A stretch of DNA of 64,000 bases from Octopus sinensis (Eukaryota). Within the stretch, counting starts at the first letter, position 1; every line of letters begins with the position of its first letter. Both the position numbers and the translations under genes were made by a program. Shown here one piece after another: positions 1 to 64,000 of the stretch. The notes under the pieces are model-generated. The model was not told the origin of the DNA and searched no databases. It saw nothing but the letters and a program-made list of their open reading frames with translations. The stretch spans positions 25,048,001 through 25,112,000 of the forward strand of contig NC_043013.1 of the NCBI RefSeq assembly GCF_006345805.1, in the 5' to 3' direction.

Positions 1-440
1 CAAAAAATGGGCAGTAATTGCACCAATGTTAATCCTTTCTCAACTGCAATGATCTTTTAGAATAGTGCTTACCTCTGGTTTTCCGTACTTTAACTATTTT
101 ACTTCAGAAATCAGATACATCCACCCAGTTTCTTTATTCTTAACTGCAGTAAACAATTTTATATACCAATCTATCTTTTGCTAAGAAATATCATGTTTGA
201 AACAACTCTATGCTGTGATATCTCGAGTTTATTGAGGCAACGTGACTTTCAGAAAAAAATGCCACTTCTAGTTTTTAGTAGATCTTTGACATTATTACTG
301 GAATAATCATGAAATTTAATTTTGCAGTTAAAGTGATAGAACAGATGAAAAATAACTCTTACCCTGTAGAGCACAGGTTCCCAACTGGTGTGCTGCAACA
401 CCCTGGGGTGCCATGAGATCAACCAAGGAGTGCTGCAAAA

Positions 441-850
441 GACCCGTTGAGGCAAGTGAAAATCAAAATCAAAATCAAAATCAAAATCAAATCAAATCAA
501 ATCAGATATCAGAAAGCAGAACCAAAATCGAAGTCGATCAACATCAATGGAAATTGCAGCTGTGATACCAGTGCCGGTGACAAGTAAGTGAACCATCCGA
601 TCGTGGCCGTTGCCAGCACCGCCCCGACTGGCCTCCGTGCCAGTGGCACGTAAAAGGCACCATCCGTCTGTGGCTGTTTGCCAGCCCCGTCTGGCACCTG
701 TGCGGGTGGCACGTAAAAAGCACCCACTACACTGACGGAGTGGTTGGCGTTAGGAAGGGCATCCAGCTGTAGAAACCCCAGTTGAACTGTCCAACCCATG
801 CTAGCATGGAAAGCGGACGCTAAATGGTGATGATGATGATGATGATGATG
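441..850 (+). mobile_element. SINE with (GAT)n tail and internal GTGCCGGTGGCACGTAAAAAGCACC repeats; very abundant family
   Basis: Body GTGGTTGGCGTTAGGAAGGGCATCCAGCTGTAGAA...CCAACCCATGCTAGCATGGAAAGCGGACG followed by (GAT)n. The motif recurs many times, e.g. near 4.4, 36.4, 39.3, 40.2, 44.4, 46.3, 50.0, 54.8 and 63.8 kb. Confidence 0.85.
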
Positions 851-1260
851 TGCTATCATGATTGATCATTTAGAGTCAAAAATACATTTTGATACAATTT
901 TAACAATAAATATTGTTTCTTATATTTTGTATTGTTGTCTATTTTATGTTTATTATATTGGTGAAATAAAGAAAATATTTTATTATCTATTCCAGGGACA
1001 TTGTTTTCTTACACAGATGTTTATTATCCAGAGACAAAGTCTTGTTATATTGATGTTGAATCAAACAACTGTCATGTTAGATTTTCTAAATAGGGTGCTG
1101 TGGATTTCTGTAAGGGGGGGGTCAACTTTGCCTTTCATCCTTTCAGGGTCGATAAAATAAGCACCAGTTGAGTACTGGGGTCGATGCAATCACCTAGTCT
1201 CCTCCCTCAAAGTTTCAAGGCCTTGTGCAATTAGTAGAAAGGATTAAAATCATTATTATG

Positions 1261-1475
1261 AAGGCGGCGAGCTGGCAGAATTGTTAACATGCTGGGCAAA
1301 ATGCTTAACAGCATTTTGTCCATGTTTACATTCTGAGTTCAAATTCCACCAAGGTCAACTTTCCCTTTTATCTTTTCAGGGTCAATGAAATTAGTACCAG
1401 TCAAGTACAGGGGTCAATGTAATCAACTTGTCCCCTCTTCCAAATTTCAGCCTTTGTGCCTATAGTAGAATGGAT
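1261..1475 (+). mobile_element. tRNA-head SINE with Deu/Nin-like core, tail type A
   Basis: AAGGCGGCGAGCTGGCAGAA head, GAGTTCAAATTCC B-box, diverged GCCTTTCATCCTTTCGGGGTCGATAA-type core, tail CCTTTGTGCCTATAGTAGAA. Other type-A copies near 1120, 5040, 6240 and 27441. Confidence 0.8.
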
Positions 1476-2990
1476 CGCTAACTGGGCACCTGGAGAGGCA
1501 AGCCCATGCCGTCCAACAGCGTCGTAGGGCGCTGGACAGACGGACCCGTTAAACTGCTCGGGGTCTGGTTCGGTCCGGACCTCCAGGTGGATAAGAACTG
1601 GGAAGAGGTGACGAGCAGGGTGGCACGTCTCACCCAGAAATGGGCCGAGAGGAAGCTGTCCCTGAAAGGTCGAGCGGAGGTGGCGAATGCGTACATTGCA
1701 TCCGTCATCTATTACCGCTTGACCGTCGTCCCTTGTCCCGACCGCTGGTTGGCCAGCTGGTACGCCTGCTCTTCGACTTTTTGTGGAAGGGTCAGGTGCC
1801 ACTGGTCAGGCGATCCATCTGCTGTCAACGACCGCTGAACGGAGGCCTTGGAATGCCGTGGTTGCTGTTGCGCAGACATGCGCTCAGGCTGCGGCATCTC
1901 AAGCGCTTCCTAGACGGTGAACAGTGTGGTCGTCTTTTGTCAGACGCGATTTCCGCAGCTCGTCTCTTTGACGGAGCTGCAGACCTGGATCAACGTAGAC
2001 CGAGAAAGGCGCTTGGCACCTCGAGTGCCGTCAAGCCCTCTCCGCCGTCCACCAGGCGGGCAATGCGGTCGGTTACAGCTCCACTCTAGCGTTCTATAGA
2101 GGTTAGTGGAGGAAAAATGCGACAACGTTCTCGGGGAAACTCTAGGCGTTGAAGATGACGAACTGTGCGGTCTGTTCGGGAGGACTTTCGGGCCGGGGCC
2201 GATGGATAATTTCCAGAGGTCTCTCGCTTGGCAGTGCTACCGAGGGGCTCTGCCTGTTCGAGATAAACTCTACCGGCACGGAAGTGCCGTCAGCCGGGCC
2301 TGCCCGAGGTGTTGCCAGGACGACGAAACCGTTCTGCACGCACTCGTTCAGTGCCCGAGTATTGCTGAAATATGGGTTATGTCGAACAGCTACTGTCACG
2401 TGTAGGACGGATCCGACTATCGGCCGAATCCATAGTGAAGATTGCCCCGCCGACCTCCTTTAACAAGGAGGGCGAGGCCGTTTTCTTGTGCCTAGTGGCT
2501 GTGGCGAAAGAGGTCGTGTGGTGGACTCGTTTAAAAGGGCTAAAGACAGACACTTTCCTCTTTGGTCAAGGCCTCATCAACTTTTTCAAGTTTCACTTGA
2601 AAAGGAAGATGAGGTTAGAGAGGAAAGTGCTGTCCGATACCAAGTTTTATGAAAGGTGGGTGAATTGTGCGAGGACTGGCCTGTATAAATGGACAGTTCT
2701 CAGGTTTCGCTGTGATTTCAAAGAAAAAGGTAATGTAAAAGGAGAAGAAAGGGGACTCTCTACACCCACTTTTTTGACCAGGCTCCCGTTGGCTTTTGTA
2801 GGGTTTTTTTTCCACCAGGAACCTTTCGAAACGTCTCCCCCTTTTGGGAGTTTTTCATTGTTGAATTTTATAAGTTGTTATAAAGATTTTTACTCGATGT
2901 TTTAAAAAACGGCAAAACCCTTTGTAACCTTTCGTCCTGTCTTGTCCCTCTATGTAATCATGCGTGTCAGCCCTTGTGGCCAATAAAAAA
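1476..2990 (+). mobile_element. 5'-truncated Tx1/L1-clade LINE (ORF2 RT C-terminus plus zf-RVT), frameshifted
   Basis: Overlapping ORFs give VKLLGVWFG, WAERKLSLKGRAEVAN, FLWKG...GGLGMP and CPRCCQDDETVLHALVQC (CCHC). GC-rich, ends AATAAAAAAGAAT. Imperfect TSD AGAATGGAT/AGAATTGAT. Confidence 0.88.
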
Positions 2991-3023
2991 GAATTGATTA
3001 TTATTATTATTATTATTATTATT

Positions 3024-3475
3024 ACTTACTTACTTTTAATCTACATGTTTGTTACAATCACTTGCTGAGGCCACCCAGTGTCCTAGGGTGAGTGAAGGAT
3101 AAGAGATGTTACAGTATGACTGAAAGCTTCTTCATGTAATACAACACAGATATCTAAATGGATAGGGTTCTTTTAAGGATGTGGGTAATACTTATCAATA
3201 CAATCTTTTGGATGTCTCTGAGATATGGTTCTCCTGGGATCTTATTTAGATGTTTCTGATATCCCTTTATTATCATGTCTAGCACACCTACAATAACAAA
3301 AACAGTTCTCATTTTAAAATACTGCATCTTTCGTATTTCAATTTCCAGGTCCTTATATTTGACTCAATTTGTCAAATTCCTTTATAGATGTACAGCGGGA
3401 ACACTTACACCTATAAGTCTACAAGTATTTTCTTCCCTGTCTTTGATAATTATGTCAGGTCAATTAGCCTGGATA
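3024..3475 (-). mobile_element. 3' end of an RLE-type (R4/Dong-like) LINE in a (TAA)n tract
   Basis: Minus strand reads PDIIIKDREENTCRLIGVSVP...KEFDKLS...KYKDLEIEIRKM...VIVGVL, a restriction-like endonuclease PD..D motif. (TTA)n on both sides. Confidence 0.8.
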
Positions 3476-3651
3476 TTATTATTATTATTATTATTATATT
3501 ATTATTATTATTATTATTATCATAACTAAAGCTGACAATATCATTAAAACATCAGAAAATGTTTTAAATTTATTTCAGAGATTTTTGTTCTGAGTTCAAA
3601 TCCTGCCAAAGTCGATTTTGCCTTTCATTCCTTTGGTATCAATAAAATGTG

Positions 3652-3958
3652 AAGGCATGTGGCTAAGGTATTTGGTTCATGATCGTAAGATTGTGAGTTT
3701 GATGCCTGGCCACATGTTGTGTCCTTGAGCAAGACACTTTATTTCATGTTGTTCCAGTCCATTCAGCTGGCAAAAATGTACCTGTAATTCAAAAGGGCCA
3801 GCCTTGGCACATTCAGTGTGTCACACTGAACCTCTCTGAGAACTACATTAAGGGTTTGCATTTCTGTGGAGTACTCAGCCACTTGCATGTTAATTTCATA
3901 AACAGGCTGTTCAGTTGATCAAATCAGCTGGTACACTTTTTGTAATCACCAGAGAGCC
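3652..3958 (+). mobile_element. tRNA-derived SINE (GTGTCCTTGAGCAAGACACTT family)
   Basis: tRNA-like head and conserved body. Homologous copies at about 6771-7082 (-), 39727-39975 (+), 41760-42000 (-) and 46600-47255 (-). Confidence 0.8.
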
Positions 3959-6900
3959 AGGACACTGATATAATGATGTACCAGTTAAATACTAGGGTTG
4001 ACATGCCATCTAAACGTTGGGCCTCATGGAGGCAGTGGTGTCAAGTCGAGATCATAGTCATAGCCAATGCCAGTGGCACATAATTGGCCCATTAAAAGTA
4101 CCCTTCAATCTTTGGGCAATATTCTGTGCTTGTGAAGACCTGTTGAACCAAGTGAAATTATAGTTGTGGCCAATGCCAGTGCCATCTGACTGGCACACAT
4201 GCCTGTGACATGTAAAAAGCACTATTCGAGCATTGAGCCTTGTGGAGGTAGTGACAGGTGACCAAGATCTTTGGCAATATACTGTGCTTGTATAGACCTG
4301 TGAAGCCAAGTGAGACTGTAGTCGTGACTGATGCTGGTATCAGGTCAATGGCATGTAAAAAGCGTCCATTACACTCTCAGAGTGGTTGGCATTAGGAAGG
4401 GCATCCAGCCACAGAAACCTTGCCAAATCAAATTGAAACTTGGTGCAGCCTTCCGGCTTACCAGTTTTCAAACTGTCCAACCCATGCCAGCATATAAAGC
4501 GGATGTTAAATGATGATAATGATGCTGCTGATGATGATGATGTAATCAACTAGCACCATCCCTTCAAAATTGTTTGCCCTCTACCAAAATTAGAAACACT
4601 TAGTTGAGCCTGCAGTAATTAATTATTATGGGTCTTTACATACCAAGTTCAAATTCCTTTGAAGTTAACTTTGCTTTTCATCCTTTGAGGGTCAATAAGA
4701 TGGCATGTAAGTATTCATCATCATCATCATTTAACTTCTGGGTTGAACAGGTTGACAGGAGCCAACAGACCAGGGAGCTGCACCAGGCTCGAATCACCTG
4801 TTTTGGCATGGTTTCCACGGCTGGATGCCTTTCCTAATTCCAACCACTGTAGAGTGTATTGGATACTTTTTACTTGGCACCAGCACAGGTGCTCTCTACA
4901 TGGCATCAGTACTGATGCTTTTTTATGTGGCATAGGTGTCCCTTAAGTGGTGCTAGCAAAGGTGCATTTTAACTTACTCTCTCCCCACAATTCTCTGACC
5001 TTGTGCCTAATTTAAGAAACAGTTATTATCATTAAAGCATTGAGCAAAATGCTCTGCAGTATTTGATCCAGAATTTTGTCTCATGAGTTCAAACTTCATT
5101 AAGGTCAACTTTGTCTTTCACCCTTTTGGGGGTTAATATAATAAGTCACCAGTCAAGTACTGGAGTCAGTTTAATCAACTAATCCCTCCTCTCCAAATTT
5201 CAGGTTTTGTCCCTATGTTAGAAACAATTATTATTCATTATTTCTGTTGCTCTTTTATTTTATTGATACACAAACATTTAAAATTTAACCAGTATGGAAA
5301 GTTTTGTTTGGGAATTTTTGTTTTTTTTTTGCTTTTTTTTGGAGGGAGTGGATTTTGGTTGTTTTAGTGACATACAATTTACATAACTAAAATATCTGCA
5401 TGATTACAAGGATGGGTTAGCCTTACTGGTTATGTAATGAGTGACCTTTCAGGACATTTAAACAATTATGAAAGCTAAGATTGATCATTGCATCAATTTG
5501 CATAATTTTTACAACTAATTATAGACAGCACCAGACAAGGAAGAAGAATAAGTTAGCACTAGATGGCTCCTGCTACTAACTTCTAATCTTTATGCTATAC
5601 ATGTTGTCCATGCTGATACATGGTGGGAAAATGCATGGGGCAGAGAAGACATGGGAGGAAGAGGTGAAGTCTAGACATCGAAGCTAACAAACTAAATGCA
5701 AACCAACAGAGATCCTATATGCTAGAAATAGCAGTCAAATTTCCTTCAAATTACACTGCATTTTTTTGAACAGTGGTCCTTTATAAGAGTATAATTAAAG
5801 TTAACATACTTATATGTCAGTGAATGATGGGGGTCACCATATGGTTACTTCATCCACTAACAATAACAGCCAAATCTCTAAAATCAAATCCTTCTGTCTT
5901 AAACAAAATTGACATTGTGTAATGTAGTCCAAGATAAGCAATGCCTGAAATAGAGATGGGATGGTCATATCTAAGGAGCTTTTAACTATAGTCTTTTCAG
6001 TTAAGTTTTACCTGGAACTAAACAAAAACCAACAAAAATATCATTAGGAAACATTCATGTTGTGGACCAGTCATCAAATTCTGTTATTAAAACAAAGAAT
6101 ATTGTATTTTCTCTTTTGCAATGTAAGCAAAGGTGTAACTAGGTAAGCTTCTTATAGGTAAGACTTCAGGTTGCCTCCCTGATGTTATATCCAAATCATG
6201 TGGAACAAAATAATTATCCATTAAAACATGGATAATTTTTTATTCTGACTCTAAGCACAAGGCCCGAAATTTTGGCGGGGGAGGGTCCAGTCGATTAGAT
6301 CAGCCCCAGTATGCAACTGGTACTTAATTTATCAACCCCGAAAGGATGAAAGGCAAAATCAACCTCGGCGGAATTTTAACTCAGAACATAAAGACATGTG
6401 AAATACTGCGAAGCATTTCGCCCAAAGTGCTAACGGTTCTGCCAGCTCACCATCTTAACATGAATGATTATTAACAAGATTATTTCTTTCACCATCCATG
6501 TTTATTCTAACTAATATTATCTTTTATTTTCTACTTGTTTCAGTTATTAGACTGCAGCCATGCTGGAGCAATGCTTTGAAGAATTTTTAGTCAAATCAAT
6601 CGACTCTAGTACTTGTTTTCTCTTTTGCTTTTTTACAGCCTGATATTTTTATTTTGCTGAATCGCTAAGTTATGGGGACATAAATGCACCAACATCGGTT
6701 ATCAAGCAATGATGGGAGACAAACACAGACACAAGTACGCACACACACACACACATATATCTAAAAAAGGAGCACTCTGTTGGTTATGATGACGAGGGTC
6801 TCAGCTGATACGATCAACGGAACAGCTTGCTCGTGAAATTAACGTGCAAGTGGCTGAGCAATCCACAGACATGTGTACTCCTAACATAGTTCTCAGGTAG

Positions 6901-7574
6901 ATTCAGAGTGTGACTAGGCTGGCCCTTTGAAATACAGGTGCAACTCTTTTTTGCCAGCTGAGTGGACTGGAGCAATGCTAAATAAAGTGTCTTGCTCAAG
7001 GACACAACACGTCACCAGGAATTGAACTCACAGCCTTTCATTCATGAGTCAAATGCCCTAACCACTAAGCCATGCGCTTTCACTCACACACATATATATA
7101 TGTATGAAAGTGAACCTCCTTGAACTGTATTATATACTTCATAGTATATACCTTATATACCATTCATATTTTTTAAAAAACACACCAAACTCTATGGATC
7201 TTTCAACTGAAAATCTTAACTGCTCTTAATTTCAGTACAAAAACAAATTTTTTCAGTCCTTTTCTTAACAGTCCTCTTTTTCTCACACTTCCTTCCATAT
7301 GTATACAACATGGGTTTTATTTACATATATTTTTATGTATATTTATATATATATACTCATATTTTATTAATATTTTTTAAAATGTGTCGATATATATTAA
7401 TATATGTATATGCATTTTAAGTTGAATTTATAAATGTATGAGTATGATTGCCTAATTTGTCTATCAATCCACTCACAAGGCTCTGGCCAGCTCAAGGCTA
7501 TAATAGAAGACACTTGCCTAAAGTGCTATGCAGTGGGACTGAACCAGGAACCATGTGGTTAGGAAGCAAGCTTC

Positions 7575-7965
7575 CTATTTCTTTATTGCCCGCAGGGGGC
7601 TAAACAGAGAGGGGACAAACAAGGAGAAAGGGATTAAGTCGATTACATCGACCCCAGTGTGTAACTGGTACTTAATTTATCGATCCCAAAAGGATGAAAG
7701 GCAAAGTCGACCTCGGCAGAATTTGAACTCAGAACGTAACGGAAGATGAAATACCTATTTCTTTACTACCCACAGGGGGCTAAACACAGAGAGGACAAAC
7801 AAGGACAGACAAACGGATTAAGTCGATTATATCGACTCCAGTGCATAACTGGTACTTATTTAATCGACCCCGAAAGGATGAAAGGCAAAGTGACCTCAGC
7901 AGAATTTGAACTCAGAATGTAACGGCAGACAAAATACTGCTAAGCATTTCACCCGGCATGCTAAG
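7575..7965 (-). mobile_element. Head-to-tail dimer of Deu/Nin-like SINE, tail type B
   Basis: Two units joined at GATGAAATAC|CTATTTCTTTAC (about 7754), sitting inside the head of a different tRNA-SINE (7445-7574). Confidence 0.85.
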
Positions 7966-8230
7966 CCTTTCAACCATGCTCTGATTATACTGCATAAGAG
8001 GAGCTGGAAGCTCTCTCATGTTTTTATGCACAGCATCCCAGCCAGTAAAAGCTATTCACTCTCCCTTTAGATCGAACTCAGTTTGACCAACAAACTGGTT
8101 GAATTAGTTGTTATTTCAGCTACTCTTAGCAAGACACATTTTAGCTGAATGAGGGATCAATTTGCTATCAACAAATTACATTCATTGATATCCCTTTGAA
8201 GCATAAATCTGAAGATGTTGAGGCTTGGTA

Positions 8231-8450
8231 TTTGGCAGAAACGTTAGCAAGCCGGGCGAAATGCTTAGCGGTATTTCGTCTGCGTTACGTTGTGAGTTCA
8301 AATTCCGCCGAGGTCGACTTTGCCTTTAATCCTTTTGGGGTCGATAAATTAAGTACCAGTTACGCACTGGGGTCGATGTAATTGACTTAATACCTATGTC
8401 TGTCCTTGTTTGTCCCCTCTGTGTTTAGCCCCTTGTGGGTAATAAAGAAA
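8231..8450 (+). mobile_element. Deu/Nin-like SINE, tail type B, with TSD
   Basis: Near-consensus body ending AGCCCCTTGTGGGTAATAAAGAAA, flanked by a TTGGTATT direct repeat. Confidence 0.85.
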
Positions 8451-10427
8451 TTGGTATTAGCCACATCAATTTTAACACAGGGCCTGCAATTGTCAGGAGC
8501 CCTGTCTCTCCTCTACTTAATAGCTTACTTGACACAAATGAAGTTCTGCTTATATTACACTCACCATGTGCTTTACTTGTCATTAAAAGCATTGCAAGAA
8601 GGAGATGAAGGTGGGGACAATGCTGATCCCCACTCCTACTGGGGCACATCTATGAGGGGATCCTAATTTTCATGAAACATATGTCTATTAAAGTGGAATG
8701 CCAATAGTGTTTTTGGCCCTGTACTCTGAGAACCCTTGCTAAACTATACTGCTAGGAAGTGTGGGTTCAATTTGAGAATAGTCAGTGGAGGTCCTCTACT
8801 CTACAAAAGCTAAAGGTTAATGTTTTATGTTTTGTGCAGCACGCCAGTCCCAGCCAAAAAACATTGATTGCTTGAGGCTCTCTATCATTAGTCACAAATT
8901 CATTATAATGTTCTCCACTCAAGCGTACGTGCAGAACCCCATTTGAACAAATTTTAACTGGCTGAATTTGCCACTATCATTTTTTTTTTTTTTTTTTTGT
9001 AATTTAAATGTATCAATACATAAAAGAAATTTTTTTACCCTAAATTTGCAAAATGTTACCAACAACTGTGAATTGAAACACTAAATACAACACAAAAAGC
9101 AATTAGTAACAGGTGTAAACATATACGGATATCGATAGGAGATACAAAGTTGACGAGGGCGAAGTCTACAAATTTTACATCATGAAATACAAAGGTCTTT
9201 TGCCGTCATTTCAAAGTGGTAACTGAATATTTCATAACGGAATAATTTCTTCTTAAATATATCGCCATGTCATCAGAAATATATGATGTAAGTTTTTTAA
9301 TGGTTTCAGTTTCAATTTTTTACTTTACCATTTACAGTAATTAATTTTAAAACATTTTATTATGCTTTTTTTTTACACCCTTCGCTGTTTATTTTAATCC
9401 ATGTGGATTAAAACGAATTTTTCAGAATAAACAACATGAACTGGAGCAAATCTTGCACTCCAAAATTTCCTTTAACGTCAATTCTAAGAGGTTGATGACA
9501 TTAAACTTGGGCATTTTGTCGAAAGAATGTCTAAACTTCTGATCGCAGACTATTTCGTTTAAAAGAATTTAAGAATATATGTGAGAGAAATCAAAGTGCT
9601 TTAAGTTTATTTTCCCTTTTCCTTTAAATTATCAGAATTTCGCTCAAATATAATTTCTCATAGTAATAACCTAACTGTGCCGCTACACGTAAAATATACT
9701 TTTATATCTTAAGTAACAGATACTGATAAAAGTTGTGACCACTTCTCTTTTAATTATATCTGTTATAATCAGTAACATTGCTGTATGTCTTGATTCTATA
9801 TATAATACTTTGATTAAGTCATTTTTCTTTTTTCGTCTTGTCCTTAATATTAGAAACGAACTTAATGTCGAAAAATTAATACAAAATTTACATATCTTCT
9901 AATTAAAAATTACAGCAGAGACAAATTGTAAAAGTTGTGGCACTAAATGAAATGTTGAAATCCACTGAACTTCGCCTTTTTTCGTTCGACAGATAATTTC
10001 GCATTTCAACACTTCTTTCTCCTTGCTTAAATCTTCCTCAACAAGTTATAAAGATTTAGTTTAACCACTCCCTTTTTTTTTGTTTTTTTTTACTAAAACA
10101 TTCACCAGAACAAAATATGAAAAGTATTAAAGTGGCCTTTAAACGCCCTAGCTTTTTTCTTTCTTTTTTTTTTTAAATATTGTTAGTTTTTGAATAACTT
10201 TTAAATGTTACACACCCACTTTTTTTCCCCTTTAAACATTTATAAGACATATAGAAACCAATTTCTGAAATAACTAACTTTTAAGCAGTTATAAGAAAGA
10301 TCGAATTAACAACACATCACACTCTCTGATGATATTGACTCTCGAAGCTCAAAAGGAGCCAGCGCTCGATCGATTAGAAATAGCAGTCAAATCATCCGGA
10401 ACAACTAGTAAAGATCACATTACTCAC

Positions 10428-10503
10428 CTTGCCCGGCCTGTGAAATATTGTTCACGGACATCTGGGAGAACTTCTAGGCAGTACTCGACCACCAGACTCA
10501 TAC
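10428..10503 (-). CDS. Candidate first coding exon (MSLVVEYCLEVLPDVREQYFTGRA-R), M1-aminopeptidase N-terminal-like
   Basis: Acceptor TTTTCTGTCTACTATAG and donor AAG|GTGAGT. Only one frame is open and it begins with ATG. The Y-x-L-x3-PD-x5-F-x-G pattern resembles the first strand of Peptidase_M1_N. No downstream exon found. Confidence 0.4.
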
Positions 10504-12080
10504 CTATAGTAGACAGAAAACCAAGATCTTTTTATATTATAGAACTGCAAATCCATGGAATAAAGCAACAATTACAGAACACAACTAAGATTTGGAAAAC
10601 ACCAAGTAAAATGACAGCTAATAAATTACTAAAGGAATTCCCTCCCTCGGGCATTGAGAAGTCCTTTTACTGAAGCGAAAAACGTTACTGTAGAATCCAA
10701 TTTCCAATTAAACGATTTTACTTCTACGGTTTATCTTTATGATGAACATCTCTTCACAAAAATCGCCAGTGAAGAATTCATCCAATTGTTGTTGGTTCAG
10801 ATTAGTATATACCTCAGGACATACACTAAGTGCAACGGTTGAAACTTCACAGCTTACCGTCTGTGTACTGGGGATCTCAAGAGCTAAAACGAAAATCTGC
10901 TACACATACTCAATAGGAAATTGCACGTCTGTGTATGTTAGTTTTCGAAAAGGTAGTTTCTTCGAAAGGTCGCAACACTAATTCTGGCAAATCGCGGTCT
11001 AATTTTTGTGTATTGATCAGAGATCAGAGTATCGGTTCATTTCAGTAATTGCCTCATGAGATGACCAACTAAACACAATTGGCAATTAAAGACAGCTGTA
11101 CTATCATTGACTGGATTTAATTCTGCCGTGATAAGCATCTAACAGCAGCGAAATATTTCCGTCCAAATCTTGAGAAAATAGGCAAACCAGGAGTTACAGA
11201 AATTGATTCGTCTTTATGTATCGCAAACGCCACATAAGAAAATCAAGGAAGATGAGGTGCGCCTGAAAAAAAAAAATGGTTTTCTTATTCCTGTTGAAAG
11301 CAGACGCACGGAATCTCTTATTCTGCTCGTTGAGAAATGGGTTTGGCGGTCCCAAATTAATCGTTTGCTTATACACATAGATACGTTTATAGAACCTTGA
11401 AAATATATATAATTTGATCATGGAGTCGTTTAACAATTCTAGATATTTTGTGAATCGGTTAATTGAAACGTTTACAAATGGAACGGAATCCATGTGGTCG
11501 CATGCAAAAGACAAATTCAATTCTGTGAAAGGAGCAAACCGTGATATCGCGGAAATTTGATGACGAATTCTTTTGACAATTTCGGAACCAAGTTGCCACA
11601 GCAATTTATCCTTTGTGACATGAAAACATTTTAGAGCGATCTATTATAATTTGACGGTCATGTAATGACAAGGTGAAAGTGGGATCAATGAAAATGAAAA
11701 GAAAATCACAATCGTTTAATGATCTGCAATGACTAAAAGATCGTCAAAGAAAAAAAAGAATTTTTTCTCTGTGAAATTGAAGGTTTATGTTAATATATTT
11801 GAAAAAAAACTGGTTGGGCGGGGCGAGCCATAAGCGTTTTAAGAATCAGAGAAGAGGATCAACATTTTCAGCGATACTCTATTATCGAGTTTGTTACATC
11901 GTTGGGATTAACTTACAATCCAGCGATTAATTGTATCAGCCTAAATGTTTCGTTTCCTTTTATTTTATTGCCGATTATTTTCACTTTCGTTCTCTTGACT
12001 TCTTTTTGCTGTGTTGCCCATTACATACATATATACATATGTAGCATACGCTTAATGAAATCCCCACCTCTCTCTCTCTC

Positions 12081-12792
12081 TGTTATATATAACATAAATA
12101 CGAATGTAGTAGATAACAGCTAGCCTTCGGTCGCTTGGACCCTGTTGTGTCCACTACTCTGATTGGTTGATATTGGCGCAATTTGTCTCTTGCTCTATTA
12201 CGCGCCAATGTGCAATCCAACCAATCGCAGCCTTCTAGGTCCCGTGACACAGTCTTCTAAATTGTCTGTTGGAGCCTCCTAGTCTCTATAAAAGCTAGAT
12301 CAACAAACCGTATTTCGTCTTTGGTTCTAGACCTTCTAAGGCCTAACCACTGACCACAGAGCACTCAGCCAGTTCCAGCGACAGACAACACCAGCAGCAT
12401 TCCGGACCTCCACTCCCGTCGCCTTCATCTTATCGACACCAACAACATCTCTACGTACACAGCAACTTCGCTTAGGTTTAACTTCCCACTGTTTGTGAAA
12501 TACTTCACCATGGTTAACAGTAAGCTCAACCTACGAGAACCTTTTGTACCAAGTAACCCGGCAGCAGCATGGTAGCCACCACTTCGTACAACACGTACCA
12601 CACAGGCTCTGCTATTTCGCCTCAACTTCTTGTACAGAACTTCAACTATTGTGTACCTTACTACTTCATTGTGTCTGAACTTCTAACGTCCTGTTATAGA
12701 CTCTTTCTATGCTCTGTATATTATCTCACTCGCATACACCCTTGTTTGTACACACATATACATTGTGTATGCATGACGGCCTGTATATTGTA

Positions 12793-12825
<33 letters not shown>

Positions 12826-12889
12826 GTACTTATGTCGTACACACAGACACACACTCTGCTATCACGTAAATAAAACCTTTCACTTAACA
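12081..12889 (+). mobile_element. Putative solo LTR
   Basis: TGTTA...TAACA termini, CCAAT boxes, TATAAAAG (about 12287) and AATAAA just before the end. No clean TSD. Confidence 0.45.
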
Positions 12890-12955
12890 TTCTACGGTCG
12901 TGTCGTCTCTCTTTTCCTTTCTGGCACTCACTCATTTATCCATTTTCGCTTTTAT

Positions 12956-13072
12956 TGTAAGTGACTGTGCGGTGTATTAAATGAGTCATTCATTCGTCAC
13001 CTCTCCTTTCGCACGGTCGTTCTACACATACATGCACGCATACATACATACATACATACATACATACATACA

Positions 13073-13103
<31 letters not shown>

Positions 13104-13932
13104 CTTTTTATACCTACGTCATACCTAGAACCAACACTGAGTCGGATCTACGGTTTACATTAGATTTGGTACCTATATATATATGTGTGTGTGTGTGTGT
13201 GTTTATCACCCGATGAGACATATCTGCACCACTTGATGCTCCTGAACCAGTTGTTGAGTGTCCCACCCGTGAGGGATATGTAGTGACTTCATTTAGACAT
13301 AGATTCGAACCTGAATCGGCAAATTTCGACAGCATTTTTTTTTTCTCTCAGAAAAACAATGGTTGACAGCAGATACATTTAACATATGGCTTTGCCAAAC
13401 CGATTTATGTCTTTTCCACTTGAGCCTCCTAACCTTTTCTTGCCCATGAAAGTTAGAACTGAGATAACACTCCCAACGAAATCTGTTGTTCTCTGCAATA
13501 TACCTATTTTTCTAGCTAGTTTTGTATAGTTATAAATACTAGAACTCCGTAAGTCAAAGTCAATTAGTGAGAACCGACTAACAGGGAAGCTGGTTGAGCG
13601 ACTAAACGAAACGCCGTCTCTAAATGAAAAGGCACAGAGGGATAACCGGTAACTCACCAATTAAGCAGTTGTTTCGTCCCACCACTCTCACTTCCACTAG
13701 CTCACTTCCTCTTCTCTTTGACATTACTATCTTTTTCTCTGCTGCTAGAATGACGAGAACACAAACACGCCTATACAAGAAAGATCTACGATATCTCTCT
13801 TTACTTCACATGCTTTACAAATTATATTATACCAGCCCGTCGCGGTTTGGCTATAACAATATGTAACTTCGATCACTGTTCTTCTTTCATCTTGCACATC
13901 TGCAACATCAACATCCGTTACAACTGGTGACC
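12956..13932 (+). mobile_element. Putative LTR followed by a primer-binding-site-like sequence
   Basis: TGTAA...TTACA (13922) followed by ACTGGTGACC, where TGG is the complement of tRNA CCA. A similar TTACA-ACTGGTGA occurs at about 15811-15823. Confidence 0.45.
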
Positions 13933-14021
13933 ACTGGCTCCACCTAAAATACCGTTACAGATGGATGCTAGGTGTGTCGAAACAATTGTCGTATATTCTA
14001 TCTTCCGTCCTTCATTTACCA

Positions 14022-14027
<6 letters not shown>

Positions 14028-14087
<60 letters not shown>

Positions 14088-14122
14088 TATATTATATTAT
14101 ATTATATTATATTATATTATAT
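14028..14122. repeat. (TA)n plus (ATATT)n microsatellite
   Basis: Direct inspection. Confidence 0.95.
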
Positions 14123-17100
14123 TCAGGCTAATTCAATGGTTTGTAAATGAATATATTTACAAGTATTCATGATGATATCAAAAGATCGATCTTCGAATTA
14201 ATTTTAATCGACTAGTTGACTTTTAAGCTATCTAAATGTATACGCAATTGGAGTAGTATTAAAATAGCCCGCTGTATGTCATACTTAATGTATATACATT
14301 GTTAGTAGGCCAGTTCTGCGGTATTTGTCCTGAGGTAACATCTCTCAAGGATGTGCTATGTTAAAAGCAATAAATATTGGAAGGGAACGAAAATTCTTCG
14401 CAACAGCGACAAGTAAAAGCGCCAATGGAAGCGACAAATTGTTGTCCGTATGTGATTGGTTGCGAGTATGTTTCATTGAAAATACTTCAAAAGGTCGAAA
14501 TGCACTTGGTGTTGTCGCTGGACGAAGTGTGTAGTAGTTTACAGTTAATCCGTTAACTAGTATATTAGAAGGTAGGATTAATTTGCTCCGCATCAGCAAA
14601 AAGACATACGAAAGAAGGATTTCTCCTTAAGCAGATAAATAGCCCCGGACACCCCACCCAAAAAAATCACCACTAGAATCTGTCAGTGTTATATATACAT
14701 TAAAGCTTAATTGGTACTTGTTACTACAAATATACGTGGCGCTTTTGGTTGTTCACCATTTCTCGTCGCTTTTATTGGACTGGCGAAAGAGAGAGGAAGC
14801 AGTATTTGTCAGCGGTACACTGGCAACATAAACAAGAGCACAAAATTTTCTGACCTCTCTTGACAGAACGCAATCTGAACAAGCTGTTAGCTCCGTCTCT
14901 CTCTTTCCCTGTCTCGCTCTCTTTCCCTCCCTGTCTTCTTCTCTCTTTTTCTCTCTCTCTCTCTATCTCCCAAACTACATGATCTTTCTCACTAGATTCT
15001 TATGGAAATGTCTGAGAATGCAACTGATCAAAGTTTAACGATGCTTTAATAGCTAGTTCGATATTCAAATGTTTCAAATTCAAATACCGTCATCTATTTC
15101 GCCTTTTATCGGAAATCAGAAAACTAATTAAGATTCAATTGATTGAGCTATTTATTATACATTAAAAGCATCTATAAAAAAAAAAAGACAGAAAAGTTCT
15201 CTTTTATATTGCCTATCAGCCTAAGTGGTTAATCAACACGTACTTCTACATATTCGTAAAATTCATATTTGAATGAGACCGTAATTCATAGAGAGGACAA
15301 TATCAGTTTTCTATTACCTCATCCTTTAAAACAATGTTCCAGTTAATGTATGTTATTGGGGGTAGTGCTGTGCATATGAATGCATATGAATGCACCCGGA
15401 AAGTCATTGGGGTTATTCATATTTTCATGAAAAACAAGTTCTTTTGGTTCCCATGTCTAGTGTGATCGAGAAATGTTGCTGAAATAAAAGAATGGAAATC
15501 AACAAATGTAGTCTGTAACCTAATGAAATCGATATACAGCAAATCGATGTCCTGTTCAACTGAAATTTTGTTTTGTATTGACACTAGCTGAAACAAGAAT
15601 AGCAAACGACCTACTCTACTTATTCCTTGCTCGGGAAGGGGTACTGTAAAAGAGAGAGAGAGAGATGGGGAAGAACCAATGCGTGGCAAAGAAACTACTT
15701 TCTCATTAGTCCAATCAAATGATGAGCAACTAAGACCTCACTTGGTAGCATGGAAGCTGCTGCGTTATCCCCCCTTTTGATTGCTTGTAAACATCAAAAC
15801 AAAATAAATGTTACAACTGGTGAGGAAGATGTCAATCTGGTTGAACATGCCATGCATATGTGCACAAGACACAAGTGAATCTGCATGATGTGTGTACGAA
15901 ATGCCAGTGAGTCTATCCGATGTGTGTGCATCTATAAACTTATAGAAAAATTATAAAGAAAGGGTTATGGTGTTTTAGTATATGTACAAATACGAGTTTG
16001 AGTTTCTGGCTACTACGTGTTCTTTGTTGAAAATTGAGTTACTTTGTAAAATGAAATAGTTTGTTAATAGAGTTCTGTATTGAAAGTGCAGCTGCGAAGT
16101 GTGGTGAGTTTTAGTAACAATGTCGAGGTTACGGTAATTAACTCAAGTGTGTTCTTCATGTGTGCTCATGATAATACCTGCTAACTGGGGCGACGTAACC
16201 GGTGAGCTAGTAAACATTCTACATAGCTGTATCTGGGCATTCAGTAGAAACAGTATCTTGGTTGACATGTCATATCTAGTCTGCAAACCATTCTAGTAGA
16301 TAAATTTAGACCTTAATGACTTAACCTCTCTCTAATATAAGTTGCTGATAGGTCTGAAAGATAGTTAAAACAGCGAGGTCCTCCGAGTCATCAGGATGTT
16401 ATCAGTGAGAAAACAAATTTGTAAGATTTAATAGGGCTATGTGGTCGAGAATAGAAAACAGATTCATAGCCTAAGCGATATCATATCTCAATATGGTTAA
16501 ACAGAGTGTGCATACTTCATAAGGCACAAGTTTTAATGAAGCAATAATTTACACAGAGAAAAGTAATCAGTTTTAATTGAAACGTCCATTAAAATAAAAA
16601 GGTTTGATTTGACATGTGTTACTGAGTATATTCATATGTACAACATAGGAACAACATACGAATATGTTCGAAAACCTTGACAGGGTAAAAGTACCCAGAA
16701 TTCTGGAAACGAAGGACTGGATATAGTGATTCATGTGAAGAGGTGGGCATGGGATTAGGGAAAAGCGAGTCGTTAGTGCCTGAAAAGAGGCAACACGAGA
16801 CCAGACAACTTTGAGGTAGAAGAAAAGCAATAGAAGCAAAAATTGGAAATAGCATGTCTGTAGCTCGGAGGTTTGTTTCCAAGTTAGATTCTTTAAAATC
16901 GAAACGATTTGTAACAACCACTTCCTGGTTATTTCTAAGTATGCACACCGCAGTTTTCTAAAATTTTATTGTAGCTTCGCCTTTTGTTCAGAATGTGTCG
17001 TCTTGTTACCTGTCACATGACGTGTCGACTTCCAAATTTAAACTTGCATTCCGAATGAATACTTTAAACATGTGATATAATCTAAAATCACTATCACATG

Positions 17101-17737
17101 ATAAGAGCAAACTATCTTGCCTAATTTGTCTGTGCTTTTCAAGCTAAAAAGAAAAAAGAAAATGCACACACACAAGTGGCTATGAACCCCCTCCTCTCTA
17201 TAAGTAGAAGTGGTTCTTCCATTTGCTGCAGAAACTTCTCTTTGTCGGTATTGTACAAGGATATGAAACCAGTTTTTTTTATATATTACTATATCCTTCT
17301 GCCTATGATTAAGAACTTATGGACGACATTGTCGTATGCGCTTTTATAGGAACTCACCAAAAATGTGTCTTATAATATGTTCTTTTCCATACACACTTTT
17401 TTTCGTTGTCTTGCACACTCTTCTTTACAAATAATGTATACTTTGTATTACTTTGAAACATTCCGACCGAAATTTGTATAAACTTAGCCTTTACCAACTA
17501 TTGGCAATTAGGGCATTCTTTTTCAGTTGAATCGCTTATGTTTATGCATTTTGTGTGTGTGTGTATTATGTGTTCGTGTGAGTACTATGTCTTTTTTTTT
17601 TTGTATATATGTATGTGTTAATATGTTTTGTAAGTATGTATGTGTTTATGTGCATGTGTACAAATATACATACATGCATGCCTAGATATGCAGCTATGTG
17701 CATGAGTACACAGATAAAGCAAAACATACAAATCTGC

Positions 17738-17823
17738 ATACATACATACATACATACATACATACATACATACATACATACATACATACATACATACATA
17801 CATACATACATACATACATACAT

Positions 17824-17874
<51 letters not shown>
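17738..17874. repeat. (CATA)n plus (CA)n microsatellite
   Basis: Direct inspection. Similar tracts at about 13040, 20157, 25924, 56987, 59397 and 63892. Confidence 0.95.
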
Positions 17875-17876
<2 letters not shown>

Positions 17877-20196
17877 AAGACATAATACATACACAAAAAT
17901 GCATAAACATAAGCGATTCAGCTGAAAATAGATTAAAGAAATGAAGATTTTGTACAGAAATTTCTGAACGAATACTTTCATTATCGTGATACTTAAACCG
18001 AAAGACTGCCCAGCTATTTAACTGAATTAAATTATTTTAATGGAAAGACTCATCTTTATTGCCCTGTATTCTTGTGTCATTCATCTTATCTGACGCTCAT
18101 ATGGCTTACGACACGACACACTCCATAACGTGTCAGCCTGGTCTTGTTGGTCACCATTTTGTTATGATCTCCTTGCATCCCTACAAAAAATTCCCCCTTA
18201 CCCATTTCTGCCATACTTGACACCAGCCACTTCTAAGCATCCCAACATTTTATAGTCTCATGATTAATTGTCTAAGTGAAGGCCTCACTCCATCTGATGT
18301 TTCTTTTAACAAACCGGTTCAGCTTCTCTTATTCCAGTCAGTCTACTTTTATTTTACTCTTGTTAAATTAATGTTAACATATTTAGTACTGGGAGCTGCA
18401 TTCAAAAGCTAATTAGAAATAAGTGTGAGAAAAAATATTAGTCATTGTTTAGTATTGTTTTCATATCTCTGGCAATTACAGACCTAATTTGCCCCACGAC
18501 GTAGATGTAACCATTGACCTTCGACTGCTAGAATTAGCAATCAAAAGCCATACTCTACGTCTTAAAAAAAATGGAATACATGGTCTGGAAAAGACGTTAT
18601 GGCCATGGCTCGGGTGTCTTAGCATAGGTTTGCTTGTTCGTGGCTGACCTGAGCTAGGCAGCAACTTTAATGAGTATCTGTTCTTTAAAATAAAGAACAC
18701 TCACGATTATTTAATAAGGTTTACCTAATGCAGTAGAATATTTTACTGCAGCATGTCTCAATCAATATACAAACAATCTTCACATGTGTTTTTCATCTCG
18801 GGCTATCTTCAATGGATTTTCTACCGATTCATTGAAAACCTGTTCAACGTATAGGCTGCAACATATACGCAATGTATTCAACTGCTCCTTAATGAAAGTC
18901 CATGGTATAAGTAACAACTATTTGCAAAATTGATTCTTAGCATCAGTTGGTGTGCGTGCTTTTCTCCTCATTCATTATTTCCCGTGTGGAAACCTGAAAA
19001 TATTAGCTTCAACAAGTATTGTGTAAACACTGTCTAGCTTTAAGTTTACAAACAATAATGCAAAAAGAACAGAACCTGAAAAAGAAGACCAGTTGTTTTG
19101 AGGAAAGACAGTAGTCTACATCAGCAAAAATTATACTGTGAAGTTTGTAAGTTTGATGTCGTAGGGAGAAGAGAGATCTGACTTTCGGGGTGATTCCTTC
19201 GTCCGAGAGGGAGAGAAAGTTTGGATTTAAACAAAAGATTTAACTCTCACTCTCTCTCTCTCCCCCCCTCTCTCTCCCTCTCTCATGATGTCAGATTCCA
19301 TTTTCCATCACCGCTTACAAACTTGCAAAGTATTTAATAACATCGAAACCAAATATTACCGCAAGTTTAAGTTCCACGTAAATTTTCATTCACTCAGATC
19401 GATCCGACCAAATTATGTCATACATCTAGAAAAACGTCAAATCTAAGTTTAGAGTCTTATTCTTTATTTATATATATAACATATAAACATGTACAATAGT
19501 GTAATAGCTGTACAACAACATGTAGTAAACGAATATGAAAAAAAAAATGCGCGCTCGCGAACGGGGTGGGTGGGGGAGAGGACTCGGAAAGTTCACATCG
19601 TGAATGTTCCGAGTTGTCTCACCACAGCCAAAAAACAGCAAAAATATTGTAATAGGTGTAAAACAACTTGCTGTAAACGAATATGGAAAAAATACGCGCT
19701 CACGAACGGGGCGGGGGGACTCGGAAAATTCACATCGTCAGACCATGACCTTTAAACTCTAGCATTTGACCCGAGCAAAAAAAAAATTCTAATGTGTAAT
19801 AGCTGTACAAAAACATGTCCTTTAAACTCCAGCGTTTGCCCAAGGTGCCATGCAGTGGTACTGTACCTGGAACCGTGTAGTTTGGAAGAATATCCATTTT
19901 CTTTAGGGAAAACATCGAATCGCGTGAATTGTCCTGTTCCTCTCCCTCTGTTCTTCAGTAAATGTTTTCAACCATAGCCTCGGGCCAACCAACGCGTCCT
20001 TGGAGGCCGAAGGTGGCATTTCAGACTAAAAAAATATCTATGCTATAAACGAAGATGAAAACAAAAATTTGCGCACAAAATTTTCACGATTCTGTCTTCT
20101 ACATAATGGTATTCACAAAAACAATTGAAAAGTAGATGTTTGTAAGCCATTCAAGAACACACACACGCACACACGTACGTACACACACACACACAC

Positions 20197-20266
<70 letters not shown>

Positions 20267-20871
20267 CAGACAGACAGACAGAGAAATGGTTGGATTCACC
20301 ACAACATTTAAATCTCATTTCAATCTCAATAATTTTGTCGCTTTGAAACCGAGACTTGTTCACTGACAAAACAGATGCAGCACGAATTTTGCCGTAGTTT
20401 CAAAGAACGAAAATATTTAGACACAAATGAAATTTAAATTTTGCATTGAAAGTAACGGCTTTTGTTGTTCTGGAATTGCTTACAAACATCTTACACGCTG
20501 CAAATTCTCTTAAATATTCAACCTTTCCCTTCCCCTATTTACAAAACTTGCCACTCTTTTTCATTATTTTTTATTCTTTATACAGACAGTTCAGGTTATT
20601 AAAATATATTCCCTTTAACAATCCTTTAAATTGTTACCTTATAGAAATACTTATAACCAGTGCGTTGTCCATTTCTTGGGTACAAACAGCAAGTCCATTT
20701 CTTGGGTAGAAACAAGTCCATTCTCCAAGAGAAACGTATGCCACCACAACGAATTACAGAAATTGTGTTTTGAAAATAATTTATACATACTTCTGTGCGT
20801 GGTCCATTTCTTGGATATAGGCAGCAAGTCTTCATACATACATTATATATATATATATATATATATATATA

Positions 20872-21946
20872 CTAGCAGAGATATCCGGCGTTGCTCGGGA
20901 TTAAAATGGTATCGTTTGTATATAATATATTACAGTTATGTTGAAACAGGTGATATGGGAAAGAGTAGCTTTGACAACAAAACATTTGGGGAGTAAATGC
21001 TGAGCTAATTCGACTAAGCATTATGCTATGTGTCCGTTTGGAGTATTTCGGGCCCCAACCTGTCATGGAAAATTGGGAGTGGAGGTTATGTGATTTTTGA
21101 ACGCACCAAAAAGCTGTCAGTTGATATACTCTCTTTTGCAGCAGTCAGTGCTGTCTAACACGATCCATCATCTGAAATTTTAACACCGCTTTCGGGTTCG
21201 TTGTCCTACATCACGCATAAAGTAAATTTGGAGGAACTGTGGTTGTTCATTTGTGGGTAACATGGAACCTATGTGGTGATAGACTTGCTATTGAACTTTG
21301 ACGTCGGCGTAAATTCATGTTTATCTTCTTAGAGGCACCAAACGATGTCATTTGAAATGCAGAGTTGTATTGTCTGATATTGTTCAATAAATCCTTTGAC
21401 TGGATGGAAGTGCCTTCTAGAAGATCCATAAGAGTTTGGGAAGGAGCTAATAGTGCTGGCAATGTTACCTGACCGCCTGAGCAGCACATACCATTTGTTC
21501 TATTTGAAAATTTTAAAGTTCCACAGAAACGACAATTTGTGTTTAGCACACCAATTTGGACAGAGTTATCATTTTTATAAAAATGGGATGGATCATATCT
21601 GAAAACATCTTCACGAGTTGTGAAGAACGAATTTGTACGTAGTCTGTTTCTGAGAGCTATTCTATTGGACCTCTGTCTAATCATTAAAACATTGATTTAA
21701 TTGATCCAGCATTAAAGTGCTGCAACATGCATTTGCTGATCTTGAGAAAATCTCATCTCGCTTCTCTCTTCTGACTCGCGCCTTTGGTTTTCTACAATCA
21801 TCCTTGCTTTATATTTTGTTTCTGAGAGATTACGTCTTTTCTGTGTTTCTCTCGCCCATTCTGTAAAAATTTATTTGAAGAGAGCAGAAGAGAAAGTGAA
21901 AAGGACAGAGAAAGAAAAGATGTTTGTGCGTCAATATGAAATGGAC

Positions 21947-21978
<32 letters not shown>

Positions 21979-22267
21979 AAGAGAGTGACAAAGTGAGATA
22001 GAGTGAATGAGTGAAGATGTGTGTCGTGATGATTGATGTCTTTTAAGGTACACACACACACATATAGACTATGTGACGTCATCGTATAAAATGTTTACGA
22101 TAGTTGAGTTGATTTATGGAAAAGATTATGTTAAATTTTTGAAATGCAAATTGTGAATGGAAATTAAGTTTAATTTGTAGCCGAAATAGTATTAAATCTT
22201 TTGATATCCCATATGTCAAAATCTGTAACTCGTTTTGGAATGCATAAGGAATATACTTATATATAGA
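20872..22267 (-). mobile_element. Internally deleted Helitron
   Basis: Minus ORF 21247-21684 has the RepHel N-terminal motif CRFCGTLKF...GMCCSGGQVTLP...NIRQYNSAFQMTSFGA. The 3' end has the hairpin CCCGAGCAACGCCGG plus CTAG|T at 20872, next to (TA)n. The 5' TCTATATATAA end at 22267 is tentative. Confidence 0.85.
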
Positions 22268-22804
22268 ACAGATTTCTTTCAAACTGAAAGTATTACCTCA
22301 CATTACAATTGAGACATCATGCTGAAATAGTGTACGAGATAAGAGATTGCATATGGCAAAAAATTGTAAATTTTTGTGGCCCATAGCACTGCATAGACGT
22401 TGGTTCTTGTATTTGACGCCTGTTACTTTATTTTATTTCGAGTTTATGTATATATGTATGTATAAGCCAATGGGGGAGAGCTCTAAATGGTAGGTAGAGG
22501 TAGCTAGACCTGGTAGAAATAACAGCCAAATCTCCCTCAAAACATCCTACTGTCTTAATCCGACAATTCTGCCTATTATGTAGTTTTAATGATAAACTGT
22601 AACTAAAGATTAAGATTATTAATCCCCAAATTTCAAGCGTTTTAATAGCAATTAATTTTCTCTTTTTTTTTTTTTTTGCTTAATTAAAATGGTTGCCTTT
22701 TCCTCGTAGTTTTTTTTATGTCAGGTGTAAAGGTGAAGAGGGTTAACTTGAACGGGGTTAAGTAATAGAGATGTTTGGTGATTGTATGTGGTTGTTACTT
22801 TTCA

Positions 22805-23408
22805 CCAGCATCGGTTGCTCGCTCCAGCGCCATCCATTTTCGGGGCCGGTCGATTCGGCAGGTAAGTTGTTACACACTCCTGAGCGAATTTCCGACTTCC
22901 GTCGCACCGTCCTGCTGTCTATATCGACCGACACCCTTTCGGGGATCTAATGCCGAAGCCGGTCGTTCGGTTCATCCCACATCACCAGATCTGCTTACCA
23001 AAAGTGGCCCACTTGGCACCGTGCATTCGTCACGTCGCAATGGCTGTGATATACGGCTGCCTCCGATAGGGAGAGGAGAGGCCCGTTTCGTCCGTTTTGA
23101 GTTCGAGAGTAGATCGAGGCTGTCAATGTCCCCTGGGCCTCCAATCATTCGCTTTACCGGGCGGAATTGCGAGTCGTTCTCCCGCTAGCGCCAGCTATCC
23201 TGAGGGAAACTTTGGAGGGAACCTGCTACTAGACGGCTTGATTGGTCTTTTGCCTCCACACCCGGTTGCGATGATCGATTTGCACGTCAGAGGTGCTTCG
23301 GACTTCCAGAGTTTCCTCTGGCTTCGTCCTGACCGGGCGTGGATCGCCATCTTTCGGATCCCCAGCCGCCTGTTACACCTGAGTCGGAACGGGAAAGCGA
23401 CGATGCGC
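22805..23408 (-). pseudogene. Isolated 28S rRNA fragment (about 600 bp)
   Basis: Reverse complement of conserved LSU motifs: CGCTCCAGCGCCATCCATTTTC, GTTGTTACACACTCC, CTGCTTACCAAAAGTGGCCCAC, CTATCCTGAGGGAAACTT, GATCGATTTGCACGTCAGA. No flanking rDNA. Confidence 0.92.
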
Positions 23409-23660
23409 AGAAGTATCCAAAGAGCATTTGAAGCACATAATGCTTTATGAGTACAAAAAGGGAAACTCTACAGCCGACGTGACTCGAAGCATACACTCAG
23501 TTTATGGGAAAGAATGCCTGAATGAAATAAATTGCAGAAGATGGTTTGTAAAATTCAGAAGTGGAGATTTCAGCCTTGAAGATGAAGATCGAACAGGACG
23601 TCTAGTTGGGTTCGAGAATAAGTTCCTTGGGGCATTACATGAAGAACCCGGAACCATGTA
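23409..23660 (+). mobile_element. Mariner transposase N-terminal HTH fragment
   Basis: EVSKEHLKHIMLYEYKKGNSTADVTRSIHSVYG...CRRWFVKFRSGDFSLEDEDRTGR. Truncated, with no DDD domain. Confidence 0.88.
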
Positions 23661-24115
23661 GTTCGTAAAATACCGAATAGTTTATAACATATTGAATGGT
23701 TCATACAGTCAGCTATTGTTTAGAATTCGTCATCAATTATCCCCTGATTGAATGATCATCCTTTTGTTGGTAGAATGTATATATTTATCAATACTTATAT
23801 ATTATTAAAAATATCTTGTAGTAATTAGCACCTTATTATATGTCCTAAGCTCGTTTTAATTGGATCGATAAATAAATTTTTGTTGAGTATTGCAGTCAAT
23901 CTAATCAACCATACACTGCCTACATTGAGGTTTTGTGCCTAATTAAGAAATGAGCATTTATAAATAATTAATTAAAACTTATTATAACAAAGGTAACATT
24001 GAAATGTAATCTATAATACAGAAGAGATATCTTTCTTTGAACAGTTACCAAGTTAATCTTCAGAAGTGCATCAGCACATCACTGCCATACATACATGCAT
24101 GCATACCTACCAACC

Positions 24116-24345
24116 TATTTCTTTACTACCCACAAGGGGCTAAACACAGAGGGGACAAACAAGGACAGATAAACAGATTAAGTCGATTACATCGACCCCA
24201 GTATGTAACTGGTACTTAATTTATCGACCCCGAAAGGATGAAAGGCAAAGTCGACCTCGGCGGAATTTGAACTCAGAATGCAGCAGTGAACGAAATAACA
24301 CAAAGCATTTCGCCCGGCTTGCTAACGTTTCTGCCAGCTCGCCAC
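24116..24345 (-). mobile_element. Full-length Deu/Nin-like SINE, tail type B
   Basis: Complete head to tail, flanked by a CCTACCAACC duplication beside a (CTAC)n tract. Confidence 0.85.
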
Positions 24346-24504
24346 CTACCAACCTGCCTACCTACAATCCTACCTACCTACCAACCTACCTACCTACCTA
24401 CCTACCTACCTACCAGGCGCAATTTCATCAATTTTTCGTTGGGAGGGCGCAAGGTCAGAAGGGAATACAATTTCAAGAGAAAAGGACAGAATAACATTAT
24501 TTAG

Positions 24505-25915
24505 ACCGAGAATGAAGGACTTCAGCCAGTTATGGAGAGCATCCTTCACACACACAGCATAGAGTTTTACCATGAGTCGTTTGTGTGGCACAGAGTTGAA
24601 GGCTTTAGCAAAATCAAGGTAGACAGTATCCACCCATGAGCCACCATCAGTAACTCGGGTAATGTCCTAAAAAAACTCGATGAGTTGACTACAGCAGTTT
24701 GAGTCAGGGATAAAACCAAATTGTGAGGGTCGAATAAGGCAGTGAGAGCTCCAAAAGTTCCAGAGTGTTTCTCTGCCGCAGGACTTCATCAGTTTTGCGA
24801 TGCAGCTTGTAAGGCTGACTGGACGGTAGTTGACAGGTAATATGCGATCACCTTTTTTGAAGAGGAACAACTCTGGCAATTTTCCAGTGCTCTGGAGTGA
24901 CAAAGTTAGAATTGAAAAAAGGAAGAGAGCTGGTGCAATAGAAAGAACCTACCATGTTTGAGAAGCAAATAAGTAACACCATCAAGACCAGGAGAGGCAT
25001 AGTTGCGCTTGTTCTTGAGGTGACGTCACAGCATTGTGTGTGTGAATTTCACAGATGTTACGGAACTAGATTTCAGAGTTGGTGAAGAAGGTACATTGGG
25101 ATTTTCAGCAGTAAAAATACGAGCATAGCATTCAGCAATAAGCTCAGCACATTCCTTGGGGGTCATCATTCAGTTATCCGACCAGTGTGGGGATTGTGAA
25201 GAGGGTCCACTGGGGAGTGAGGTCTCTGTTTTGAACGCATATATTTCCAGAACACGTTGCTGTCAGGGCTAGTTGATATACGTCGTTCAAACTCAAGCAC
25301 TGCCTTTTTTGTCACTTTCTTGAGACGGTTGGATGATCTGTTGCATCTTCTTCTGTTCTCATTTGTTCTATGCTATCTGTATTTCTGTTCAGCTTCACGA
25401 CGATCTTTCCTGGCAAGTCGAACTACTGCAGTCTTCCAAATTGCACTGTTTTTATTTCTAGAGTGTTTGCACGGTAGTGACGCTTCACCTGCTGCCCAGA
25501 TTGCACTGAGGATATTTTGGAAAACAGTATTGACGTCCTCTGAATCGTAAAATTCAAACCAGTTGGACGGCGTAACTTCTTACGGTAACAGTTCCAGTCT
25601 GCTTTGTTCCAGTCAAAGCGAGTGGTTTCAAGATGGTAGCGCTTCTTGTTTCTGCCTATAAGAGACAGATTGGTAATGATCACAGCATGATCGGAGTCTC
25701 CTAGAAGTTCTTTCGTCGTAACATTGATAACAGTTTCAGGAGTGGTAGTAAAGAGCAGGTCCAAAGTGTTATTACCTTTTGTGGGGAATGTGACTGCCTG
25801 GGACCAGTTTGCATCCAGCACTACATCAAGGAAATCGTCTGCGCTTTGCGGCCAACTAAAAGTATCCCATTCAATTTCAGGGTAATTGAAGTCACCAGTA
25901 ATGAAAATATACGTG
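24505..25915 (-). mobile_element. CR1/Jockey-group LINE fragment (APE endonuclease plus RT N-half)
   Basis: ITGDFNYPEIEW, NTLDLLFT, GDSDH; NYRPVSLTSCIAKLM, QFGF, VYLDFAKAFNSVPH. Frameshifted. A possible ORF1 remnant lies at about 26600-27060. Confidence 0.9.
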
Positions 25916-25920
25916 GCTGT

Positions 25921-25963
<43 letters not shown>

Positions 25964-25985
25964 CATACATACATACATACATACA

Positions 25986-26016
<31 letters not shown>

Positions 26017-26017
26017 G

Positions 26018-26048
<31 letters not shown>

Positions 26049-26067
26049 GTGTGTGTGTGTATATATA

Positions 26068-26109
<42 letters not shown>

Positions 26110-26156
26110 CACCTAGCAGTGTAGGTGTTCTAACACTAGCTGTGTGGTAAGAATAG

Positions 26157-26317
26157 ACACAGGAGTGGCTGCGTGGTAAGAAGCTTGCTTCCCAACCACA
26201 TGGTTCCAGGTTCAGTCTCACTGTGTGACATCTTGTGTAAGTGTCTTCTACCATAACCTCAGGCTGACTAAAGCCTTGTGAGTGGAGTTGGTAGGCGGAA
26301 ACTGAAAGAAGCCCGTC

Positions 26318-26349
<32 letters not shown>

Positions 26350-26590
26350 TGTGTGTGTGTGTGTGTGTGTGTCTTTGTGCTTACGTTTATCCCACCACCA
26401 CCACCATCGCTTGACAACCGATGCTGGTGTGTTTATGTCCCTGAAATTTAGCGGTTCGGAAAAAGAGATCGACAGAATAAGTACTATACTTACAAAGAAT
26501 AAGTCCTGGGGTCGATTTGTTCGACTAAAGGCGGTGCTCCAGCATGGCCGTTGTCAAATGACTGAAACATGTAAAAGAAGATAAAAGAGA
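26157..26590 (+). mobile_element. tRNA-derived SINE with internal (TA)/(TG) tract
   Basis: GGAGTGGCTGCGTGGTAAGAAGCTTGCTTCCCAACCACATGGTTCCAGGTTCAGTC head and GCTCCAGCATGGCC tail. A second full copy lies at about 61066-61476. Confidence 0.85.
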
Positions 26591-27440
26591 ACACACACAC
26601 ACACAGTGAAACAGACAAATTGAATTTTAAAAATTGCACAGACGGTAACAATTTGAAAAATCGCATACAAGTGGTGGAGGAGGGTGGTGGTGGGTGCAGT
26701 GGCAGCGGTGTACGATGTGTGTTTGGCTTTGGCTGGTGTTGCATGTACGAATTGCATGTTTTGTCCCTGGTATATGATGATGATGATGGGTCAGTTGTAG
26801 TATTCAGAGAAAATGAAGAACGTGGAGAGCTGGACAGTGAAGGGCTTTTCATTGTGGAGTTTAATAGGTCATCAATTGTGCTAGTTTTGAAGAGTAGCCG
26901 TACTGGTGGTCATACTTTTAGTTCAATAGTGCGTTTTTCTAGAGAATTCCCTTGAGAATTTTATGACCAGATTCATCAGTAAACATTCTGGACTCTTTTA
27001 CATTATGTATTTTTGTAGTTTGTTCTTGTTTTGAGAAGGAACCTAACTTGAAGCAACTTTTTGCAGATCAATTTTTAGACACTATTTTCTAAACCTGGCA
27101 AAGTATGTAGTGGGTGCAAATTTCGATTTTGCACCTGCTAAAAATTTTAGGAGATGCGCTTGCACCCCTTGCACCTCCTGCTCTCGGGCCCTTGGACGGA
27201 GTTGATTGTTTACAAAAGCCTCTGTCCTTCGAAGTTATCTCTTTACTTCTCATCAATCGTGTTGTGACCAGCATCCTAGAACCTTTGCATCAATCTCTGT
27301 GCTCAATCCCTTTTCCTTTTTCCTTCCAGATGATAGCTCTGTAGCCTAGTTGATATCCCCTACACCTCTCTCCCTGAAATATACTCCCTCTTCATGTCTT
27401 TCTTGAAAACGTTGACTTGCAACACTTTAAACAGAATATT

Positions 27441-28485
27441 CTTTTCTACTCTTGGCATAAGGTCCGGAATTTTGGGAGAAGGGGGTCAATCGATTAGATC
27501 GAACGCAGTACGCAACTAGTACTTAATTTATTGACCCCGAGAAGATGAAAGGCTAAGTCGACCTCGGCGGAATTTAGCCATGAACCCAGAATGTAAAGAC
27601 AGACGAAATACCTATTTCTTTACTACCCACAAGGGGCTAAACACAGAGAGGACAAACAAGGAGAAACGGATTAAGTCGAATATATCGACCCAGTTCGTAA
27701 CTGGTACTTATTTAATCGACCCTGAAAGGATGAAAAGCAAAGTCGACCTCGGCGAAATTTGAACTCAGAACGTAACGGCAGACGAAATACCGCTAAGCAT
27801 TTCGCCCGGCGTGCTAACGTGTCTGCCAGCTCGCCGCCCTGCGGCAGACGAAATACCTATTTCTTCACTACCCACAAGGGGCTAAACACAGAGAGGACAA
27901 ACAAGGACAAACGGATTAAGTCGAATATATCGACCCAGTTCGTAACTGGTACTTATTTAATCGACCCTGAAAGGATGAAAAGCAAAGTCGACCTCGGCGA
28001 AATTTGAACTCAGAACGTAACGGCAGACGAAATACCGCTAAGCATTTCGCCCGGCGTGCTAACGTGTCTGCCAGCTCGCCGCCCTGCGGCAGACGAAATA
28101 CCTATTTCTTCACTACCCACAAGGGGCTAAACACGGAGAGGACAAACAAGGGCAGACAAACGGATTAAGTCGATTATATCGACCCAGTGTTTCACTGGTA
28201 CTTAATTTATCGACCCCGAGAGGATGAAAGGCAAAGTCAACCTCGGCGGCGGCAGACGAAATACCTATTTCTTTACTACCCACATGGGACTAAACACAGA
28301 GAGGACAAACAAGGACAGACAAACGGATTAAGTCGATTATATCGACCCCAGTGCGTAACTGGTACTTATTTAATCGACCCTGAAAAGATGAAAGGCAAAG
28401 TCGACCTCGGCGGAATTTGATCTCAGAACGTAACGGCAGACGAAATACCGCTAAGCATTTCGCCCGGCATGCTAACGTGTCTGCC
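27441..28485 (-). repeat. Tandem array of Deu/Nin-like SINEs (one tail-A host plus four tail-B units; two units have a 245-bp period)
   Basis: The junction AGACGAAATAC|CTATTTC starts at 27601, 27846, 28091 and 28254. Confidence 0.9.
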
Positions 28486-29057
28486 TTTTTAAACGAAATA
28501 TTAAGGGCATCAAACTCACAGGTCTTCGAGGGCCTGCTAAAGGGTCCTGCCTGGTTAACCAATCTCAGTGAATAAAAAAAAATCAACAAACATGCTAAAT
28601 AAACAATTTAATAATTGTATTTGAAGATTGGCATTTCGTGAAAACTTTTATTTCGTGTCATCCATACCCTTCTACTCTTGCAGAAAGTAAAATTCACACC
28701 TGTTTGACTTTTTGCTTTAAAATGATTGAAATATCACTTCCGTCAAAATATATATCAATTTTTTTGTGTCTTTAATTAACCAACAACTGTCATTCAGTTA
28801 TTCAAATTTTTTTCATCTTTACATTACGACCAATTTGCTTTAAGATGAAAATAAGTAAATGGATGAATAAATGAATGACTAAATAAATACATAAAAAGAA
28901 TGAATGACTAAATAAATAAATAAAAAGAATGAATGACAGAAAGAACGAATGAAGTAGTTTCGGTGAAGAAATGTAAGTTAGTTTAAACGAATAAGCAAAA
29001 CCAGAATAATGGAATAGAAACTTATATATTCTGGAATGCTAGATTCTATAAACGAGT

Positions 29058-29080
29058 ATTTCCTGCTGAAAAGCGGAAGT
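29058..29080 (+). promoter_or_regulatory. Paired ETS-type motifs just upstream of the LAMTOR2 ATG
   Basis: ATTTCCTG (reverse CAGGAAAT) at 29058 and GCGGAAGT at 29073, in CpG-retaining sequence. ETS sites are common in housekeeping promoters; function not demonstrated. Confidence 0.35.
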
Positions 29081-29114
29081 TGACATTCTGTTTATGTTGC
29101 AGGCAGACGGCGCA

Positions 29115-29182
29115 ATGCTGAAACCTAAAGTTTTAACCGAAGTTCTCCGTCAAGTGAATACTTCTGGAGTTCAGAGTACTTT
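29115..29182 (+). CDS. LAMTOR2: LAMTOR2 coding exon 1 (MLKPKVLTEVLRQVNTSGVQST-L)
   Basis: ATG at 29115. Translation matches the LAMTOR2/p14 N-terminus as recalled (human MLRPKALTQVLSQANTGGVQSTL). 68 nt, ending at a GTAAGT donor (29183), phase 2. Confidence 0.96.
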
Positions 29183-31664
29183 GTAAGTATATTTTTGACT
29201 AATTAAATAGTTTCTTTTAAATTATTTATACAAGAAAACTGGTTTTAGTATTTCATGAACATTTTATGTCGAGTTGTCATCTCTCTTTCCCTACATCGTC
29301 ATTGCTGTCACTTTCTTATGCTAATGGATTCCTCCGTGTTATTTCCAATAATCCAGACACATTTCAACCACCTCTACCGTTTCAATAATTTATTTCCTTA
29401 TTTTTTTATTATTCGCAAAATGTTTGTGGGGGAGTCATATGCTGAAGATCTATTATTACCAGATATAGTAGCCCTTAAGTTTTTGGTTGCAAAACCTTAA
29501 GACACCTAGTACTAGTACATGCTTCAAGCGTTAGATTGTTAGGAGTGTTTCCTATATTTGTCCATTTCTTGCTAATTTAATTACCAAAAAAGAAAAGAAA
29601 AAAAAAAAAATCTTATTCAAGCATTTAAGCACGTGAATGTCTCGATGCTTTTTAAGTTTTTATTCGCTAATTTTTTTACAATTGATATTTTAGTCATGAA
29701 AAATATTTTTCATTCACGAAGCACATTTCCCTGTCTTGAAACTATGTCTAAGATTTCTCATAATTCCTCGTGTTTTGTAGCCAAAACAATTAGATTGATC
29801 AAATTTTAACAATTGCTAATTAAATTCCGTCTTTTATTTCAACTAGACCTTTTTTGTCAGTGTATATGGAGTTTGCTACGCAGGAAGATTTGTCGAATGT
29901 GTTCTAACTTTTTACTTTAACGTTTTCATTCCTGAAAGTCCATTCCAATCCCGTGATGATTTTGATCACTTGGCAGAGGTATAGTTTCAAAGAAAGCTAT
30001 ATAAATTGATCTTATTCTGTTTTCGCCCCGTGTTCCAGGTCATGTGGCGTTTCTGTTCGTTGCTATTTCTGGATTCGCTTGTTATCTTATATTTTAACTG
30101 CGAGTAACATACGAACGGAGCGATGACATAATCTAGTCTTCTAATTAGTGAATGGAAAAATATATATCACAAAAGCATTTCTTCGAAAAACACTTAGTAA
30201 TCAATAGTCGGAGTGCTAATAAGACCGGTAATTCCGTTGTTTGTCTATTTGGGTGTGTGCAGTCATTTGTTAGAATCACTTGAATAATTTCCGCAGTTAA
30301 AACAAAGCATGTACTTGAATTATAAATCTCTGTGAGTCTATGAAAAATTACTACTATTGAAACGATGAATGATCTGGGCAGATATATTTAAATGGATTTT
30401 ATTTTGAACTAAGAATCGAACAAAAGTAACGTTAAAGCGAACGACGGAGTTTCAACGTGGTAACTCAACCTGCTAGAAATAGCAGCTAAATTTCCGTCAA
30501 CTCGTGCTCTAACGTCATAACGGTGGAAAAAGCACGTTATATATTATCCTAAGATTCATTATTCCTGAAAATGAACCGGTGTGTTAGTGTCTCGAAAGAT
30601 TTTTAATAATTGGTTTGCTGAATCGGAACTAACCTCGGGCAACACGACTACTTGTAACTTCTTTATTATAGTCTCTTTTTTTCCCGTCACTTTCCATAAA
30701 AGAATTGAATCCAAATCTAACTCAACAAATTCATTTACTCTTTTTAAACTCCCAAAATCTAACGAATCCATTTCTTTTATGATTCTGGTTTTTAATAATG
30801 ATCGGATTTAGTGATTCACTTGTTAAGATTAATAACCAAGAAGGCTTTTAGTTAAAAGTCAACACCTCTCACTTAGAATATTCATGTTTCGGTAAAATAA
30901 TCCCATTGCAGTATAAATACAAATCAAATGGTGCCTGTTTAAAACTACATTGTTAGGCAAAATCTTCAGTGATTTGATAATACTAATAGCAATTTGTACA
31001 TTGTCACAAGGCTACAAATATGAGGCAGGGGCGGACTAAAGGGGCACGTACCCCACTCAAGAAAAGAAGGTCGCCTTACTAAATAATGTTGTTTTGCTCT
31101 TTTTTGCTGGAACTGTATTCCCTTCTGACCTTGTGCCTTCCCTTCGAAAAATTCCTGTGACTGCACCTGTGAGAGGATGGTGTAGGCAGTCACATTACTT
31201 GGCATTTCTATTTTATTAAACCCCAAAGAGATAAAATTCAAGTCTTGTAGAATTTATTTCATACAAAGAACAAAACTTAAGACTGAGGTAACCATGTATC
31301 TCCTCTACAGCAAGACCCCTGTTTCCATAGCCTTGTTATACCTCTTGTCACTTGGCACAAAGCCGTCCTCTTTCAATACCACTCCTCCTCTCAGTCGAGG
31401 GATCTTTGTCTTGCAAGATATATGATGACCTCACCAGTGTTGGTGCCATGTAAGAAGCACCCAGTCCACTCTGTAAAGTGGCATTAGGAAGGGCATCAAG
31501 TTGTAAAAACCATGCCAAAGCAGACATTGGAGCATAGTTTATCAGCTCCTGTGAAACCATTTGACCTATGCTAGTGTGGAAGACAGAGACATTAAATAAT
31601 GATGATGAGGAGGATGATGAAGATTTAGTCTGAAGTAATATTTTTGCTAACAGAACAATGACAT

Positions 31665-31892
31665 TTAACCCTTCAGCATTCAGATTATTTTGTCAAATGT
31701 AATGTTTAATTATTGACATTGTTTTGAATCAATCATGCATTATCTCATAACTCTGAGATTTCAATGATGTGATTGCCTATTTTTAGAATGGCATTGTAGG
31801 GTAGGCATGAAAGATCAGGTCTGGCTTGTTTGAACATAAAGCTAGTAGAATATTTGGGCCAGATTTGGCTGGTTTAAATGCTAACAGGTTAA
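31665..31892. mobile_element. piggyBac-type MITE
   Basis: TTAA-CCCTT...AGG-TTAA termini. Same family at 58083-58311 and 46689-47070 (SINE-interrupted). Related TTAA elements at about 35698-35917, 43017-43230 and 47776-47989. Confidence 0.8.
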
Positions 31893-32159
31893 ATGTTATT
31901 TTTTACTTTTTCTGTTATGATTTTGCTTTCTGTTTATGTCTTTTCAGTTTTGTTTACTTAAATGTGTCAGATTTCTAACATTGAACTTTGACTTGAAATT
32001 TTGTTGCTTTTCTTACATTAGAACTTGATTTTCATTTAATATACTACACTGCACAATGAGTGAACTTTGTGATGAATTACATCTTTATATGGACCAGGTC
32101 AATGAAGTTATAAAAAATGATAGTTGGTTATTAAAGAGAGAGAGAGAGAGAGAGACAGT

Positions 32160-32515
32160 AATTAGATTAGATGAGATACAGTTAGGTTTTTTGCCAAGAA
32201 AAAGTACTGTAGATGCTCTCTTCCCAATGAAAAAACTGCAGAAATACTTAGCTAAAAGTAAGTTACTGTACGTAGCATTCGTCCAACTGTGGTGAGCCTT
32301 CTTGTGAGTGCCATAATAGCCATGTTCAGAGATACTGTCAATAAGGTGAGAATTAATAGTGAATGATTGGTGTGTGCAGATAGTTTAACAGGGATCTGTT
32401 CTTGGTCCCCTCCTATAAATCATAGTCGTCCCAGCCATAATTAAAGAGTTTAAGATTGATTACCCATGAAAGCACCTTTATGCTGATGACCTTGTCATTA
32501 CAACTGAATCTGTTG
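32160..32515 (+). mobile_element. Degenerate RTE-clade RT fragment
   Basis: QLGFLPRKSTVDALF...YLAKSKLLYVAFV, QGSVLGPLL and LYADDLV motifs across frames. Confidence 0.75.
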
Positions 32516-32519
32516 AATA

Positions 32520-34285
32520 ATTATAATAATGAAATTATTGTGTAAAGTGCTCAGATGCACTACAACTTATCAAAGGTACATGTACAGTACATAGGATTAT
32601 GTACAAATGTCAGGAAAGTGAACAGTGTATGGGTCATGATATACATGTGTGCATGCGTATGGAGGGTGGGAATATCAGGTGTAATGTTAGCAAATTTCAG
32701 GAAGCATGGAGGTTTTAAAGAATGAAATGTCTCAGCAGCTAGCAACTGATGCAAGTAGTTTGTTCCATGCTTCAGTATCCCTGAATGTGAAAAAATATTT
32801 CCAAAAATCATGGGAGCATGCTGTTTTCTGACTTTGTAGTCATTCCCACTTGTGTTACGCTCATGGAGCTCAAAAAGGTGCTCAAGGTGGTTATTGGCAC
32901 AATGGTTAATAATTTAGTGGGCGCTTGCTAAGTCAGTTGCCAGACTATGCCCAGGGAAGCAAAGCGTTCAGAGTATGGTAAATGCCTGATGCACATCTCT
33001 GAACAGTTTCCAGGAGGTCAATGTTCTGAGCAAGGTAGGGGTTCCAGACTAGTGATGCAAGTTCCAAGTGTAGCCACACCATAGCCATATACAGCCTTAA
33101 ATAGATAGCTGGAGAGGGCTGACAAAGGTCTTGCTGAGTGATGCTAAGACACGCTTGGCCTTCTTGTTAATTTTAGAGATGTGCTTTGTCCAACGCAAAT
33201 TGCTGCTGACAGTAATGCCCAGGTCATGTTCACAAGAAGACTTCATGATATTAGTGTTGTGGAGAAGGCATGTGGACACTTGGATTTTCCTCCCAAAATG
33301 CATTGTGGTACACTTGTCCAAAGCCAGCTTTAGTTGCCTATCCATAATCCATTGTTGCATTGTGTCTAGATCTGATTGCAGGAAAGACCTATAGTGTTCA
33401 GGATCTGTCCTTTTTATCTCAAGGTATAGCTTGATGTCATCTGCATATTTCTGCACTGTGACATTCTTTAAGTTGGCATCTATGTCATTAATGTATGCAA
33501 CAAACAAAAGGGGACCAAAAACAGATCCTTGTGGTACACCAGATGACATCTCATAGGGTGAAGAATGCTGTCCTAGAACCACGACTACCTCTTTTCGGCT
33601 GAGAATGAAGGACTCCAGCTAGTTAAAAAGATCATCTTTCACATCCATTGCAGAGTTTTGCCATAAGTCTTTTGTGTGGCACAGAATTAAAAGCTTTAGC
33701 AAAGTCAAGGTAAACAACATCAACCCATGAGCAGCCATCAGTGACCTGGTGGTGTCTTCAAGAAACTTGATAAGTTGACCACAGCAGCTGGACTTAGAGA
33801 TAAATCCAAATTGCAAGGGCCGGATAAGGCTGTGAGAATTCTAGAAGTTCCAGAGCATTTCTCTGACACAAGATTCCATCAGTTTGGCAATGCAGCTAGT
33901 AGGACTGACTGGACCATAGTTGACAGGCGATATGCAGTCATCATTTTTGAACAGAGGAATGAGACTGGCATTTTTCCACTGCTCCAGAGTAGCACCATTG
34001 TTAAGACAGAATTCAAAGAAGAGTGAAAGCTGGTGTAGAAGAAAGTACCTACTACGTTTGAGAAGCAGGTACATAACACCATCAAGACCAGGAGAGGCAA
34101 AATTTGCTCTTATTCTTAAGGTGATGTCGCAGCTTTGCAGGTGTAAATTCTTTAGTTGTTATAGAATTTGTTGTCAGAGGTGGTGGAGATGGTACATTTT
34201 GGTTTTCAACAGTAAAAATGTCTGCATAGCATTCAGCAGTGAGTTCTGCGCATACTTTGGGGTCATCAGTAAGTTAGAAAACTGA
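32520..34285 (-). mobile_element. CR1/Jockey-group LINE, RT to 3' end, in LAMTOR2 intron 1
   Basis: SGVPQGSVFGPLLFVAYINDI, KYADDIKL, DLGITVSSNLRW. Alignable by eye to the 24.5-25.2 kb copy. (ATT)n-like 3' tail near 32520. Confidence 0.9.
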
Positions 34286-34800
34286 CAGATCTCTTCTTCT
34301 ATCAGGGAAACAGCCTGACTCACCATGTAGAAAAGGAATAGGTAGAAATTTCATATGATGTGCCCAGGGGAAACTATGGAGATTTCCATAGTATGATAGG
34401 AAGCTGACATAGAAAGTTATATCTGTAACTAACAGATAGTCGTGAGTTATAAGCACTATGTACAGGAAAGAGATTTTCTCAAATGCCTAGGAGGATCCTT
34501 AGAGATAGCAGATAGCTTCTGCTACCGAAGTGACCTAACTAGCAATGGCGGAGAATGTGACCTTCAGTAGTTTGGTTCTCTATACTTCTCTCTAAGGCAT
34601 CTCCTTTGCCTTTGTAGTAGTGTACAATGCTGTGGCAATTCTAGAAGTATTAGAAGAGTAAAAGAGCTCAGAGACAACACAGTTTGAAGGATAATGCAGC
34701 ATGCATACAGATCAAAGTAAAAGGCCCTTTACAAATATTGTAACTGTGATGTTTAAAATGTTATTGATTTCTGCAATTTAATTCTTTTTCTCTCTTTAAG

Positions 34801-34963
34801 ACTTCTGAATCAAGAAGGGGCTTTATTAGCCTACGCTGGCTATGCTAACAAAGATCCCCAAGTTACGGCAACAATTGCTAGCAATATTTGGGGTGCATAT
34901 GTGAAAAGCGGAGATATGGCCTTAGATGGTGACAAATTGAAGTATGTTTTGTTACACAATGAG
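34801..34963 (+). CDS. LAMTOR2: LAMTOR2 coding exon 2 (LLNQEGALLAYAGYANKDPQVTATIASNIWGAYVKSGDMALDGDKLKYVLLHNE)
   Basis: Polypyrimidine tract with TTTAAG acceptor ending at 34800; GTAAGA donor at 34964. 163 nt, phase-compatible with exon 1. Contains Roadblock-domain motifs LLNxEGxLLAY and IASNIW. Confidence 0.97.
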
Positions 34964-36159
34964 GTAAGAAAGCTTTTTTTTTTTTTTTTTTTAAGAGAGT
35001 AAGACTTATTCTTTGAATATCAGTTCTATACATAGGCTTTGTAATTTTAAATTTATTAAATTTTGAATTCCTATCAATACTTGCTTGTAAAATTCTTTAA
35101 ATTTATCATTTAACGTCCATTTTCCATGCTGGCATGGGTTGGATGGTTTGAAAGAAGCTGGAGGGCTGCACCAGACTCCAATTGTCTGTTTTGGCATGGT
35201 TTCTATGGCTGGATGCCCTTCCTAATGCCAGCATAAGTGCACAAGTTGGATACAAGTTCTGTATATATCGAACAATTTCTTCTGTCCTATTACATCTTGG
35301 ACAGGATACATTCCATACTACTGTACCTTCATAGCTTGTCATATCCTGGCAATGCCACTCATTAGGCACTTCTTCGGATGTTCAGAAGTTATTCATAATG
35401 TCCAATCTCACCAGAAGAATTTGTATGAAGTTTAACCGTTCTTATGTTGGACAGTTGCTGCACTGCATATGATAAATCATGTTGTCTAACAGTTCCATTA
35501 CCAACATTATTTCTGGTGTCTTATTTTAACGAGTATTTTGCAACCAAGTGGCAACTTGGTAAATGAGGCTGAAAGATTCTATGTTGGATCTTTCGCTTAA
35601 ATTTTATGAAATATGGATGAGTGACAAGTTTAGCATGGCTGATTAGCTCGACTCGAGTTTCATTTGAAGACTGACATCAAAGAGTGCGTTCTTGTTCTTA
35701 ACCCTTTCAATATCTACCAGGCTGAAACTACCCCCGGCTCTGTAGTACAAATGTCTTGTTTTCATAAGTTCTGAATTAAAATCTACTGCCAAACCCTAGT
35801 CATAATTTATGTTCCTAACGCCACCTTAATGATAAGTCATTTTATTAAATTTTTATTTAGAATTAATTGAAAGAAACACAGAGCATCTCAACAAAAATAT
35901 GATAACAAAAGGATTAAAGTGGCTAATGACGCTAATTGTACATGTGTACGTACATACATACACACACACACACACGCAATGATATATATAGTAATAATAA
36001 TATAATCCATGGATGGAATTTATAAATATTTTAATGCATCGCTATGCGCATTTCCACAAATTACATGATTTTTATGATCATAGTCCATAGCCAGCATAAT
36101 AAAACAGGAGCTTTTATATGCATATAGAAAAACGTTTTCCATAAACAAACTTAAAGGAG

Positions 36160-36213
<54 letters not shown>

Positions 36214-36566
36214 ATAGGTATCATTCTATGACCAGACTATCAAATGTCATACACTGCCAGTCACAATGTACTTCCTTGCATTGTAGCTTTCCAATGATGT
36301 CACCCTGCTGGCTAGGTGAGCAGACCAACATGTGTGTGTGTGTGGTCGTTGCCAGAAAAACCTGACTGGCCCTCATACTGGTGGCACGTAAAAACAGCCA
36401 CTACACTCTCGGAATGGTTGGCGTTAGGAAGGGCATCCAGCTGTAGAAACTTTGCCAGATCAGATTAGAGCCTAGTGCAGCCTTCTGGCTTGCCAGTCCT
36501 CAGTCAAACCATCCAAACCATACCAGCATGGAAAACGGACATTAAACAACGATGATGATATATATA

Positions 36567-36630
<64 letters not shown>

Positions 36631-36960
36631 ATGCACCTTACTTCATTGGGGTCACCGTTACCTTTATTATTATTATTATTATTATTATCTCCCTTCCATT
36701 CAACCTCTTTTTTCCAGTTATCTCACCATGTTGGACCATTGAACTCTGCACATATTTTTTCTCTCTCCATCCTTTTCATTCTCTTTCTATTTCCTTCCTC
36801 TTAATTCTTTCCGTCGAAGATTGTAGGCTCGAAACATAAAAGACTTTTCCATTTTTCCCCAGCGTTAAACTAATAAACCTGCTTGTTCCTACACCTGGCT
36901 TCGTCTTTTTTTTTTTTTTTTACATATACATACATACCTATATATATATGTAGAGAGAGA

Positions 36961-37497
36961 GAGGTATCCCACAGAAACTCAACAAATTGTTAAAGATGGA
37001 GAAGAAATGTTAAAATCTGAAAAGTATTTTAATACATGCATATGATCGTTTTGCACAGCGATATTAAACATGTAAATAACATGGTAGAATAATTAAAATT
37101 AATTTAATTAAATTCAATTAATTACATGTCACTGTTCTTCTCAGTGCAAGAAGAATACATAAAAAATTATTATTATTATTATTATTACAGAAGACTAGAT
37201 GGAGGAAATAGCAAATAACATATTCAAATATAAATATTTTGTCCTTATGAAAAATTATTTCTATTTCCTCCATCCGGTCTTCTGTAATAATTTTTGATGT
37301 ATTCTTCTTGCACTTAGGAGAACAGTGATATGTAATTAATTGAATTTAATTAAATTAATTTTAATTTTTCTACTATGTTATTTACATGTTAATATCACTG
37401 TTCAAAACGATCATATGCATGTATTAAAATCGTTTTAAAATTTTAACATCTTTTCTTCTCCATCTTTTAACAATTTGTTGAGTTTCTATGGGATATC
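36961..37497. repeat. Long fold-back (arms about 255 bp) with hammerhead-like motifs, Penelope-type terminus
   Basis: 36961-37215 is the reverse complement of 37255-37497, e.g. ACAGAAACTCAACAAATTGTTAAA / TTTAACAATTTGTTGAGTTTCTAT. Confidence 0.85.
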
Positions 37498-37576
37498 TTT
37501 CCATAAATTCTCATAATATACTATATACATGTAATAATTTTATATTCGTGAAAATCTTATGCCAGTAAGCTACCAA

Positions 37577-37834
37577 TATTGGGTTGGTGCATAATTATTA
37601 CGGCTTTTTTTCCACCAAATTTTATTCGACATAATCAATAACAATATTTAACAAAAACATCTTTAAATGACAGTCTGACTGTCTACGAAGCAAATGGTAA
37701 ATAGTAATTGAAGTAGATGGTGAATATGCTCCGGAATAATCATTTAAAGATGTTTTTGTTACATGTTATAGTTTTTTTTTTTTTAATAAAATTTGTTGAA
37801 AAAGAAGCTGCAATAATTATTCACCAACCCAATA
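37577..37834. mobile_element. Mariner-type MITE
   Basis: TA-TTGGGTTGGTGCATAATTATT ... AATAATTATTCACCAACCCAA-TA terminal inverted repeats. Confidence 0.85.
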
Positions 37835-38138
37835 TGAAGAAACTTTGTTTGGGGGGTTCCAAAGGGTGAATTCTAACAAAGTTTCTTCATATTGGGTTGG
37901 TGAATAATTATTGCAGCTTCTTTTCAACCTTTCCACACACACATAGATAAAATTTTATGCTTGTGCCATAGCGCTACATTTTGTGTTTCTGAGATTTGTC
38001 TCAATTGTAAAGTTCCTCCTTTGGTGCACTTGTAGCAACTAAAGAAACCATATTTATGTTTTTCGACCTCGGATATTTTATTTGCCACAAATGTTGTATG
38101 TTGTAAGTCTTTTCATTGGCATTTCTTTATTTTTGTAG

Positions 38139-38228
38139 GAAGGTAAAGTTGCAATTACCTGCGTAGGAAACTTACTTCTTTGTATTTATGCAAAAGAAAC
38201 TGTAGATTTTGGAATGTTAAAAGCAAAG
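38139..38228 (+). CDS. LAMTOR2: LAMTOR2 coding exon 3 ([30 protein letters not shown])
   Basis: TTTTGTAG acceptor and GTAAGA donor, 90 nt, phase 0/0. Near-identical to recalled human [30 protein letters not shown]. Confidence 0.97.
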
Positions 38229-38638
38229 GTAAGATAATTTTTATTTCCTGTTATTCCATTCTTAACTGAGACAGTTAAAAATTATTGTTCTTTCTTTAGA
38301 AATTGGATTTCTTTTATTCTTTATATTCGCTTTTTCACTCACTCATGTGCACTCTTCTCTCTCTCAGACATGTAAGGTTTACTTTCTTTATAGAATTAAA
38401 CACACACACACACCTTTGCTTTCACTCACTCATTGTTTAATCCAGAATTTATCATTGAATTTGCCAGATTTTGTTTGCATTTTCTCACCCTGATGCCCTT
38501 CCTATCTCATCATATTGTTTATAAGTTTCAGTAGTTCTCGTCTTGGGGTCACATGACCTTTGAGGGTCCATAAGAGATTTTGTCATTAAAATTCATCGTC
38601 GTCCTGTTCTATATTTAAGAGATGAGGAATTATGTACG

Positions 38639-38905
38639 TTATTTACATTTGATGGATATTTGTCAAAATCTTGTTTGTTGTTAACACAACGTTTTGGCTG
38701 ATATACCCTCCAGCCTTCATCAGGTGTCCTGGGGAAATTTCAAGCCTGGTTTCTCGTTCCTAAGGTATTCATCAAAAAATACCTTAGGAATGAGAACCCA
38801 GGCTCAAAATTTCCCCAAGACACCTGATGAAGGCTGGAGAGTATATCAGCCAAAACGTTGTGTTAACAAACAAGATGAGGACAAATATCCATCAAATGTA
38901 AATAA
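38639..38905. repeat. Fold-back (arms about 130 bp) carrying two decayed minimal hammerhead ribozyme motifs
   Basis: ACAC-CTGATGA-A-GGCTG...CAGCC-AAAA-CGTT-GTGT at 38820-38863 (+), with a mirror copy at about 38685-38727 (-). Confidence 0.85.
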
Positions 38906-40940
38906 TCATTGTCACTTTCCATGCTGGCATGGGCTGGATGGTTTGACTGAGAACTGACAGGTCGGGAGGCTGCCCCAGGCTCCAATCTGATTTGGCAAAG
39001 TTTCTACAGCTGGATGCCTTTCCTAATGTCAACCACTCTAAGAGTGTAGTGGATGCTTTATTACATGCCATTCAGGCAGCACTGGCATCAGCCATGCTCG
39101 AATGGTGCTTTTTGCCTGCCAGTGGTAGTACTGGCATCGGTCACACTCAAATGGTGCTTTTTAGTGCAGTAAATTAATTAGACTTCTGCAATACATAAAA
39201 TATATTAACAATTTTTTAATACAATTTCTAATAATATTTAATTGTAAAAAATATAATGGTGTTAGGAAGGGTATCCAGCTGTAGAAATATTGCCAGATCA
39301 GATTGGAGCCTGGTACAGCCTTCTGGCTTACCAGCCCTCAGTCAAACTGTCCAACCCATGACAGCATGGAAAGCAGACATTAAACGACGATGATGATGAT
39401 GATGATGGTTTCTTTTTTCAACTTCAAATGGGGTGCAGTAGAGTAAAATAGGAATCTAAGGGATCCACTGGAAAAAAGTGGTTGAAGATCACTGGTTTAG
39501 AGGAAAATCAACATCCATAACTTGATCCTCTCACACTGCTAGCATCATTTCAGTTTTTCTGATTGACCTGCAAAAGGTCAGTGCCAGCAGGAAGGAAATT
39601 CCATAAATTGAGCTGGGTGGAATATTCAGTGCAGGATGTAGGGAACAAGACACAAGAAGTGAAAGAAATTACTATTCTGAATAGCCTTAAGGGGAGGTGG
39701 TGTATAGCTACCAAGTTCAGTAGTGGAGACGCATGGCTTAGTGGTTAGGGTGTTGGACTCATGATCATAAGATTGTGGTTTCAATTCCTGGATGAGATGA
39801 TGCATTGTGTTCTTGAGCAAAACACTTCATTTCACATTGCTCCATTCAAAAAACCTAGCAAAAATAAGTTAACCCTGTAACAGACCAGCGTCCCATCCAG
39901 GTGGGAATATATACACCTCGGAAACCAAGAAACTGGCCCTTACCAGTTAGTATGGCCCAAGAAGTAACTTTTACCTAGTTCAATAGATGAAAGACTTGTA
40001 AAAGTAATTTGTAGAAGGGAAGAAATAGTACATCTCTGACCCGGGGTTCATAGCATATTGGTGAGTGAATCATTATCATTCAGACAAATAACCTTTTGAA
40101 TGACATCATCATCATTTCACATCTGCTTTCCAGGATGGCATGGTTTGGACGGTTTGACTAGGGACTGGCAAGCCAGGAGGCTGCACCAGGCTCCAATCTG
40201 ATCTGGCAGTGTTTCTACAGCTGGATGCCCTTCCTAATGCCAACCACTCTGAGAGTGTAGTGGGTGCTTTTTATGTGCCACCGGCATAGGAGCCAGTCAA
40301 GCGGCACTGGCATCAGTCATGTTGGTCTTGAATATTTAGGTAACAGTAGCAAGACCTCGGTGGTTCTCAACCAGGGTCCATATGTTCCTTGTGGGTCCAT
40401 GTAAGATTTTGCTGTTGAAATTTATTCAATAAATTGGTTATTTATACAATTCCAAATGACATTTATGATAAAAATATAATAAAATGTTTTTAAACATTGA
40501 AAAGGTGACCAAGACCTTTGGAGATATACTGTGCTTGTGGAGATCTGTGAGACTGTAGTCGTGGCCTATGCTGGTGTCAGGTTAATAGCATGTCACATAA
40601 AAAAATACCCACTACACTCTCGGAGTGGTTGGCATTAATAAGGGCATCCAGCTGTAAAAACCTTGCCAGATCAGATCGGAACCTGGCGCAGCCCCACCAG
40701 TTGCCAGTTTCCAGTCAAACCATCCAACCCATACCAGCATTAAATGATGATGATGATGAATCACTAGGTGAATCCATCCAAATAAAATAAGATTCAGACG
40801 GTGTTCATCATCATCTTCGTTTAATGTCTGTTTTCCATGCTAGCATGGGTTGGACGGTTCGACTGGGGTCTGGGAAGCCAGAGGCTGCACCAGGCTCCAG
40901 TCTATCTGGCAGTGTTTCTACAGCTGGATGCCCTTCCTAA

Positions 40941-41203
40941 CACTCTCTGAGCACCCACCCCCTACTACTAACTTGGTCACCTAGGTAGCAGAAGCAATCA
41001 ACTACTTCTAGTTTCTCCCCCTGGAGTGTGATGGAATGTTTTCTGAGTATCTGTGGTGTCTATTGCCCCTGTGCATCTGCCGCACACAAAAGCTATCTTC
41101 TCGGTTAATCTTTCTTTGATGTTGCTGCACCTCTTATGCGTCCATAGCTTACACTGGGTACATCTTATGGAGTTTCTACCTACACCTTTTCTACAGATCA
41201 AGC
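40941..41203 (-). mobile_element. RTE-clade LINE fragment with PHD-like zinc finger, abutting a (GAT)n-tail SINE
   Basis: ICRKGVGRNSIRCTQCKLWTHKRCSNI...FVCGRC, followed by an FCYLGD-like motif. Confidence 0.75.
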
Positions 41204-42509
41204 AAAAAAATGGTTAAGAAACACTAGTCTACAACTTTGCTAGAGTATTTCCTCATTTCAGAGAAGGAATCTAGTCTTTAGAATAGTTTGTTTCCCAACC
41301 ACATGGTTTCGAGCAGAAGTGGTTTAGTTTTTAGTCAAGCAGATTGAAGTAATTTATATGTTGTAGCAGATTCAAAACCAAATTTTGAGATAGCCAAGTA
41401 GACACCAGTGAGACCACTATCATTTTACGGGATTGGCATTTAACTAGCCAATTAGCATCAAGCCATTGCATGATTTGACTTTCTAAAAGTTTCTAATTAA
41501 GCCCTACGTAAAGGTGGTTTTTGGCAGCAACCCCTGAATATTGAAGTGGCTGCTTGACATCTCTATTCTCATGGCAAAAGACAGATTTTGTCATGAATAT
41601 AATGTGATTATTTTCCAGTTGTGATGAGCCAACTACAGATTTCTTATATACCAGTTAAATTGTCATGGATCTCACTAGTATGTGTAATTGCTGCTGCTGT
41701 TAGCATTAATAAAAAGACCAACAGAAAAAACACAATGTACAGTAAATAAAAAAAAATGTTTCCTTCTTTAGCCATGCCAGGCCCTTAAGGGCTGGTTTCT
41801 TGGATTCAGTGAGCTGTAAATTCCCCACCTGGACAGGATGCTGGTCTGTCACAGGATTACTCAATTTTGCCAGCTGAGTGGACTGGAGCAACGAGAAAGG
41901 AAGTGTTTTGCTCAAGAACACAAAGCATCAACCAGCCCAGAAATTGAAACCACAATTTTATGATCATGAGGCCAACACCCTAACCACTGAGCCATGCACC
42001 TGCACATACAGTAAATAATGCTTCTGTTAATTGTTTAAGATCTACATGCAGATCTAGAAAGACATTTTCATTCTCCAAAGACCACCTCCACAGCAGAAGT
42101 GTTAAAGCCACATCCCCTCATGAGAAGGATTAGCTTGTAAGAGTCATGTGCCAGTGCCACGTAAAAGGCACTCGTGCCAGTGCCATGTACAAGTGTTCAT
42201 TTCAGTGCCACATTAAAAGCATCCCCCAGCACATTCTGTAAAAGTGGTTGGCTTTGGGAAGGGCATCCAGCCATAGAAAGCAAGCCAAATCAGACTAGAA
42301 CCTGATGCAGCTCTCCAGCCTTGCCAGCATAGGAAATGGACATTGGAGGAGGAGGATGATGATGAACAATACCAAGCACAACCTCTTAGCAATGTAATAC
42401 AACAGCTTTAGCATGATTTAAACTTCATAGCATTTGAATTACTCTGAAATGACTTCATACTATCAAATTTGTAATTACTTGAACTTAATGAATCTTTTAT
42501 TATTTACAG

Positions 42510-42566
42510 CTACAAGCACTTGCCACGTATTTAGAAGGACCTTTACAACGTGTGGCTGCTTCCTGA
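42510..42566 (+). CDS. LAMTOR2: LAMTOR2 last coding exon (LQALATYLEGPLQRVAAS*)
   Basis: TTTACAG acceptor and TGA stop at 42564-42566. Matches recalled human AQALVQYLEEPLTQVAAS*. Spliced CDS is 378 nt = 125 aa plus stop. Confidence 0.96.
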   Translation, partial: LQALATYLEGPLQRVAAS

Positions 42567-44072
42567 TCCAATTTACTGTTGAAATAGCCAGTATTACGTT
42601 CCTCCTACACCAGTGAACCCTTGCAATTATCTGCTGGCCAAACCTGTATTGGATGGGTTGGGGAACCTTCAACTGCTTCCTCACAATTTAGCAGAAATAT
42701 TTTTTTTTTAACTCAAAGAGAAATTGAACATTATGCAATGATCTTCCTCAAAATTAAATTCACCCATCTAATACAAGCCAATACGCCATATCTGGAATAT
42801 TTTTTCTTCATTTAAGTAATATGGTGTGGGCCAGACAAAGTAAATACTTGAATACCTGTCTTTTCCATGATTTTTATTTCTGTGCAAATACAATTTTTAA
42901 CAAAAAAAAAAAAAACAGAAAGGTTGTATATTACTTTTTTAATCTATGAACAATTGTTTTCTGTAAGTTAATACTAAGCAGTATTATTTGAGGCTTTGGG
43001 GTAACGAAAGACATTTTAACCTTTAGTCTGCTGGATTAACCTCTGCTAACAGTGTCATATTATTTTCAAATCTATTTTTTTGCAGCAGCAATGAAGATTT
43101 GAATCTGGTTGCTTAAAAGTGTCACATTTAATGATAACAATTTCAAATTACATTTCACACTAAATATCTGAATCACCAAAACAAATATGTAATGTTGTGA
43201 CCAAGGTTGCCTGCAGTGTGCTAAAGATTAAAACAAAAGATTATTATCAATTTTTTTTTTAATATTTTTATTTTTCCTTCTCATTTTAAAATATAAATTT
43301 TGGCTATATGATGCTGTGGTTTTAAGGCTCTTTAATAATGAAACATTTCTTTTCATTGCTTTCCCATAAATGATAACTCTGACTTTTAATAATTTGAATT
43401 TTCCTTTATTTTTTTTTTTATAAATATTTCAATATTGACATAGGTTTCTATCTCTTTCCTTCTTTTTATTATTATTTTTTTTTTTCTCATTTAACTGTTC
43501 TGAAGGAAGCGGTCAGTCTAAGGCTGCTATTCTTGGACCAAAAGAAATTAAACATTCACTATTGCGCCTTGAAATTAAAAGTAAATTTATAAAAAAAAAA
43601 CAAAAAAATAAACAAATGCAAATTGTCAAAATGTTTTTGAGACATTTTACTGCAGCTAATTATTCATTTTGGTTATAAATATTATCTTAGAGAAATATAG
43701 TCTAAACCTTTGATTTTTTTTCCATTTTAGTGAATTTGTGGATAAAAGATAATTTCTGAAACCAAATTTGTAGTTTTATTGGTTCAATTTACTGAATTTT
43801 AAGTGTGGTATTCTTGAATTTCTATAGGAAAATGAATATCACATTTGCAGCAGTGTGAATTAATTGTGCAACAATGCATATCGATGTTATCTCCTCTGTC
43901 TTGGACCATGTGTTGTTCCAACAGTGCCATTTTAACTCTTGCATCTTTGTTGCCACTGCTTTTTGGATCAGAAAAACAAGTATTGTCGATATTTGCATTT
44001 TGTGGACATTGCAAGGAAGAACAACATACCTTTTTACCATGCAAATATAAATATTTGTATTTTATTTAATTC

Positions 44073-44078
44073 AATAAA
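44073..44078 (+). other. Candidate LAMTOR2 polyadenylation signal
   Basis: AATAAA followed by T-rich sequence, ending about 1.5 kb of mostly non-repetitive, 3'UTR-like sequence after the stop. Other AATAAA/ATTAAA hexamers occur upstream. Confidence 0.3.
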
Positions 44079-44649
44079 CTAATTCTTTAAATATTTTTTT
44101 TTAAATTAAAGTTTCAATTTGTTTTCTTTTCTTCTACTCAGCCTCCCTGGCCTATTCCAGTGTACCTTTCAATCATTAGGCAATAAACTGTGCTTACGAG
44201 GACCTGTTGAGGCAAGTGAAGTCGTCGTTGTGGCCGATGACAGTACCACCTGATTGGCAATCATGACAGTGGCACGTAAAAAGCACTATTTAAGCTTGAT
44301 CAATGCCAGTGCCGCCTGTCTTGTTTCGTGCCAGTGGCATGTAAAAAGCATGACACGAGCATGATCGTTGCCAGTGCTACCTGACTAGCTCACATGCCGG
44401 TGGCACGTAAAAAGCACCCACATTAGGAAGGGCATCTAGCTGTAGAAACATTATCAGATCGAATTGGAGCCTGGTGAAGCCTTCTGGCTCACCAGCCTTC
44501 AGTCAAACCGTCCAACCCATGCCAGCATGGAAAGTGGACGTTAAACGACGATGATGATGATGTTAATATATATATATATACATCATGTGTATGTGTTTTT
44601 ATATGCTGAATTTGCTATTCCAGGATAGTATCTGGGATATCCCCCTATA

Positions 44650-45006
44650 CATTACTGAGTGTGAGAGAACAGCTGGATGTCACGGGGTCAAGTAAGACAA
44701 CTTGTCTCAGAATAAATCCAAGAGTGGTAGATAACAATATTTCACTGTTCTGGAGGCAAATACTGCAAAAGGGAATGAAGAGAACGAAAAAAAACAGGAA
44801 CTTGACGTCAAAGAAAAGCGCAATCTACAGAAGGGAAAATCAGTAGTGCTGGCATAGACTCCTTTGAATGCAGTTGTTGTATGCATGACTGCCACTCCCA
44901 TGTGGGCCTGTACAACTACAACAGATGCTGTACCACCATCGACAGCTGACACGGTTTCTTTGGGTGCAGATCCATGGCCTCTCGAGACCAATGGATGTCT
45001 ACTACT
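44650..45006 (+). mobile_element. RTE/BovB-like LINE 3' end
   Basis: WRQILQKG, then FECSCCMHDCHSHVGLYNYNRCC (degenerate C2H2), and a terminal ATCCATGGCCTCTCGAGACCAATGGATGTCTACTACT. Confidence 0.65.
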
Positions 45007-45636
45007 GTGGCCTATCAATACCACATGCTCAGATACACAGATACACATTTACAAAGACCTGCAAATGCATTGACAAAGGAAGTATGAAGTTGCTGATGTA
45101 ACTGTTGATGGTTTTAGAATCTTGCTGTAATATGTAGACAGGATAGGTGTCTGATAGCAATGGAAGAAGTTTACTTCTCAGCCACATGGTTCTGGGTTTT
45201 GTCCCCCTGCATGGCAATTGGGCAAGGGTCCTCTACATACCCAGGCAGACCAAAGCCATCTCAGTGAATTTGATAGACAGAAACTAAAATGAGTTCATCA
45301 TATGTGTGTGTATGTGTTACAAATTGTCTCCTTGCCTGAACTTCATGTACTGGTTGTAAATGAGTGTCACTGTCATGCAAGCAGTGTCTTGTATTTCCAA
45401 TCTTCCATGGAAACATGTCTGATCATGGATGAATATTTGATGACAGGAAGAGCATCCCCCTGTAGAAAATCTACCTCTACAAATTCTGTCCAACCCAAGC
45501 AAGTATAGAAAAGTGAACTTTAAAATGATATGTATATATATATTTTATATTGGAATCTGTATGTAGCTTTATGGTTGAGCTTACTTCACAATCACAAGGT
45601 TCATGGTTCCACTCCACTATACAGTATCTTTGAAAA

Positions 45637-45785
45637 TTCCGCTGAGGTCGACTTTGCCATTTATCCTTTCGGGGTCGATAAATAAAGTACCAGTTTCGCA
45701 CTGGGTCAATGTAATCGACTTAATCCCTTTGTCTGTCCTTGTTTGTCCCCTCTATGTTTAGACCCTTGTGGGTAGTAAAGAAGTA
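45637..45785 (+). mobile_element. 5'-truncated tail-B SINE with 19-bp TSD
   Basis: TATACAGTATCTTTGAAAA at 45618-45636 and 45786-45804. Inserted in a degenerate tRNA-SINE head. Confidence 0.85.
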
Positions 45786-48192
45786 TATACAGTATCTTTG
45801 AAAAATTTCTTTCATAAGGTTTGACCCATTTGGATTTCATTGGGCAATATTTGAACTAAAACTGTATTTGTAAGTTTAAGCTTCACCCCAAACCAATAAT
45901 GATTATTGTCATCATCATTTTAATAATATCTAGTTTTTCATGCTTGAATTGGGTAAAACAAAGACATAAACATGTGATTAAACCAAGGCACTAACCAGAC
46001 AGACAGTGACATAGTGATAGGAGAGAGTACAGTAGATAGAATCATAAAAGTTAAGAGGCAGAACTAGTAAGAAGTGGGAGAAAAGGAGCAGAAAAGAGTA
46101 TCAGGTAACTAGAAGAGATGCTGTGAAGGTGCAGGATTTTAGAGGTTAGGATCTTGGGGTTCATGATCTCAAGCTTGTGGGCTCAGTTCTTGAGTAACAT
46201 CGTTATTTAACGTCTGCTTTCCATGCTGGCATGGGTTGGATGGACAGTTTTGATTGAAAATTGCCAAGCCAAGATGGGGGCGCTGCTCTAGATTCCAATC
46301 TGATTTGGCAAGGTTTCAACAGCTGGATACCCTTCCTAACACCAACCACTCTGAGAGTGTAGTGGGTGTTTTTTACGTGCCACTGACCTGATACTAACAT
46401 CGGCCACTATTACAGTCTCACTTGGCTTGACAAGCCTACACAAACATGATTCACTTCACTTTATTGTTCCAGTCCATTCTGAAAATGAGCACCATTGGCA
46501 ATTGAGATGAAACCAAGGTGCAGATACACATTTACAAAGTGGAAAAGTTGGTGTGATCAAGAGAAACAGAAACGGGTGGTTGAGGGGAATTCTGCTGGCA
46601 CTGTCGGTTATAATGACAAGAGTTCCAGTTAATCTACTCAATGGAACAGCCTGCAAGTGGCTGAGTATTCCACAGACATGCATACCCTTAATCCTTTAGC
46701 ATTCAGGTTCCTCTCCCAAATATAATGCTTATCTTGTCACATTGTCATTGAATTCATCATCAGCTTTTAACGTCTGTTTACCATGCTGGCATGGGTTGGA
46801 TGGTTTGACTGAGGACTGGCCAGGCTCCAAGGTTTCTACAGCTGGATACCCTCCCTAAAGCCAACTACTTTGAGAGTGTAGTGGGTGCTTTTTACATGTC
46901 ACTGGCATTGACACTGGCAATCATTCATTATCTTGTAGCTTCAAAATTTCGATGACGTGACTGTCTACTTTTAAAATGACAATGTAGGGTGGGTGTGAGA
47001 AACCAGTTTGATGATAAAAATGGGAAAATATTTGAGCCTGGTATGTTTGGTTTAAATGCTAAATGGTTAACAGAGTTCTCATTGAGCACAATACAGAATG
47101 TGGCACAGCTGGTTCTTTGAATTACAGGTACAACTAACTTTTGCTAGCTGAGTGAACTAGAATAACGGGTCTTGCTCAAGGAACAGTGCACAGACAGGAA
47201 CTGAACTCACAGGCTTACAATTGTATGTTGAATGCTCTAACCACTAAGCCACTTAATTTCACTGCAAGTGGATTCTATGGCAGGGAAGGTCTTGAAGATG
47301 ATGTGGACAGAAATGAAGTGTGAGAGAGTAAAAAAAATTGTAATACAACAGCTATACATGTTGTCCACCATGATTTGGTTCCTGAAGCACAAAAAGAAAT
47401 TAACAGATGAGCAAAGACTAATGCAAAGAAACTTTAAGGAGAAATAATTTTAAAAGTTGAAGACCACAGATGACAGTCAGTAATTTCAATGGTTGTGGAG
47501 GGCAAGTGTGGAACACTTATACAGATCAAGGTTATGGCTCGAAGAATGAAAAGAACACAAACTTCTGGAAATGAGTGATGCAAATGAACTTATGGTCTAC
47601 AGTGCAATCCTCTAAGTAATGCATTAACTAGTTTCCTATCAAGTAGAATAAAGTAAAATTAGCTTTGTTCTGATCAAGAAAAGATACAAAACATAAGTCT
47701 TTTGACATAAATGGTACTGTATGTAATCTTCGAATTTTTGCAATTATTCTTTTAACAGCTTTTGGTAAAATAATTTAACCCTTTCAACTCAGAAATTTTT
47801 CTCAAGTCAGTAATGACGGGAGGTGCATGCGAGCCTTTTGAGCTGTCATTATAGCGTCATACATTCTGATCATACGTCTGGCGTTACACACATCAGAAAA
47901 ACCAGAGTGGTACTAAACTAAACTGCATCACATAGGTTGTAAAATTTTTGACTGGTACAAATATGTACCAGCTGGGCCGAAAGGATTAAGCAGAAGAAGG
48001 ACAGGGTTCCTGAGACTAGTGAGGTATAAGAAGAAGAAATTATGACTTGAAGGTTGTTGTAGTAGGAGACACGGTATCAAGATATCAAGTGATCCAATAA
48101 CCCAATATAAATCTCTGAAAAAGAATGGATTCTGCTAAAAGCATCCAAGAATTAGATGGTAATGTTATACAAGATGATAGATAAGGTACACC

Positions 48193-48335
48193 CAGGGCCA
48201 GCTCAAAGTACCGGTAACGCGAACAGTCGCCCAGGGCGCCAAGGAGAGCATGACAAAGACAAGGAAATTTACACAACCATCAGCTTGTACACGCAGAAGC
48301 TCAGCTTGCGCCAGCAACCCCAGGGCCAGTCCCTA
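48193..48335. mobile_element. hAT-type MITE (143 bp, GC-rich)
   Basis: CAGGGCCAGC...GCCAGTCCCTA imperfect TIRs and a perfect 8-bp TSD GGTACACC (48185-48192, 48336-48343). Confidence 0.85.
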
Positions 48336-49212
48336 GGTACACCTATTCTATAAATGTTAGTGTTATTTCTATTACTTACTTCAAGGTTGGTGAGCTGACA
48401 GAATTGTTAGCATGCCGGGCAAAATGCTTTGCAGCATTTCATCTGTCTTCACATTCTAAGTTCAAATTCCACGGAGGCCGACTGAGGTAATGTAATTGGC
48501 TTAATCCTTACCCCCAGCTTTGAGTAGAAGGGATTATTTCAATTACTTACATAATGTTTAGCAAAATTTTTTTTTTTTTTTTTTTTTATTCTCTGAATTC
48601 AAATTCTGCTGAGGTCATCCTTTCAGAATTAATAAAACAGGTACCAGTTTAGCACTGAGGGACAATGTAATCAACAAAATCCTCCCCCATAAAAATTGCT
48701 GAACATGAACCAAAATATGAAACCATTATTTCAGTTATTTTTCCAGGTTGTTTCAATGAAAATGGATCTTGATTCTCAGTGCAAGAAATATAAATGGAAC
48801 ATAGAATTTTAGTCAAGAGAAATTAGACTGTAGAGTGAAAACACAAAATGTTTATGTAATAAGATCCTAGCAAGATTTCTGAATGGATAAACACACTGAA
48901 TTTTGAATAAAAATGTAGTTTGAAAGAACACTAATTCTTCTGTTGTAACTAAATTTCAAACTCTTGTTTTTCAACAAGCAACAGTAAAAAAATTGAAAGG
49001 AACCTGTTTAGAATGCCAAACAAATCTATTTATGTAACTTATTTTCTTGGTGGTTGAAGGAAAGAAGTTTATGTGGTTGTTACTCTTATTCCAAATACTT
49101 TTATGGCACAAGACATTACTATGTCAAAGCTTCAATGCAAGAACTTATCTATTTTATGCTAGAGACAAGAGCATTTGGATTGTACCATTTTGCCAGATTT
49201 ATTCCTCTAGGC

Positions 49213-49532
49213 CATAGGTTCTCAAAGTGGGTGCTACCGCCCCTCAGTGGGTGTTGAGACGGCCCAGATGAGTGCTGGTGCCTAAGGGGATGGGGGGGGG
49301 GTTAGAGAAAAAGGTGTTGGGAAGAAGGCTGTGGATTGGGGGATGCTATGAATTTATTATATTGTAGTACTGTATACAAATTGTATAATATATTAAATAT
49401 CAAATGATTCATAGTATATATAAATTAGTAAAATGTGAAATATTCATTTACACATAAAAATAGGGATGGGGGTGCTGGGAGTATTATGTGGCCATGAGGG
49501 GGGCAGTGGCCCAAAAAGTTTGAGAACCTCTG
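49213..49532. mobile_element. hAT (Charlie-like) MITE
   Basis: CATAGGTTCTCAAA...TTTGAGAACCTCTG TIRs and an 8-bp TSD CTCTAGGC/TTCTAGGC. Confidence 0.85.
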
Positions 49533-52500
49533 TTCTAGGCTAATTCTACAAAGAAAAATGCCACATTTCTCAAGAAGTTATTAAAACACCAGAGTTTCAA
49601 AATAAGTATTTATAAAAACAGATTACTTAACCTATTGAGACGATCGTTGTAGTATGATGGGAACCAACTAATATATATATAATCATCATCATCATCATCA
49701 TCTATTTCTTTACTACCCACAAGGAGCTAAACACAGAGGGGACAATCAAGGACAGACAAACGGATGAAGTCGGTTACATCGACCCCAGTGCGTAACTGGT
49801 ACTTAATTTATCGACCCCGAAAGGATGAAAGGCAAAGTCGACCTCGGCGGAATTTGAACTCAGAATGTAACGTCAGACGAAATATGGCTACGCATTTCGC
49901 CCGGCGTGCTAACGTTTCTGCTTTCCATGCTAGCATGGGTTGGACGGTTCAACTTGGGTCTGGGAAGCCAGAAGGCTGCACCAGGCCCAGTCTGATCTGG
50001 CAGTGTTTCTACAGCTGGATGCCCTTCCTAACGCCAACCACTCCGTGAGTGTAGTGAGTGCTTTTTACATGCCACCGGCACAGGTGCCAGACGAGGCTGG
50101 CAAATGGCCACGATCGGATGGTGCTTTTTACGTGCCACTGGCACGGAGACCAGACGAAGCTGGCAATGGCCACGGTCGGATGGTGCTTTTTACGTGCCAA
50201 TGCAGTAATAAACTGCCGATGCTACAATAAACATGGATATGTCACCCAAATAGTTGCATACCAAGCTATACACACTCTAACAATAACCAATTAAATGTGA
50301 AGCCTGAGAAATAGAACTTTGAGCGATTTATCATCATTTTAATGCTTGCTTTTCCAGGTTTGCATGAGTCAGACACAGTTTATTGAGGCAGATTTTCTCT
50401 AGCCAGATGCCCTTCACCTGTTTCCAGGTAAGGCAATATTTCCCCACGACCAGACATATTTTCACAGAAGATTGGAAACAAAGGACACTGCCTGAAAACA
50501 CACACATAATGAGGAATGCTGGTGCTATGTAAAAAGCATCCAGTACACTCTGTGAAGTGGTTGGCATTAGGAAAGGCATCCAGTCATAGAAACCATGTCA
50601 AAGCAGACAAGAAAGCCTGGTGCAGCTCTCCAGCCTTGCCATCTCCTGTCAAAACTGTCCAACCAATGCCAGCATGGAAAACGGCTATTTAATGATGACA
50701 ATGATGATGATGGGTTCCTTTCAGTTTCTGTCCACCATATATATATATATATATATATATATGTTGATGTTTTATGTGTGTTTATAAATTCATTATAGCA
50801 GACTCAACATAAATACATACAGTAATCCCTCACCATATCACAGTTCACCTATCATGGTTTATTATTTAAGCTTATGTCACTTCCTCCATGGTGTTGTTTT
50901 GCATTTATAATAAAATATATACAAATTATAAAAATAATAAAAACAAAAATATACAGTACAGTACTGTTTCTACTTCTTGGGGGTGGGTGGAACGTAATAC
51001 CCACAATAATCGAGAGATTACTGCAAGTGTTTTGTGCCACCTTATCATGACATGGTTGTAAATGAGTGTGACTATCATACAAGCAGTGTCATTCATTTCC
51101 AATATACTGTGAGAACATGTCTGACCATTAGGAAATATTACTTTACTTGGAAACAAGTGAGGACAAGCAACAGGATAGAAACCAGCTGCAGAAAATATGC
51201 CTCAATAAACTCCACCTGATCCATGCAAGCATGGAACAGTGGACATATGATGATGATTGGTCTTAAAGAGTGATTTACATTCAGACTTCTTTAGTCTATC
51301 AAGCAAATCTAAAGCTGATTTTGTTAGAATTCTTCAATTTTCTAGACAATAATTACTTCTTTATAATGAAAGAATTCAACAGACAAACACCAATTTGTTG
51401 CTCAAAGCTTCTAATCAGCGGTATTTAGAACCAAGCATTTTTTTAAAGTAATGCAGTGAATGAAAAAATCTTAATTAACTAAACAAATGGTGACAAACTT
51501 ATTCAGTTTGAAACAAATATTTTTTAAAAAATTAAACAGTTGAAAACAATATAAGATAAAAAGAAAATTCTTTACACATGAATCTATCAAAATAAACAAA
51601 ATGCATCAAAAAATGTAACCTGCGAAGAACAGGTTTTAATGGAATTCAAAACAACAAAAATCTAATCAAAGGTAAATGAAAAATGCTTAACATTTATTTC
51701 TTTATAATGCCATGCAATATTGTGTATCAATAGCAGACCAATATTACAGAAATATCCTGCATATAACAGATTTGTTTCTTTAATTTTAGAAATCAACACA
51801 AATACATTTACAAAAGCAGTTTTTGTAAAGCTTGATGTGGGGGAAAGCAACCATAAAGCTGGAGATTCAGTTCCATAAAGATTTATTGGTAGAGAAATAA
51901 AATTTACAAATTCCAAGATGACAAAACAAAGTTTAAACAATTTACGTAGTTTATTTCCTATAATTCTTCATATGAAAGTGAACATTTTGAAGGACAGTGC
52001 TGTGCTGCTATTTCAGTTTGGTTCATGTTATTTCGTTTTTACATTTGGTTCTTTCTTGCTTTAAGTGTCATATGATCATCTGTTTTTGAGGGACAGCTCC
52101 ACACTGAATATAATAACATCACAATTAATTACCTGAAGATTAATCACGTTGATAAAAATTTTCAATAAATTTGTTCCTTGTAAAATTTCCAACACTATAT
52201 ATATAATAATAATAATATTCATAGAAGACACCAACAGCTGAAGTACACCTTTTTGGTAACAATTCATCATAGCACACCCACCATTTATCACAAAGGAATG
52301 TACCTTAGTAGGGTATATTATTTTCCACATAAATACAATACATTTGATACTCAGGTAAATAATAATTATTATCTTTTTAAAATATAAATTCAGTGCAAAT
52401 AGCTGCGCATTCAGGTTTTGGTAAACATCCAGTATAAGTATCTGGAAATTATTTCCCTCTCTTTAAATAACTCACTGTATCCTTTGAAAGAATACTGACA

Positions 52501-52595
52501 TTGGAAGGTCAATACTAACCAATCTGAGGCAAGATTGAAAACAGCTAATTTGATTAAAGAAGGAAGAAGGAAAGAAATGTTTCTTTCAATTGGTT

Positions 52596-52864
52596 TCAAA
52601 CACTTTCAATTTGGACTTTATCATCGACTGAAGGAATGGGTAATAACATATGAGAGCTGCACTGACTACCAATACTAGAATCCTCGGTGCTGCTAGCTGG
52701 TGTTCCAGGCATTGAAATACATTCCTCATTGCCCATGTTCAGCAAAGGATAACCCAAGTGTTCTATATCTGAATGGTCGGTTAATGTGTTATGGTATAAG
52801 ATTTTCTTATTGTATTCTTCTTCATCCTCATCATCTTCTAAAGTTATCGATTTGAAATCAACAT
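52596..52864 (-). CDS. Probable terminal coding exon of an unidentified convergent gene (xVDFKSITLEDDEDEEEY...GTPASSTEDSSIGSQCSS...VQIESV*)
   Basis: Strong minus-strand acceptor (TTTTCTTTTTAATTTCATCTTTCCAG), then 88 open codons in phase 1 to a stop. Protein-like acidic/Ser-rich composition, followed by more than 1 kb of non-repetitive AT-rich UTR-like DNA. Confidence 0.65.
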
Positions 52865-53870
52865 CTGGAAAGATGAAATTAAAAAGAAAATTATTCAGAA
52901 CCAAAGCAAATGAATTTAAACTGTCTATAGACATCTATAATAAATGTTCATTGCTATACAAATTTCTGTATGAAATGGGACATACTAACTGAATAAGATA
53001 CAAGATAACTGAACAATTAACACTTGATATTTTGTGTTTGCAATTAATATAACAAAGCAATTAGTAGTTGGTATTGATGGGAACATCTGATAATGAGAAA
53101 GAAGGAGATTATGATGATAGGGATTCATTGAAAATCAAACTTCAAATAGAGCAAAAACAAGAAAAATAACTTTTTTTTAATCTCAAATGATTTAAGTTTA
53201 AATATGAAAATTTTAAATTAGCCTTGTGCAATTATTGAAAGTATCAATAATGTCCCATCCATCCCCACGCCACTCCAGCAATTTAAGAACAATTTACATG
53301 TATTATTTTCTTTTGCACCTGTCTGGCTATGGGGAAATATTACATTAACATGAAACAGGTAAGGGTTGGAGAAAGGAAAGATATCCAGCCATATGAAATC
53401 TGCTTTAAGAAACTCTAAGCCATGCAAGCATGGAAAAGTTGACGTAAAAGCAATGATGATGGTGGCCATCCTTTTTTTTTTCTCTGCAGTGGTTGCTCTG
53501 AACATAGATGGTCAGAGTAGCCGCTAATTGGAGATGGTCAGAACATTGGCAAATAGTAGTCACTGAACAACCAACAATGAAAATATGGCTTGAAAAGTCC
53601 ATTTCAGTTAATGCAGTTAGACAATTCTCAATCATATCTCTGGTGATAAGTTATTTAACAATCAAAACAGATCTTAAGATATAATGAAATAGTTATTTAT
53701 GGTTTGTCTTACATGGAAGATTATACCAAATATTATACTGGAAATACAGTCTAAAATGTTCTTAGATTATGTGATGATCATTTTCGTCAATAATTGCATT
53801 ATGCTAATTAAAATGTTTATGCTTAAACTTGTAGCATTTAAAAGAGTAAAAAAAAATTCTCTAGCTATAC

Positions 53871-54085
53871 AGCTATCTATGTTACATACTTAATGTATAT
53901 ACATTGCTGATAGGCTAGTTACTGCAGTATTTGTCCTGATTTAACATTTCTTATGGATTTGCTGTGTTAAAGGGAATGAAATATCATCCCAGCAGTGACC
54001 ATAAAAGATGTTATCTCAGGACAACTACTGCAGTAACTAGCCAATTAGCAGTGTGTATACATTAAGTATGATACACAGGTAGCTA
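53871..54085. mobile_element. Fold-back MITE with inverted arms of about 85 bp
   Basis: CATACTTAATGTATATACATTGCTG...CAGTGTGTATACATTAAGTATG. One arm is also present at about 14250-14350. Confidence 0.7.
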
Positions 54086-55689
54086 TTTTAAGCAAATACT
54101 ACCTCAAATGCATATACTGGGTTCTCTATTTATATTTAGCTTGAATCATATGTAATTAAATAAACATGCATAATTGACATTTAATCACTGATATACTCTT
54201 GTTTCTAAATTAAACGATGCCACTGAAGATAGTTGAAATTGACTGGGTCATTCTGGGTGTTGTCTTACAGATAAAAGAATATCTTGTTTATATCTTGATA
54301 CTGCAGCACTGTGTCGATGGCCTACATATCTAAATTTCATATAAAATCAGTCAAGCAACAGTAAAATGCTACTAATGTAGATAAGATACAATAACAAAGG
54401 ACACAACTATATTGGGATAAGAAAATGTTAAATGAGTTTGTGAAATTCACTTATTTCTTTACTATCTGGTTGTAAAGGGTGGCAAGTTGATGGAATTAGT
54501 AGAGTATTGAAGAAAATTCCTTGCAGTAGATGTTCTGGCTCTTTACAGAATTGAAATCTGACTGAAGTACATTTTTGCCTTTTAACCTTTTGATGTTGAT
54601 TTTGCACCAGTCAAGTATTGGAACTGATGGTGTTGACATATCCCCCCCACACACACACACTTCTCAAAATTGCTGGCCCTATGCCTAAATTCATCATCAT
54701 CGTCATTTAACGTCTGCTTTCCATGCTGGCATGGGTTGGACAGTTTGACTGAGGGCTGGCAAGCTAGAAGGCTGCACCAGGCTCCAGTCTGATCTGGCAG
54801 AGTTTCTACAGCTGGATGTCCTTCCTAACACCAATCACTCTGAGTGTAGTGGGCGCTTTTTACATGCTACTGGCCTAATCAGGTGGTACTGGCTTCAACC
54901 ATGCTTGAATGGTGCTTTTTACGTGCCACCAACACAGCAGCCAGTGAAGCAACAGTATTATAATTAGTGGCAGAAGGACGACAGCATTGGTGGTGCCATG
55001 TAAAAAGCACCCAGTACACTCTGTAAAGTGGTTGGTGTTAGGAAAGACATCCAACTGAAGAAACCTTGCCAAAGCAGACAACTGGAGTCTGATGCAGCCC
55101 TGTCAAACTGTCCAACCCATGCCAGCACAGAAAACAGACATATGAGGATGACGACGACAATGATAATTAGAATGCCAATTAATATAACTCACTGATTGAG
55201 CAGTGAGAACAGTAATGCCAAGTAGCAGATTCTAATTAGTCACAATTGGTACTTGTTTTGTCAGCTGTTTATATATTCTATTACTTTACAATTAGTATTT
55301 GTTGATATGTTCCATTAGTTTACCCTCCACTTGTTTTTATTTAATATCTACAAACAGAAGTAAACATGCTTTCCCTTATATTTGATGAAAGAAAAAAGGT
55401 TATTTTTCTTTTTTTTTTTGTTTTTCTCTCAAATGCTATTGGCTGGTACTGAATTAATGCTAATTGTCATCATCATCATCGTTTAACATCCACTTTCCAT
55501 GCTAGCATGGGTTGGACGATTTGACTGCGGTCTGGCAAACCAGATGGCTGCACCAAACTCCAATCTGATCTGGAAGATCAGAGTGTAGTGGGTGCTTTTA
55601 CGTGCCACCGGCACAAGTGCCAGTCAGTGGTACTGGCAATGGCCATACTCAAATAGTGCTTTTTATGTGCCACCTGCACATTTATATTT

Positions 55690-56500
55690 AAACCAAAATC
55701 CTTAACTCTTCATGTCAAACTCCTTTTTAAATCAGTCCATTGACATTGCTAAGTCATCATCTCTTTACAATTTGGTGCCGTCAGAGGAATAAAGAATCCC
55801 ATAAAAATCAACCATTTCCACTCCATCATCACTCTCCACAGAAACATCAAACAGTTTGATCCAGTTAGCATTGTCACGTTATAACACTGACTTCTGATCT
55901 TTCATTACTATGTTACTGTTTCAATCACTAATTGTAGTGAATTCTCTTCCAAAGAACATGACTTTCAGGAAGTGGAGTTTAGATATAGTTGGATAAAAGT
56001 TCACTATGTCAAACTGGGTCAATATGCAGGCAGTTTCATTTTTCAGTGCCATAAAAACACTAAGTGATGGTGGCACAACAGTTCTATTGTTCTAGCTTTG
56101 TGGTGCTCCTACTTTTGAAGTTGACAGCCTCAACAATGCACATATTAACTACTCCCAATTTGATTTTAGAAGGGTTAACCTACATTTAGGCTTAAAGAAG
56201 AAATTAGCATTGTGGTCCTTAATAGTAATGTAAGGAGTGTGTATGCTGAGGTGATGCTCATGGTCTTCTAGTTCTAGTTAAGAAACTAGTTCCTTTATTC
56301 GTGCTTGTAGTTTTGTAAGAAGTTAACCTGCTTTCTGTGTTTTAATAATGTTGATTATTAGGAGTTTAGCACATGTGATGATGTTTAGTTCATATATATT
56401 TTTTGATTCGTTTGTGAGTGCGTAAGCAGTGGGAAATTGATTGATGGGTTGCATGCAATTACTCAAAGCTGTTTTGGAATGAAGTCTTTCATCAAAATCA
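55690..56500 (-). mobile_element. Degenerate Penelope-like RT
   Basis: Minus strand reads ITIKDHNANF..KPKCRL, QFDIVNFYPTIS, LFDVSVESDDGVEMVD and RDDDLA, matching PLE-type motifs ITLKDHK, FDIxxFYPSI, FDVTMGSYDGAE and YRDDGL. Confidence 0.75.
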
Positions 56501-56983
56501 GGATTTATTTACTGGTAAAATCCTAGTTAAGAAAGCAGCTAGTCATGTAACTAGAGGTCAATAGTTTTATTCAGTTCTCGGTGGAAGAGGTTTCTTCTGG
56601 ATAGCTTCCAGATATCTAGCATTTGTGAGACCACTGGGGCCCAGTATCTCCTTTGGTTGGGTCCACAGTAGCAGTTAAACACAGAACTTGTCAAATTTAC
56701 ACTACTGTAATATATTATGTATTATACAACACATGAACTTACACATTAATTTTGCTATGAGAAATTTTAATATCAATAGTTTTAATTGTATTTTATATAT
56801 ATATTAATTCAAATATCCTATTTATATATTAGGAAAAAAGAAACAAGAAATTTATAAAAAAGAAACCTTACATTTCTAATCCTTAGCTATTGGGAAACTA
56901 AATTTGGCCTGTATTGTTATAGATTTAGAAAATATGTTTACCTATAAGTGAAGAAACATTTATCATTAATATGATCCAATACA

Positions 56984-57030
<47 letters not shown>

Positions 57031-59385
57031 ACAATGTATTTAAGTCAAGTTATATCAATATTCTTAAACATCTTACAACATAATGGCAACACATGAAGAA
57101 TGCATTAAAGATTTTTTTATTATCATTATTATTAATGTAATTATTCTTTGTAATAGTCAACAGAAACATTTTTTATAAATTTATTCTTTAAAATAGTCAA
57201 CAAAAACCTAGATTAGAAATTATATTTTTTTTAAAAAGCTTGCAAAACATTTAGTTCTTGAAATATTAATTAGGAAAATTTTAGCGCCTTTTGACAGCAG
57301 AAAAGATAGAAAAATCAGATTAAGCAAGATAAATAAATAAATAAATAAAAAGTCCCAAAGTTTAAATTTTACTTATAACATGTGATTTGTGTGTGTGAAG
57401 GTGTAACAGAGTTAGAGATAAACTTTTAAAAAGAAGAATGTTTTCATTTTATCACTGAAACAACACTATACTATCTCTATGAACAAAGCAATTCTTAATA
57501 ATTTTATCCATCTAGCAATCACACAAACAGGTATCCTCTGTTAATATAACTCACTGATTGAGCAGTGAGAACAGTAACTTCTCCAATGATGATGGCCAAA
57601 GATATATTGGATCCTACTAGTCATATATGTCAAACATAATAGCACTTATGCTCTCTAAAAACATAAGGGGACAATAATAGTTTTAAAATCTGTAAAAATT
57701 GAAGTTTTTACACCAAAACAAATTTGATTTTGAAATTCTCAGAGTATTTTGTTGCCATTTTCGTTATTCCTTCCTTCAGTTTTCATAATTTTGTTAAGAC
57801 TGGTGAGCAGGGTTCTATTTCAGTAAACACCTGATAATTTGTTATCATTTTCTATTAAAAATGTAATTATATAATGCAAAACCAACTTTAGGGTTGAAGA
57901 CTCCCATGAAACAAGGTAAACTTTTGATATATTTTAAGACTAGATTCTTCAACTTCAGTCAGAGAATCATCACTTCAAGATAGTCAAATGGAAAGAAATT
58001 GAAAGAAAGAAAATCATTCTTCATTAAGCTTCATGCACCAAAATTTATGAAGACCAATGACTCAGCCAACAAAAACTGTGAGTTAACCCTTTAGTATTCA
58101 GTTAATTCTGTCAAATGTAATGCTTATTTATTCAATTGAATTTATCGAATTTGCCATGCATTATCTCACAGCTTTCAAATTTTGATGATGATTGTTTCTT
58201 TTTAGAATGACATTGTTGGATGGCTGCAAAAATCCTGATCGGGCTAGATTGAACATAAAATATGTAGAATATTTGGGTTGGATATGGCTGGTTTAAATGT
58301 GAAAGGGTTAAAGGGTGAGCATATATACTATCACAGGACCAGAACAGATCTCTTGTAAATTATACCCAACAACCTTAAAGAAAAGAAAGATACATTAAAC
58401 CATGTAGTCCATGAGATGTGTGCTCATGGCTAGTACAATTTTAATTATGAGTCTGCTAAATCAAGGCAGACCTGAGGCTAAACAACTACAGTGTTTAGCT
58501 GAAAAAATGCTCAATCAAGTGAAAAGAGATAGGTCATTAAACTAGGCCCTCATGACAGGAAATAGACTATTATTTCTAGCTTTAAAAATTTGCTGCAAAT
58601 ACCAAGAAAAAAACAACCAGATACACTAAAAGATTCCTAAAAACCGGTAGGTGTACATGAGAGTACCAGTTACCAAAAATTAAATTATTGTAGATTTTTA
58701 GACTGTACCAATAAACGGATCTCAATAATTTCTTCCGCACTGTTATCTTAGGTAACCAAGATATTTCCCTTTTTTGCTTCTGTTACAATGACCAGATATG
58801 TAAGAAGGCTATACAAAATATTCAAAGATGATTGTATACAACTACCAAGAAGAAGTACATTAAATAACATGCGGAGATGATGTAGCAGTTAAGGAATAAA
58901 GCCACTCTTCAATGAAAGCACATCACTATGATATAGCAAGGAAAAAATTTAACACAAGTAGTTCTTTACTCTAATAAAACAGTATGATGAACAAAAAATG
59001 GCAATACGCTGTCAGGATATTACCCCAAAACCAAGACCTTGCTTAGGTTGGAACTGTCTCCAAATCTGAGAGCTACAAAACTTTGAGGCTAACTGTGATG
59101 CTAAAAGTAGCAAAACTAGATTCAAGAAGTTTTAGAAGTGTGGAATCTATTTATGAGAGTTTAAGAACTGATTATAAATTAGCAGCTAAATTATGAAATG
59201 GTTTAATAGCAGTATGATTAAAAGGATAACAAAAAGCTATAAGATAATCATTTGAGAAGCTTTGATGATTAAATTTTGATTAGGATTAACATAGAATTTA
59301 TTGATATTTCAAACCTGAATGTAGTAACTTTATTTCGGTAAAAGCTAATAACTTTTAAAATCCAGAATAGATGTTCAATATTTTA

Positions 59386-59468
<83 letters not shown>

Positions 59469-59926
59469 TATTATTATTATTATTATGAATAATAAATACA
59501 TTTAATATTTGTTGCCAGTAGTCTAGATCTGTTACTAGCAGTTCATTGAATCAGACTTTCCAGTGTGAGAAAACTGGACACTCATTAGACTGGTTTGGGC
59601 TTTTGGACCTTATGTTTTTTTTTAAATACTAACTATTACATCCAGATGTTATCTAAAATTCTTTCATGAACTGGGCATAGATACAGGCAGAAAATTTAAG
59701 AGTTCATAAAATTATGATACACATTAAGAGGACAGCACACTGTTTGTGATGGTGGTAGTGGTATTGACCGTTTTGGCTTTTCTTAAAATGTATATATGCA
59801 CTTACTCTCGCTCCCTCACTAGCTCATTCTTACAACATAAATACATACATACATATTATATATTTCAGTGTGAATGTTTTTTTTATTATGGTGCTGTGAT
59901 TTGCAATCCTGTAAATTATTACAATA

Positions 59927-60345
59927 GTATTTTTATATAAGCTTAAAGCTTATGGCGATCACTGTGCAATGACTAAGGAAAATAGTCTAATAAAGGGGCA
60001 TATAAACCCTCGACAGAAAAAAGAAGGCTTTCCTATTCACATGGGAATCGAACCCACATCCCTTTGTTAATGCGACCAAGTGTGTTTGAAAGCATATAGA
60101 AAGTTTGTCTATATAAAAACAAATATGAACTAAGAGTTCTTAAATTTGACAGAAAGATGGAGGTCGATTCACTGGTGTAAAGGTAACATACTTGGTTACG
60201 TTAACAAAGGGATGTGGGTTTGACTCCCACACAGATAGAAAAGCCTTCTTTTTTTCTGTCAAGGGCTTATATGCCCCTTAATTAGACTATTTTCCTTAGT
60301 CATTGCATGGTGATCACCATAAGCTTTAAGCTTATATAAAAATAC
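59927..60345. repeat. Fold-back (arms about 160 bp) with tRNA-like A/B boxes
   Basis: 59927-60085 mirrors 60186-60345. B-box GGTTCGATTCC (-) / GGTTTGACTCC (+), followed by a T-run. Confidence 0.8.
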
Positions 60346-60449
60346 CATAATTATATATATATATATAAATACACACACACATGCATATACAGGGAAAATT
60401 AGAACAGTTTTGGAAAAAAGATACAGAGGCCAGGTTTTTAGCCTTATAG

Positions 60450-60830
60450 AGGAGATTGCCAATACTAAAGAATGAATTTTCTTTCAAGCATGCAGGGACA
60501 ACATTTTTTTGTCTTAGCAATGAGATACATTTCTGGTTTCCTGAACTTTCTCAGTATTATGCTCTTTTCCACAGTACAAAAGTTACCTCTTCTGGTAGCA
60601 TTTACGTGGGAGGCAGATCACTACACAATCTTCCAGCTGATGTTATATACTGGTCGATACTCTTGTAAATACTATACATAGTTTGCAAGTTTTTCATTCG
60701 TGATGTCTATGAAGATTGTGTTAAGTCCACATGAAGGATTGTACCACAAGCCTTACACGTTGTTTTATGCTGGTGTTGTGGTTAGTATCTGTCAATTTGA
60801 CCTCTGCCTCATAAATGAATACCTTAGTGT
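60450..60830 (-). mobile_element. Degenerate Penelope-like GIY-YIG C-terminal region
   Basis: Minus strand reads LANYV*YL...YNISWKIV...NATRRGNFCTVEKSII...KFIL, resembling the PLE C-terminal LxxYVWxL..YxIxWKI..CxLCxxEK pattern. Confidence 0.65.
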
Positions 60831-63681
60831 TGCCAGCTGCATTCAGTGGGTACACTGTGAGGTCCCATCACCACATATGTCGTCACTCTTTCTGTACTCC
60901 CCTCCACTCCTCAGTCCCTCACTCTTATCACTGATCCTTTTCTTCATTTACCATTGGCTACCTTCACCCTCTATTTACCTATGACCACTGCCATCTATCC
61001 ATCACTGTCTCCTCACAAATGTAGCAAACTTTATCCAACCCTCCAAATTCTTTTGCTACCACATAAGCGCAGGCATGGTTGTGCGGTAAGAAATTTACTT
61101 CCCAACCACAAGCTTCGAGGTTCAGTCCCAATGAGTGACACCTTGGGTAAGTACTTTCTACTATAGCCTTGGCCAACCAAAGCCTTGTAAGTAGATTTGG
61201 TAGTAGACAGAAATTGAAGGAAGCCCATTGTATACATATGTGTACATATTTAATATATACATGTGTGTATGTGTCTTTGTGACTATCTCCCACCACTGTT
61301 TGACAGCCTGTGTTGGTGTGTTTACATCCCATAACTTAGTGGCTTGGCAAAAAGAGACTGACAGAATAAGTACCAGGTTAAAAAAAAATAAGTATTAGGG
61401 TCGATTCATTCAACTTAAATTTTTCAAAGTGGTGCTCCAGCATGGCCACAGTCTAATGAAAGAATCAAGTAAAAGATGTACTTTTCTATTCACCATTTGG
61501 ACATGAAAACTTGTAAACACACTGGCTCCTCATCATGTTCTATATCTCTCTTTTTGGTAGCATTAAATCTAACCCCACCAAACCACAGAAAACAAAGGGT
61601 TTCCCTCATTCTCCTCTTACTCAATCCACCTCACTGTCCTGCTTATCACTCACTCATTCACAAAACACAGACCTTACACTTTACCTTTCTCTATTACTGC
61701 TCCCTTTTTTAAAACCGTTTCCATTTTTTTTCTCCACTGAGAACTCTCTGATAACAACAGACCTCATCCTTCTGTAATACTGCCAAAAAACTCCTCAACA
61801 CTTCAAAAGGACTGCCTGCCTGGCCCTCTCTCATAGGAACTCTTTATGCCTGAGAATTTCAGAGCCACCTTATGAGAGCTTTGGTGCCATAGAAAAGTAT
61901 TCAGTACCCTATGTAAAACGGTTGGTATCAAGAAGAGCATGCAGCTGTTGACATGAGATACTAGAAGAAAACACTGTTTGCTGATGTATTTTATTGAATT
62001 GAATTGTCCAAATTATGCTAGCATAGGAAGCAGGTATGTACGGCATGATAATGATGATGATGACGACGTGTGTGTCATGCATTTATATATGCACATAGGG
62101 AAATATGTAGTGCATATATGTATCGTGTGTATGTATATATGAATGCATGTGTGTGAGGCATGGATATATATATACACACAAACATATATGTACATATATG
62201 TATGTGTTTATAATTGTGTGTGTGCATGTATGTATGTGCATGTATGTGTGTGTGTGCATGTATGTGTGTGCATGTATGTGTGTGTGTGCATGTATGTGTG
62301 TGTGTGGTACTTGTATAAGAAATAGAAAGTCCTTGGTACAGTATTATATATTTGAAAAAATGAATAGAAGTGGCTTTTCTGATAATTTTTCCACTTTTGG
62401 AAAATATAGTGATATCTTGCAGTGCAAGTTTAATTTGTTCCATGACCAAGCTTGTCTTATGATTTACTTGTTTTACAAATCAATTTTTCTCACTGAAATT
62501 AACTAAAATATAATTAATCCATTGCAGCTCTCCAAAACCACTCAAAAATGATATTTTATGGGTTTTAAAACAGAAATAGTGTAGTTACAAGTAAAATGGC
62601 AATTATAAAATGCAAAATAAATATGTAAACTGGTTTTATTAACTGAATTACCTTAAAGATGGGATGATTTGTGTGCTTGTACTGTGGATTTCCACTTGTA
62701 CTTCGAGACAAAAATTTGCATAAGTCTCAGCTCATACAGCAAATTACTTATACAATGGGGTACTTGTACTACAAGGTTCTACTGTTTATATATATATATA
62801 TATACACACACATACAACTACACATGCAAATCTATACACATCATCATTTAATGTCTATATTCCATACTGGCATCAAGGACAGGATCCAACAAGTCTGAAA
62901 ACTTCATCATGCTTTTCCTCACTCCAACCAGTTTACACCATGTATTTCTAATGGCACCAGCACTAGTGAGCTCCCCCCGCTCTCCATACAACTTGCAAGA
63001 TTAAGATCTACTTCAACTGAGACAGGCTACAGTAGAAGGGGAAGCAGCTTTATGCAAGGAGCTGAAGGGGTTAAACTATGAAAGAAGCCAAAAGAGAACA
63101 GGTTCCTTACCGTAGACAAGGTACACTATCTTTGCTAAGTTTATTCTGAAGCATCTCAATTTTAGGTTTATCTTCCATCCCTAGAATTTCCTTTCTAATT
63201 CCCTTATGGATTAAGCATTAATAATTCCCATAGACTGCCAACTTTTATCTCTGTGATGGCCTGTAGGACTATGATCATTAGGAGAGGGCTGAACAATGGA
63301 GGACTTCTTCTTAACACCAAGAACACTTTACTTATGTATCTTAGTATTTAGCTTGTACAAACTTCACATGCCATTCATTTACACCTAATTTCCTCAATGA
63401 TCACCAAATTACTGAGCATGGTACCCTGTCAAATGCCTTCTCCAAAACAATGGGCTTCTTTCAGCTTCCATGTAACACATCCACTCACAAGGCTTTGATC
63501 AGATTGGGACTATAGCAGAAGATATTTGCCCAAGGTTCTACACAGTTGGACTGACCCCAAAACCATGTGTTTAGAAAGAAAACTTCTTAGCATCACAGCT
63601 ATGCTTGTGTGTGTGTGTATGTGTGTGTGTGTGCAACCCATGCTTGTGTATGCTAGTGCTTACGAGTTATATATATAAATG

Positions 63682-63712
<31 letters not shown>

Positions 63713-63891
63713 CATCATCATCATCGTTTAACGTCCGTTCTCCATGCTAGCATGGGTTGGACGGTTCGACCGGGGATCTGGGAAGCCAGAAGGCTGCACC
63801 AGGCTCCGGTCTTATCTGGCAATGTTTCTACAGCTGGATGCCCTTCCTAACGCCAACCACTCCGTGAGTGTAGTGGGTGCTTTTTATGTGC

Positions 63892-63968
<77 letters not shown>

Positions 63969-64000
63969 ATACATACACACACAAACACACACATAAGCAA

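What the first reader, a model, noticed from the sequence alone, without database searches (positions are those of the whole stretch)
2930..2995. A SINE family shares its 3' tail with the Tx1-clade LINE: candidate Tx1-dependent SINE
Seen: the LINE ends GTCCTGTCTTGTCCCTCTATGT...CAGCCCTTGTGGCCAATAAAAAAGAAT, and tail-B SINEs end GTCCTTGTTTGTCCCCTCTGTGTTTAGCCCCTTGTGGGTAATAAAGAAAT (8402-8451; also near 7575, 24116, 27611, 45735, 49702). The same blocks occur in the same order at both termini. Known: SINEs borrow the 3' end of their partner LINE; common partners are L2, CR1 and RTE, and Tx1 elements often have sequence-specific APE endonucleases. Inference: this abundant, young SINE is mobilised by a Tx1-clade LINE, an uncommon pairing that would also explain its target bias.
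Basis: partly seen in the sequence, partly recalled or inferred. Interest (0 to 1): 0.75.

Follow-up and report, generated by a model that had tools for sequence, protein, structure and literature searches.

The report
SINE with a Tx1-like hairpin tail
An abundant short repeat (SINE) in this likely octopus genome ends in the same hairpin tail as a large group of L1/Tx1-like LINE jumping genes and likely borrows their copying enzyme, probably from a sister lineage whose last 27 bases match it exactly rather than from the LINE in this window.

Summary
The tail match is real (score 44 against shuffles 20±4, 0 of 2000 as high), but it is a feature of a whole clade, and the window's LINE is a poor candidate partner.

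The LINE at 1480-2996 is a 5'-truncated copy of a young APE-RT-zinc-finger family (A) that ends in (ATT)n (54 of 56 copies). About two dozen related lineages end in a pyrimidine tract, a short hairpin with compensatory changes (29 of 30 hand-anchored ends) and AATAAA. Family A ranks 15th of 18 for likeness to tail B (longest exact match 9 nt). Lineage E matches the last 27 nt exactly and, like the SINE, has no repeat tail and 12-17-nt duplications; lineages F/H match the preceding 24 nt.

The SINE lands at GGT(A), often in its own head. Neither A nor E prefers that site, and no LINE with the whole tail was found. L1-group placement is shown; Tx1 proper rests on architecture and targeting, not on a tree with named references. 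The scan noted this pairing before on other DNA of this genome.

The parts
1480..2996 (+). 5'-truncated, frameshifted copy of LINE family A (ORF2 from about residue 738, 3' UTR and tail)
   Evidence: 97-98% identical to other genomic copies, 1754 first-look candidates; tblastn to a full ORF2; full-length copies about 5.9-6.0 kb with ORF1 and ORF2
2934..2993 (+). LINE tail: pyrimidine tract, hairpin (stem 2970-2972/2978-2980, loop CTTGT), AATAAA at 2982-2987
2997..3023 (+). (ATT)n tail and target of family A
   Evidence: 54 of 56 family-A ends
1261..1477 (+). older SINE of the same body with tail A; the LINE begins where its (ATT)n end would lie
8233..8451 (+). tail-B SINE: A-box-like 8233-8247 and B-box-like 8294-8306 (by eye), body, tail with hairpin 8428-8440
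7574..7964 (-). two tail-B SINEs joined at the GGTATTTC site of the SINE head
24113..24336 (-). tail-B SINE inside an (AGGT)n tract, 12-nt flanking repeat
27435..28487 (-). array of four tail-B units, each followed by the head-site sequence, ending in a tail-A unit
45634..45784 (+). 5'-truncated tail-B SINE
49704..49921 (-). tail-B SINE

Best explanation
The tail-B SINE carries the 3' hairpin tail of a clade of L1/Tx1-like LINEs and is likely copied in trans by their ORF2 enzyme, most likely that of lineage E or an unsampled close sister rather than the window's (ATT)n family. Shown: clade-wide tail with a covarying hairpin; 27-nt exact terminal match to E; the same end form (GAAAT, one extra base, 12-21-nt target duplication, no poly(A) or repeat tail); strong SINE preference for GGT(A), including a site in its own head. 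Inferred: ORF2 binds the hairpin next to AATAAA, nicks the target (usually T just upstream of the duplication) and primes reverse transcription a few bases past GAAAT. Inferred, weaker: the few RNA bases past GAAAT pair with the nicked target, so each SINE subfamily's own 3' end steers where it lands, and copies nested in the SINE head reinforce that site.
For: Tail versus shuffles, 0 of 2000. Hairpin in 29 of 30 LINE ends against a shuffled mean of 7 (max 15), with C-G, T-A, G-C and A-T pairs at the same positions; SINE and E have the same stem and loop. Longest exact match to the window's tail B: E 27 nt (median 22 over 14 copies), F and H 24 nt, family A 9 nt. An E-like copy (L448) has the C-variant end with the AAGAAA extension also seen in C-variant SINEs. 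SINE duplications in 37 of 67 full-length non-nested copies against 25 of 600 mismatched pairs; 16 non-microsatellite cases start at GGT, 12-21 nt. E duplications of 17, 16 and 12 nt in 3 clear cases of 12 copies with an end. Subfamily-target link in loci picked by upstream letters only: T-variant 11 of 17 followed by GGT and 1 by AAGAA; C-variant 8 of 15 followed by AAGAA and 0 by GGT, p=7e-5. Other RT clades score 24-29.
Against: E copies do not share the SINE's target (1 of 14 followed by GGT). E lacks the first half of tail B, which matches F/H. No LINE with the whole tail turned up in six pattern searches (149 loci examined). On the semi-global score, lineages K, B, C and F tie with E (60-63), so E is singled out only by the exact terminal match and end form. 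T upstream of the duplication in 12 of 16 sites (p=5e-4) lies outside anything the RNA could pair with, so part of the bias is likely endonuclease preference. Hairpin anchors were set by hand. No trans-mobilisation or RNA-end data.
Confidence: 0.7

Rival explanations
1. An unsampled or extinct LINE of the same clade, with both halves of tail B and a GGTA-specific endonuclease, is the dedicated partner; the target bias is the enzyme's.
For: Many sampled lineages are target-specific. Both tail halves look ancestral on the tree, since family A has weak versions of both. T upstream of the duplication in 12 of 16. Searches scored only the top candidates, for example 150 of 24,043 for zf-RVT. Unchecked scan notes report a LINE at a fixed site in a SINE that shares its tail.
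Against: None among 191 LINE 3' regions in 24 clusters plus 40 further ends, nor in six targeted pattern searches. Two SINE variants with two targets would need two such families.
Confidence: 0.3
2. The window's (ATT)n family A is the partner.
For: Significant tail match, the same CTTGT loop, and a young, abundant family.
Against: Rank 15 of 18, 9-nt longest match, 8-nt gap, and a different end and target.
Confidence: 0.07
3. Tail B was captured once from this clade by template switch, but the SINE is now moved by another or a sequence-relaxed machinery, so the tail is a relic.
For: The same SINE body carries other tails (A, C) with no significant primary match to any sampled LINE (tail A z at most 1.5), so tails are exchanged.
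Against: Tail B is conserved to the last base in young copies; duplication length and end form match E.
Confidence: 0.1

Closest known systems
SINEU with Tx1-Mar, crocodilians (Kojima 2015, PMC4494074; passages read)
   Same: SINE inferred to be moved by Tx1-type LINEs; target preference; tandem copies around a duplication.
   Different: SINEU has snRNA heads and poly(A); partnership was inferred from a shared target, and no LINE sharing the SINEU-1 3' end was found. Here a sequence and hairpin tail is shared but the target is not.
Stringent SINE/LINE pairs (Ohshima 2013, PMC3747384; passages and part 1 of 2 of the tables section read)
   Same: Shared 3' tail with a stem-loop showing compensatory changes; L1-clade cases exist (maize/sorghum ZmSINE2/3 with LINE1-1_ZM, Chlamydomonas SINEX-3 with L1-1_CR).
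   Different: Table 1 lists no animal L1 or Tx1 partner. Here the tail is spread over about two dozen lineages and looks like a mosaic of two.
Kibi/Koshi, Keno and Tx1L target-specific Tx1 families (as summarised in PMC4494074)
   Same: Related lineages here end in (ATT)n, (ATCT)n, (CT)n, a SINE head or at a U1 snRNA gene.
   Different: Relationship to those named families is untested; the closest named protein is an Argonauta hypothetical protein at 69%.
Mollusc conserved-domain SINEs (PMC4824008, PMC11481361, PMC4758252; term-search passages)
   Same: One SINE body with exchangeable LINE-derived tails.
   Different: Reported partners are CR1, CR1-Zenon, L2 and Nimb; 'Tx1' occurs 0 times in PMC4824008 and PMC11481361 main texts.

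Membership tests
L1/Tx1 group of non-LTR retrotransposons (window LINE family) | ORF2 with APE endonuclease, RT and C-terminal zinc-binding domain | tested here: met
   PF03372, PF00078 and PF13966 all over cut-off in full copies
L1/Tx1 group of non-LTR retrotransposons (window LINE family) | closer to L1 than to other clades with solved structures | tested here: met
   L1 ORF2p E=5e-49 over residues 4-867; R2 E=3e-21; only L1 and R2 were available to compare
Tx1 clade proper | RT groups with named Tx1 families in a tree | not testable with these tools
   No named Tx1 protein among 240 listed hits or in 10 clusters; the tree (quick method) has only unnamed outgroups
Tx1 clade proper | target-sequence preference (PMC4494074) | tested here: met
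   (ATT)n 54 of 56; (ATCT)n 14 of 14 and 12 of 13; fixed SINE-head site 22 of 22
Tx1 clade proper | ORF1 with CCHC knuckle rather than vertebrate-L1 ORF1 (recalled criterion) | tested here: met
   One CX2CX4HX4C in 5 of 5 ORF1s; Pfam zf-CCHC weak in family A (E about 0.08), over cut-off in 3 of 4 sisters; no vertebrate-L1 ORF1 family hit
Stringent SINE/LINE pair: tail B with window family A | near-identical 3' terminus | tested here: not met
   9-nt longest exact match, 8-nt gap, rank 15 of 18
Stringent SINE/LINE pair: tail B with window family A | same end form and target | tested here: not met
   (ATT)n versus GGT(A) with ~15-nt duplication
Stringent SINE/LINE pair: tail B with lineage E | near-identical 3' terminus and stem-loop | tested here: met
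   27-nt exact terminal match, same stem and loop; upstream half not shared
Stringent SINE/LINE pair: tail B with lineage E | same end form and duplication length | tested here: met
   3 clear E duplications of 12-17 nt among 12 copies; SINE 12-21 nt
Stringent SINE/LINE pair: tail B with lineage E | same target preference | tested here: not met
   1 of 14 E ends followed by GGT, against 14 of 19 unselected T-variant SINE ends; background 1.5%
Stringent SINE/LINE pair: tail B with lineage E | overlapping period of activity | tested here: inconclusive
   Nearest-neighbour identity E 98.5%, unselected SINE B 95.7% (80-99%) in small samples
Stringent SINE/LINE pair: tail B with lineage E | trans-mobilisation depends on the tail | not testable with these tools
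   needs a cell assay
tRNA-derived SINE | tRNA-related head with A and B boxes | tested here: inconclusive
   Box-like motifs by eye (recalled consensus); no ARAGORN or Rfam tRNA hit
MetaSINE superfamily | 66-bp Meta central domain | not tested
   Resemblance is recalled only; the paper's alignment figures are not held

The most novel reading that the evidence does not exclude
An animal L1/Tx1-type clade uses stringent 3'-hairpin recognition, and this SINE steers its own landing: the few bases after its tail pair with the nicked DNA, so each subfamily programs its own target, including a site in its own head, while borrowing the enzyme of a lineage with no such preference.
Probability: 0.3. 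Interest if true: 0.75.

Novelty: new variant of a known kind. Interest (0 to 1): 0.5.

Why it matters
Ohshima 2013 (PMC3747384) leaves open whether animal L1-clade enzymes recognise a specific 3' RNA structure or only poly(A), and lists tail-sharing L1-clade pairs only in plants and an alga. About two dozen young lineages with one covarying hairpin, different targets and a tail-sharing SINE make that question testable in one genome. They also allow a test of whether the endonuclease or the RNA's 3' end sets the target. The pairing itself is an ordinary kind of SINE/LINE relationship.

Tried and rejected
Search for a LINE carrying the whole tail B or the SINE's targets, six patterns. Tail plus (AGGT)n: 15 of 15 SINE. 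A-run upstream: 30 of 106 examined, no ORF2 hit. C-type stem plus head site: 27 of 27 examined, none with a LINE end upstream. C-type stem plus A-box: 16 SINE and 1 odd element. One-T-shorter tail: 30 of 141 examined, 28 SINE or SINE fragment and 2 E-like LINEs. Non-SINE upstream letters: 30 of 326 examined, no LINE end directly upstream.

The L244 follow-up was swamped by a simple repeat in the query. The idea that tail A is family A's passenger is not supported by sequence (z at most 1.5), and a CR1-like family also ends in (ATT)n. ORF1 likeness to ZCCHC3-labelled proteins was weak, and no paper held both terms. The protein atlas gave no result. No RNA holder was listed, and only contigs were offered, which cannot show RNA ends, so no reads were laid.

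Clusters 11 and 22 (misplaced end) and 12, 14, 18, 20 (no end found) were left out of the ranking. Six short or unaligned rows fell out of the tree (L348, P0082, P0108, P0109, P0120, P0121), and the careful tree did not finish. Repbase and Dfam could not be searched; the one supplement searched held only family counts.

Full report
Setting. The window lies at C17:25,048,001-25,112,000 of a 2.72-Gb genome. The closest named protein to the LINE is from Argonauta hians (69%), so the host is likely an octopus (inference).

Observation. The window LINE's last 60 nt align to tail B with semi-global score 44 against 20.1±4.2 for 2000 dinucleotide shuffles, none as high. The best window along the LINE copy is its terminus (46 against at most 27 elsewhere). 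The match needs an 8-nt gap, and its longest exact stretch is 9 nt.

The LINE. 1480-2996 is a truncated copy of a young family (A): 97-98% to other copies, 1754 first-look candidates. Full copies are about 5.9-6.0 kb with a ~600-aa ORF1 and a ~1145-aa ORF2 carrying APE, RT and zf-RVT. The best solved relative is L1 ORF2p (E=5e-49; R2 3e-21). ORF1 has one CCHC knuckle. 54 of 56 ends run into (ATT)n, and many 5' junctions lie in ATT-rich sequence, by eye. No named Tx1 sequence could be fetched, so Tx1 proper rests on architecture and target specificity.

A clade, not one family. Protein and zf-RVT searches gave 191 3' regions in 24 clusters at 88% identity, plus 40 further ends. These are a floor: only 150 of 24,043 zf-RVT candidates were scored. 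In a quick tree the sampled lineages form one group with the Argonauta protein (SH-aLRT 98). E, J and K form one branch (100), F, H, N and M another (96), and A lies outside both. Most ends have a pyrimidine tract, a short hairpin and an A-rich end. A stem was found in 29 of 30 hand-anchored ends against a shuffled mean of 7 (max 15), with C-G, T-A, G-C and A-T pairs exchanged at the same positions. Targets differ by lineage: (ATT)n; (ATCT)n (14 of 14, 12 of 13); (CT)n; and one fixed site in another SINE's head (22 of 22).

Which lineage fits tail B. Of 18 clusters with a usable end, 14 score higher than family A. Lineage E matches the last 27 nt exactly (median 22 over 14 copies); F and H match the preceding 24 nt exactly but have another hairpin. 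The two halves meet at the clade's conserved CT(A)TGT motif. Tail B is therefore either a mosaic or a copy of an ancestral or unsampled tail (inference). An E-like copy, L448, shares the C-variant end and its AAGAAA extension with C-variant SINEs. The 3' regions of 14 RT copies from other clades (CR1-like, RTE-like and others, labelled by eye) score 24-29; the single score of 90 is a flanking SINE.

Insertion signature. 37 of 67 full-length, non-nested SINE copies have a flanking repeat, against 25 of 600 mismatched pairs; 11 of the 37 sit in (AGGT)n tracts and say little. Sixteen others start at GGT, are 12-21 nt long and follow GAAAT by at most one base. In loci not chosen with SINE queries, 14 of 19 T-variant ends are followed by GGT (background 1.5%), 12 of them by the SINE's own head sequence. 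E copies are about 5.1 kb, end in GAAAT plus one base with no repeat tail, and show clear duplications of 17, 16 and 12 nt in 3 of 12 copies. Only 1 of 14 E ends is followed by GGT. So E matches the end form but not the target, and A matches neither.

Target follows SINE variant. In loci chosen only by upstream letters, T-variant ends were followed by GGT in 11 of 17 and by AAGAA in 1; C-variant ends were followed by AAGAA in 8 of 15 and by GGT in none (p=7e-5). Searches fixed on the two head sites gave the same split (T in 26 of 27 at GGTATTTC, C in 15 of 17 at the A-box site). This fits priming by the RNA's last bases, or two different enzymes. T upstream of the duplication in 12 of 16 sites (p=5e-4) points to an endonuclease share as well. 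Six pattern searches for a LINE with the whole tail or these targets found none among 149 loci examined.

Mechanism. Target-primed reverse transcription by a partner ORF2 is established knowledge for SINEs. That ORF2 of this clade reads the hairpin is inferred from covariation and from the SINE keeping it to the last base. That E or a close sister is the enzyme source is inferred (about 45% for E itself). Steering by the RNA end is the weakest step.

Literature. Nine searches were run. I read passages of PMC13282606, PMC4758252, PMC3747384 (plus part 1 of its tables section), PMC4494074, PMC4824008, PMC5786205 and PMC11481361. SINEU/Tx1-Mar is the only Tx1-mobilised SINE found; it was inferred from targets and has no shared tail. 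Ohshima's table has L1-clade tail pairs only in grasses and Chlamydomonas. The 2026 Octopus vulgaris annotation lists 13 recently active L1-Tx1 families and 893 unclassified SINE families, and the word 'partner' does not occur in it. Unchecked scan notes on other windows of this genome reach similar conclusions; they are not independent support, and I did not find the LINE some of them place inside this SINE.

Verdict. The feature is real and the clade-level partnership is likely. The window's family is probably not the partner. It is a new variant of a known kind; interest 0.5.

Noticed in passing
L300:2228-2391: A LINE of this clade ends directly at position 1 of a complete U1 snRNA (Rfam 125 bits): either U1-gene targeting or a U1-headed neighbour; one copy seen.
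   Followed up: partly
L354-L379, L380-L407 (family H): Young lineage whose ends sit at one fixed site in the head of a different abundant SINE (22 of 22; CORE-like label recalled). It shares the first 24 nt of tail B.
   Followed up: partly
L346, L404, L410, L416, L418: Lineage ending in (CT)n tracts, reminiscent of Kibi.
   Followed up: no
L098-L110, L156-L175: Three related families ending in (ATCT)n, 99% nearest-neighbour identity, several with open ORF2.
   Followed up: partly
L301-L306, L315-L322, L323-L330: Lineages followed by a fixed downstream sequence and often spaced about 5.4-5.7 kb apart, suggesting head-to-tail stacking.
   Followed up: no
window 1261-1477 and other tail-A/C copies: Older tails A and C on the same SINE body; tail A folds into the same CTTGT-loop hairpin (3 copies) yet has no significant sequence match to sampled LINE tails.
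   Followed up: partly
L244:1500-1850 (- strand): Short non-SINE element with a clade-type tail sitting at the SINE A-box site; no close copy found.
   Followed up: partly
window 22796-23360 (-): Two fragments of eukaryotic large-subunit rRNA (Rfam).
   Followed up: partly
window 33097-33618 (-) and 25426-25890 (-): RT fragment (RVT_1) and endonuclease fragment of another LINE clade; the RT motif resembles the (ATT)n-ending CR1-like family.
   Followed up: partly
window 21247-21696 (-): Open frame that looks Helitron-like by recall; untested.
   Followed up: no
L033, L038, L046: Family A copies stacked head to tail inside the (ATT)n tail of the previous copy.
   Followed up: partly

Follow-up and report, generated by a model that had tools for sequence, protein, structure and literature searches.

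Short interspersed elements (SINEs) are usually pictured as landing near-randomly or in targets unrelated to themselves. The closest known system to the one described here is crocodilian SINEU/Tx1-Mar; in the part of that source available to us, the target preference of SINEU ranges from weak to strong (13–90%), and a LINE is called target-specific when more than 20% of its flanks lie in one target (PMC4494074). A single-nucleotide hotspot of Alu-in-Alu insertion, with about 19,000 cases, was ascribed to L1 endonuclease sites and an A-rich linker in the accessible portion of another study (PMC2836564). According to the sections consulted, 3′ target homology raised insertion of R2Ol from 12 to 96% (PMC6530143), and target sequence carried on the RNA of SART1Bm and R1Bm aids both priming and 5′ joining (PMC7265360). 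Tandem SINEs are also on record: about half of the Dip copies in a jerboa are multimeric, and SINE-derived satellites are known (PMC10702118, in part). In the literature searched, which left Repbase and most subscription papers outside its scope, we found no description of the cephalopod system reported below, and the parts consulted of PMC4824008, PMC4758252, PMC11194090 and PMC13282606 do not describe it.

The window (the whole stretch of 64,000 nucleotides of Octopus sinensis DNA that was analysed) contains a SINE array at 27441..28485. The array SINE lies on the minus strand, and SINE positions are numbered from the first GG. A preliminary description of the window reported four identical junctions here and a fifth near 7745–7760; exact matches to the junction motif AGACGAAATACCTATTTC start at 27601, 27846, 28091 and 28254, and the fifth starts at 7744. 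Read in the sense direction, the array consists of the host target-site duplication (TSD), unit 4 (about 12–226), a 16-bp target copy, unit 3 (84–226), a target copy, unit 2, a target copy, unit 1, an older tail-A host resuming at position 48, and the second host TSD (Table 1). The copy of the SINE head that had been described beside every unit, at roughly 15 bp, is real, but it measures 16 bp, because both G/C pairs at the junction are target-derived, and it stands on the 5′ side of three of the four units; unit 4 is without one and adjoins the host's own 15-bp TSD, whose two copies differ at two bases. Units 1 and 2, suspected from the outset of tandem duplication, are local duplicates with 2 differences in 144 aligned sites. 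Other unit pairs differ at 8–17 sites and the host differs from the units at 36–39, so that the array amounts to about three insertions plus one local duplication. Short-read contigs carry the array boundaries (both flanks exact in X1 and near-exact in X4) and one internal junction (28057–28110, exact in X1); the number of units is that of the assembly, no record spanning the array.

Table 1. Features of the array and of related elements in the window.
Feature	Position	Strand	Remarks
Host SINE's own TSD, downstream copy	27426..27440	-	13/15 match to 28488-28502
Older tail-A host SINE, head position 48 to 3′ end	27441..27612	-	79% to tail-B unit; 36-39 differences from units over ~130 sites including tail
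Unit 1: full-length tail-B SINE with 3 extra 5′ bases	27613..27841	-	
16-bp target copy (head positions 48-63)	27842..27857	-	
Unit 2: near-identical local duplicate of unit 1	27858..28086	-	differs from unit 1 at 2 of 144 sites and shares its 3 extra 5′ bases
16-bp target copy	28087..28102	-	28057-28110 exact in short-read contig
Unit 3: 5′-truncated tail-B SINE, consensus ~84-226	28103..28249	-	15-17 differences from other units
16-bp target copy	28250..28265	-	
Unit 4: tail-B SINE from ~position 12, bearing the composite's head (seamless type)	28266..28485	-	
Host SINE's own TSD, upstream copy	28488..28502	-	
Second composite, made of two tail-B units (7756-7964 and 7576-7755) that meet at position 48 with period 184	7576..7964	-	
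Free tail-B copy, GGTATT within TSD	8233..8451	+	
Free tail-B copy in (GGTA)n tract, TSD begins GGTT	24116..24346	-	
Broken Tx1-like LINE fragment, more distant tail, then (ATT)n	1480..2995	+	zf-RVT E=4.5e-10; tail alignment

Several further observations concern the window. Units 1, 2 and 4 have in common a head variant at position 18 that is present in only 3 of about 300 heads, which may reflect local conversion or a single source locus. The junction at 27605–27618 is palindromic (GAAATA-GG-TATTTC). A 13-bp hairpin is predicted in the head (31–60), and site 48 falls at the edge of its loop. The second composite sits within the head of a different SINE family, part of which has been lost (7520–7575 and from 7965 onward). 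Decayed LINE fragments with endonuclease and reverse transcriptase (RT) domains occur on the minus strand at 24500–25920 and 33100–34160, and the minus strand at about 22780–23450 holds what appears from its motifs to be a decayed fragment of large-subunit rRNA.

The SINE is short, non-coding, dispersed, abundant (73 ends in a random Mb) and often 5′-truncated, and many free copies are flanked by TSDs. Motifs at about 10–21 and 72–84 agree with the consensus of the A and B boxes of a Pol III promoter and may represent them. ARAGORN reported no tRNA, and an Rfam search gave no real match, including none to U1 or U2. For MetaSINEs, which are defined by a 66-bp Meta central domain, the central motif was absent from the two supplementary files searched of PMC4824008, where the Meta consensus is given as a figure; we do not assign the SINE to them.

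The junction is not peculiar to this locus. A 21-mer across it has 23,580 exact copies in the genome compared to 0 for the reversed control, and among the matches listed neighbouring copies are mostly 182–188 bp apart. A random sample, made up of 10-kb stretches at 100 round coordinates, contained 73 tail-B ends with SINE core upstream: 27 adjoined position 48 (37%; 95% interval 26–49%), 6 adjoined position 15 and 40 lay elsewhere. Extrapolated from this random Mb to the 2.72-Gb genome, there would be about 200,000 tail-B ends and about 70,000 site-48 junctions. The share of site 48 expected by chance is 0.009% under uniform insertion, 0.3–0.7% under a matrix built from non-self flanks, 4.8% under a preference for GGTAT and 26% under one for GGTATTT. 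The enrichment of self flanks that the preliminary description had proposed to look for is therefore evident against the uniform expectation, and its central claim, sequence-specific target-primed insertion between the A and B boxes with regeneration of the target, agrees with the fixed junction and with the random sample. With this many junction copies, and with short-read contigs that carry the boundaries and an internal junction, an assembly artefact fails as the main cause.

In insertions outside the SINE, the TSD usually begins directly after the tail, and its left copy already contains GGT(A) for elements with GTAGT or GTAAT tails and AGAA for those with GCAAT tails; the GGT flanks at 8451 and 24115 are likewise found in both TSD copies, as the suggested GGT preference at non-self sites anticipated. 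Flank class follows subfamily, being GGTA for GTAGT/GTAAT, AGAA together with site 15 for GCAAT, and TA for many heads with 43G/48C. GTAGT tails stood at site 48 in 51 of the first 100 of 59,533 matches (counted by eye) and in 22 of 38 ends in the random sample, and GCAAT tails in 1 of the first 100 of 12,323 (by eye) and 0 of 15, with the qualification that the tail patterns used by eye exclude flanks with G at +15 and thereby hide site 15. Of the junctions, 2,927 run into the sister head type.

Other arrangements of the head were encountered as well. A second self site, seen for example at L216 and L224, lies at head position 15, in the A-box region (1,941 exact junctions, and the six random ends given above, which are mostly of the GCAAT subtype). 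Position 92 was considered as a third and set aside, with just five exact junctions; most of the 44 matches consisting of a head to about 100 followed by a full unit, which might have been read as insertions there, represent either one insertion whose head is doubled or minisatellites of the head. Four doubled heads (L320, L329, L336 and L342), in which a few A separate positions 1 to about 100 from the full unit that follows, each lie as a single insertion in one TSD, and such insertions likely arose by a template switch to a short head RNA. Head-only minisatellites with periods of 65–104 bp and at most 11 copies occur at L105, L335 and G000:C3430. At L428:108-250, a copy that we assume to be 5S-rRNA-like is fused to the SINE head right after a target copy.

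Arrays of this kind could in principle descend from dimeric masters or from local tandem duplication, and some observations agree with such an origin: 11 of 106 adjacent pairs are less than 3% apart, units 1 and 2 of the array among them, TSDs surround whole composites, and tail-B hosts are not significantly more diverged than their inserts (0.059 vs 0.052, p=0.17). The remaining 95 of the 106 pairs are at least 3% apart, with a median of 0.088 for adjacent units vs 0.094 for random pairs, so that, in the comparison of neighbours that had been recommended, about 90% are as different as random copies. An unbiased test of hosts used 70 of 814 tail-A1 copies, chosen by tail motif alone. Of these, 22 were flagged as hosts, one of them in error; the head was native in 33, and the assignment was ambiguous in the other 15, 4 of which have tail-B sequence upstream. 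A tail-B insert is thus present in 21 of 70 clearly and in up to 4 more probably. Divergence is 0.087 in A1 hosts, matching the 0.086 of free A1 copies and about twice the 0.043 of the inserts, and the host was the more diverged member in 16 of 21 pairs and the less diverged in 4 (p=0.004). Hosts are drawn from several families and as a rule have no derived mutations in common, at least two being shared in only 16 of 946 tail-A pairs and 2 of 1,653 tail-B pairs. A start past position 66 is seen in a single array among 25 random ones, compared to 10 of 47 free matches, the 10 including 4–5 short ones that are other elements. The composites show neither the equal age of halves nor the shared masters of dimeric SINEs. 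An origin from dimers or duplication is refuted as the main cause, and we grant it hardly any probability.

Independent insertion is also visible in the joins themselves. Genome-wide, there are 98 exact matches in which a full head follows a target copy, the spacer varying, and about 18 of the 25 inspected are nested insertions at 48; at L140 and L315, just the last 9–15 bases of the tail were inserted between target copies. Joins with a TSD and a full head, the form that the preliminary description took as typical, are nevertheless rare (an estimated 430–600 genome-wide, less than 1% of junctions). Most junctions belong to seamless, head-less units of 184 bp, which exceed the TSD type more than 100-fold. 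In A1 composites the hosts keep their own letters at 61–63 in 16 of 17 cases, while the composite heads have insert-type letters there in 18 of 20, carry the insert-only 43G in 6 of 20 (vs 0 of 33 native A1 heads) and are intermediate in divergence (0.062). This one-sided pattern is consistent with a fixed nick and a 5′ end resolved through homology, and the 5′ ends of head-less units were likely joined via homology. Two earlier readings of these letters were dropped. An unmatched control had hinted that hosts contain long RNA-templated tracts, which disappeared with a subfamily-matched one, and position 19 failed as a marker of head ancestry, the control having been wrong: at that position A1 heads look like tail-B heads. 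A seamless join keeps one A+B head complete, so that inactivation of the host's Pol III promoter, as had been proposed, is not the usual outcome; the surviving complete promoter now precedes the newer tail.

A LINE lineage occupies the same base. At locus L131, the 3′ end of a LINE lies on position 48. The family is young, the 40 copies scored of 431 candidates all being 98–100% alike. Among the first 100 of 172 matches to its tail, counted by eye, 85 end in GAAATT and 83 of these adjoin position 48, with base 48 being C in 47, G in 35 and A in 1; the 15 that end in GAAATA were set apart, and 2 of them are at site 48. All six full-length copies fetched have the structure host head 1–63, 5.3 kb of LINE, and host from 48 to the end, flanked by a 16-bp target duplication. 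We found 75 full-length 5′ joins, and base 48 was identical on both sides of the LINE in 39 of 39 paired copies. We also fetched 20 older relatives (63–88% amino-acid identity). A LINE end was readable in 16; 14 of these are at site 48, and none of the 14 has C there. Both shares (83/85 and 14/16) lie above the 20% of flanks by which target-specific LINEs are recognized. Other candidates did not share the site: a LINE family matching in the last 27 bases was at site 48 in 0 of 26 cases, the Tx1 fragment in the window (1480..2995) has a more distant tail and does not lie at the site, and none of 18 odd-tail junctions was a LINE end.

ORF2 of the LINE contains endonuclease, RT and zf-RVT domains, and several young copies have an open ORF2 of 1,134 aa; ORF1 contains a zinc knuckle. 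One of 120 listed protein matches was named Transposon TX1 149 kDa protein (37%), and the best named relative is from an octopod. The LINE may be described as Tx1-like, a placement drawn from domains that are not exclusive to Tx1 and from the one named match, not from a tree; at that resolution, the Tx1-type enzyme postulated from the window alone fits a lineage found at the same base. A poly(A) signal lies a few bases upstream of the junction, so LINE RNA probably includes target sequence. At L430–L435, the left target copy of the LINE has variants, such as 55A in L432 and L434, that the right copy of the host lacks; LINE RNA may thus begin within the SINE head. At L422, a 5′-truncated LINE of a different family follows head 1–60, with no host remainder past its end. 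Other zf-RVT LINE families (L051; L052–L059; the L260 group; L194 and L197) have fixed flanks of their own, among them two shared repeats, a related tail followed by (ATCT)n, and one that is presumably a U1-snRNA-like 5′ end.

The 3′ junction is fixed, the target is duplicated, hosts are older than inserts, and a LINE lineage ends on the same base. We consider it probable that the endonuclease of this lineage cuts the SINE head at 47|48 and that the SINE rides on ancestors of the lineage; the SINE inserts predate the intact LINE family, so only an ancestor of that family can have mobilised them. The LINE enzyme would nick the head between 47 and 48 and mobilise the SINE via the related 3′ tails (26–30 of the last 36 bases are identical; the tail is also found in other zf-RVT LINEs), with target-primed reverse transcription beginning at the nick. 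With the host's head repeated at the end of the SINE cDNA, the 5′ end of the latter would usually anneal to that head and overwrite part of it, leaving a head, a new unit and a head-less remainder with a period of 184. Each event would leave a fresh target behind the new tail, so that chains grow; about one in ten adjacent pairs reflects local duplication instead.

Enzyme specificity may not account for the whole preference. The GCAAT tail is closest to that of the LINE, yet it is almost never at site 48, where GTAGT is found; tail likeness thus fails to predict target. The SINE is also much less specific than the LINE (about 50% vs 98%). TSD-type, non-homologous self-insertion is estimated at 1–1.4% of GG-class insertions, not above the prediction from a 4–5-base preference. 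Homology, not cleavage, may therefore be the source of much of the excess, and read-through RNA may sharpen the choice of site by pairing with the cut strand. Taken further, a loosely specific enzyme could be guided altogether by RNA, the read-through 3′ end pairing with the cut strand, homology of the head capturing the other end, and subfamilies inheriting the flank of their source. The dependence of flank class on subfamily speaks for such guidance, as do the excess of seamless joins, Pol III read-through, which would be expected of a SINE with no run of four T, and the probable presence of target sequence in LINE RNA as well; R2Ol (PMC6530143), SART1Bm and R1Bm (PMC7265360) offer precedents in the parts of those reports consulted. 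Against it, no long templated tract is seen, matched A1 hosts keeping 61–63 and being as diverged as free copies, and a tract is suggested at L168 and L338 only; LINE insertions are found with C as well as with G at base 48, and the base is the same on the two sides. A 7-base match would predict more non-self than self insertions (69 of 261 sites being self), whereas the GGTATTT flanks observed were 2 non-self vs 26 self. G at base 48 had been taken as proof of RNA pairing, an argument weakened by the absence of C among the 14 older LINE copies: since these occupy no 48C hosts, the G bias of the SINE may reflect timing. We regard guidance by RNA as unlikely to be the main cause. Homing at the DNA level would start from a break in the head near 48, made by the LINE enzyme or due to the hairpin, with a unit from another composite locus copied in during repair. 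It would yield an identical seamless product, and the predicted fold of the head is a long hairpin whose loop edge holds site 48. This scheme is very improbable: the 3′ register is the same where TSD-flanked elements lie at unrelated sites and where self insertions are truncated or of the TSD type, and conversion is one-sided, broad in the head and shorter than 14 bases downstream.

Beyond cutting by the LINE endonuclease, a closed, self-amplifying loop can be proposed, although we hold it as a tentative and somewhat doubtful possibility: the LINE would have evolved to cut within the promoter region of its own SINE passenger, RNA homology would lead to seamless knock-ins that capture older promoters, and subfamilies may inherit targets from the flank of the source RNA. 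If this were true, promoter takeover would cover about one third of the loci of one sister subfamily, and the choice of target through an inherited flank would amount to heritable RNA-templated targeting by an APE-type retrotransposon. By estimate the family numbers 200,000 copies, of which about one third lie at one base of the family's own head. With the head as target, every gain in copies also adds targets, the promoters of older elements come under younger tails, and tandem arrays start from dispersed repeats. In repeat annotation, composites of this sort will be mistaken for separate dimeric families and given wrong ages. As several young LINE copies have an open ORF2, this one system could be used to test the shares of endonuclease and RNA homology in the Tx1 group.

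The following comparisons rest on the parts of the cited sources available to us. As in SINEU/Tx1-Mar, of which the octopus SINE is not a member, a Tx1-type LINE and a passenger SINE appear to use one target in an abundant repeat, and tandem SINE copies sandwich a TSD; the target there is a Mariner DNA transposon (Mariner-N4), in contrast to the SINE's own head in the octopus, the SINEU head is snRNA-derived whereas that of the octopus SINE is apparently tRNA-like and without a U1/U2 match in Rfam, and the octopus joins, unlike those of SINEU, are mostly seamless, because insert and target are homologous (PMC4494074). As at the Alu-in-Alu hotspot, a SINE inserts in sense at one position of its own family, but Alu does so without a dedicated LINE at the site, while in the octopus 37% of ends and a LINE lineage are found there (PMC2836564). 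R2, R1Bm and SART1 are autonomous elements of rDNA or telomeric repeats with experimental evidence, whereas the octopus effect is deduced from sequence (PMC6530143, PMC7265360). The tandem SINEs described previously are full-length multimers or satellites driven by duplication, unlike the head-less and mostly independently inserted units of the octopus (PMC10702118). The sequence evidence lends good support to a real, large-scale system in which a SINE and a target-specific LINE share a site in the SINE's own head, the self-target being a twist on a known kind.
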